Notes under the pieces: generated by a model | The model's database searches: none | What the model was told of the DNA's origin: nothing | What the model saw: only the letters and a program-made list of their open reading frames with translations | Made by a program: the position numbers and the translations under genes | Assembly: GCA_009103225.1 (NCBI GenBank) | Contig: RHPI01000560.1 | Location: 417,465 to 481,464 of the forward strand | DNA: 64,000 nucleotides | Direction: 5' to 3' | Origin: Chlorokybus atmophyticus | Lineage: Eukaryota > Plantae > Mesostigma and Chlorokybus algae | Shown here: positions 1-64,000 of the stretch, one piece after another | Layout: the number at the start of each line of letters is the position of its first letter | Position numbering within the stretch: position 1 is the first letter of the stretch

Positions 1-1415
1 GGGGTGAGCGGGATGCTGTGTTGTGCTGTGCGTGAGGGGCGCAGCAGGCCGGGCGGCTAGGTTATGGCGTGCTGGTCTTTACAGCCGCTTGTTGTAACAC
101 CCGCCAGCTGGAGCAGTAGCGATACAATGGCTGGCCCAACGGACACTTTGCTGAGTCAGATGAGACACAGGCATTCTGAGCGACAGCACTTGACATATCA
201 CGTTAGTGCACTGTCAGCTCAGCAGTCAGTCAATTAGCACAGCAGTCAGCATAGCAGGCAGTCAATCACTTAGCAAGTAGTCAATGGCAACAATTGCAAG
301 CACTCACAAGCTGACGTCAAATGCATGCATGCGCGGGCAGACACTCTGCTCCCCACACATGCGTAACCACTTACCTCACTTACCTCACTCACCTAGGCTT
401 CGGACTTGCACTTGTTGGCCACTCGCACGTAGAGCTGCTGGTATGTCATGCCGGCTGGTGCTGGTTCATGCACGTGCAGTAGCTACGTGCATGCAATGCT
501 ACTAGCCCCGCACCTAGCACAAGACAATACAACACAATACAAGGCAATACCACACAGCACTCTCACAAGCACGCACCCACGCACTGACACCACAAGCCTA
601 GGAGCTGCATGCAGTTCCAGGCGGCCAAAGGCGATGGGAGTAGGGATTAAGAATCTCCCAAACTACAACCAGGATCCCTCGGCAAAATGCATAGGCTTTC
701 CAACAATTGCAACACAATGTAAGGCACCAGCCAGCACACCAACAGGCACACCAACAGGCACACCAGCAAGGACTGAACTACAAGGGCAAGGGCAAGGCTA
801 TGTGCACTAGCTACGTGCGTATGCTGGTGGTGGTGGGCGGAGAGGTGGGGCGGGGCAGTAGCAGCACAGCAGATGTAAGGCAAGGCAAGGTAGGCAAGGC
901 TGCATGATTTGGCTGCTGTTGGTGCGCATAGCTCAGTGCTTGTGTCAGTAGTAGTTGTGTACATAAAATGCAGGGCATGCATGCGCATGCATAACGTGTA
1001 GTTCAGTCAGCACGCAGCAACACATGCAAGGTGTCGTACAATGTATTGCTGCCGTACAGTACACACGGCTGTTGATGCGCTTTGCTTGCAGCTTCATGAG
1101 GTATCGCGCTGTTGTCTGAATTGAAGGTAGCAACCGCAAATTTATCACTTGTGAAGCGTACATGAAATTGCGAGCTACAATTGTGTATGGGATGACGCGT
1201 CATGTGTCCAAAAGAATGACGACGGCATTTGCATGGTTGCTGAGCTACATGCTGATTGAATTGAATACACATGGCTGTCATTGAAAGTTTACAGTACGAG
1301 ACAGACTTGCAAATACATATTTTACACACCAATAAGGGTGCAGCAACCGTGCATGGCCACCAACGCCAGCCTTTTGCGTGTGCGCGGGGCTGCAAACGGA
1401 ACTAACAACCACCAA

Positions 1416-4316
1416 CTACGAGCCACTGTCGTCTTCCGTATCTTCTCCTGATGAGCTGTCTGAGCTGCCGCCTAGCTCATTGAGTTGCGCCCGTAACTGC
1501 TGCTCTCGCGCCTGGTCAAATTGCAGGGCGAATAAACATAGCCCAAGGCCATGACAAGGATAATGCAAATCTGTTGATACTGCATGTACAAACAATGCGC
1601 AACAGAATAACGCATGTGGGGGGAACGCGCAGCCAGTACATTGCTGTTGTGACAGCATGCACACTATTGCGATGGACCATTTAGTTTGCAACACAGTAAC
1701 ACTGACACAGCATACCCTCAACTCGTCCTTTAGAGCTGCGAGCTTTGTTGCATCTGCTTCATCCACCTGCACGCGGAAATAATGAGCGCCCAACCGCGTA
1801 AACGTCACAAAGACCTGAAAATGTTTGGCATAAACAAGCCCTCAGCCCCTCTGTTACCTCAGCAGCCAACTGACTGATGTCGGTGCGTGGGTGCCCATTA
1901 CCAACAGCCTGCCAGGCCAACACAAAGGATATGCTTGCAGTAGAGTGCTCAACACTGGCTTGCAGGGACCAACTTTGTAACATCACAATGCCATGATAAG
2001 CACCAGGTGATCTCTTGCCCCCGCGGGTGCTGCCCTGGCAGCTGGTACCTTGCGCTTTCCCTGAGTGTGCGTGCCTGCATGCACAATGAACCTATGGGCA
2101 CGCCGTACAGACTATGCTGAAATGCTGAACATATCAACGCAGCGCTGCTAAACTGTTAAACCATGGCAGGATGCAATGAACGTTCATGAACATGCATGGC
2201 CTTGCATATGCATAGCGATACCTGACGGAAGGAGACCGGGCATTACGCCCACAGGTCCTGTTCCAGACCCAGGTGCACTGGGGACCCTGGGTGCAAACAA
2301 GTCCACTGGAGGTCCAGGCATAACTTGAAACTTAGACGGTCCCATCTATCAGACGCACCCACAGTCATCACATGACTATGTCACAAGGGGTAAGCAACTT
2401 AGAAGCTCAGATAGCACATGGACAGCGCACAGCTTGCATGCCACTTTCTTGCTTATGTACGTTACCGAGGGACTGATTGCTTTCAATTCATAATCATAAC
2501 TCGCCCGCATGGCTGAAGAAGCTGAGACAATGCTCACCTCCCGGACATTCAGCCACTCCCATGACTCATTGGTGGTGCCAAAATTGTAGGTCAGGCAGTG
2601 ACACTTTATTTCGGCATTGTAGTCTGTGACGACAGCATCGCACCAGTACGGCCCCTGCTCTTCATCGTCCCACAATACACGCACACGCCTTCCTAACAAG
2701 TCGTCAACGACGCCTGCTTTTGAGGTTTGCCCAAAACGATGTTATTGTTTTTGGCTGCGAGACTCTCAACAGTACCTGTATCATGATGTAAACTTCAACT
2801 TACCTGGAACAAAGACCTCGGAGGGTCCGGTCTCGTGATCTGCTTTGCCACGACCCTACACAATGCACAAGTCAGCACACACTAGCTGGCAGCAAGACAG
2901 ACCCTTGTACTTGCACCAACAACAATTATAGTCATGCACCACTCACCTTGCCTTTGCGACCTGGCTGCCGTCCTCCTGATCGCTTACCAGGAGGCACTGC
3001 TACAGGTGCTCTGACTGTGGGAGTAGGAGCTAAAGGTGCTGGTTGGGGCAGTCTTTGCTTTTTGTGAGCGGGTCCAGCATCCCCGCGCTCTTTCCAGTTG
3101 CTGCAACCATGCAACATGAGCAAGCAGAAGCACGATGCATCGGCAGAAGTAATGTAGAAGTGATCAACACAGCGACAGTCCCCAGCATACCAGATGGACA
3201 GAACATGCTCATCTGCTTCAACTCTGCGCCGCAGATCCCTGTACTCGTCTTCGCTGATGCCCAGCGCCTGCTTGGCATCCATGATAAGGTTCTCCTTGCC
3301 CTGCAACGGCAAGTTGCATCAAGACAACGAATCATCATTACAATGCAGCCGACACTGCTGTCCAGTGCAAGAAACGCGCGTTCCCAACCAATGCATGCGA
3401 GTTCCACCAGCATTACAGCAATGGCTTACCCATGGCAAGGCACTAGCTTGCGCACGGAAAGCGCGCAAGAGAGCATATAGCGCATCATACTCTAACTGCT
3501 TTAGCTGCTGTTCCAACGTCATGTGCCCCTGCGCCTTGGAGGCTCTGCCAGCTGCTACTGGCGCCCTTGCTCCAGTGGCGGGACGCCCATGCATGGATAC
3601 GTCATCGTCGTCAGTGCCTGTGAGTCCATGTGAGCCCAACCGCCAATTCCACAATCTGCAGGCTGTGTCTCGCTGTGGCTGCTGATGCACACAGATGGAG
3701 TGCACACAAAAGCAAAGAATAGCAATGAGGGAACATGCTGGGTTGCATATGGAGAACCGTTGCAACCAAAATTGCATGCGAACATCAGCAACAAGACTTT
3801 AACGACACGACGCTTTTCATAGCATGTGCGTAGCATTGCTCAGTGAAGGTCAGTAAGCAGACTACCCAAGCATGAGTGCAGGCTGACGAACAAACAAATT
3901 GACAATCCGTGAAGTGCAACGCGACGGAGGCTTAGTTGGAGACGTACTTTAGTGCGTTAAGATACACGCGGTGCCACCCCAACCCAAGCGTATATCAGCA
4001 CCCGGTGTTTCTTCTCAAGGGCTGATGTAGCGCTTTGGCTTAGCCTATGGCCAGCAGCAGCACGGTGTGGCACCCAATGTTGCGACACCTGAGCGCGCAC
4101 ACAACCCCTTGAGAGGAAGCACTCCAACACGATTGTGGCAATCAACTGCTTCGCCAAATACGCACAAGCAGCACTAAAGAAGTAAACACGCCGCACAGAA
4201 GGCACACATGTGCGCCTAACAACCCATGCGACATAAACGCCTTAGCAGCAAACAACGAAAGCAAAATTCTGACCACTGCTGTCTGATTGTGTTCTTGCAG
4301 AGTCAGTCTTGTACAT
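1416..4316 (-). CDS. EML: EMSY-LIKE protein (ENT domain + Agenet/Tudor-like domain), multi-exon
   Basis: Spliced translation MYKTDSARTQSDSSG|TDDDD (exon 4316-4274, phase-1 intron), ENT motif LEQQLKQLEYDALYALLRAFRAQASALPW|GKENLIMDAKQALGISEDEYRDLRRRV, Tudor-like LLGRRVRVLWDDEEQGPYWCDAVVTDYN...YNFGTTNESWEWLNVRE, acidic end ...GEDTEDDSGS* at 1416. Confidence 0.9.
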
Positions 4317-4544
4317 GTATGCCTGGGCGGCAGCGCCCCAGCAAATGTGCGCCGCTGATCCGCTCCTGAGAAGCACGCTGACGATATTCCGCTGGTGGAG
4401 CAGGCACCACACCAGAAGACCACCAGACAAGAGAAAACTGCGCGTAAGTGTACCCCGGCTTGCAGACCGTGTCCTACTCCGCCACGTCCTCCCCGTCCTG
4501 CTAATCCGCCGCCACCGCCGCCGCCGCCGCCCGCACGCCTGCGC

Positions 4545-4624
4545 TAGGGTTTCAAGTGACGACTCGATCCGGTTCCGAACGCTGTGTGCTGGGAAACCGG
4601 ATCGGAGTCGTAGTATTAGGGTTT
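4545..4624. promoter_or_regulatory. Two telo-boxes (TAGGGTTT = AAACCCTA reverse) in the EML/UBP bidirectional promoter
   Basis: Exact matches at 4545-4552 and 4617-4624 inside a CpG-rich tract between two divergent genes. Confidence 0.6.
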
Positions 4625-4800
4625 CACGGTTGGCTTAGCGATCGGTGGGCTGGGGGTGGCGGCGGTGTCGGTGGCGGCGGCGACAGTGTGCAGCTTTGCA
4701 TGTGTAGGTTATCTGCAACTTGTAGATTGGTGCAGCTGTGATGTCGCCATTCTTCATTGACAGCCGAGGTGCTTCTGGGTAGGCAGTGCTTCTGGGTGAC

Positions 4801-9872
<5,072 letters not shown>

Positions 9873-10379
9873 TGCTTCAAGTCCACAAGCACTGTGTTTT
9901 GACCAACACGCCCTGTTTGCAGCAAATGTGGCTAGTGACATGCTGCGGCGTGCATTGGTTTTGAGGGTCTGGTAGGATGTAGTGTGTGGCTGGGTGGGTC
10001 GTTAGGGTTAGAGGTGTGGCACAGCGCCCTGCTGCAATGTTGAGGCCAGCGCAGCGCATTCTCGGCAGGGTGCTGATGATCTGGACCTGCAGAGGCAAAG
10101 GTCACCAATGCGTGCTCTTCTTGCGGTGGTCTGATTCTTAGCTTTGAGTGACTCGTGCACATGGGTTGTGTCTATCTGTGGGGCGAGCGAGGGGTTTGGG
10201 TTGTGCAGTAGGTGTCAATGGTGTGACTTGTCAACTACATTTAACTTACAAGCGTCATGTCCGTCAGAAAATGCATTGCTTGTGGTGTGTACAGGATATG
10301 TGGAATGCTGTATGGCACATGCTTGCAACATCCATGCACAGCAACACGACATTAATACCTCTACAAGGGATCAGACTAC

Positions 10380-10500
10380 TACCACTGGGCACTTACATCT
10401 ACCACACTACACTAACACTATCGCCCAACCATATTAGACATGCATCACTCATAGTTAATCATTAGACATGCATCACTCATAGTTAATTGCACCACGGTCG
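10380..10500 (-). repeat. Degenerate copy of the dispersed TAGCCCGGTGGT repeat family with an internal 29-bp tandem duplication
   Basis: attagacatgcatcactcatagttaat occurs twice in tandem (about 10433-10488); the reverse complement shares ccgtggt...aattaac...atgcatgyctaa...gtagtgtggtag...gcccrgtggt with 41571-41700. Confidence 0.5.
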
Positions 10501-11510
10501 TTGTGGTAGTGTTTTGCACTGATCCTATCGCTCAGCTGTGTATACTGGCTTGCATCCTGGTATACAGTAGCTGCGCAGCGTGTACTTACACTGGTATCCG
10601 CCATTTGCGTGTACGTGGTAGAATAGAAGGGCCATATCATAGCAATGCACACAGCGAACACAAGCACATCAATAACAAAGAACAAGGCAAGCAAGCGCTT
10701 AGGGTATATGAAGCCAACATGAGCTTTGCACTGCAACCACCAGCACATCCCGCACGCATGCACCAATGAAGTTGTCAACCACAAATACCTGGGCATAACC
10801 CCAGGCACTCAAGCACAGACAGGGTTGCAACAGAAAGGAAGCAGATGCCAAGCATGCACTTCACATTGCTGCAACCACCAATGCTGATACATAGACCACA
10901 TGCACATTGTAGGTACCATGAAAAATATGGACACGCCTATCTCCATCCTGGCAATCAGCACTGTTTGCCTGCGCAGCCTACGCACGTTGGCACCACCGGA
11001 GCAAATCTTCAACCACAGCGCCAACTTTGGTTCAACAGCGTACGTAAATGCAATGTCCCTGCACGCCAACAGCAACCAGTATCATATCAAAAACAAGGTT
11101 GGTACGACAATAGTTGTGCTGAGCAATTACGTAACCACCCACCATGTCTTCAAGACAAGTCAGGGCCTGACTACACAACTAGAATGCAAACTCTACACCC
11201 ATGCGAAAAGAGTCAGCTGGGTCAAACCAGCTGCCTACATCTTTGCTGTCACAGTGCAAACTTGAGCGTTTGGACCACTTCTTACCCTCTGAGCGTATGG
11301 CCTTGTTTACCGCACTCGCACAACAATAAGCCCCCCCCGTTTGCACTATGTACAAACAACACTACATGCCCCTGTAGCGGACCCCTACGTCACTGTCAGC
11401 TAGCCAGATTTTTGACAGTGTCTAAAGTTGATTCCACAGCCAAATCTCTAGACGAGAGTTTGCTTGCAAGTGTCTGCATACAATTGACACAACCCGTTCG
11501 TACCTACCTG

Positions 11511-13546
11511 TCATGATGACGAGGTCGACTGCACGGGGCTGACTCGCCCTGTAGGCGGCTGCAGGCTTGCAATTTCCTTAGCCAAAAGCTCCTTCTCCTC
11601 TGTAAACTGCTCGTCATCTGCAGCAACAGAAACTTCAGTACCCAAGCTCCAACAAGAGGAGCAGCTTGTGGACATCACAATACCCTTGTCTGTATGAAAA
11701 TCAGCAAGGTAGCGCAGCAGCTTCTGCGCATTGTTGGCCAAGATTTCTGTTATCTGCGCAGGCTTGTTGGGGTTTGCCACAAAGACCTGTTGCAAGACCA
11801 CACACGTTAGCCCGCATCTTGCTTGACAATCCATGGCGCATACCATGCAATACTGACCTTGAAAACATGGAAGGCCTCGTACTGAATGTTCTTGCTCGGA
11901 TCCTGCATCCTTAAATTACTCAAATCACGCTCAGCATGTCATGCATGCACAAGGACGTGTGCGCCTTGACCCTCACCGTTAGCAGGGTCATCATCAGGCG
12001 CAGGTTGGCTGCCTCAGAGATGTAGCGCAACATCACATTCACGTTGACTCTGTCAAGAAGCATCTCTCCTAGCAACTGCCATGTTGCACAGCAGTCAACA
12101 ACTGATTGGAACACAACCTCCACCTTACACGCAATTGAAATGTAAACGCACCTTTAGAGACTGGCGCCGAGTGACATAATTTTGAGACTTCAGCAACTGC
12201 GTGTAATGCATCTCCAATACCTGCAATGCCAACACAGTCACCAATGACAGGTCGTGCACCAGCACATGCAATGTGCAGGAATCCTACCGAGCTGTAGTTG
12301 TCCATGAGAAAGCCAGCAACCATTGCTTTGTGCCTTGTAAGCAGATCCTGACACCAAGCAAAAGGAGCGCAACCGCAACAACATGGTGAAGTTAATGCAC
12401 AATTCTGACATTGTTGACGAGCATGTGACAGCATGCACCTTGAAGGTGATGAACGCATCCGATGCTACATCAAAAGTGTCCACTTCTATGTACTTGAAAA
12501 AGTTGAAGAAAAGTGGTGAATACAGAAGATACCTGCATACATGCCAGCCATTAAACTATCTGGCTATCAAAGAAACCAGGATTATTAGATGATGACTAAC
12601 TTACTTGGCAAGCGGCTCGTAGCGACTTGTTTCTCTGAGAATCAAGCCACAATTCAACGCGATTTCTGAGTTCTCGTATCTGCAACATGCCAACTTGTCA
12701 GCGCAAAGTGTCACCAAGCAGCACCATGCACAGGACGCAGCCAACCATGCAGCAATGCTCCTTACCCCACGACAAGTTTGTCTAGCAGTTCTGTGTGACG
12801 CAGCAGGTATTCCACCCCAGGCGATCGACCACTCACTTGGCACCGCAGGACACATGTTATGACCTGTGCGGCATCCTTGCGAGCCTGCAGTGGCCAGGCA
12901 ATATTGACTGCCGCCCAAGCAATTGATCACAATGTCAGCGAGGAGTGCACAAGCTGGTAGAGGCACATGCGTGATGCATGTACACTACTACTCAATTGGC
13001 AAGCTGTGTCCAATGCACTGCAAACACAGAGAAGGCTGCATGACAGTGCAAAAGCAACTGGCTGGCATGTAGTCTACCTACTACTGTACCGCACCCTTAC
13101 CCATGCAGAATGACGTTATGCAAGCAATAACCATGTAGCAGGTCGCACCTCAAACTCTAATTGCTGGAGGTTCTGGATAAGATGGAAGATCAGATCCATA
13201 GAGCAAATGTCGATTGTCAACTGCTGGCTCTCTGCTTCGTTTGGTTCAACGTCTGCCTCACCATGCAGGACAACTTTCATGCTGTGTAGGTACCTTGCCA
13301 AGTCCTCGTGAGCCTGTGTGTGCCAGGCATTGACAGTGAGCTGCATTTGGAGCACAGTGCATGCAGGCAGTGTCAGCCTAATGCATCGCTGCGATGCTCG
13401 CAAAATCTGCATTGCTAATACGACAAACACAGCCACACCTGACGTGACGGCAGCCCAGGCAAGCTGTCGAGCGTCAACCTCGCCAGATTGCCAGTAAGCT
13501 TGTGCGACGACTTGCTTTTATGGTGAAACAGCTTGTTCAGCGCCAT
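11511..13546 (-). CDS. MO25: MO25/CAB39-like protein, multi-exon
   Basis: ATG 13546 (MALNKLFHHKSK...), YLHSMKVVLHGEADVEP, YENSEIALNCGLILRETSRYEPLAK, FDVASDAFITFK, LLGEMLLDRVNVNVMLRYIS...NLRLMMTLL, VFVANPNKPAQITEILANNAQKLLRYL, DEQFTEEKELL; stop at 11511. Confidence 0.95.
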
Positions 13547-14022
13547 GGTGGCTGATGAGGCCTGCCCACACAACTAGCCGACTGCGCTTTCCAGGCTACA
13601 CAGATTGCACCACCTCAAAGATCTCCTCCAGGTCTAGGCACAGAAGACACCCTAATTGGGCCGCAGAACAACACACAAGCAAGCTACAGCAGCCCACGAC
13701 GCCGGCGTCGACGGCAGCCGGTGGTGCAATTCATCAGGCTAACGCTAGCCGCAGCGCAGGACTGACAGTGCCAGAGTCAATCAGTCAGCCGACAAGGCGT
13801 CGGCGCCTTCACCTGCGCAAAAAAGTAGTAGCCACTCGCCAGAACCCAACACCAACCCTCTCCCTCACCGCGGCCGCCGCCACTGCCGACCCGGTGGACG
13901 CCGTGAAGTATGACAGCTGTAACAGCCAGCATCCATTGCAAGCAACCACATAACGTTAGCTTGCTACTGTCACACAGATTGTGCGCCAGCAATCCTCTTG
14001 TTCGCGAACAAAGATCTCTCTG

Positions 14023-14030
14023 AAACCCTA
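14023..14030 (+). promoter_or_regulatory. Telo-box in the MO25/NSI bidirectional promoter
   Basis: AAACCCTA exact match in a CpG-rich region between divergent starts. Confidence 0.55.
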
Positions 14031-14226
14031 ACCTTAAATTGTGCGGCTGAATGTAGTGAGTCTTATCGTCGACGTTGTCGGCGTTGTTGGCGGCGCTGAC
14101 GTCGGCCGAGGCGGAGGAGGCGACAACGTCAGGGGCAAGGCTCTGCTAGACGACTGTCACATCTGCTTGACGGACGAATAGTGGGGCTGCCGCCAGTGAT
14201 AAGCAGCAGGCCACGGGCCCTCTCCC

Positions 14227-16142
<1,916 letters not shown>

Positions 16143-18849
16143 CAGTGCCTGCTCGGATCAGGAGAGGCGTTTAGTTGATAGATACCTTGTACAGTTACCC
16201 CTTGCCATAACCACGCATGGGACAAGTATCCAGCAGTAAGTTATGCATTGGCTCATAATTCACCATGTGAAAGGTTGTTGTGCATTTTGGCAGTCAAGCC
16301 TAGCTTGTCCACCTTCGTGGGTCCACTTAGATTGATTAGACAATGATAGACCGTTCAAGTATGGTCGACTTTCGTAGCCAATGCATTGCATCATAGTTTA
16401 AGAAAGCATACTTTGCATCAGTTGTGTGTAAAAGTGTCTTAGGGTTGGTTTATTGCAAACGTTATAAAGATGGCATCCGTCACACATCGGGGTGTCGTGT
16501 GGTAAAATGTTGCACACGAAGGTGGATCAAGCTAATGACTCTCCTGGCAAGTTAACCTTGCTTTGAGATATGTGCAAGCATCGCAACAGTTAGCACAATC
16601 CATGGCCTTTTGTGCCCTGCCCAACATATAATTGCAGGTGTGGGGCTTTTTAATGAGGTGACTCGTTAACTTAATGCAATTCACAGAAGAATTGTTGTAT
16701 GGCATTCATGTCTTGACATTATTTCAAATCAATTATTTTCAAGCGGCATTTGATGTTTTGGCAATGAGATTGATTGCCACATGAAGATTGAAAGCCAATG
16801 TGCGAACACATAAGGTTTCATGTACGAGGCAAAAGTGACTGTTGAGGCTTGAAAACGGCAAGGTGAGAAGTTAGATAATCGTATGCAAATGGCATTCTGC
16901 TTTTCAATAATACCACCTCCATGCTCATTTAGCCGCCCCGCGTGTTTCCCCTCATTTCCCCACCAAAACCTACAAAACAAAAATGAATGCTGCAGGGAAA
17001 GTTATGTGTCCACTATAGGTCAGGTCGGTCTTCATGTGGTAAGTTTGTTACATGCATGTGTTGTTGCTACGCATGTCATCACTAGTCGCTTCACATTATC
17101 CACTGCAAACCCTACCTCGACCTTTTCTTCGCACGTGCAGCTACAGTTGCGTCATAATGGTTTTATGATTGGAGAAGCCTACATGTGTTGTCAACATTGT
17201 GTTGTTATCATTAGTGCTATTGTCATTGCTGGTTGTTAATAATGGTTGTTGTTGGAACCAATGCTATCATGATAATCGTTTTACAGATGAAGTTACCTGC
17301 AAGAGAGGGTTCACGTAATCTTTGCATTTGAAAATGTGCGTCGATTGCTATTGGCATGTGCATAACACTATTTATAGTATATCATCACATGTGACGCTCA
17401 AGCTTCCATCGCGCATAAACTACATATACCTCTAATAAGTTTAATAGCCGCCAACCCCAACAACTTTGCAATATTGCCGTAGTCGATTGTTAATTATGTG
17501 GGCATGTTTTTAACACCACCATTTATTATCCTGATACATTTAGCATTTATAAGAGTAACAGCATGATACCTTAATCGAGAGTTTAACTCATCAATTAACT
17601 TAATGATGCGGTGTACATAGTGATGCACGACAGTGTTGTCGTGCATCATAACGGAATGATACTGTAACGCGTTGCGCAACATACCTGCAATTGTTGAGGG
17701 TATAAATATGTGAACATATCAAGAATACATTAGTTGACATGTGCGTGAACGACATAAACTCATGTACATGCGTCGTACATTTTGTGCTAAAGAGTTCATA
17801 TGCTCTTTGCTCCCTTCAGGCAACTGCCTCGCCCTTCATTTGCATATAGCGCCTTGGCGGCTAAGCTATCGCATATAGTTGCATCTTTTGCTTCATGTCG
17901 TGTAGGCCCTTGGTGTAAGTGCAATTGCATGCCTCTGCGTTTGCCTCAGTCTATCTTGCACCTCTGGTTGATTTTTCAAACATGTGTATGTGCACCCGCG
18001 CAGATGACGTACATGGCAGATGCCTGGACCTAATAGCTTCCTAGCCTAGCCGTGACACAAAGCTAATGTTAGACGTCAACGTCACGGCGTGTGGGGATTG
18101 ATCGATTTGGGGAGCAGTGCGGGTGGGGAAAGCGGCTAACGGGGCAAGTACATAGGACCGCCCCCAGGGGTTGCTATGTATCCACTGGCGATGCAGACGC
18201 ATATCATTCTAAACGAGGACTTCGAAGAAGTCCTCGCTTAAAGCGTGCTGCATTCGTGTGCGCGCCACATCGCCGCAGTGCGAGGAGTTGAGCAACGATG
18301 CCTAGAGGGGTTCATCCGCATCTGCGACAGCACGTGGCTTGCACCTGACAACGGGCACAAGTAATGGCAAACCTGGCACATAGAGCGGTAGCGGTAGCAG
18401 TAATGGGCAGGGATCTTATGGCGCAGGGCCTTTCGACCTTGGCGGAAGCGGCGCTCGCATAGGGTGTAACTATTTGGGGCGGGAGGGGGGGGTTAACGGT
18501 TAGGCATGGCGCAACATTGGCAGCCAACAATTGCATGTCACTAATAGTGAAGGAAAGGGCATGGCTGTGCATGATTGACCCTGTTGTATACATATGCTTG
18601 AGTGTTTGTGTCAATTATTGCACCGTGCGCTTCGCACTCTTCCGCTTCATGCAACCATATCAATACTCATTAACTATCGGCATTTGTCGTACGCCTACGT
18701 TATGCAAATAGTCAAGTAGCTGTATGTTATACCGAGATCGCCGTCCACCCGCTCTGCTGGCATACGTCTCTCCAAACGCAGGAGAGACTGTTACAGACAC
18801 CGACTTCGCCGCCGCTACCTTAGACAGCAGGAGCAGGTGGGCGGCGGGG

Positions 18850-20725
18850 ATGTCGTCGTTGTCGTGTGATACGGGTTGTGTGAGCACATCGGCTTCGCAC
18901 CAGCAGCGATGCCGGCCAGCATCCTACACAGGCCTGCGGCCTGCGGTAAGGCCTGCTGCGGGCGGCCTCCCCAGGCCTGGCAGGGGCTCAGTGGCCTGGG
19001 CGGCGCGGACGGGGTCCAGCTCCGCCGGCTCGGCGCCGCCGTGCCAGGTGACGCTGGCGCCCGCTAAGCAAGAGCAGGAGAAGCAGCAAGGGGCGGCGGA
19101 GGCGGTGGACACGGACGCCATCATCCAGGCGGAGGGGAAGTATGTCGTGCAGACGTATGCACGTGCTCCAGGCGTGGTGTTCACGCACGGGCAAGGTGCA
19201 GTGCTGTGGGACAGTGAGGGCCGCCGCTACCTCGACTTCTCTGCTGGCATTGCCGTCAACGCCCTCGGCCATGGCGACCCCGCCTGGATCCGCGCCCTCA
19301 CCGACCAGGCCGCCCGCCTCGCCCACGTCTCCAACCTTTACCACACTGTCCCCCAGGTGCCACACTACAGCTGCATTTTATGTGTGCGTAAAGGTCGACG
19401 TCATTCGTGCATGGTTGTAGTTTACGTACTTGTATGCGTGCGTGCATGCATGCATGCATGCGAGCTCTCCATCCTGTCTCATCCAGTACTCACAATCTTC
19501 CAGTTTGTTGCATTGTTGCAGAAAGTGTTCTCTCTTGTTGTGCTGGCTGATGCTTATTGTAATTGTGACCTCTACAACGAGCACTTGGTTTGAAAGCTTT
19601 GCTGCGCTGCCTTGTGTGTGATTTTTGGTTCGATTTGGCCTACTGTATTGTTGGGTTCTGTGCCGTCTGCTGCGTGTTTACTAATGCGAGGCCGCATTGC
19701 AGGTGCAATTGGCCGAGCGGCTCGTAAACAACTCTTTTGCAGACCGTGTTTTCTACTGCAACTCTGGCACGGAAGCCAACGAGGCAGCGATAAAATTCGC
19801 GCGCAAGGTTGCGTATGAACGGAAGCTGAAGGAAGGAAAACCCTCCAGCAGCGGAAGCGGTTTCTTTGCAAATTTGTTTGGCAAGACAAATGCAATAGAG
19901 CCGGACCTCATTGCATTCACAAACTCGTTTCACGGACGCACGATGGGCGCCCTCGCGTTGACATCAAAGCAGAAATACAGGGACCCGTTTGAGCCCGTTA
20001 TGCCGGGCGCGACATTCGTGCAGTTTGGTGATTTGGATGCGGCGGCTCGTGCGATTGTGAAGGGTCGCACGGCGGCCGTGTTTGTTGAACCCGTGCAGGG
20101 CGAGGGCGGGTGCTTCACGTCAACACAACCCTTCCTACAAGGCCTCCGAGATTTGTGTGATCAGGCCGGGGCGCTGCTTGTTTTCGATGAGGTGCAATGT
20201 GGTCTCGGCCGCTGCGGGAAGCTGTTTGCTCACGAGTTGTACGGCGTTCAACCCGACATCATGACGCTCGCGAAGCCTCTCGCGGGCGGTCTTCCTATTG
20301 GAGCTGTGCTCACGACCAACCGCGTGGCCTCCGCGATGAAGCCCGGCGACCATGGGTCCACCTTTGCCGGCAATCCGCTCGTGTGCAACGTGGCCAACAC
20401 TGTGCTTGACAGGATTACTGAACCTGGTTTCCTTGACGGTGTCACGCGGCTTGGCGAGAGGCTGCGCAGCGTCCTGCGCGAGCGCATTGGCAGCAACCCC
20501 CACGTCAAAGAAGTGCGAGGGGCGGGCCTGCTTGTGGGCGTTCAGCTGGACTGTTCTGCTGCGCCGCTGCAAGATGCGTGCCGCGAAGCTGGATTGCTCA
20601 TTCTTACTGCAGGTGCTGGAGATGTTGTGCGACTTGCGCCCCCGCTGATTATTACTGATCAAGAGGTGGACACAGCTGTTGACATCATTGCCTCCCATTT
20701 ACATGTTCTGGATAAGAAGGCTTGA
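18850..20725 (+). CDS. argD: Acetylornithine aminotransferase (ArgD/WIN1-like), plastid-targeted, 2 exons (18850-19356, 19703-20725)
   Basis: [71 protein letters not shown]-lysine [24 protein letters not shown]; phase-0 GT-AG intron joins the two ORFs. Confidence 0.96.
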
Positions 20726-21959
20726 TCAGCAGTGCAGTGTGCGTGCTACTGTTAGTGATTGGTTGTGGAGCTGTTGTACATAGTAAACTGGCGGTACACA
20801 AGTGATTGATGGCTGCGCTGTTGGACTTACTATTATGCAGTGTTGACTTGCTGCTGGGCAATTTCACTAGTTCTGCTCTGCAGGGAGCAGCTGTAGTTGT
20901 ACAGATAGCTGTTTGCATGCATGCAAGCATATTACATCAACGCAAGATGCTCTCCTGGTCCATGTGTCGCGCAACGTGGTGGTGTCGCACGCATGATGCT
21001 TGGTCACCGCACTGTTGCCGGGATGCACAAATGCATGGATCTTGGACTGATCTTGTGCCTGCCGGAATGACAACACATGTTTGCTGCGTATGGTATGCAT
21101 AAGCAATTGCACATCGCATTTTCTGTACATAGAGCTGTTGCAGAATTGCTGTCAGCAGGTTGCCTGCAGAGCCCACAAGATTATTAACGGCAGCAGCTGC
21201 CTTCATGCGCAATACCGGGTAACCCATAGGGGCTGGAATACCAGCAGACCAAGCACAACACAGATACCAGCAAGCAAGCAACCACATACACGCAGATTTG
21301 CATGTGCGAGTTCCCCTTTGCATCTTTTGTACACAACAACTCAAACACTTCACGGATCCAAGCAAAACTAGACTAGGCTGGTTTCTATATGCAGCTATGT
21401 GCAAGGTTCGAGTATGTGCAAGGCACGATAAGCAGGCATGCAGTGCATATTGAAACGGATAACAGGCAGGGCAGCGCCCTGTACCTGCATAAGAGAAGAG
21501 CACAGGAGAGGTGGTGAGCCAGATGCGGTAGCACAACTGCAAACATCGTTCATCGCATCACAATTTAATAGAGTATAACATACTGAGGTGCTGAGCACTT
21601 TGAAGCGCTTTGCTCGGGATGGCAGGTAAAATTTGCTTTTGTACAAAAATGGCATGCTACATGCATGCGCTGTCATGCATCACCTGGCATGGTGTACACA
21701 AGATGTAACGGGGATATCCTGCTTGCAAGGCAACCATACACACAACATGCATCAATCATGTATACACAATGCGCGAGGGATATGCTCATGCATCATGACG
21801 ATCATCCTACCATCTTCCAACCAACATTTTAACATTGTCACACACTTCACCACCGGGCTACTCCCCACCTAACTCACTGCCAACACTGTCGCTAACACCC
21901 CGTTAGCCATGCATACACGCAGTCACCTGCAGGCATGTGTTATTCACAAGCACATACAA

Positions 21960-22380
21960 CACCACATCGCACATACTCTACCACCGGGCTATACTACAAG
22001 TACTACTTCTACTACTCTACTCACCTTCCCCAATAGTCACAGAAGGATGCGTGTATCAAAGTCATCACCTGTACAGCACGTAACAGCAGCGTCAGTCACG
22101 GTCATTCTCCATAGCCTCCGGCACGCAATCAGCAACATGTGCATGTTTAAGCCCTCCGTCCCTCCCCCTCCTTCCTCCTCCCTCCACCTTCGCGCCTCCC
22201 CTCTCATCCCACCCCTGCCACTGCATGCACACGCCGTAACCCTTGCTGCGTCGTCCTGCAGGGCCCTTCTGCCCCGCCCCTCTGCCCCTCCCCTCCCTCT
22301 TACGTCTCCCTCAGTGCACAGTGCTGCGTGCACTGCTCACTGCAGTGTAGCTGCGTCGCTGCATGCAGTTAGGTGTTGCT
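21960..22380. repeat. Copy of the dispersed repeat family (ACCACCGGGCTA motif + CT-rich module)
   Basis: accaccgggctata at 21980-21993; ggcccytctgccccgcccctctgccc and terminal gcagttaggtg shared with 40930-41180. Confidence 0.6.
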
Positions 22381-22516
22381 GTGCGCATGACATCTGCCGT
22401 CTATCCAGCTAAAACAGTACTTACCACAGCACGCAAGCCCTGACCAGCATTTCTATCTTAGTATAGTAAAACAAATTATGAAACTATTTGCACTGCCTGT
22501 TGTCTTCTGTCTGACG

Positions 22517-25073
22517 TTATCTAGCCTTCCAGTAGCTGTGTGACGCGCTTGGCGGCTGCCTTGCAGCATAGAGCGCCTTGATGCGATAATGCATAGTCCT
22601 TGGCGTGTTAGCCAAAGCGTCCGCCATATTGACCCCCCAGCGCGCAAACACTGCTTCCCTGAACACGCGCTCGCGCAGCTGTGGCGATACATCTTCGCGG
22701 TCGAAGTAGCAGCGTGCATTCCTCAAGGCCTCATAATCAGCGTAATTGTCAGACTCGTACCCAGAGCTGTCATCACCTGACCCACGATCCAAGCCCGCCA
22801 TCCACCGAGCGCGCCGACGGCGTCCAAAGGCCGGGCGACGGGCGCTGCTGTGGTCACTGAGCACCGCAGCTGTGATCTCCGAGCGCAGGTGCGTTGATGA
22901 ACACAGCCAGTCCATTTCTAAGACAGCATCAACAATCTCATCCGCCTCGCCAATTCCGCTGAGCACGAAGCGGCGGCACGGCCTGGAACGCAGGCGCACA
23001 AGCTCCTTTGCACGCGTGGCGTCGAGCTGGCCCGGAGCCGCGGCTGTCAGCATGCGGGTAACGAGCAATTCTTCTCTCTCTTGCTGGTTGCGATGCACAG
23101 ATGCGCGCCGCTTCTCTGCCGCTTTGTCTGATCGGCGCTGTGCGGCGAGCAAACCTGAGGAATTCCCATGCTTGCGCAGTGCCACGCGCTGGACTTGGTG
23201 CAGCAGATAAAGCCGCATAGGTGCGCAGCGCCGCCCGTGTGGGTTGCTCTTGGCGAGGAAGGGCAGGCCTGCAAGATGGAGGTCCGTCAAGCGGAATCGG
23301 TTCCTTGCTGTGGTTACATTAATCCTCTCCACCTTCAAGCGAATCACCTCGCAAGCAACAGCCCATGGAACAGGCGAGTCCAATGGCAGTAGAGACGCGC
23401 GTATGCTTGCCAGAAGCTGCTCCTTGTTTCTGCCCTTGAAAGCTGTGAGCCCTAGCCGCATTGCGCATGCCTGCAATACAACAAACCGTGACATGAGCAA
23501 CCTGCCTGACCAAATGACACATCCTTGAAGCCAGCTTTGCCGACGAATCGACACACCTGTAGGACGTTAATATCGAACGCCTTGGCATTTTCCGTTCGCA
23601 AACGCTCCAGCAGTTCGGCACTCAACTGCTGAGGAACAGGGCAGATTGATGCTAGCTTTTGCCAGACAGGGAAGGACTGCTGCCGCACTGCTGGCCAGAA
23701 GCGTGACAGAACGAGCAACTCCTGTACTGCATGCACAATACTGTACAGCGGTTCAGAGTCTATGAATGCAATCAGCCGCTCACAGACATGCTGGACAAGT
23801 TCCGCAGGCAGCAAGTGCCAAACGGTTTCGTTGCCTGTTGACGATGACGTGACAAGCTCAGTCTGTGCATCAGCTGCTGGCAGCGATACTGGCTGCAACC
23901 CAAGGGTATCACCAGTAGGGAGGGTTGCTTCTGGCAGGTGCGAGCATGCGTGCGGTATCACCGCGCTCGCGGTAGAACTTTTGATTGTTTCCATCAATGC
24001 CTGAGCTGCAGTGGCTGTTGCAGCTGTCGCTGTCACTGCTGCAGAAGCTCTCAATGTCAACTCCTCACCTGCAGCGAATGCCAGCAATGCCAATCTTGTT
24101 TGACTTGAATCGGCAGTTACGCGCTCCGCAGCAGACACCATGCAGATGCCAACGTTGCCTGTGCTGCTTTGTGCATGTGTAGGAGTGGTGCCAACAACCG
24201 CAGCATTGGATGCTGCAGCATCTGGTGTTGCAAGCACTGGTGCAGAGCTAATCGAAGCAGCTGCGTCTTGCAGTTTGCCAGCTTTACCCCTTTTGCGGGC
24301 AGGCTTGCTTACGGGCTGTGCAGAATGCACCGTGGAGGCTGCTATTGCTGGTGGTTGACTTGCAGGTATCAGGCGTTCTGCAGCAGGCACCATGCGATCA
24401 CCACCAGTAACTGTGCCGCTTTGTGGCTGCATAGGAATGGTGCCGACAACCGCAGCAGCTGGTGCTGCATTTGGTGTTGCAAGCGCTGGCGCAGTACTAG
24501 TCGGGACAGCTGCGGCTTGCACTTCAGCGGCTTTGGCCCGTTTACGGGCAGGCTTGCTTGCAGGCTGTGCAGAACGCACTGTGGAGGCTGATGCTGCTGC
24601 AGGTGGGTTGTTTTGTGACAACATCTGCAAGACGTATGTTGCGTAGTTCACCAACGGCGCTGATGGGGGAACCCTGTAAACTTCAGACGGCAGGCGATAT
24701 GTGAAGCGGGGCTGCAGTGGAAACACAGGGGTCAGCATGTAGAAGGAGTAAACTTACACCCAATGTCGCAACATATTTTATAACACAACCATTGGTTCTG
24801 ACCATGACAACTACTGACATCTCCCTGTAGTCACAAAGGGATTTGGGGGCCATGCATGTGCCTAGCCAGTCAATATACATTCATATGCAACGTTTACAGC
24901 CTGTGCAATAGCAGTGCAGATCAAAATGAGCGTACCTGTGGAGGCCGAGGAACAAGCATGCGAAGTCGCTTAGCAGGCGGGGGCACCTGCTCAGGCATTG
25001 TTGCTAGGCCAGCACGCACAGGAGCAATGCCGGCTTCACAGGTTGCTTTCACACTAATTGCCTCCTCCTCCAT
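22517..25073 (-). CDS. Uncharacterised protein: low-complexity repeats + F-box-like + SAP-like + XPA C-terminal-like domain; 3 exons (25073-24936, 24711-23557, 23470-22517)
   Basis: Two phase-0 GT-AG introns give one open frame. F-box-like WHLLPAELVQHVCERL; SAP-like LQ|ACAMRLGLTAFKGRNKEQLLASI; INVTTARNRFRLTDLHL..LPFLAKSNPH...MRLYLLHQVQRVALRKHG matches the XPA_C pattern. Confidence 0.75.
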
Positions 25074-25650
25074 CTGCACCACTGCATACCAATCAGAAGA
25101 TGCACTGCAGAATTATGCAAACAATTTGCATTACAATGTCATGCTAATACCAGTATCCCAACACGGCATTGCAGGACCTCAACGCCAAAGCGGGTCATAG
25201 AGACGCAATTGTCACGTACACGCAATGGCCACACACGACACAACAAAGTAAACGACAATGTTGGGAGACAGAACAATGCGCTCCGCAAGGTCACACTGGT
25301 CGCACAGAACTACAGGTCGCCTGTTGTTTGGTCAAGCATTTCAGCAGAAGTGGCGCTGCGTGACACATTTGTTTGGTTGTGCATTGTGACTGGTGAGCTT
25401 GAGGTCAGAGCATTCGTCACAGCCTTGGACAAAGCGGACCTTGCACAACACCGCAGGACACGAGCGCAACATAGACATGGCGAACAGCAGATGCAGCAGC
25501 GGCTGCCCACACAAATCGCTTGCAGATACGGGCTCGCAGCTCACCTGCTTGTTAAGGAGTCCAATGCTGTAATTTATCAAGCCCCCAAACCAGGAAAGTC
25601 GATGGCCTCGCGGACCCCGACACCCCCGCCATGGCCACCATCGCCGCCCA

Positions 25651-25658
25651 AAACCCTA
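25651..25658 (+). promoter_or_regulatory. Telo-box in the F-box-like/LACS bidirectional promoter
   Basis: AAACCCTA exact; a near match AACCCTAA at 25762-25769. Confidence 0.55.
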
Positions 25659-25926
25659 ATGCAGAAACACACACACGACTTTTAAACGACTCAACATTTA
25701 GACGCTGGTGTCAAGTTCATGCGCTGCATGTCAGCAGCCTTAACAGTGTGCTGACGTAAGCAACCCTAATACAACGTGGCGCTATCACTTTTGTCAGTGA
25801 GCGTGGATCGGGATCAGTTGATCGAGAAGATTGGAGGCAGAAACAATAGAGAGCTCCGTACTGCTGAGGTGGATGAATTTGGTGGAAGGTGAAGCTCTGT
25901 GCGCAGCGGCGGCGGTGGTGGTAGCG

Positions 25927-28900
25927 ATGGCGAGGGTGGGGAAATGGTTGGTGCAGGTAGCGCCTGGAGAGCCGGGGAAGGGGGAGGGTGAGGGCAAAAT
26001 CCCCGAGCGCGGCCCGGTATACCGCAACTACGCCGCGAAGAACGCATGGGTTGAGGCGCCGGAGGGCGTCACCACCCTCTACCACTCCTTCAAGTGAGGG
26101 TTTTAGGCTCATTGCTTGATGCCCGACAAGCATGTGAAATGCTTCTCACATATGCTCGCTCGCAGAAAGAGCGTGGATGCTTACGGTGGTTCTCCATGCC
26201 TGGGCTGGAGGCCCACCGTCAACGGGGAGGTATGCAGTATGGCTGGTTAGCTGTGCTGCCGTATTGGTGTCCTTAGTAAGCATTTCATGCGGCATGACCG
26301 CCCAGCTGCCGCAATTGCTAACTGCGATGTTTGGCAGCCTGGGCCATATAAGTGGATGACATACAAGCAGGCGTATGACACGGCACTCAACTTCGCCTCT
26401 GGCCTTCGTGACCTTGGTGTTGAACCGGTATTGCATTCAGTACTGCTTGTGCATGAGATTGCATGTTGCTCGCAATACACGTCGACAGTGTTAATGCTCG
26501 GGTTTGCAGCAAGGCCGCGTGGGAGTTTACAGCGTCAACTGCCCGCAATGGATGCTCACAATTCAGGCTTGCAACATGCAGTCCCTGCATTGCATTCCAC
26601 TCTACGACAGTCTTGGTAGGTGGTGCTATGGCTTGTGGGCCATCTGTTGAGGTTGTGCTGAAGCTCGTCTTGCCTTGTGCGCTTAGTATGTAACCAGTCC
26701 AAACAGAAGCCTTTCATAACAACAAGGGTGTGCACTTAGTGTGGTCCTGCTCGCCCGCGCATCAATGCCTGGTGGTGAACTCTGTTGAGCAGGTGTTGAT
26801 GCTGTTTCTTTCATTGTGGATCATGCTGATGTAACGATTGCCATCGTCAATGCCAATGGGCCACTGGCAAAGGTGCGTGTACTGCATTTTGTAGTACTAC
26901 ATGTTGTAGTTGGACTTTGTTTGCCAATTGTAACATATTGATTGGGTGCAGTTTGCTGAAGCGCTTGAAAAGACACCAAAGGTTAAAGGTGTGTGACAGG
27001 CAGCATTTCTGTCTACATGCACTGTTTTGGATGGGTTTTAACAGACGTAAGCAATGTTGCAACGCAGCAATTGGCACTCATACAACCAGTTTGTTGTAGC
27101 CATCATCACCATCGGTGAAGCGTCTTCAGCGTTGAAGAATCAAGTGGCCCAGCAGAACGTCAAGATGTTCACATTTGAGGAGGTTGTTGAAAAGGTTAGT
27201 ACACGGGTTGATTGATGCTATTGCCTGTCCTGCATGCAGTGCCCCAGCTAGCTATCTGTCAAAAGCCTTGGTTGATCTTCAATGGTTGCGCTGCGCTATT
27301 TTCCATACATGCATCTGGCAGGGCAAAGAAAAGCCAGTGGAACTGAGCCTTCCCAAGCCAGACGACCTTTGCACCATCATGTACACCAGCGGCACCACTG
27401 GCGAGCCAAAGGTAAGGGGTTGTGCACAGACCAAGCCATTGGGTTTACAACGGATGCGCAAATCCAACGAGGTGCCTTGTGTTCCAGGGCGTTATGCTTA
27501 CACACAAAGCAGTTTTGTACACCATCGCGGGCGTTGAGAAGTTCCTGCATCAAAACAACTTTGACGTCTCTACCGATGATGTCTTCATCTCGTATCTACC
27601 ACTTGCTCACGTTTTTGATCGGGATGCTGAGGAGTTCTTCTTGTCGCGAGGCGCGGCAATTGGGTACTTCTGTGGGGACACGAGGAAGCTTACAGCCGAC
27701 ATTAAAGAATTGCGCCCGACATTCTTGGCAGGAGTCCCGCGCGTCTTCGAGCGCGTGTACTCTGGAGTCCTGGACAAACTGGGTGCCAATGTGTCCAAGA
27801 AGAGGTTGTTCGATGTGGCTTACAAATACAAGCGGTTCTGGCTCAACAGAGGCTTCACCCACAATTGGGCTTCACCGATGTTCGACAAGCTGGTGTTTAG
27901 CAAAGTCAAGGATGCTCTTGGCGGACGTTGTCGATTGGTCATATCTGGTGGCGCTCCTCTGTCTTTTCATGTGGAGGAATTCCTGCGCGTCACCATGTGC
28001 TGCGTTGTTCTGCAAGGATATGGTAAGCGGTGTTTGGTGATTGTGTTATAGTTGTGCTTCATGTGCCCTACCAACCCGTATGTTGCACAGGTCTTACTGA
28101 GACATGTGCTGCTTCTTTGATAATGCCACCTACACCCGACATGGCTGGCACTGTTGGAGTGCCATTGCCCATCACGGAGTTTAGGCTGGATGCTGTTGGG
28201 GAGATGAACTACTCTCCCACAGATAATCCCCCACGCGGAGAGGTGAGTGCATCCACCTCCAGTCTCCTTGAGTGTGTGCATGCAGCATGCTCAGGGTGTA
28301 TGGCTCATCAGCAAGTTTGCAACTACGCATTATAGGTCAGGCAACGGGTGGCGGGTGGTCTTCAAGTACTTGACAAGTGTGCATGGCTTCACTGCCAGCA
28401 TTCCATGCCGTTTGAATAAGGCTAGCTAGTGTCTGTATATCGTTGGTACTGACGTGAATGTGCATGTCTGTGCGTGACATTATATGCAGTTGTGTCTCCG
28501 CGGACCATCCCTGTACTCTGGCTACTACAAGCGGGATGACCTCACCAAAGATGCAACCGACGCGGATGGTTGGTTCCACACTGGTGATATTGGTGAACTG
28601 ACCAGGTCTGGCGGGCTGAAGATCATCGACCGGAAGAAGAACATCTTCAAGCTGTCTCAGGGAGAGTATGTCGCAGTGGAGCATTTGGAGAACCTGTTTG
28701 GACAGTGCCCGCTGTTTGAGCAGGTAAGTGTCCAGCGTTTTTGCACCGACGGGTTGAATGGCATTGCATGCATAACCGCTGATGCTTGTGTATTTCGTAG
28801 ATTTGGCTGTACGGCAACAGCTTTGAGACATCGCTGGTGTGCGTGGCTGTACCCAAAGAGGACAAGATTATGGCGTGGGCAAAAGAGAACGGTGTCAATG

Positions 28901-29426
28901 GCAGCTTGGAAGAAGTTTGCAAGAGCGATGCCACCAGGAAATATGCACTGGAGCAACTTACCGCTGCTGGGAAGGCCGCTAGGGTACGACAGTGGTGTAG
29001 CTTGAATGCGACCACTGTTTGGGCTTGGGTCATGTCTGTCTCTGCATGCGCGCGTGTAGATGTGGGCACTTGCACGTGTGCATGCTGGTACCTATGCAGG
29101 CACACTTGTGTGTTGTCATGTGGCTGTGTCTCTCCCTGTCTGCTTGTATTGCGCATGTTGCAGCAGCTTAGCAGAACTTCCTTTGTGTTTCAGATGAAGG
29201 GCTTTGAGTTCCCCAAGGCTGTGTACCTGGACAGCCAGCCCTTCGATGAGGCTCGGGACTTGGTCACACCAACAATGAAGAAGAAGAGACCGCAGCTGCA
29301 GAAGTTCTACCAGGTAGGCTGTTCAGTGGACGATTTTATGGGCTGTTTGTGCAAACATGCACAGAACACTCAACTGGTTTTATGTTGCAGAAAGAGATTG
29401 ATGAAATGTACAAGAGCATGAAGTGA
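25927..29426 (+). CDS. LACS: Long-chain acyl-CoA synthetase (LACS4-like), multi-exon
   Basis: IMYTSGTTGEPK|GV, SYLPLAHVFDR, GGRCRLVISGGAPL, LQGY|GLTET, GWFHTGDIGE, IIDRKKNIFKLSQGEYVAVEHLE, LVTPTMKKKRPQL; stop TGA 29424-29426. Confidence 0.96.
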
Positions 29427-29716
29427 TGAAGCCACCTCCAAGCATGTTGTCGCACCGCGCTTAACAGCAGCCCACCTCAGTGTAAAGCACACAATTGGTG
29501 TATAGCTCCCTCCGTGGTTCCTCTTGCTGTTTGCGCTTTTTGTTGCAATCACTGTCAATTCAAACACTGCATTAGTTGCTTAGTCATCGTTCCTTCTGGT
29601 GTAGTATCAAGGACTGCATGGGCTGTTATGAGTTTGCACAGAAGTTGTTGTTTGACCGGTCTAGTAGATACTGGGCACTATCATGGAATTGGCCCGCCCA
29701 TGTACGCCACTGTCTC

Positions 29717-29818
29717 AGTAGTTACTTGCGATGAATCTCTCTTGGGCTTCTATGTGTGTATCAAATACATTTGATACACACATAGAAGCCCAAGAGAGAT
29801 TCACCGCAAGTAACTACT
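29717..29818. repeat. 50-bp near-perfect inverted repeat with a 2-nt centre
   Basis: Arms 29717-29766 and 29769-29818 are reverse complements with one mismatch (29731 A opposite C). Confidence 0.95.
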
Positions 29819-30046
29819 ACTCAAGTGGGGTTTGAGGTGGTGCACTGACTTTACCACATTGCATTGTCTATTCAGCGATTCAGTTTGTGCTTGTGGATCG
29901 CTCGAGTGAACTGTAAATGCATGTACATACAATGCGCGTGGCATATGTTGTAGTACAGCCCTTCTGCACATTGTTGCTTTGCGTATCTTGTACTCAGTCA
30001 GCATTCAGCAGATGCTGACTGTGTACATACAGCAGCTGGCGTGGCT

Positions 30047-30325
30047 ATGCCATTCCTGGATACAGTCTTCCAAACCGCGGACGGCATATGTACCAAGTTG
30101 TGCTGAAAGAAGGTATACCCGCTTATAGCGTCAGTCCACGACATTGTGCTCCCAACTCAATGGACCCCGGACATCAAGCTGGGCGTCGTGGAGTCATAGT
30201 ACGCGCGCTTTAATTGTATCTGCACTTATCGGGAGCATTTTGTCCTGGCTACAGCCGATTTCCTGAAGACGATGCAGTCGGGCGGTCAACCACTTAAGCG
30301 GCTGCTGGCTATTTTTGCAACATAA
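30047..30325 (+). mobile_element. Decayed Penelope-like element fragment (RT C-terminal/thumb region)
   Basis: One frame with two stops: MPFLDTVF...DGICTKLC*KK...PDIKLGVVES*YARFNCICTYREHF...FLKTMQSGGQPLKRLL, matching the PLE pattern PFLD..T.LYDK..G.I.SQ..RF.R.C...F......GY. Confidence 0.7.
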
Positions 30326-31109
30326 GAGAGAGTCTGACCTCCGACTACTGAGGCGGACGTGGCGCTTGCTTAGCATGCCAGTGTATAGGCTGACCATGTG
30401 TAGCCAGCACAGCACAGCACAGGCAAGCACAATGAATAAACAACGGTAGGGGCAGCTAGACTAGACTAGGTGCATGCACCTAGCTAAGTGCATGCGAGGC
30501 GGAGGGCAGGCAAGACGGATGGCAGGGGCGAGGGAACAGGCAAGGGCAAGTGGCAGACCTGACGCCACGCAGGCGCAGGGTCAGTCCTTGGTCTCCACCT
30601 CCACAGCATCCACAGCAACAGCAGAAACAGCAAGGAAAGAGGCAGGGCGGTGAGGGCGGGATGCTGTGCTGCGTGCTGTGCAAATGTATGTGTATAGGTT
30701 AGTGTGTTCGGTTGGGCATGATGGCAGTTAGGTATGGTGACAGCACTGATATGAAACGCTTGTATGTCATTGATACTAGAGTACAAGGATAAAGATGACC
30801 CGCAACGGTGTATATGTGTACTGCACTCCACCGGCGTTATTGTCCAAGGTTGGTGTTCACCGTCATGTAGCATGACCGAGCGCAACATCTACTGCACGGG
30901 GAGCAGCTGCTTGGTAACGCAGCTTGCCCGTGTGACAGGGACCAAGGCACACAGCGCTACACTAGCACCACCACGGCATGACACACTGCGCAAGGGACCT
31001 CTGCGTAGACACAGGGCAGGGGTGCGGTCTCGGACCCTGCTCGCCAGTACCGTGAAGGGAGGCAGGGACCCTCAGTCGGCTGCCAGTCAGGGTCTCAGCC
31101 CCCGGGGGG

Positions 31110-31781
<672 letters not shown>

Positions 31782-33360
31782 CTGCTGTTGCCGTTACCAC
31801 CCTGCTGCGACAATGGAGACCGAAACTGCGTGTGTTGTGCAGGTATTTGTTCTGACACCAACTACAATGCATGCATGACTGACGGGGATGGGCTGTAGTG
31901 GTAGTCGTATAAGTAGTGTGTTACTGAAGGAGTTGTGAGCCCGCTGGTCAATGATGTATGCCTTGATGTTGGTGGGTGGTTATTGTGATATGTTGAATAC
32001 TATCCTTGCATGTACTTTGGACGCTTTGCAATTTCGTACACATGTCAGTGCATATCCTGTACACACATGCACTCTTTGTACATACATGCGCTTGCACGCA
32101 TGTGTTTACAAAGAATGCATTTTCACAGCTCTTCACCATCAAGAGGCATCAGTGGCCACCGGTCGCGAGGAGACTGCCTGGGGAGCAAGCTGCCTGGTAA
32201 AGCGGCCCGTGTGTGAAGGACAGCAGCAGACACATGCAAGCTTGGCTGTGTTGTGTGCTTGCTGCCTTGACCAATTGGGCCCAATCCATCGGTGTACTAT
32301 GCACTGCCAGCAAGCAAGCCTCGGGGCTGCCCAGCCCCTACCCTACCCTACCCTACCCTTGGAGACTGCATACGTGCCATGATGGTGCTCGCCGCGGCCA
32401 TAGCAGAGCAGAGAGAGAGAGAGAGAGAGACTGCATGATTGTCCCCCACACGGCGTTTGGACAAAGAGTAACAGTGCTGCTGCTTGTGCTGCAGGTAAAC
32501 AACTGTGGATGCATGTATGTTTAATAGGGTGAGGGGGTTGTAAGAGTAGAGCAGAGTAGTTTATGCATAGAACCCGGTGGTCGAGCATATATCAGAATGT
32601 GGGTGATGTTGCTGTGAGGTTGGTGTACAGAGTGTGAGAGCTTATGCATGCTGCACGCGTGCCAAGCACTCTGGGCATGCTGCATTGGTCCTTAAGCCTT
32701 CAGTACACTTGCACAACTGCATACGTGCGCGCGCTGCTATGACACACAGTATCTGATCATGTGACGCCCAGCAGATGCCCAGCCTTTCTTTTGATCGCAG
32801 CAGCAGGACAGATCACTGCCAACAGTAGCCTTTCTGGCAATGGTGCATACGCAGTTGATACCAACCACACCAGCTACAGCACACCACAACGACAACAAGT
32901 GTACTTTGGATGAGTGCTGTGGCGGTGTACTGTTGAAGACCACGCGCACTGCATGCTGCCATGAATGTGGCACCAACAGTTAAACCACACTGATGGTAGT
33001 TGCCAACCATAACATGATGGCACATTGCAATACAACAGCACATTAACATCCTGATTGCTAAGCAAACACTCTGGTGCCAAGTTGACCATGAGCCCATGCC
33101 ATTGGCAGTGCGTTTGGCCCCTCAGCAGTGTTATGCCTTACTCAGTCAAGTTGACCAGCACCACGCTTCAGTGTGACTGTTCGTTGCAAACAGTATACAG
33201 TGCACGACTTGCAGGTGCCAACATTTGCTTCATTAATCACTAAATGTGCATAGTGAGAGGTCTGTACAACCTACAACAAGGTCATGTAGCATACAATGTG
33301 TACAATGTTCATGGGATGCGCAATGTGCTCTGCAACGGCTTGCGTGTGTGAACATACATG

Positions 33361-35912
33361 TCACTTGAGAGGACCGCGGTTGACTGGCAGCCTGACTGGG
33401 TACTGCAGTTCCGCTGCAGGTCCCTTGCGTTCATAGCGGTCAAAAAAGGCTGGACCGGAAGTCGGCCATTTGTGATTCAGATCGCCGGGTGATGCTGATG
33501 TTTGCCTGTGAACCAACCATTTCATCACTGCAAGTCCATTCGACAACTGTCTGCATTAGGGCTGGCAAGGTCAGATGACCCTATTCATTGTTGGGACGCA
33601 GAGCAAACCACGGCGATTTATGTTCAAATTTTACAGATGCAATGTGCATACCAGATCTGGTCATCAATCATCTCCTGACTCATGCCCCATGATGCCAGCT
33701 CCTCAATCGTATGATGAACAGCCAGCGAGTAACGTCCACCATCCCCAAGTTGCATCACCGTAATTGAGCAGTTTGTTGGGTTCTACATTTTGCTTTTTTG
33801 TCAGTGTCTTCTTGCTGGGCATCTTTGTGAAAGCATTCACGATGGAGTCATCAACACATACATCAGATTGCAGTGCGGTTTGCACCACCCAATCAAGGAG
33901 GCTTGAACAAGAACCAGCTGCTGCTCGTGCCAAAATCTACGATGCAGCATGATGATGCTGGTGCTTACCGTAAGTCTCTCAAACTCCTCCACGCTCCACT
34001 TGAACCAGCGCATAAGGAACACTCGCAACGTGAGGCCGTGTGACACCAGTATTAGATTCATGTTGACGTCCCGGCATTCATCTCTCCTGAAGCGCCCGAC
34101 ATCGATATCTGCCCGCAGCGTCTCTCGGAATCCTTTGCACCCAATCGCAAAGCCCAAATCAATGCCTCACCCTCTCACAATGCACACCGCATAATCATGA
34201 CAAGTCCAACAATCAACTTCTGCAGTTCATGCAGGCATTGAGGCAGGTGGGCACCGCACAGAAATTAGTAATACTTGTACCTGTTACTCTATCATACACA
34301 TCTGCGGCGCTCTCGCCATCCGGGAAGCGGTAGAAGAAGCGGCCGTATCGCAACCGGATGGCTTTCTCCACGCGCATTCTTTCTCGATCTTGAAAGTTGC
34401 CAAAATCTTGCTCCCGCAAACGAGGCTCCTCGCGCACGCCAGCTATTCGGTTCCGCTCAAAAGCCGCACCCAAACCGCGCAGCGTTTGCAAACTCCGCAA
34501 ATACGGTGAAGCATAAAAGTAGACCTGTTCAACGGACGAAATGTGTGTATTGGTGCAACAACCTGATACAAACGCTTATTGCTATTGTCAACCAACCTTG
34601 AAATTGGGTTCACCATCTGCTTCAATCATGGCCCGAATCCGCCTGCCTGCTTCTTCTGCTTGCCTTTTTCCGCTTTCTGTAAGACAAATCTTGCTGTCTG
34701 GTATTCGCGTGTATGCCTATTGACAAGCACACATAATTGGCATGCGAGTTAGAGTCCAACCATCACGGCTCTAGGGCGCGTGCATGTTGCTTAAAATCAT
34801 CAAGTGCTTAAAAGGCAGAACCCACACACATCTTCGTCGACGTTGCCTTCGCTCTCGCCGTGTCGCACGAGTATGATGCGGCGAGGCCGCTGACAAACCT
34901 GCGTGGTGACATCGCAGAATGCCGCTGGGGACTCTTCTGGGCTCACCGGTCGCCCATTCTGACTGTACCTGTTGAGTTGGGGCTAGTCAACCAAGGCATC
35001 TCGTGTACGCACCATACCAGACAACAGTTAATGGCTTCTGGAGTTGCAGCTGGCTCAGCACATTGAAGGTGCCTAACTCTAGAGCCCATACAACTGTGTG
35101 CATGTGCCCGGTGCATGGGCATCCTGGCGCGTGCCTGCGTGTACGCATGTGTGTGTGTTCTTGTCAGCCACTTACTCATCGCCTCTGATGGCCGCTCGAG
35201 GGTCGTTCATGTAAGAATTGCTCCGCCATTCTGCATATTTTGGCCTGCTGAGTTTGCCAGACCCATCGCATGCTACGAACCCTTGGGAGGAGCGCCGCTG
35301 CTGCGGGGTCCCATCGCTGCCACAGACACACACGCAATTCAGTTATCAACGGCCTTGTAGTACAACAAATATACAAAGCACAAGCCTTTGGCTAGAGTTG
35401 AGTTGAAATCATGGCGCTGGAACAATTAGCAAGCAAGCATATGCGCATTGCTTGTCAACAGCGGAAATGCTATGAATGCGGACCTCGACGAGGTAGTTAC
35501 ACAACATGAAACATACATACAACTGCACGGTGACTTCAAGCGTGTGTTTGGATCAGATTGGCTCCGGCAAGCATGTCGCTGCTGCACACAAGGGGTGTTT
35601 GGGAGCAAGTTGCTGTATGAAAGCAGGCTAACTAAAGCGAGCTAGAGCCATCGAACTGACGATTCCAGCTGTACAATGGCGCAAAAGCCCCTCATTCTCA
35701 CCTGATAAGGGCCATGCGGCCACTGAAGCAAGCAGCAGCTGCTGCCGTCGCCATGAGTCGTGTGCACTCGCAGAGCTGGCGCCCTCAAAGACAACGGCGT
35801 CAACTGCGAGACCGGATGGACTCGCACAGCTATGCAATACAACACAGAAGGTCGCCGCCGCCACCGCCGCCGCCGCTGGCACCGCCAGCACAGTAGTGAC
35901 GCCAGCTGGCAT
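33361..35912 (-). CDS. Phosphoglycerate mutase-like histidine phosphatase (AT74-like), multi-exon; 5' end uncertain
   Basis: RPRRIILVRHGESEGN (about 34890-34840), EPRLREQDFGNFQD, RFFYRFPDGESAADVYDRV, LILVSHGLTLRVFLMRWFKWSVEEFE, NPTNCSITVMQLGDGGRYSL; stop at 33361. ATG 35912 is tentative. Confidence 0.88.
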
Positions 35913-36721
35913 TACTAAGTGCTGATTTCATACTATATGATATGTTACACATAGTTACTCCTCTCGGGACAGGCGCAGATATCGGCGGAACATGCGAAAG
36001 GATATCAAATCAGATGGCCGTTCGTATGTTAAACACAGCTGTCAAGTGTTACTGATGAGTAGCTGCTATACAATGATATCAACTGCACATTGGCATTGCT
36101 GTACAAGTTGGTGTTTATGTAATGAAGCATGACCACAACATTGACAGCACAGGGTGTAGCTGCTTAGTAATGCAACTTGTCCTTGGCACTCGCACCCTTA
36201 AAGGCACACACCACCACTCTGCACGATGACTTGACAGATGTGCGGTCAGGGACCCCATACTAGCAAGCACTACGAGGGGAGGCACGGAAACCATACTAGC
36301 CAGGGATTCAGTTATTGCATTGGGGGGCTCCCACAGCAATAACGCTGCATAAAAGAAGGAAAAGGGCGAGGAACATAGCAAGAAAGGAGCGAAGAGGAAA
36401 GGAGAGGAGAGAGGAGAGGGAGGGAGAGAAGGACTCGTAAGAAGAGGGGGAGAAGGGGAGGGAAGCTTTCCCTCAAACGGTTTGAGTGCTGCAATGCGTG
36501 TTGCTACTGTTACCGTGGCCGTGCTGTCGCGAAGACAAATAAGATTATGGTTTAATTGTCAAGGCAATTATAGGCTATGGTTGCCTTGTGCAGATGCTGA
36601 ATGTTATGTAGGCAATTTGCGTACATGTATGTGTAGAGTATACGTATAGTCTACTATACCACGTGATGTAATTCAGTAGAGTAGTTGCAATTCATGCTCA
36701 CGCAGCTGACAGAGCATCCTC

Positions 36722-37062
36722 NNNNNNNNNNNNNNNNNNNNNNNNNNNNNNNNNNNNNNNNNNNNNNNNNNNNNNNNNNNNNNNNNNNNNNNNNNNNNNN
36801 NNNNNNNNNNNNNNNNNNNNNNNNNNNNNNNNNNNNNNNNNNNNNNNNNNNNNNNNNNNNNNNNNNNNNNNNNNNNNNNNNNNNNNNNNNNNNNNNNNNN
36901 NNNNNNNNNNNNNNNNNNNNNNNNNNNNNNNNNNNNNNNNNNNNNNNNNNNNNNNNNNNNNNNNNNNNNNNNNNNNNNNNNNNNNNNNNNNNNNNNNNNN
37001 NNNNNNNNNNNNNNNNNNNNNNNNNNNNNNNNNNNNNNNNNNNNNNNNNNNNNNNNNNNNNN
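36722..37062. other. Assembly gap (341 N) followed by a (TA)n run
   Basis: N run; TA repeat at 37063-37098. Confidence 0.99.
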
Positions 37063-37691
37063 TATATATATATATATATATAAATATATATATATATATG
37101 TCAATTGATTAAAAGGGCAACCCATATCGCGCTGGTCGAGGGTCATTCGAGGAGTAGCTGCAACGAATACGCATGCTGCAAGGAGCCATTCAAGGGGTTC
37201 TACAACAGAAGCCTCCATGCATGCACTAATCATAATGGATGCATGCCACGTCGTGGCGTGACGGGGATGGGCATTTAATTGCATCGGTTAGGTGAGGTAG
37301 TGGGTGACTTCACTGTGTTGCAGCTTGATGGTCGTGGTCAAACGACTATGTGTTGGCCATGTTGTATGTTGTGTGTAGTGAACCGTTCGCTACACACAGC
37401 ATGGGCTATGTGCTGCTCATGCATGGGCGCATTACACTCCGCGCCTTTTCGCACAGACGCGCGCACGCCGCGAGCAAGCAAGGCCACATGGTCTGACAAC
37501 TTGTTAGAGGATGTGGTCACGTGCGTTAATGCAGCCCTGCTGGAGTGACCCGAATAGCGCACACAGGTTATTGGCAGTGCCGGTATTGCGGTAATACCGC
37601 CCTAGTAGTCTGTGTAAGGGCAAACACATTTGCTATGCACCAACAAAACTCCATCATGGTTTGTTGTAATAGTAAAGCGCACAACAAAACA

Positions 37692-37728
37692 TGGTTTGCC
37701 ATTTTACAAGTTGTAAAATGGCAAACCA
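37692..37728. repeat. Perfect 18-bp inverted repeat with a 1-nt centre
   Basis: tggtttgccattttacaa-g-ttgtaaaatggcaaacca. Confidence 0.9.
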
Positions 37729-39790
37729 CGTTTTTTAGGTACATGTCGTGTGACACTACATGTACACAAAGCATTGCACTCTGAGATCAGCCCTGCCAAA
37801 AATTCTCCCAACCGTTACTGATACTGCAAATGCCACAAATGTAATTACACGTATACCATAGATACTATGGATGCGAAGACGGTCTCTATATCCGTAGCAA
37901 GAAGCACGAAGTCCTCGTCTCAATGATCAGCATGCTCGTGCCTCGTAACATGCTATGCTGCGCGTGTTCCCGCTTCGTATAGTTGATATTGCGAGTTGCG
38001 CAAAATTGCTACATCGGCATAAAAAAGCGTGCGTACATCTTAAACCGAGAATGCCACACGTGGCCAACAGCTGAACATAATATCCAATTATGTAGCATAT
38101 CTCCCATTCGCGAGCAACGTTGCATAAGTGCCTCAACTTTAAGGGTAGTATTGGCATGCCGTTAATGGGGCCAACATGCCAAGTTTGTTGGCATGGCGTG
38201 AATTTGCATTACTCGATGGTGGTTGGACCACTAGCTGCTTCCAATCCATGACATGACATTCTCCCAGAAACTGCACTTGAAATAAGATTTTAGCCAAGGC
38301 ATCTCATGCCATGAGCACCGTGATTGACCTATATAGAACAAAATACCGTTTTTGTGACTCTACTCCACTTTTCAATGTGCAACAAGCTCACTCATGTACG
38401 TATGCAAAGAAAATGGCAGAATGAGACATGGGCGAAACTCATTTTCTTTATTAGCAGCTCTCCTCCTCTCCTCTCCAACTCTTCATGCCATGCAGTGCAG
38501 GCTGCATAGCGTACAATTGCTAGTGCCGCCGCCCTACCGCTAGCCTGCCTGCCGGTCTAGCGTTGCACTTACACGCACATATAGGCACCAACCCCTTTAG
38601 GCCCGGCCTAGCTTAGCCTACCTATGCTTATGGAGCACCCACCAAGTGGGTAATGTGCATATGTAATGTTCAATAAGTCATCAATTTTCGATCTCTCCTT
38701 CTTGATGCAATGGGTTTGCTTATATTTTGGGCTACATATTGTATGATACATTGTGTAGCTTGGTGGTTGTGTAGTTGCAGCGTGGAGGTAAACGTGTGGC
38801 ATACTCGTCCAATGCTGCACGAGTACGCAATTGGTATCGTGCTACATGCTCAACAATGGGTTGATATGCATGAGCATAGCGTTGAGATAGCGTGCGACAT
38901 ATAAGGATGCGTGACGGATAGGCTTGCGAGCGCTGATGCTGAAAAGACAGCGTGGTATGTAGCTGTTAATCAGTTAGTAGTGGCGCTCACCATATTCATC
39001 GAGCATTGCAGTGTCGCAAAGTGAAGATGGCGATGGACAAGTGCATAAGGAGCAATTCCGTCTTGTTTATGTGACAAGCAAACCGCACACAACAATGACA
39101 CATTGGAAAAGGGGGTTTGCAGCATGCTGCGCAAATGACAATCCCAATAAGATAGACAACAGAGACTGCAGGCGGTGGTAGAAGTGTAGCGAAGGAGGGA
39201 GGGGGAGTCCACGTCCTCATGTCGTCGTTGTTGCGGCTGTTGCGAATTGGCCGCTAATCACGGCGCGTGCGCAAGTAACCAAGGCTATTGTGCATGCATG
39301 CATGATCAATAGGGGCGGTAGGGGTGCGTAGTAGATAGCAAGTGGCGCGAAAGCGCTTGCTGTAGTTCGATGGTTGTGTACACGCTTTCCGATAAGACAG
39401 TGTTTGTAGCGTGGAGGTAAGTATATACAAGATGCAAGGTGGATAACGCATATGCAAGTGACACCGCACTCACTAACAGAGATGGCATGTGTTGCATATT
39501 CGTGCGATATGGTGTAGTGCATGCTGGTGTTTGATATGCATTAATGAACTGCCTGTTCTGTATCAAGTGTGCATGATGATACGATGTGTGCTATTACTGA
39601 GGGACCCTCTTCTTTCATCATATGCATTGTATTTGCCTATGCATGCGCATATGTCATTCGCACGTGGATAACGCACATGCAAGTAACACCGCACTTACAT
39701 GTGTTGCATACTCGTGTGGTATGGTGTATTGCATGCTGGAGTTTGATATGCAGGCATTCTAGGCATTCTAACGATGCAAAGATGTAGAGC

Positions 39791-40024
39791 TGTAACGGGA
39801 AGGCACATTGAATTACCACAAATCGACCATAAAAGCACCAAGTCTTTTGTGGTCGAGTGGGCTGTGACATTGGTATCGGAGAATGTAACGGGAAGGTACA
39901 TTAAACCCAGCTGCCGAGGACGTCAGCGTTCTTAAGTGGGGGGGAATGTAACGGGAAGGCACATTGAATTACCACAAATCGACCATAAAAGCACCAAGTC
40001 TTTTGTGGTCGAGTGGGCTGTGAC
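39791..40024 (+). repeat. Duplicated 79-bp hairpin-containing unit with a third partial copy
   Basis: tgtaacgggaaggcacattgaattaccacaaatcgaccataaaagcaccaagtcttttgtggtcgagtgggctgtgaca at 39791-39869 and 39946-40024; partial tgtaacgggaaggtacattaaa near 39885. Confidence 0.85.
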
Positions 40025-40763
40025 AAGAGCACTCATGCATGCAGCTAGGTCAGTGTAGTATAGGCTAGGCTATGGCTATAAACCCGTGGTGTTATAAATC
40101 TCCTTATCTGTGTTTCAAGAACAATAAGGGAATTGTGTTTCGCTAGCAGCTACATAAGGTGCATTAATTACCGCATCTCATGCATGCGCATTCGTCATTC
40201 GCGTGTTGATTGTACACTCACACAGCATAATATTGAGGCCGCTTGCATGTCGGACCCCTATTGCAGCCTATGCACTCAGGCCACTTGAACCCACCAATGC
40301 AACTGAACAGCACTTCATGAGCCTCCCACCAAAGCGCAGTTCAACAACATGCACGCGCATGTGCACATGGCCGCAGCAACTCAGGAAGTTTTTGCCGTGC
40401 ATGCCAATCTACGGCCTTGACACGGCTGACGAAACCCTAAGTATGCAGTGGCAAAAGCAGCTGCGACAGCAGCGTGGTGGCGGAGGTTGGGAGCGGCGGC
40501 GGGGGGAGTCTGATAGTCGTTGCGGTCGTCAACATGGTCCTACTCAAGACTGACTCTACTGGCGATGTGGCAGGTAATGCATGCTTGCAGACTGACAGGG
40601 TTGGGCAGTAGAGTAGTGAAGTAGGTAGTAGTAGGTAGTGCGTACCTAGCCCGGTGGTCGTGATAGAGGTGAGTGTGGTTGTGGTTAAGTGTCCATGCAT
40701 TTGTCGTGCATGTTGCATTCATCACGTGCATATTCTGTACACACACACACACACACACACACA

Positions 40764-41416
40764 CCGTTAGGCATGCATACATGCGTATTGTTGGTTAATT
40801 ACCTGTGCAACACACGAGCAGCAGCGTCAACCACGGTAGTCCAGGTGAAGCGTAACAGCAGCAGGCAGCATGCAGCACACTCCCTCTCCCTCCCTCTCTC
40901 CCCCTCTCCCACAGTCTCCCTCCCTCTCTCCCTCTCCGTCTGTCCCTCCCCCTGCTTTCCTACTTCTTCGTCCCCTGCTCCGCCTGTTCTTTCTCCTCTG
41001 CCTCCCCCTCCTCCTGCTGTCATTGTGCCGTCGCCTCGACTGCCAACCCTTGTCGCCGCTGATCTGGCAAGGCCCCTCTGCCCCGCCCCTCTGCCCTGCC
41101 TCTCGTTCTGCAGGCTGGCATGCAGTGCTGCACTGTGGTACTGTGGCACTGCACTGTGTAGCGCTGGCAGTTAGGTGGTGCTGGTGGGGTTGGGTGGTGG
41201 GGTTGGCGGGGGACGAAGTAGGGAAACAGGGGGAGGGACAGATGGAGAGGGAGAGAGGGAGGGAGACTGTGGGAGAGGGGGAGAGAGGGAGGGAGAGGGA
41301 GTGTGCTGCATGCTGCCTGCTGCTGTTACGCTGCACCTGGACTACCATGGTTGACGCTGCTGCTCGTGTGTTGCACAGGTAATTAACCAACAAACGCATG
41401 TATGCATGCCTAACGG
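40764..41416. repeat. Fold-back: about 210-bp inverted arms around a 230-bp spacer
   Basis: 40764-40975 is the near-exact reverse complement of 41209-41416 (few substitutions, one 3-bp indel). Confidence 0.9.
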
Positions 41417-41797
41417 GGAGGTCTAGAGTAGGGTAGTGTGGTAGGTAAACAGGCAGTCAATATAGCCCGGTGGTGGTATATGTGACTGTGTTTGCATGCT
41501 GGTTGGTATGCTATGCTGTTGTGACGTCATGCTTGTCGCCAATTGTCTCGCGCATATCCTGTACACACACCGTGGTTGACGCTGCTGCTCGTGTGTTGCA
41601 CAGGTAATTAACCAACAATACGCATATATGCATGCCTAACGGGGAGGTCTAGAGTAGGGTAGTGTGGTAGGTAAACAGGCAGTCAACATAGCCCGGTGGT
41701 GGTGTATGTGACTGTGTTTGCATGCTGGTTGGTATGCTATGCTGTTGTGACGTCATGCATGTCGCCAATTGTCTCGCGCATATCCTATACACACACG
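41347..41797 (+). repeat. 225-bp tandem duplication overlapping the right fold-back arm
   Basis: ggttgacgctgctgctc at 41349 and 41574; both units nearly identical through gcgcatatcct. Confidence 0.9.
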
Positions 41798-42770
41798 CCC
41801 ATGTGGGCAGGTGATTACCAACTGCATATTGACTGCTGCATGTCTAACGGGGTAGAGGCAGTAGCATGCTAGTAGTAGCCCGGTGGTCAACTAATTGTCA
41901 TTTGTACGACACCTTGCATGTATTGCTGCGTGCTGACTGAACTACACGTTGTGCATGCGCATGCATGTCCTGCATTTGATGTACACACACTTGCTACTGC
42001 TGGTGACGCAGGTACTGCACTGAGTTGGTGCGACGGTTGCTGCCTTGGGGCTATGCATACGGTGGAGAAGTTTAGCTGATAGATCAACTACTGGCGGTGG
42101 TGACTGCAATATGATGACGGCTGTGGTTGACTGCTGCTGTGTATGGGCATGTGCACGTCGATGAACTGAGTGCGCATTCAAACACCTTTTGAGTATGATA
42201 CAGCACCCAGTACACACAGACACACACATATAAACAAGTACACAACAAACATGAACGGCCTGCACAGTTGACTGTATAGCACATGAGATTAAGCAGCAAT
42301 GCGAATGCAATGCTACGAGCAGCAGCATGTACAGACTGGACGTGCACAAGTAGATATGATGCATGAAGTTACACAACGCCAGCTCAGACCACGCCCTGCC
42401 TTCTGCAACAACTGACCTGACGCAGCGCATCACACCGTTACATCTAGAAAGCAACAGCTACATGCACCGTCATATACTAGACACTACCATTGCGACATCT
42501 GTAGTGCAGTACAGGTAAGCAATGTACCAAAGAGTGCAGCTAATATGGAAGTCTGCGTGGCAACTCAAGCGTTGTCATGCCCAATCAGGCTGCCCTGGCA
42601 GATAAACGCATCCCGCACACCACAGCGGCTTCAAGTAGACCTGTTTGAGCACAGATTTCGCAAAGCCATTGCGGGTACCCGCGACGTGTGTGCAAGCAGC
42701 CGGCACGCGCAGCCATTGACCACCTGGCGCCTGCGCCTGCTTATGCGTAATGCACCTGTATTCTAAGGTG

Positions 42771-45700
42771 TCATGACCTTTTCACAGGTGCAAGAAGAAC
42801 TGGACGAGCTGCAGCACTGTCGCCGTTCTCGTGCGACGTGGCTGTGGACTCAAACCATGCTGCATTGCTGCCTCGTTTCACGGGCTCAATCACCTGTTGT
42901 GCACACATGATCAACAACATTGTCATCAGAGACACTCCATGACCCAAAACTGCCACCAATGCGACCAGGAGGTAGCAAGATGGTGTTCGCTGTGAAGTAT
43001 GGACACAACAATTGAGCAATGCACACATGGATGTGATACCTGTACAGCACCGTTGCTGAGGCCAATTGCAAACTGCGATGGTATATACGGATGCGCAGCG
43101 ATAGAGAGGGGTGATATAGACGGTGAGCTGGGGGAAAGGACGTCGGGAGACAACTTGCAGCAAGGCTTCAGAGAAGCTGTGTCGAATATGCCAACAGAGC
43201 CATCTCTGAAAGCCACATAGGTGAGCATGCTGTCACAGGAAAAGACGGCACTGACAATTGGTGCATGGAGTGACAACGCTCGAGGTGACCAACTCCGCAG
43301 CAACTCCATCTTCGGGGGATCATATATTGCAAGCTGCAAAGGCGCACACATCACACATCATGCTTTGAATACCGACTGCGGCAACGAGACTGCAGGGCTC
43401 AAAAACCACTGGAACAACTCAGCCAAGCCGTCCGTACTGCCTTGCATTTCCTGCTGTCCCTAGACATCAGAACAACAACTCACCATTGACTCATGAACCA
43501 CGAGTAATTGGTGCTGATCAGAGTGAAACTGCACGCGCGCCTCTCCTGTCAATGGCTGACCATTTGAGGCAGTGAGCTGCTTGGTTTCAATCAGGTCCCA
43601 CGCATCCGTGCCCCAGATGCAAACTGAGGCATCAGCTGCTGATGACACCAAAACTTGCAGCGTGGTCGAAAACGCCAACCCCGTGATGTACTTCTTGTGG
43701 TTGCGTAGCTTGCTCTTGACTTCATCAAGCCGGACATTGTAGATTTGTACAGTAGAGTCCTCCATGCCAATGGCAATGATGTTGTTGTCTTGCGGGTGGA
43801 AGGCCAGGAATGTCGCAGCAGGCGGAGGCGGCACAAATGTTGTCATGACCTGCGAACATAGCATGTATATGCTAATGGCTAAGCACGATATTCGATGCCC
43901 AGAACGTACCTTGAAGGTGATAAGGTTGAACAGCGTAACCTTGCCGCCAAAGGCGGACAGAACGTACGAGTCGTTTTTGGAAAGCGCTACACAAGGGACA
44001 GCCATGCCTGGTTTACCATCAGCGCGTATATCATTCACCATCTGAGCTCCACTAGGAGGGGTATAGAGCGCTGGTGCAGCAGCAGCTGTTGCCTGCATAG
44101 TTGGAAAACATGTCAGTCTTAACGTGAGACTCTCAAACAACATGTGTTTACGTTTACATCTCATCGCAAAACCACAACTGACCTGATTGTCGGGGTTGCG
44201 TTCACCTTGTTGCCACCGCCATAACTTGTTTATAGCATGGGTGCCAAGAGCCATCAGTGCGTTGCCAGAGTTTGTGTACATCAACAGCAGAACTTGGGGT
44301 CCACTCTTCTGCAACCAAACGCTGTGTAAGAACCTGCACTGCCAACACAATGCACGCAACAACATACCTCATTCTGGGATAATGAATCTGGCAGTCGCAA
44401 GGATAAGCAATCACTCTCATCAACGAGTTCACCAGGGGACTCCGGTGCGGATGCAATAGCCAGGGGCCTCTCCTCATCCACAGGGCGCTCCTCCTCACCA
44501 TCAACCCTATCTCTGACAGCTTCCCTCTCCCTCTCCCTTTCCCTCTCCCTCTCCCGCTCTCTTTCCCTCTCCCTCTCCCTTTCCCTGTCTCGATCCTTCT
44601 CCCTTTCCCTCTCTCGCTCTCTGTCCCTGTCACGATCCCGGTCTCGGTCACTGTCGCGCTCTCGATCGCTATCGCGGTCCCTCTCGCGGTCTCGGTCTCT
44701 ATCCCTCTCGCGGTCTCGGTCCCTGTCACGGTCTCTGTCTCGGTGCCTTTCCTTTTCCCTCTCCCAATCCTTCTCCCTGTCCTTTTCTCTGTCTCTTTCC
44801 CTGTCGCGCTCGCGTTCGCGGTCTCTATCCCGATCACGTTCACGGGGCCTTTCTCTATCCCCATCACGCTCACGCTCGCGGTCTCGTTCTTTATCCGGAA
44901 GTGGCTGCAGTTGCCACAGTTACTGACTGCATACACCATGCATTGAGGTAGCCAACCCCTGTTTTCACACATCAAAGCCATGTGTAACCTGTTGAGGTGG
45001 AGAGTCCTCAGCGGGAGCTTTGCCTGCGCTTGATGTGGCCACTGCAGGTGGCTTTGCTGCTGGAATAGAATTCTTAACCGCTGCTAAACCAGCAATCGCC
45101 ATTGCCTCAGCCTGCACAGTTCCAATACTCCATGCATCAGAATGTACGTCTGTATACGCGCCACAAGTCCTCAGGTCTACTCGATACCAACCTGCTGCTG
45201 CTTCTCAGCATCTGCTGCTGCTGCGCCTTCCGCAAGCAGGCGCATACCCTCCAGATTCACAAGGACTTTTATGCTGCGGTCAGCAGCAGTCACAGCAAGG
45301 AGGGAACCTGGCTTATTGAATTTCACAATGGGGCTTGCCTGCAAGCACACCTGCAGATCAGTGCTGATCCCGGGAGAGATTAGCAGTGCACCCTGCAAGG
45401 GTAAAAGTAAACTACATACCGGAAGATCACCATCAGCGTCCAAAGCCATCAACATTGCTGTTGAGTCCATATCCCAGAACTTGACACGATGCCCATCGCC
45501 AGCAACAATGAACTTGTTCTTTATTGTGTCAAAACGGGCAATCACTTCTTGTCGGTTCCTGCGCATTGCAATGAATAAGCTAGTCAATCCAATATTGCAT
45601 GCATGCATTTTGTGACAGTGTGGCAATGCTCGACTTGTATGAGCAGAAATGGCTTTCTACTGGAAACATGTATGTGGCACTTACGCAAATCCTTGATAAC

Positions 45701-48700
45701 GGCGCTTGATTGCACCTTCACTTTCATTCCACTCGACCAGTGACGACTCCCCATCACGGCCGGCCCCACACGAAAAGAGCCTGCCACAATGCGTTGTGAG
45801 CTTGTTCTCCTGCCATGTACACTTGATCCCAGGTGATGTAACAACCAACCTGGTGCCATCAGAGCTGTACGCCATTGTGGTGCACCACTTGCCAGGAGCA
45901 TCATAATCAACGCGAGAGCCAAGGTTGTCATACAGCCAGGCTTTGATCTTGCCATCACGAGCAGTGGAGAACACAAACTGCAGAGATGCACACGTTTATA
46001 TACTGCGTGCAGATCATGAGCATGGCGTCCATGCGTCTGAAACTCAGAGCGCTCGATCACACACCTGAATATTCTCTTTATGATGCGGACAAACTGAATA
46101 CACTGGTCCCTCATGGCCCTCAAACACATACTGCCGTCTGCCTGTCTCGGCGTCCCAGACTTTGATAGTGCGATCATCACCACAGGTGATGACACACAAC
46201 TTGTTGTTTGGATAAGTAAATGCAAGGTCATTGACACCGCCTTCATGCGCATCGATCTGCATGCAGCATGTAGCTCGTTGTAGTCATCAACTTGACGACA
46301 CAAAAACGAGAGCAGTACTCTGCATGAGCATGCCCCAAAGTAGTGAAGACTCAGCGCGAAATCCCACCTCCAAGTGTTGCCGAATATCAGTTGGGCTGCC
46401 GTAGAGATACACATGGACAACGCGCAGCGAAAAGGCCACGCCAAAGAATTGGGCATCAGGACCCCACACAACTCTGTTAACTGCTGCCGTGCCCGAGACA
46501 TGTGCAGACTGCAGCAGATATGATAAGTTATTGTAACAACCGTAATCATCTACTGTAGCTAGTACTGCGGGCAGCATGCAAATTGCACCAACCAAGAAAG
46601 TGCTTCCCACGCGTTGCCTGATTGCGCAATGCAGTCAGCAGGAGCAAACTTACACACCTGAAATAACTTTTCGGCAAGCTTCTCTCTGCGTGCGACGTCC
46701 CAAAGCGTCACTTCTCCCATGTATGTTCCAGCTGTGGTGGAAACATAGTCAGCAACTAATGTCAGCTTGTCACAACTTCTTGGTAACCAGAGTAAACGAC
46801 GCATACCCAGAAGCAGTGTTGGCTTGGTTGGATGGAAATCAAGGGCAGATACCATCACGCCCTGGACAAGTGTGCATGCAACCTTCCTGGGCAAATCATC
46901 AGGAGTGTATTGCTGCTGTATGGCTGCTCCTTGAGGCACGCCAGCAAGAAATTGCCGACGCTCAGCATATGCTCTCAACTGCGACGCAACAACTGTCAGC
47001 GATGGCAACACTTAAGTGACCTTCAGTGCTGACCAAGCTACTCACATCTTCTGCTGGCACCCCTGCAGCAGCATTGCGCGAGCGTTTGAGGTGATGATCG
47101 TGATCACCATCTGCTGCCGGTACCCCTGGTTCCAAAACCATTGCAGTTGGAGTGCGCGGCCTCTTGCCTATAACGGGAGCAGCTGCACAGTAAAAGCAAC
47201 GTGTCATCTCGTAGCACACTGGGCTTTCAATCCACCTGTGACAGGCAGCTTACCGTAATTAGATTGCACAGGCAAAGCTGCAGTAGGCAATGTTGCTTGC
47301 GGGCCAAGAGGCGGTGGACCCGCCATCCACCCAGCCAGCTGCGCCGCCGCAGTAGGTGGAGATGCTGCTTGGTAAGGCTGTAACGAATTGCACCAGTAAG
47401 TTGACATGCAAGTGTGATACTTGTGTTGCCATAACAACAAACAGTAGTGATATGCATCAATAACCCTGATGCTGTTCAATGCACTCACCAGTACATGTTG
47501 GGCCTCAGGGCGCCTCCCCTGGTGTTGAGGGACACCAAAAGTAGGGTGTTTGAGAATGGGGGTCATCATCGACTGACCCAACGCAGGCTGTGCGGGAGCT
47601 GTGTGAACGCCGTTCAAAGGGCCACACGTGTGATCAGAGAACAGCGTCTTGATGTCAGGATTGGCGCGAGGTGTCTTGCAGAGCTGATGCTGCCAGTTGA
47701 GGCTGCCAAAGCCAGAAGCGCAGCGATCATCGCACTCCATATATGCGGCTGACATGAGATGCCCATGGCTATTGCACAGGGTAACATACCTTTGATTGAT
47801 TAATGTCCGCAGTCTTGACGCCTTGAGTGTTGGAAAGGTCAGCTTGTCGCGGAACTGAGGATTAGCTTCAATCAGCTTCTTGAGCTCCAGCAGCATCAGG
47901 TTTCGCGCCGACATGGTATCCCCGTAGCTTGCCAGCTTGTCATTTTCTCTGTTGGGTGATGAAGGCTTGGTGAACTGGAAAGAGAACTAGGGCAAATATA
48001 GTTTGGCTTTATCACAGCAAGTAACCGACCTGAAGTTGTCAAGGGTTAACAGCTGTGTCATTTCCTTGTACAACTCCTCGTTGAAGGTCATAAACACCTT
48101 CAGTTCTTTGACAAGAATTTCCACAGCAGCAGCGCGGTCACCCCTGTCAGATCAGCAATTGACACACTGACTGGGCTGGCCGCCATCACCAGGACTGAAA
48201 CAGGGCAACCCAAAGACAGCTAAGAGTTTGTGATGGCCACCGGACAAGAAAGCTGCCGCTGGATGAGTTGCCGTATCCGCAATATCTGCGATAGAGCAGT
48301 CCAGGACGCAGTTTGCCGATGTGGCAGCAGCTTACACGCAACTCGCACTACACTATCCCGGCCATGCCGACTACAAAACCAGCATCCCATTGGCACAAAT
48401 GGCAAACTAGAACGGACAGAAGCGTACGGCCACGCATTTCGCAAATACCGGCAGTACGTGCAAGAATACTGTCGCCTTTGATCTTGCTCTTCTTCCTGAA
48501 CCAGCTGACACTTCACAAGGCCGCAGTGGGGTGCGATCATCAACGGCATATTGGCATAATCAAAGGTATGGCATACACCTAGGACTGCAAACTGCTTACG
48601 CGTGCTACGAAGCAAAAAGTCCCGAACCGAGAACCACTACTGAGGCCATTTCGCTATGCCCACACATTGGCGCAAACGCATTTCCCTACTGAAGCCTTTC

Positions 48701-49314
48701 ATTGCGAAGGCAACTCTGAAAGCTCGAATGTGCGTGGTCGTTACGGAGCTAAGTTGCAACACACCACATCGGGTGCAGTAGTACTCAACCACCGCAACTG
48801 CTTCGCACACTGCAAGCTCTGCTGATGTGGTGAACTGAGTATACCATAGCAACTTCCATGCTGTATACCTGTCAAGGGCTTCGAGATACTTCTGCTTGCG
48901 GAGCTCAAAAAACATCTTCATAGAGTACCGATTATCGTCCACCTTGGTGAAACCGCTAAGGTACCTCTCCACTTCGTCCCATCTGCCCTCATGCACCTGC
49001 TCCTCGAAATACCTAAGGTTGAAGTAGAAACCGGCTTCCATTTCCAACCTGCCATACAACAAACGGCACACGTCGGCGAAGTACTAGACAGAAGCCTAGC
49101 ATGCAGCCCCGTGCAATGCTGCCGCAGCTCGACGGTTTACATATGCCGGCCCATGAAACCAAAAGCTAAGCTACAAATGTAAGCAGTACCACAGCAAGCC
49201 ACCAGCACAGTATTTGCTGAGTACCAGTACTTACTTGTGCACGGTTTCCTTGAACTTCTCCTCATCGAGAAACTGCAGGATGAGGAAAACCAGCTCACGA
49301 CTGAGGGAAGACAT
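42771..49314 (-). CDS. TPL: TOPLESS/TPR co-repressor (LisH-CTLH-CRA + two WD40 propellers), multi-exon, with an RD/RE insertion
   Basis: MSSLSRELVFLILQFLDEEKFKETVHK|, YLSGFTKVDDNRYSMKMFFELRKQKYLEALD, LIEANPQFRDKLTFPTLKASRLRTLINQ|SLNWQHQLCK, IDAHEGGVNDLAF, FSTARDGKIKAWLYDNLGSRVDYDAPGKWCTTMAYS, VPCVALSKNDSYVLSA, ATFLAFHPQDNNIIAIGMED; stop 42771. Confidence 0.96.
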
Positions 49315-49693
49315 GGCAGAGGTCGACGCTGCTGCCGCAGCGGCAGCAGCCGCTGCGGCAGCACCTCCTAACCCAGGATCCACGGCCCCCTAGACCCCAG
49401 CGCCGCCGCCTAGAGTAGGCGTTCAGCAGCAACTCACTGCCCCATACCCACCGCCCAGGTGAGAGACAGACAACCCGCTTTCACACACCTCGCACACAAC
49501 CACCCCGGGCAAGAACACAACGGCAAGGTACTAGCCTACTGCCCTTTTCCTCCAACTGCCAGCGCCCACATCCTGGACACCGCCTGCACCAAGCACCTCC
49601 TCGCCGTCCCCGCCGCCGCCGCCGCCGCCGCAGAAGGCATGCCGGCAATGATGACATCTGTTGAGCCCGTGGCAGGCACAGGCCAACGGCACT

Positions 49694-49701
49694 TAGGGTT
49701 T
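49694..49701 (-). promoter_or_regulatory. Telo-box at the TOPLESS 5' end
   Basis: TTAGGGTTTAG at 49693-49703, 380 bp upstream of the ATG in a CpG-rich tract. Confidence 0.55.
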
Positions 49702-51819
49702 AGCGTCCCATCCAGTAGGGACTTCGCGGTTTTTGTTCTCTTTGAAGCTTTTCTTTGTCGTATACGGTTCGGTTGCATTTTCTAAATCGCCGCGATCAGC
49801 GGAGCAACTTGCTCCGAGCTTGCGCCGACGACGTTCAACGAACCCGACAAACGTGACATCACACTGCCAACGCCAGGAGGGAAGAGCTACGCGCCGCAGA
49901 CAGACAGGGCGCCGAAACTTCCAACCTGCGCCGTTTCGACCTAGGAACCGCTCTCACGCCGCAGCGCAGTCAGCACCGGTCTAATCAGCGCTCTAAACCG
50001 ATGGGTATCCGCCAATACCCAGTGCCAGGCAACCGGCCCTGACTCAGCCAGTGACCGCCAGCTCTGCCATCTGCTACGGTTAAAGCGGCCGCAGCTACTA
50101 CTGCTTGCCGGAACTTATTGCGGCGCAACTTTCAAGCTGTTGCTTCTATCAGAGTTGAAAGTTATGCATGTTTGCTGGATGCACTAACACCCTCAAAGGC
50201 TCCAATGATTGTGTTGACGACAACATGAATCACGTACGGCTTCCCGTCCTCCGGAGCTACCCGGCTCTAGCTACAGCCTATAGCGCATAGGCTATAGGTA
50301 TCTGACGCCTGTGGCTATGGCCGACACACAATTTAGTACGATCCCATTGCCTGTACAGTACTGCAGCCGCGTTGATCCGATCTTTGATCCGATCATTAGG
50401 TTTCTGAGGTTTCATGTCGCAGCTCAGATATGCACGATGATTGCTCATATTCGTCAACAAAATAGCGCGCAGCCTGTACGGCGGGGAGTGGTGGACTACA
50501 CTGACGGTATGAACATTGTCACGTACGCTTGTATTTTCACTGACATCTGACGTAGGCTACGTCACGTAGCCAACCAGCGGGGCCTACTGCAACCTGCTAC
50601 TGATGCGGCGTCATCCCAAATGACGCCGCCGGCGGAATGACTCATTTAGGCGTGACTACAATCAGTGATAGCGGTGCAACCTTGCGAGACTTATCGACAG
50701 GTGCATGCCCTCGGGTACAAAACGGTTGAAGGCGATCCTGGCGAAGCATTTTACGCAAGTTTAGCTCGAATTGAAGTTATCACGGAGTGCTTCTATACAT
50801 GCGTAGTGTTATAATAGTTCGCAAAGCTGCGTGAAGCACGCTCCGAAAATACATAAAGGTGTGCTCACGCATGGCACCAGCATGGGCACACATACAAAGA
50901 AAGCAATAGCTTGATCTGGGGCCAAGGTAAAGCTTTTACACACCTGTGGGTTGGACACAACCATAAGTGTAGACCGTCAAGCAGCAATCGTGGTGTGGGA
51001 AGCAAGCAGAAGCACAGCAAGGGAAGGGGTGGCAACCTGTCAGCGCAGAGAGAGAGGAAGGACAGGTGAGACCCGGTCTTCAACAACAGTGGCAAGACGA
51101 ATAGACGGACAGACGGACGGACGGCCGGACAGACGGACGGCCACTTGAACCAACAGCCTGGCCCCCGCTTAGCTCTAGTGCACACGGTTGGTTATGCCGC
51201 CGCCATTTCCACTCTCAAATCCAAGATGTACACCTGAATTAGGTACCACTGTTAGACACCGCACACAGGCCATATGCAATGTGAATGCCATCCGAAAATT
51301 ATTTTCATAGTGGCTGTTAACGAAATGAGCCAGCCTGTGTCAAGTAGCATGGTAGCCGACCTCAAGCAGACGTATATCAGCATGCATACCAGCATAACCA
51401 CCGCATATATGATAACCAGCATTTATATCACAATCAGTCAAGTACGGTTAGACTTATGTCAATCTACTAAATTACAGCGGAGTAATGTGAGGTAGAGTTG
51501 ATGTTCATGACATGTAGTATACCATTGATTGAATGTGATGCTTACACAACTATGTGTTGTACCTATATGTTATGTGATAGTACGTTATATCCATAATATA
51601 TTGATGTTTGCTAGCATGTGTCTTACAATTTCCTTCCTTCACTTATTATCTAAAGTATTAGTAACAACTTGATGTAAAGTATAATATACGTTAAATTTAC
51701 ACATGTATCATGTGCAAATGTACATGATATACTTATATGTATGCATAATACAAGTGTTATGTATGTCACATGACATACATATGTTTACAAAAGTTACGTG
51801 GTGTACAACATATAGACAT

Positions 51820-51942
51820 GTATATACGTACATACAAACATGAATTATTATGTATATATGCACACACACACATATATACATACATAGCTAGATAGATATG
51901 TATATATATACATATAACCATATTGCATTATGTATAACACAC

Positions 51943-51974
<32 letters not shown>

Positions 51975-52035
51975 GTGCATACAATTATATACGTGCATAT
52001 AAGTATTATGTATAACACATATACACACACACATG

Positions 52036-52071
<36 letters not shown>

Positions 52072-52240
52072 CACATATTCATATATATGTACATGTATAT
52101 ATGTATATGTGTATGCGTATTCATACATATGTGTATATGTGCATATATATATACACACGTATATATACGAATATATATGTAATATATGCGTGCGCGCGTG
52201 TGTATATATATATATATATATATATGTTTATATATATATG
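51820..52240. repeat. Compound (TA)n/(CA)n/(TG)n microsatellite
   Basis: Interrupted dinucleotide runs throughout. Confidence 0.9.
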
Positions 52241-52399
52241 TTTAAAAGCGTACTGTGACATGAAGTAGGTAGCATGATAAGGTGATTCCAAAAACTCGAC
52301 TCCCTACACATGGACTTGTGCTTGCACTTCGGCCCCAGCCGCTTTGCCTAGCTTAGCCTGTAGTTAGCTAATGCAACTTAGGTGGCTTGCTTGTATTTG

Positions 52400-54360
52400 T
52401 TGGTGTGGTATGTTTTATCGGTGTCCGTGCCAAGTGTCCATGCATATTGTATGCTATGGGGCCTCACGGACTTGACCATAAAGACATAAGTGGGTTCCAA
52501 GTTCAAGTCCTTAAACTTTTAGGCTCATTACTACCCATTTCATAACACACACACACAGAGTATGACTCATACGCTTACATCAACATCGGTCACGTGGTTA
52601 CATGCGATTAAGCTATCGTGGGTTCAGCACGTGTAGCTACATTATTAGGTTGTGGAACATCTTTCCGCTTGCCAACAGTTCACAAGCTGGCCGAGAATGT
52701 GAACATCGTCATCTCTGCACAAGTATGCTGTGACAATTGAACTTAAACAGAGCACAACATGGTGCATGCAATCATCGGTGCTGACACTAATTAATCTCAT
52801 ATTAGCATACGTTAATGAATACGCAGTTGTGGATCACGCTGTAGTGAACACGCAAGACAGTAACTTAATGATAATGATCAGATGATACTGCAACAGTTTC
52901 TCAAACATATTGTCATCACAGTTGTGGGTAAGTGTGCAGGTGTGTTTGTGATTTGTGATTGTGTGTAAGAAATACTACCTATCAACCTAACTATAAAACC
53001 TGTCACAACCAACATATCGAGCAGTAACAAAGCATGTTGATATCATCATTGACAGATGTGCTACGTTTAACAACACACAAGGTTTCAAGCTGTTCACTAC
53101 CACGAACAATCAGCAAGCCCTATTACCACACTTATACACAATCATGAAAATGCACAAGTTACCACCCAAGCTTCACTTCATAGCGGCGTTTAAGACCTAA
53201 TTGACAAATGCATCACAATGGTCAAACAATGCGTTGAAAAGAGAGTATTACTACCTATCCCAAATGAACTATGGTGTAAGGTGTGCGAGTCAGTAAATGT
53301 GCAGTTGGTAATCAAATAGTCATTGGTGTTGTAAGACTCATCCACGTTTCAACCGGTAGTAGAATATTCTAACATAAGCAAAACACAACATTGGAAACCA
53401 ACACCACTGCATTTAGCCACATATGATTTTACAACGTTATACACAGCCATAGCACAGAACGAATTAGTAACCAGTGTCAACGTTTGTGCACCGAGTGTAT
53501 GACTACATGTACGACACATGTACAACCGTGTGTTATATCACTATAACTATAATTGACGATGTAGACACACATAATTGGTTGCATTCCTTGCCAATACGAT
53601 TAGAGCAAAACAAGCAGTATTTTAATGGACAACGGTTGATCACAATCTTGCAGTTTATCATCAACAACTGTTGTCAGAACAGCAAAAGACACACATTTAA
53701 GTATGCTTTTGTGCTTGCGGTGGTACAAGCGCATGACACAGCACTACTGGCTTTGATGGTGAATGGTGTTAAACGTTATTCGGATGACTTGTTTATTGCG
53801 GGCATTCACAGCTTCGATGCAATGTTGTACAATTGTTGCAAGTCCTTGCAAGTCCGCACATGCAGCATGTGGGGGTATCTACACACAGTACATGCTCACA
53901 GTGACATAGTCTTATGCTAGTGTGTCAATGCCGTTTTTAGATATAACCGTGTTTATTGTGCGAGCGTTGGGTGTGTGTTCCAAGGTCTATGACAAACGTG
54001 CACAACAGAGTTTCATGCACATCCCTACGCGCCAAGCACCGCATCAGTTGTAAGTACGGGATGATTACCAGCCAGTATGACACAAACACACTTCAGGCGG
54101 TTGAGCATGCACAAAGAAGACTTCACTCGTGAAATGATTAAGTTGTTGACGGACATGTGATGTCAGGGCTATGCAATTGGCCGTTTGTTGTCCAAGCTTG
54201 AGGGTAGAATGTGGCATGATCAAGCGTTGCTATCTTGAGTCAGTGCACGTCAGGTGTAACATCAAATGTATCGTGCAGTAATTGGCATGTGGGGAGCATA
54301 GATTATGCATAGATTATGCCCGCATGTATTGTTAGTGGCCGTGCCAAGTGTCCATGCATG
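52400..54360 (+). mobile_element. Decayed Penelope-like retroelement (reverse transcriptase relic) with a terminal direct-repeat remnant
   Basis: RT motifs in order, across frameshifts: VITVVGK..VCKKYY (about 52910-52980), LPHLYTIMKMHKLPPKLHFIAA (about 53120), ATYDFTTLYTAI (about 53420), KRYSDDLF (about 53770), GGIY..PFLDITVF..SKVYDKR (53870-54000), KYGMITSQ..HFRRLS..EDF..GY. 21-bp direct repeat ccgtgccaagtgtccatgcat at 52425 and 54339. Confidence 0.85.
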
Positions 54361-54620
54361 CATAAAAGATTAACACTAAGCATAATGATTGCTTGCCATG
54401 AGTGCAATAGCATGCAACAAGTATGTTTGCACACTACAAGGGTCTTTACATTAACACCCCCGTTTGCGTCACAAATTGTTTCCCCTGGCAGCCAACTAAA
54501 AATTGGCAACGGTCGTGCACCTGAAGACACTTAATTAGACTATCGTGGCTTAATCCATCTGTAATCTCAATACAGCGACCTGAGTACAACTTCCGTTACT
54601 ATCAGGTTTTTCTAGAACAA

Positions 54621-54885
54621 TTCAGTCTTTAACAGTTGACTATGCCTAATTAACAGCCACCTTTCAGCTACTTATCAGGCTTTAACAGGTAACTAGACCT
54701 GATTAATGGGCACTAGTCAATTAACTATCAGGCTTTAATAGGTGACTATGCCTAATTAACGGGCACCTGTAAGTTACACATCAGGCTTTAACAGGTGACT
54801 ATACATAATTAACAGGCACCTGCAAGTTACACATTAGTCTAACTTAGGTGACTCAGCCTATATGATAGGCACTTGCAGGTTACAC
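54621..54885 (+). repeat. 53-bp minisatellite, 5 degenerate copies
   Basis: Units start at 54621, 54674, 54727, 54780 and 54833; consensus atcaggctttaacaggtgactatgcctaattaacaggcacctgcaagttacac. Confidence 0.9.
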
Positions 54886-55312
54886 CCGTCCAGCACAGCT
54901 GACTGAGCAGCAATTTACAAGCACTCACTAAATAGTTGCCGACAAATTAAGGCATTCCGCAAGCAACTGAAGGTGACTGATGCCTAACTGTCGTTATATG
55001 TATTTGCATAGCATCACTGCACGCGGCTGTCAGTGATTGCCAGCATCATTATGTGCATGTGTTGTGTACACGTACCTGAGGTGTGTACAGTGTCTTCTAG
55101 TCACTTGCCAAGGCTTGTGGTTCGATTAAGTGACTTGCCTTGTCTGCAGTCCTGTTGTATATCATAAGGATGCAAGTTGTTACATGCATGAGCATAGTGA
55201 CAATTGATTGAGCTAATCTGAGATGCACAACACTAAGTTACAAGAGCCTTGCAGCTGTGTACACTAGCAGCTAAATGGACTACTAGTTGGTTGTACTAAC
55301 TGCGCTACAGCT

Positions 55313-56771
55313 TCACTCCATCATCGCCTTACACTTCATTATGGAACAAAGCACCACGCGCTGGGGAATGTAGAGGAGACGCCGGAGCTTGCTCTTCCTC
55401 CTCCTCAAACGGTTGCGCCAGCCAATCAAATGCCGCTTTCGCCTCAACGAGCGGGTCACGAGATGCTGTCTCTTGCCGGCCGGCGCCGATTGAGATCTCT
55501 CAGGTATTTGATACAAGATGCAGTGCGGCGTTTTACAAGGGTGAATGGCTGGAGGGCTGCGTACCGTTGCCTCATCTTTTGCTTCATTGACATGATCATG
55601 GTGTTGATTTCGCCGATGTACTCTTCATGTGTGTCGATGCTGCCAGCTAAGAGAGGGTTTCCATCCTTGCCCTTTATAATGCGCTCCACCTGCGTAGTTT
55701 ACATGCATGTATTTGTGGCATTGAAAGCCACTAGTCACTGCAGCCCGTTTGCAAGCCTGTAGTTTGGGGCTGCAGCATTCCTAGATTGCAGGCATTTAGT
55801 TCAGAGTGCTCACGGTAAGCAACAGGTATGCGAGGTGGTTGACTGTCAACTGCCGGCGACCAGGTATATTGACGGCGTAAGACCAGCATTGCACGATCAT
55901 TTGCCAGATTATGATATTGCCCTATTCATGGATGTATCTCCTGTGCTCCGGGTTTGCATTGTCGGTCACCTCAAATTTCCGCCATGACTAGTCTGCGAGA
56001 GTCATACCAACAAGGCAGTATTACAATATTACGATAGATAGTTCCAGTTGAGCCTGCGCTATGCTAGAATAGTGCCTATCACTGACTTTTGAACGCGTTG
56101 CGCATGTGGGCTTTTAAGGTCGCGGGGCCCATTGAAGCGTCTATGTCCCTGATTGAATTGGTACAATAGGCGAGATGCGTACGTGTGTATGGAGGCTGAG
56201 TAAGAAGGCAGTGTTTCATAGCAGACATGGTGAGGGACCCAACTCACTTGCGCTTGTAGCTGTTAAACAGTGTCTACTTGTACTCCTTCTCAAGAACATG
56301 ATTGATCTTGGTGACGTTCTCAGACCGGACCTGCTTAGCTTTCTTCAAGGCGATACCCCAGTGGAAGGGGCACTCCTTGGGCGTTGAGTACACCTCATAG
56401 AACTTGGCCGCATCGGCCTTGTCGTCATGGTCGAAGCCAACTACCTGTCACGGGCAGGTTGGTCAGTGTCACGGTGCGGTGAGGTTATGAAGCATTCACA
56501 GCACCTGGCACATGACGATACCAATAGCGTCCTCCTTGGGATAAACGTGGCTCTCTACCCAGTGGCCGTTTATAATTTCAATTACGGCATAGGCATCTCG
56601 CATATGCTGTTTACAGAATTATCCGTTACACACAGTGTCATAGTGTCACAGTGTCACACAGTGCTTACCTTGTTGCCAATCTTCCACTTGCTCGGGGAAG
56701 GGTTGCTGACGGCCGAGGTTGCTACGTCACGGCCACACGGGCGTTTGGGTTTGGGGTTTCAATCGACCCTC
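55313..56771 (-). pseudogene. Decayed spliced gene of unknown product
   Basis: Successive phase-0 GT-AG exons (...PSKWKIGNK|HMRDAYAVIEIING...VMCQ|VVGFDHDDK...KKAKQ|; later ...YLLLT|VERIIKGKDG...), interrupted by in-frame stops and frameshifts. Confidence 0.5.
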
Positions 56772-57934
56772 TGCAAGCACAACCATGTGAATCATGCTGC
56801 TAGTCATGAAAGATGCAACCCTTACAATTGAGCAAGAAGCAACGTGCATAGTGTATCCAGAACGCGTGCAGCGAGTGACTGCGCCAGTCATGAAAAAAGA
56901 AAGCATCAAAGTTTGAAGTTGAGCAGGAAGCAACGTGCATAATGCATCATGAACGCATGCATTCTAGCCTGACCTTGCGACTGCGGTGTCAGGTGGAGTT
57001 GTTGTGATGGGCCGCGCTAGTTAGCGCGGGGTCCTGCTGCGATTGGTTGGTCAAGAGTGGCTGCTGCTGGTTGGCGACGGTTGCTTGGTTGAACAGGGGG
57101 GGCAATGTGGACTTGGGGCGCCGACCTCCACGATGAGGTGCACCTACAGATAAACCACGAGGCATCTCTCTAATAGTCGCATGCCGACTTAGCTGATGGT
57201 GGCGCTGCCGCCGCTAATTGGCCCGCTCAAATGTACAAGGCGCGAAAACGCAAATGAGGCGGTTTTGAACGTCTAATGTCCCGCACTAGAGTCGCACTTG
57301 CAGTGCGTCCTTATCTCCTATGGTTGATGGTACGACTTATGGATTCATCCATGCTTCGTACAACTAAGGCTAACATTGGCGTAGGCGCAATATTTGAGGT
57401 ACGACAGAGGCATCTCTCGTCCAACCCCAGCCATTGTCGTACAATGGTGTGGTACGACAGAGGCATTGCTCGACTAGCCCTATTGGGAGTTAGCGTGCAC
57501 ATATCCAAACAGCTTCATCGATGGCCGGATGATGGCACGCAGGGGCATCAGGTCAATGATGGGGCGAATGTTAGGCATAGTGGACCTGGGTTCACTGAGA
57601 AGGCGGAGGACCAGGAGGAGTTGGAGGAGGCGGCGGCGGCGGCGGCGGCGTGGCAAATTATGCGAGAAGTTGTGGTCGTAAGAGTTCAAGCAGCGAAGCC
57701 AGCAATTACCAGGCGCCACATCATGGATCATCGCAGGCGCCAGCATGGGCTATACAACATGCATTACCAACATTGGACAAACCAGCAAGCAAGCCATCAA
57801 GGACCATCTTCTCACAGAGAGGTGCTTCGTGGCTTGCTGTCTGCAACAAGAAGTGGATTATAAGCTGCGGTCCTTGGAGCCCCTTATAAAAACCATGCAG
57901 GACCCATTGCGATAGTGGGAACAAACACAAAGGA

Positions 57935-60900
57935 ATGCAAAAGTACGCTCAACAGGCACATGCATCTCCTTGTAAGAGCAATTTGTTTTTTGGCGCAGTA
58001 CACATGCTACATGTAGTGTGGCTGCTGGCCTCCACTATTCACCCATACCCACCCCACAGTCAAGCCGACATTGCGGAAGCCAGAGCAGATGAACAGAGCT
58101 GGGCGGCGGTATGTCGTTCAATCTCGATGTGCATGTTGAATGCATGCACCTCCGACGCATGCCTACCATTGCATGCTAGGATGTGCGTAAGCATGCAAAG
58201 TCGCGCGCGCGTGCCGAACGAAGTAGGCTGGGTTTGAGCACAAGAGCGCGTGGCCATTCGTCCGGCATTTAACCGGTAGTGCATCAACCAGCAATGACGC
58301 AGTCCATGCAATCATTCGTACATTAACCAGCGATCTTGCAGGTGATTGTTCAAAGCAACCAACTGATGACTGTGTGACGCAGTTGACTATTGCAATTGCA
58401 GTGTCGCAAGCATGCAGCTAACCCATATGATTGGTTAATAGCACCATAGTGCACTAGGTCCTGTTGGAGCTCTCGTGCAAGCCTGGATTCAATCCTTTCA
58501 ACTGGGCCTTCAATCCCACTTGCTGATGGGCGCTGCAGCAATGCGGCATCGGTTTAACATGCATGTTGGCCTGTTAAATCCCGACATGTCCATTGGGGCG
58601 GTGGCGCATCTTGTGCCCATGGCTCACGAGCTCCGTGACGAGACTGCAATTGAGGGTGGTGGGGAGAGTGCACCCAACACCTTGTCAGCCCCCATGGCTT
58701 CCCCTGCTCCATGCAGCCCACGGGCCATTAAGGTAAGTCGCTATCTTTTATGCTGGTGCCTTGGTAACAATGCGTCAGGCACATGCATATGCTCATATTC
58801 ATCTTTTGCAACATTATGAGGCATCTTATCCTGGGTCCTGTATACAACCCCCCTTGCTGCATGCACAAGTGGTCTCACCTGCCGCACCTGCTCCTCTCGC
58901 AGCTAGAGCGCATCCACCTTCCGCGGCACCAGGCCTTCATGCACTGCCATCTCCTCCACGAGCAGCATCGGTGACTGGAGGGCAATAATCCTTCTTGCCG
59001 CAACCGGCGAGACTACAGCACAATACAACCACTGATGTGGCTTCTGCCTTTACCTTACCCCACCCGCTGCAAGTTGAAGCCGGCAATTTGCCCTGGCTCA
59101 AGTACTATATCAGTCACTGTGACTCTTGCCGTCGACAGTTGGACACAATATTTGAGTGATGTCTGCGCATGCAGCAGAGGTCACCACCTGCCAGCGAGTC
59201 ATCAGAGGAGCTGGCCGCAACCCGCGTACAGCCATCAGTCATGCTAGGTGGCCAGGTCGCCTCATGGGACCACTTCAATGCGCCAACGGATGGTACTTGC
59301 TTTACCATTGCATGTTTCGCGCTAGGGCACCCATAGCACAAAGTGTCCTGAATGATCACAAGCGCCCCAGCTTGAGCAGATTATGGGCCATGCTGGACAC
59401 CATGGACGACAATGGCAGGGGGGACACTCTTCGCAAAATCATCGCCAAGGCCGTTGATGCAGGCGTGCGAGCAGAATCTTGGACTTCAGCAGAGCCACTG
59501 GTGCTGCGGGACAGATGGCGCAGTATTTTAGCAAACTGCCTGCGACTGTGTTGGCTAATGTTACATGCAACACTGACATAGCCACGACCAACGTTCGACA
59601 GATTGTGCGGAGAAAAGATGTGTACGTGGAGCACCTGCAGATGACCATGTTTGCCAACAAGCTGGGCTTGTTGATTGCCTGTGTGACCGTTTAGCGCAAG
59701 CATGGTGGGTGGGTGCCACGGCCCGGCAGCGGCAGTTGGGTTGGAAATACAAAAGCCCCCAACTCAATCCTGGTGGTGGGCAACATTGCTTCTGATGAGC
59801 CAGAAGCACACTTTTTGCTCCTCAAGCCTGCAAGCACCGAGCAATGCTCGTGGCCTATGCAAAAGTACGCTCAACAGGCACATGCATCTCCTTGTAAGAG
59901 CAATTTGTTTTTTGGCGCAGTACACATGCTACATGTAGTGTGGCTGCTGGCCTCCACTATTCACCCATACCCACCCCACAGTCAAGCCGACATTGCGGAA
60001 GCCAGAGCAGATGAACAGAGCTGGGCGGCGGTAGTTCGTTCAATCTCGATGTGCATGTTGAATGCATGCACCTCCGACGCATGCCTACCATTGCATGCTA
60101 GGATGTGCGTAAGCATGCAAAGTCGCGCGCGCGTGCCGAACGAAGTAGGCTGGGTTTGAGCACAAGAGCGCGTGGCCATTCGTCCGGCATTTAACCGGTA
60201 GTGCATCAACCAGCAATGACGCAGTCCATGCAATCATTCGTACATTAACCAGCGATCTTGCAGGTGATTGTTCAAAGCAACCAACTGATGACTGTGTGAC
60301 GCAGTTGACTATTGCAATTGCAGTGTCGCAAGCATGCAGCTAACCCATATGATTGGTTAATAGCACCATAGTGCACTAGGTCCTGTTGGAGCTCTCGTGC
60401 AAGCCTGGATTCAATCCTTTCAACTGGGCCTTCAATCCCACTTGCTGATGGGCGCTGCAGCAATGCGGCATCGGTTTAACATGCATGTTGGCCTGTTAAA
60501 TCCCGACATGTCCATTGGGGCGGTGGCGCATCTTGTGCCCATGGCTCACGAGCTCCGTGACGAGACTGCAATTGAGGGTGGTGGGGAGAGTGCACCCAAC
60601 ACCTTGTCAGCCCCCATGGCTTCCCCTGCTCCATGCAGCCCACGGGCCATTAAGGTAAGTCGCTATCTTTTATGCTGGTGCCTTGGTAACAATGCGTCAG
60701 GCACATGCATATGCTCATATTCATCTTTTGCAACATTATGAGGCATCTTATCCTGGGTCCTGTATACAACCCCCCTTGCTGCATGCACAAGTGGTCTCAC
60801 CTGCCGCACCTGCTCCTCTCGCAGCTAGAGCGCATCCACCTTCCGCGGCACCAGGCCTTCATGCACTGCCATCTCCTCCACGAGCAGCATCGGTGACTGG

Positions 60901-61783
60901 AGGGCAATAATCCTTCTTGCCGCAACCGGCGAGACTACAGCACAATACAACCACTGATGTGGCTTCTGCCTTTACCTTACCCCACCCGCTGCAAGTTGAA
61001 GCCGGCAATTTGCCCTGGCTCAAGTACTATATCAGTCACTGTGACTCTTGCCGTCGACAGTTGGACACAATATTTGAGTGATGTCTGCGCATGCAGCAGA
61101 GGTCACCACCTGCCAGCGAGTCATCAGAGGAGCTGGCCGCAACCCGCGTACAGCCATCAGTCATGCTAGGTGGCCAGGTCGCCTCATGGGACCACTTCAA
61201 TGCGCCAACGGATGGTACTTGCTTTACCATTGCATGTTTCGCGCTAGGGCACCCATAGCACAAAGTGTCCTGAATGATCACAAGCGCCCCAGCTTGAGCA
61301 GATTATGGGCCATGCTGGACACCATGGACGACAATGGCAGGGGGGACACTCTTCGCAAAATCATCGCCAAGGCCGTTGATGCAGGCGTGCGAGCAGAATC
61401 TTGGACTTCAGCAGAGCCACTGGTGCTGCGGGACAGATGGCGCAGTATTTTAGCAAACTGCCTGCGACTGTGTTGGCTAATGTTACATGCAACACTGACA
61501 TAGCCACGACCAACGTTCGACAGATTGTGCGGAGAAAAGATGTGTACGTGGAGCACCTGCAGATGACCATGTTTGCCAACAAGCTGGGCTTGTTGATTGC
61601 CTGTGTGACCGTTTAGCGCAAGCATGGTGGGTGGGTGCCACGGCCCGGCAGCGGCAGTTGGGTTGGAAATACAAAAGCCCCCAACTCAATCCTGGTGGTG
61701 GGCAACATTGCTTCTGATGAGCCAGAAGCACACTTTTTGCTCCTCAAGCCTGCAAGCACCGAGCAATGCTCGTGGCCTATGCA
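57935..61783 (+). repeat. Near-perfect 1,922-bp tandem duplication
   Basis: All ORFs repeat with offset 1922; ATGCA at 57935, 59857 and 61779 marks the junctions; the only difference I found is TG vs GT at 58112-58113 / 60034-60035. Confidence 0.97.
59170..59856 (+). pseudogene. OTU-like cysteine protease relic, copy 1 (3'-truncated by the duplication)
   Basis: FNAPTDGTCFTIACFALG (D 59289, C 59298), LRKIIAKAV, YVEHLQMTMFANKLGLLIACV, EAHFLLLKP (H 59809); one frameshift and TAG at 59692. Confidence 0.6.
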
Positions 61784-61871
61784 TGAAGTGCCACTGGAGG
61801 TAACAGATCTGATTGGAGAGTGGCGGAATGGCGTTGCCAATCCCCCGCTACCACCGGCTGCTCCCCCATAG
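61092..61871 (+). pseudogene. OTU-like cysteine protease relic, copy 2 (reaches the natural stop)
   Basis: Same motifs at +1922; continues ...WPMHEVPLEV...PPAAPP* to 61871. Confidence 0.6.
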
Positions 61872-62159
61872 TGCTGTGCCAACGCCTCAGGCCTCGCCTT
61901 CGTGTGCTAGGCAAGAAGTAGCCGACTGTTCTGCACATCCTGCTTCCCCTCAACCACAGCCACATGCTCGCAATAACACAATTCAGCACCCTCCCTTCCG
62001 CGAAAACTCACTGGCCACCGCACTCTGACCATCCGGAGGCATCTCTATCAAGAAGCAGCGGTAGCTTGCCCTCTCCGTCTAAGCTTGCCACATTGATCCC
62101 AGCTTGTCTTCTTGGTAAAGAGATTGATCGAGGTGTCATAAGATTTGCGCTAAACGACA

Positions 62160-63118
62160 ATGCTCGACCTCATGGGGCAACATGCAGCCGTAGAGGAGCG
62201 GGAGGCAACCAACAAGCGCAAGGCTGTGGAGCAAGAGAATAACGCCTTACCTCCTCTGAGTAACAGCCCCACAAAGTGCGCCTGCCAGAATGTGCAGGCC
62301 AACCACAAAAAAAAAAAAGAAGAAGATTGTTGGAGTAAGGGACGCTAACAAGACCACAAAAGCAAAGGTGAGGCATTGTTAAAATGTAGTTAGAAGAAGC
62401 ACAGCGCCTTAAAGCCTCGCTGGGGCTGACTGTGTGTCCTAAGTATGCACAAGCGGGTTTACAGCGTCATGTAGCTGCTCAGCATCGTCCATAGAGACAG
62501 CCGGTGCGGCATGAGCTGCCTAAGCTCAAACCACCGATGTGCAGACGCTTCAGAGGGCTGACTCGTTGTGCAAAAGAGTTAAACGCCCTGAAACCCAAAC
62601 ATAACATGGCCATCCGCAATATGTTGTTGCCCCTTGCCGTCCTCGATGTGATGATGTTGTTGCTGCCGCAGCAACCCGGCAATGTGCAAGAGCTATCCGC
62701 GGAGTAGAACTTCGACTTGCTGCAAAAGATGTACCTGTTGATGTCAACTGATACGGGTCGAGATGTGTGCCACTACCTAAGCAGATATATTGGGTGGCAA
62801 GTAAAACCATTCGAGCTGTACTTGGCATGCTTTGGCTGGCAGTGGCTGTATGTCATACGGCACATCGAGCTGATTCCGTGGAAGCTCGACGAAGATGACA
62901 ATGCGGGGGAGTACACGAGTGATGACAGCCATGTTGAGGGCTTGGATGAACGCATGCTGAACGGGACCACCAAGACCAGCAGGTGTATGGCGTCAGATGG
63001 GCGTCAGGTGATCGAGCAGGCAGTGGAGCGTTATGCTACGCCATTTAGATGGGAGTCGCTGCGCTTGCAACGCGATAACAGGGGCAGCTTGCACACCCGC
63101 GTGCACCATGCGTGCTAA
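62160..63118 (+). pseudogene. Decayed spliced gene with a C2H2-like motif, product unknown
   Basis: GT-AG intron about 62369-62405; CPKYAQAGLQRHVAAQH then one frame through two stops: PKLKPPMCRRFRGLT...LLPLAVLDV...AE*NFDLLQK...WKLDEDD...QVIEQAVERYA. Confidence 0.4.
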
Positions 63119-63139
63119 ATTGTCGCATTGAAGAGCCCC

Positions 63140-64000
63140 CCCNAAGAAATCTACTAACCTTGTGGGTGCCTTAAAGTGCTTAATCCGTAGAGACACCTTG
63201 CATGCATTTGGCCTATGCACATCTGCTTGTGAGCACGTGTCGTTGGCTTTTGTGTTCAACACAAGAGCAACACTAAAGACGTGCCTGGCTTGCAGAATCT
63301 GTTTCGTGGATGGACGCATGCGTTCGTTCGCATTGTCGTAGATAGCAGCAAGCAGGTGGTCAATGATGCCTCCCAGCACATGCATTGCGTCAGGCGCGAA
63401 GGCGAGAGTAGCAGTCAGCTCCCGGCACCCGCAACTGTTGCCAACCCCACTGTGCATTCTGTTGCCAAACCACATTGCCTAGTTACACGGAAAGCCATCT
63501 ATCTTCACAAATGCCGGTAATTTGTGACCATTACCTCCTCGACATGCATGGAGTGCCGCTTTTTAAAAGCCTTGGCTGTCTGGCGTGCATTCGTAACACC
63601 GTTATGCAAGTCCGCCCGCAGTTGTCATATTGCTGGTGTGTAAAACGCCTTGGTTCTCTATTCCGCGTCCTCATCCATCTCCAACAGATCTGATTTGGTG
63701 ACGAGACAATCATTGCAAAGGTGTCGTGTATGGTTGCCCGACATAGTGCAAGTGTGGCAGTCTCCTGCAACACGACAAACTCAGACGCTCCACTAACAAC
63801 ATCCTCCATGATCAGTTTGCCGGCAGGCTGCATCCGATTACAACCATGCATGCCCATTACCTGCAAGTAGCTGATGTAGTTGGCAAGTGCGGAAAACACA
63901 CCATGTTCGACGCCATTCGGGTCAATGAGCTGCAGACCTTCCCAGCTAGCCCGCTTCACATCCCTAACACTACATGCAAAGTGTCATGAAAACTCTCACA
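63140..64000 (-). mobile_element. Decayed Plavaka-type transposase fragment, runs off the window end
   Basis: ESFHDTLHVVL(frameshift)DVKRASWEGLQLIDPNGVEHGVFSALANYISYLQ, then FAPDAMHVLGGIIDHLL and LRIKHF, in the order and spacing of the recalled Plavaka pattern FH.CL..IL..L..A...GV....PDG....P.LA.YI.D.PE / PD.LH...G...DHL / LRHF. Confidence 0.7.

Follow-up and report, generated by a model that had tools for sequence, protein, structure and literature searches.

A TOPLESS gene of Chlorokybus atmophyticus was found to carry, in the linker between its two WD40 propellers, a 124-residue tract of alternating arginine and aspartate or glutamate. Judged from sequence, the tract appears to be a lineage-specific, constrained coding repeat within a known protein, the relatives compared being angiosperm, Sphagnum and environmental sequences, none of them a known streptophyte alga. 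The gene lies on the minus strand at about 49314–42930 of the window, that is, the whole 64,000-nt stretch analysed (contig RHPI01000560.1 of GenBank assembly GCA_009103225.1), and is a clear TOPLESS/TPR co-repressor. New here are the degenerate, in-frame nature of the repeat, its synonymous-type variation, the lack of a plausible splice route by which it could be skipped, and its absence from about 115 relatives. The explanation preferred as a whole, though held with somewhat less than even confidence, is that a constrained in-frame expansion of hexamers would act as a cohesive mixed-charge module in the co-repressor.

The assignment of the gene, already proposed in a preliminary description of this DNA, is borne out by Pfam matches to LisH_TPL and TPR1-like_2nd and by tblastn of a canonical TPL across the whole locus. 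PF17814 (LisH_TPL) scored 40.8 bits (cut-off 30.7), and PF21889 (TPR1-like_2nd), which represents the CTLH/CRA second domain, scored 91.5 bits (cut-off 27). The canonical angiosperm protein P0024 (1134 aa) was collinear with the locus, beginning at the start codon and taking in both propellers; the match to propeller 1 is given in Table 1, that to propeller 2 joined residues 778–1101 to 44296–43028, and WD40 Pfam matches were obtained. Ahead of propeller 2, CLSLRLPD...YTNSG in Chlorokybus corresponds to CRSLRLPD...YTNSG in P0024. The searches were made with single exons or stop-free stretches rather than with a joined full-length gene model. The N-terminus of charophyte TPL has been reported to be extremely conserved (PMC6797205). 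The same paper lists TPL sequences for Chlorokybus (OneKP transcript AZZW-2021890), Mesostigma (GBSK01064957.1), Klebsormidium nitens (kfl00881_0020), Entransia, Nitella, Coleochaete, Mougeotia and Spirogyra. A GCN-rich run at 49315–49383, directly upstream of the start codon, would encode about 12 in-frame alanines; as relatives begin with MSSLSREL, it probably belongs to the 5' UTR.

Table 1 Features of the TOPLESS gene of C. atmophyticus, with positions in the window and the evidence on which each was placed.
Feature	Position	Strand	Basis
First coding exon (start Met, LisH)	49234..49314	-	Pfam LisH_TPL, E=1.7e-10; residues 1–27 of TPL P0024 96% identical
CTLH-containing exon, TOPLESS N-terminal domain	48868..49041	-	Pfam TPR1-like_2nd, E=6.3e-26
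End of last exon of WD40 propeller 1 (...IKVLVN...QQQ)	45192..45293	-	tblastn, P0024 residues 417–678 to 46490–45234; exon end from sequence
Ala/Pro-rich linker exon, 41 codons, phase 0 at both ends	44989..45111	-	sequence; flanking introns 45191–45112 (80 nt) and 44988–44905 (84 nt)
Tract-bearing linker exon, 179 codons	44368..44904	-	sequence translation, splice sites
Alternating Arg-Asp/Arg-Glu tract, 124 aa	44521..44892	-	composition, alternation, TRF repeats, codon-position variation, AlphaFold2
Conserved CLSLRLPD motif, entry to propeller 2	44386..44409	-	CRSLRLPD at residues about 766–773 of angiosperm P0024
First exon of WD40 propeller 2 (KSGPQVLLLMYTNSG...)	44183..44308	-	about 50% identity to environmental TPL transcripts
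Conserved propeller-2 exon, search query	43478..43843	-	WD40 Pfam matches; 53–67% identity to TPL/TPR proteins

The tract-bearing exon, read on the minus strand from 44904 to 44368, has no stop codon, and its translation is identical with the peptide quoted in the preliminary description. It is bordered by a ctgcag acceptor at 44905–44910 and a gtatgt donor at 44367. The upstream intron contains an in-frame stop and must therefore be spliced out, and the introns on either side of the Ala/Pro-rich exon each have an AG/GT donor and a GCAG acceptor. The downstream intron (44367–44309) is 59 nt long and the next exon, beginning KSGPQVLLLMYTNSG, opens at 44308 with a complete codon; together with the upstream intron this confirmed that the exon is in phase 0 on both sides, as had been claimed. 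Equally correct were the placement of the tract between the propellers, in the linker before CxSLRLPD, and the remark that the list of open reading frames shows this stretch in the wrong frame, since it is listed there only as the other-frame ORF 44202..44981.

The tract corresponds to residues 5–128 of the exon and is composed of 53 R, 31 E, 29 D, 5 K and 6 other residues, with all six arginine codons in use, which agrees with the mixed usage described earlier. Charged residues account for 118 of the 124 positions (fraction 0.95), the sign alternates in 111 of 123 neighbour steps, like charges are never adjacent (maximum same-sign run 1), and the net charge per residue is −0.016. Thirty-seven residues separate the end of the tract from the conserved CxSLRLPD motif, and downstream of the tract the sequence VD..RPVDEE... 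still resembles the land-plant linker. The feature is real and the gene call right: this is a TOPLESS variant whose low-complexity module is of a known kind, and not a new system.

At the DNA level Tandem Repeats Finder (TRF) disclosed overlapping degenerate arrays with periods of 6, 12, 18, 24, 30 and 42 and 72–82% matches, indels amounting to 0% in seven of eight rows and to 5% in the period-12 array at 44756–44805, so that the head-to-tail units of a coding micro- or minisatellite are visible. The 5' two thirds of the tract are built of CGN-GAY units and in the 3' third (AGGGAR)n predominates, AGG providing 12 of its 20 arginine codons. This structure points to in-frame hexamer slippage, followed by divergence of the units, as the most likely origin of the tract. 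The earlier statement that it is unlike a slipped microsatellite thus holds for its present, diverged state and fails for its origin. Derivation from the (GA)n-type repeat at 31.1–31.8 kb was considered and rejected for the tract as a whole, as it is feasible only for the 3' third (AGR-GAR) and not for the CGN-GAY part.

Several other low-complexity sequences occur in the window. The (GA)n microsatellite itself is pure, spans about 700 nt (31110–31835; 98% purine, one N) and gives RERE/ERER whichever of the three plus-strand frames is read, and a pyrimidine tract of about 450 nt (96% pyrimidine) lies on the plus strand at 36662–37117. GA/CT-rich blocks with a recurring ...VVDAAARVLHR end are found at 40800–41900, just downstream of the TOPLESS gene; the plus-strand ORF 40870..41382 and the minus-strand ORF 41171..41311 are nearly identical and share the beginning MQHTPSPSLSPP, and the region resembles a repeat element duplicated in inverted or tandem arrangement. 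An AT-rich block at 51600–52300 (GC about 0.39–0.45) contains many TA/CA-type microsatellites with YIYI/HTHT ORFs on both strands.

The variation among the repeat units is distributed by codon position. The tract comprises 62 hexamers, 29 of them distinct, and the non-modal bases per hexamer column (n = 62) number 27, 33 and 41 at the synonymous-type columns, namely the first position of the Arg codon (A or C, largely synonymous; 27) and the two third codon positions (33 and 41), versus 5, 2 and 1 elsewhere. The totals, 101 against 8, would arise by chance with a probability of about 1e-21 under equal spread over the columns, by our own arithmetic. Acidic codons of the tract have an entropy of 0 bits at positions 1 and 2 and of 1.96 bits at position 3, and only 33% of the single-base changes possible in the tract keep the charge class. 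A non-coding GA-rich block nearby (41156–41306) is without such codon-position periodicity. Because the units diverged at synonymous-type sites while the charge alternation stayed, the tract is judged, on codon usage, to be translated and under protein-level constraint.

Between the terminal xKxLxN motif of propeller 1 and LRLP, the Chlorokybus linker spans 230 aa, or 106 aa without the tract, versus 92–99 aa in 80 angiosperm proteins and 91–125 aa in six environmental transcripts, and its charged fraction is 0.64 versus 0.23–0.27 in relatives. Given this excess in length, and as the relatives have no such run, the tract is best read as a net insertion. An RD/RE-type tract was absent from about 115 full-length TOPLESS sequences (80 angiosperm TPR4-like proteins and about 35 environmental transcripts). 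The longest alternating run among 120 angiosperm TPR4-like proteins was 4 aa, in line with the earlier claim that land-plant TPL/TPR linkers are without the tract, and no alternating run was present in 120 propeller-2-matching proteins of 166–528 aa, which included a Sphagnum protein with the linker.

A metagenome scan, the source of the environmental sequences, identified 80 loci; full-length, mRNA-like contigs make up about 35 of these, and their ORFs measure 1012–1165 aa. No such run lay within these ORFs, and the encoded proteins were moss-like where recognisable, none being close to Chlorokybus. Runs of RD/RE of 13–15 aa were present on the same strand as the TPL-like WD40 match in contigs L073 (at about 13450), L074 and L076 (both at about 13980). 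As candidate TPL-linker tracts they were rejected, being 5–6 kb downstream of the match, and they probably belong to another gene. Short GA repeats (RERERE) were observed at the 5' ends of the environmental TPL mRNA contigs L015 and L017, in the 5' UTR and outside the ORF.

As for the database searches, a word search with P0024 returned angiosperm TPR4-like proteins only and served as the land-plant control. The best 150 HMMER matches to the conserved propeller-2 exon were dominated by bacterial multi-WD40 proteins; the 24 TPL-like representatives proved to be angiosperm (mis)annotations and not algal. A 302-aa stop-free propeller-2 stretch found a best identity of 67% in the protein collection, with nothing from Chlorokybus, and the 56 unique post-tract residues matched no Chlorokybus transcript or protein fragment there. 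The tract exon had no match in ESM Atlas or Pfam.

A possible role for the tract is suggested by work on arginine-rich mixed-charge domains (R-MCDs). In human cells RD20 is diffuse and RD30–RD60 are increasingly speckle-bound, in a length-dependent manner (Greig et al., bioRxiv 10.1101/771592); RD30–RD60 condense at 5 µM, arginine is indispensable, and RE repeats tend to self-associate (bioRxiv 10.1101/771592). With 124 aa and about 58 basic/acidic pairs the tract exceeds the speckle threshold of at least 30 dipeptides obtained in that work (bioRxiv 10.1101/771592); its basic residues are nearly all arginine (53 R versus 5 K) and it is close to neutral. The PDB proteins matched by the tract in phmmer were Protein Red, NELF-E, SKIP, CPSF6, SNRNP27, DHX8 and ZC3H13, all of them spliceosome or Pol II factors, which is consistent with the earlier claim that RD/RE tracts occur in splicing factors; the likeness is one of composition and not of homology.

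Condensation of TOPLESS has been tied to function in rice, where the functional condensates of TPR2 depend on IDR1 and tetramerisation and deletion of the inter-propeller IDR2 has little effect (PMC13434662), so that the inter-propeller linker is not a known control point. The tract region of Chlorokybus corresponds to this IDR2. The exon of the disordered inter-propeller linker carries hexanucleotide units (CGN/AGR)(GAN) expanded in frame, which encode about 60 Arg-Asp/Arg-Glu dipeptides. It is proposed that the product would act as an arginine-rich mixed-charge domain, a multivalent and electrostatically cohesive module through which the already tetrameric co-repressor might self-associate more, or might enter nuclear bodies rich in RS/RD proteins, of the kind of speckle-like compartments for RNA processing, while the EAR-binding N-terminal domain and both propellers would remain intact. 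Targeting to speckles or condensates is extrapolated from the human-cell work (bioRxiv 10.1101/771592), and the plant or algal rule may differ. The more specific proposal that an early-diverging streptophyte fused a speckle-type R-MCD into TOPLESS, coupling EAR-dependent repression to RS/RD-rich condensates in a natural gain-of-cohesion variant, is considered unlikely; if true, it would show the inter-propeller linker to be able to tune co-repressor condensation. Against a cohesive module, perfectly mixed polyampholytes can behave, according to polymer physics, as inert expanded chains, and the charge pattern could be constrained simply because harmful variants of an otherwise tolerated insert are selected against.

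In the main rival explanation, charged hexamers expanded by slippage in a disordered linker largely insensitive to length; the tract would be translated and add no activity, selection only purging variants with a broken frame or an unbalanced charge. Such a tolerated low-complexity expansion is regarded as somewhat unlikely, because alternation and near-zero charge were kept over 124 residues despite near-saturated third positions, which exceeds the needs of a spacer, and because the tract is far longer than the experimental mixed-charge threshold (bioRxiv 10.1101/771592). It nevertheless agrees with the degenerate tandem repeat found by TRF, with the occurrence in the same window of the pure (GA)n array of ~700 nt reading RERE, which suggests that such repeats are frequent in the genome, with the dispensability of IDR2 of rice TPR2 for condensation (PMC13434662), and with the linker being the least conserved part of TPL, variable in length among relatives. 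Were this explanation true, the tract would be an ordinary low-complexity insert.

A further alternative is that the tract forms a rigid, charged single alpha-helix of about 130 residues and roughly 20 nm, a ruler keeping the propellers apart. The AlphaFold2 single-sequence model indeed predicted one helix over residues 6–137, with pLDDT of 86–98 in 10-residue blocks over 21–130, but the model had no alignment and AlphaFold2 helix predictions are unreliable for charged repeats, in which helices are over-predicted. Since the tract alternates, residues i and i+4 have the same sign, unlike the i/i+4 opposite-charge blocks of ER/K single helices, and Asp, which forms helices poorly, makes up half of its acidic residues. 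Pure RD50, moreover, forms fibrils and gels and not soluble helices (bioRxiv 10.1101/771592). The ruler is accordingly rated as decidedly improbable.

The splice signals were analysed with regard to the presence of the tract in the mRNA. The five introns around the tract exon measure 59–90 nt, all with AG/GT donors and GCAG acceptors. The 30 in-frame AGs within the exon are preceded by G in 25 cases (GAG), by A in four (AAG) and by C in one (CAG), this last being downstream of LRLPD; a sequence scan of the exon thus found no in-frame YAG acceptor ahead of the conserved motif, and all internal in-frame GT..YAG pairs removing at least 200 nt end inside the LRLPD codons. Furthermore, as linker-like sequence follows the tract, an acceptor must be upstream of VD..RPVDEE..., and no plausible splice, as predicted from these signals, drops the tract yet keeps the motif. 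That the tract is intronic or alternatively spliced out of the main mRNA, the exon being an artefact of open GA-rich frames, is therefore very improbable, the codon-position variation being a signature of translation, even though the tract can be read without a stop in two of the three frames, which makes openness weak evidence, the protein-collection searches gave no transcript match for the Chlorokybus gene, and the tract (372 nt) exceeds the neighbouring introns in length.

TOPLESS is the central co-repressor in plant hormone and developmental signalling. A natural orthologue with an RD/RE module of roughly 60 dipeptides in an otherwise dispensable linker offers a ready-made test of added cohesion, and raises the question whether a defined cohesive module alters the nuclear location and the repression strength of a co-repressor. 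The tract also illustrates cleanly how the DNA of a coding repeat can drift while the charge pattern holds.

Compared with land-plant TOPLESS/TPR proteins (Arabidopsis TPL, rice TPR2), the Chlorokybus protein has the same LisH, CTLH-CRA, Pro-rich linker, WD40 propeller 1, disordered linker, CxSLRLPD and WD40 propeller 2, and its linker minus the tract is of similar length; the Arg-Asp/Glu tract in its inter-propeller linker has no counterpart in the roughly 115 full-length relatives compared. With the ER/K single alpha-helix (SAH) spacers the tract shares a high content of charged residues, a near-zero net charge and a predicted helix, but it alternates strictly at i/i+1, is without i/i+4 salt-bridge blocks and is Asp-rich, and is not a member by sequence. 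The RD motif of NELF-E (E=9e-7, query residues 48–126) is likewise an RD repeat in a negative regulator of transcription; NELF-E pairs it with an RRM and has paused Pol II as its target, whereas TOPLESS works through EAR-motif repressors and histone deacetylation. With the R-MCDs of U1-70K, NELF-E, CPSF6 and fungal SPA-5 the tract has in common the RD/RE dipeptides, the arginine base, the near-zero charge and a length above the threshold (bioRxiv 10.1101/771592); its host, by contrast, is a transcriptional co-repressor of the Groucho type that has no RNA-binding domain.
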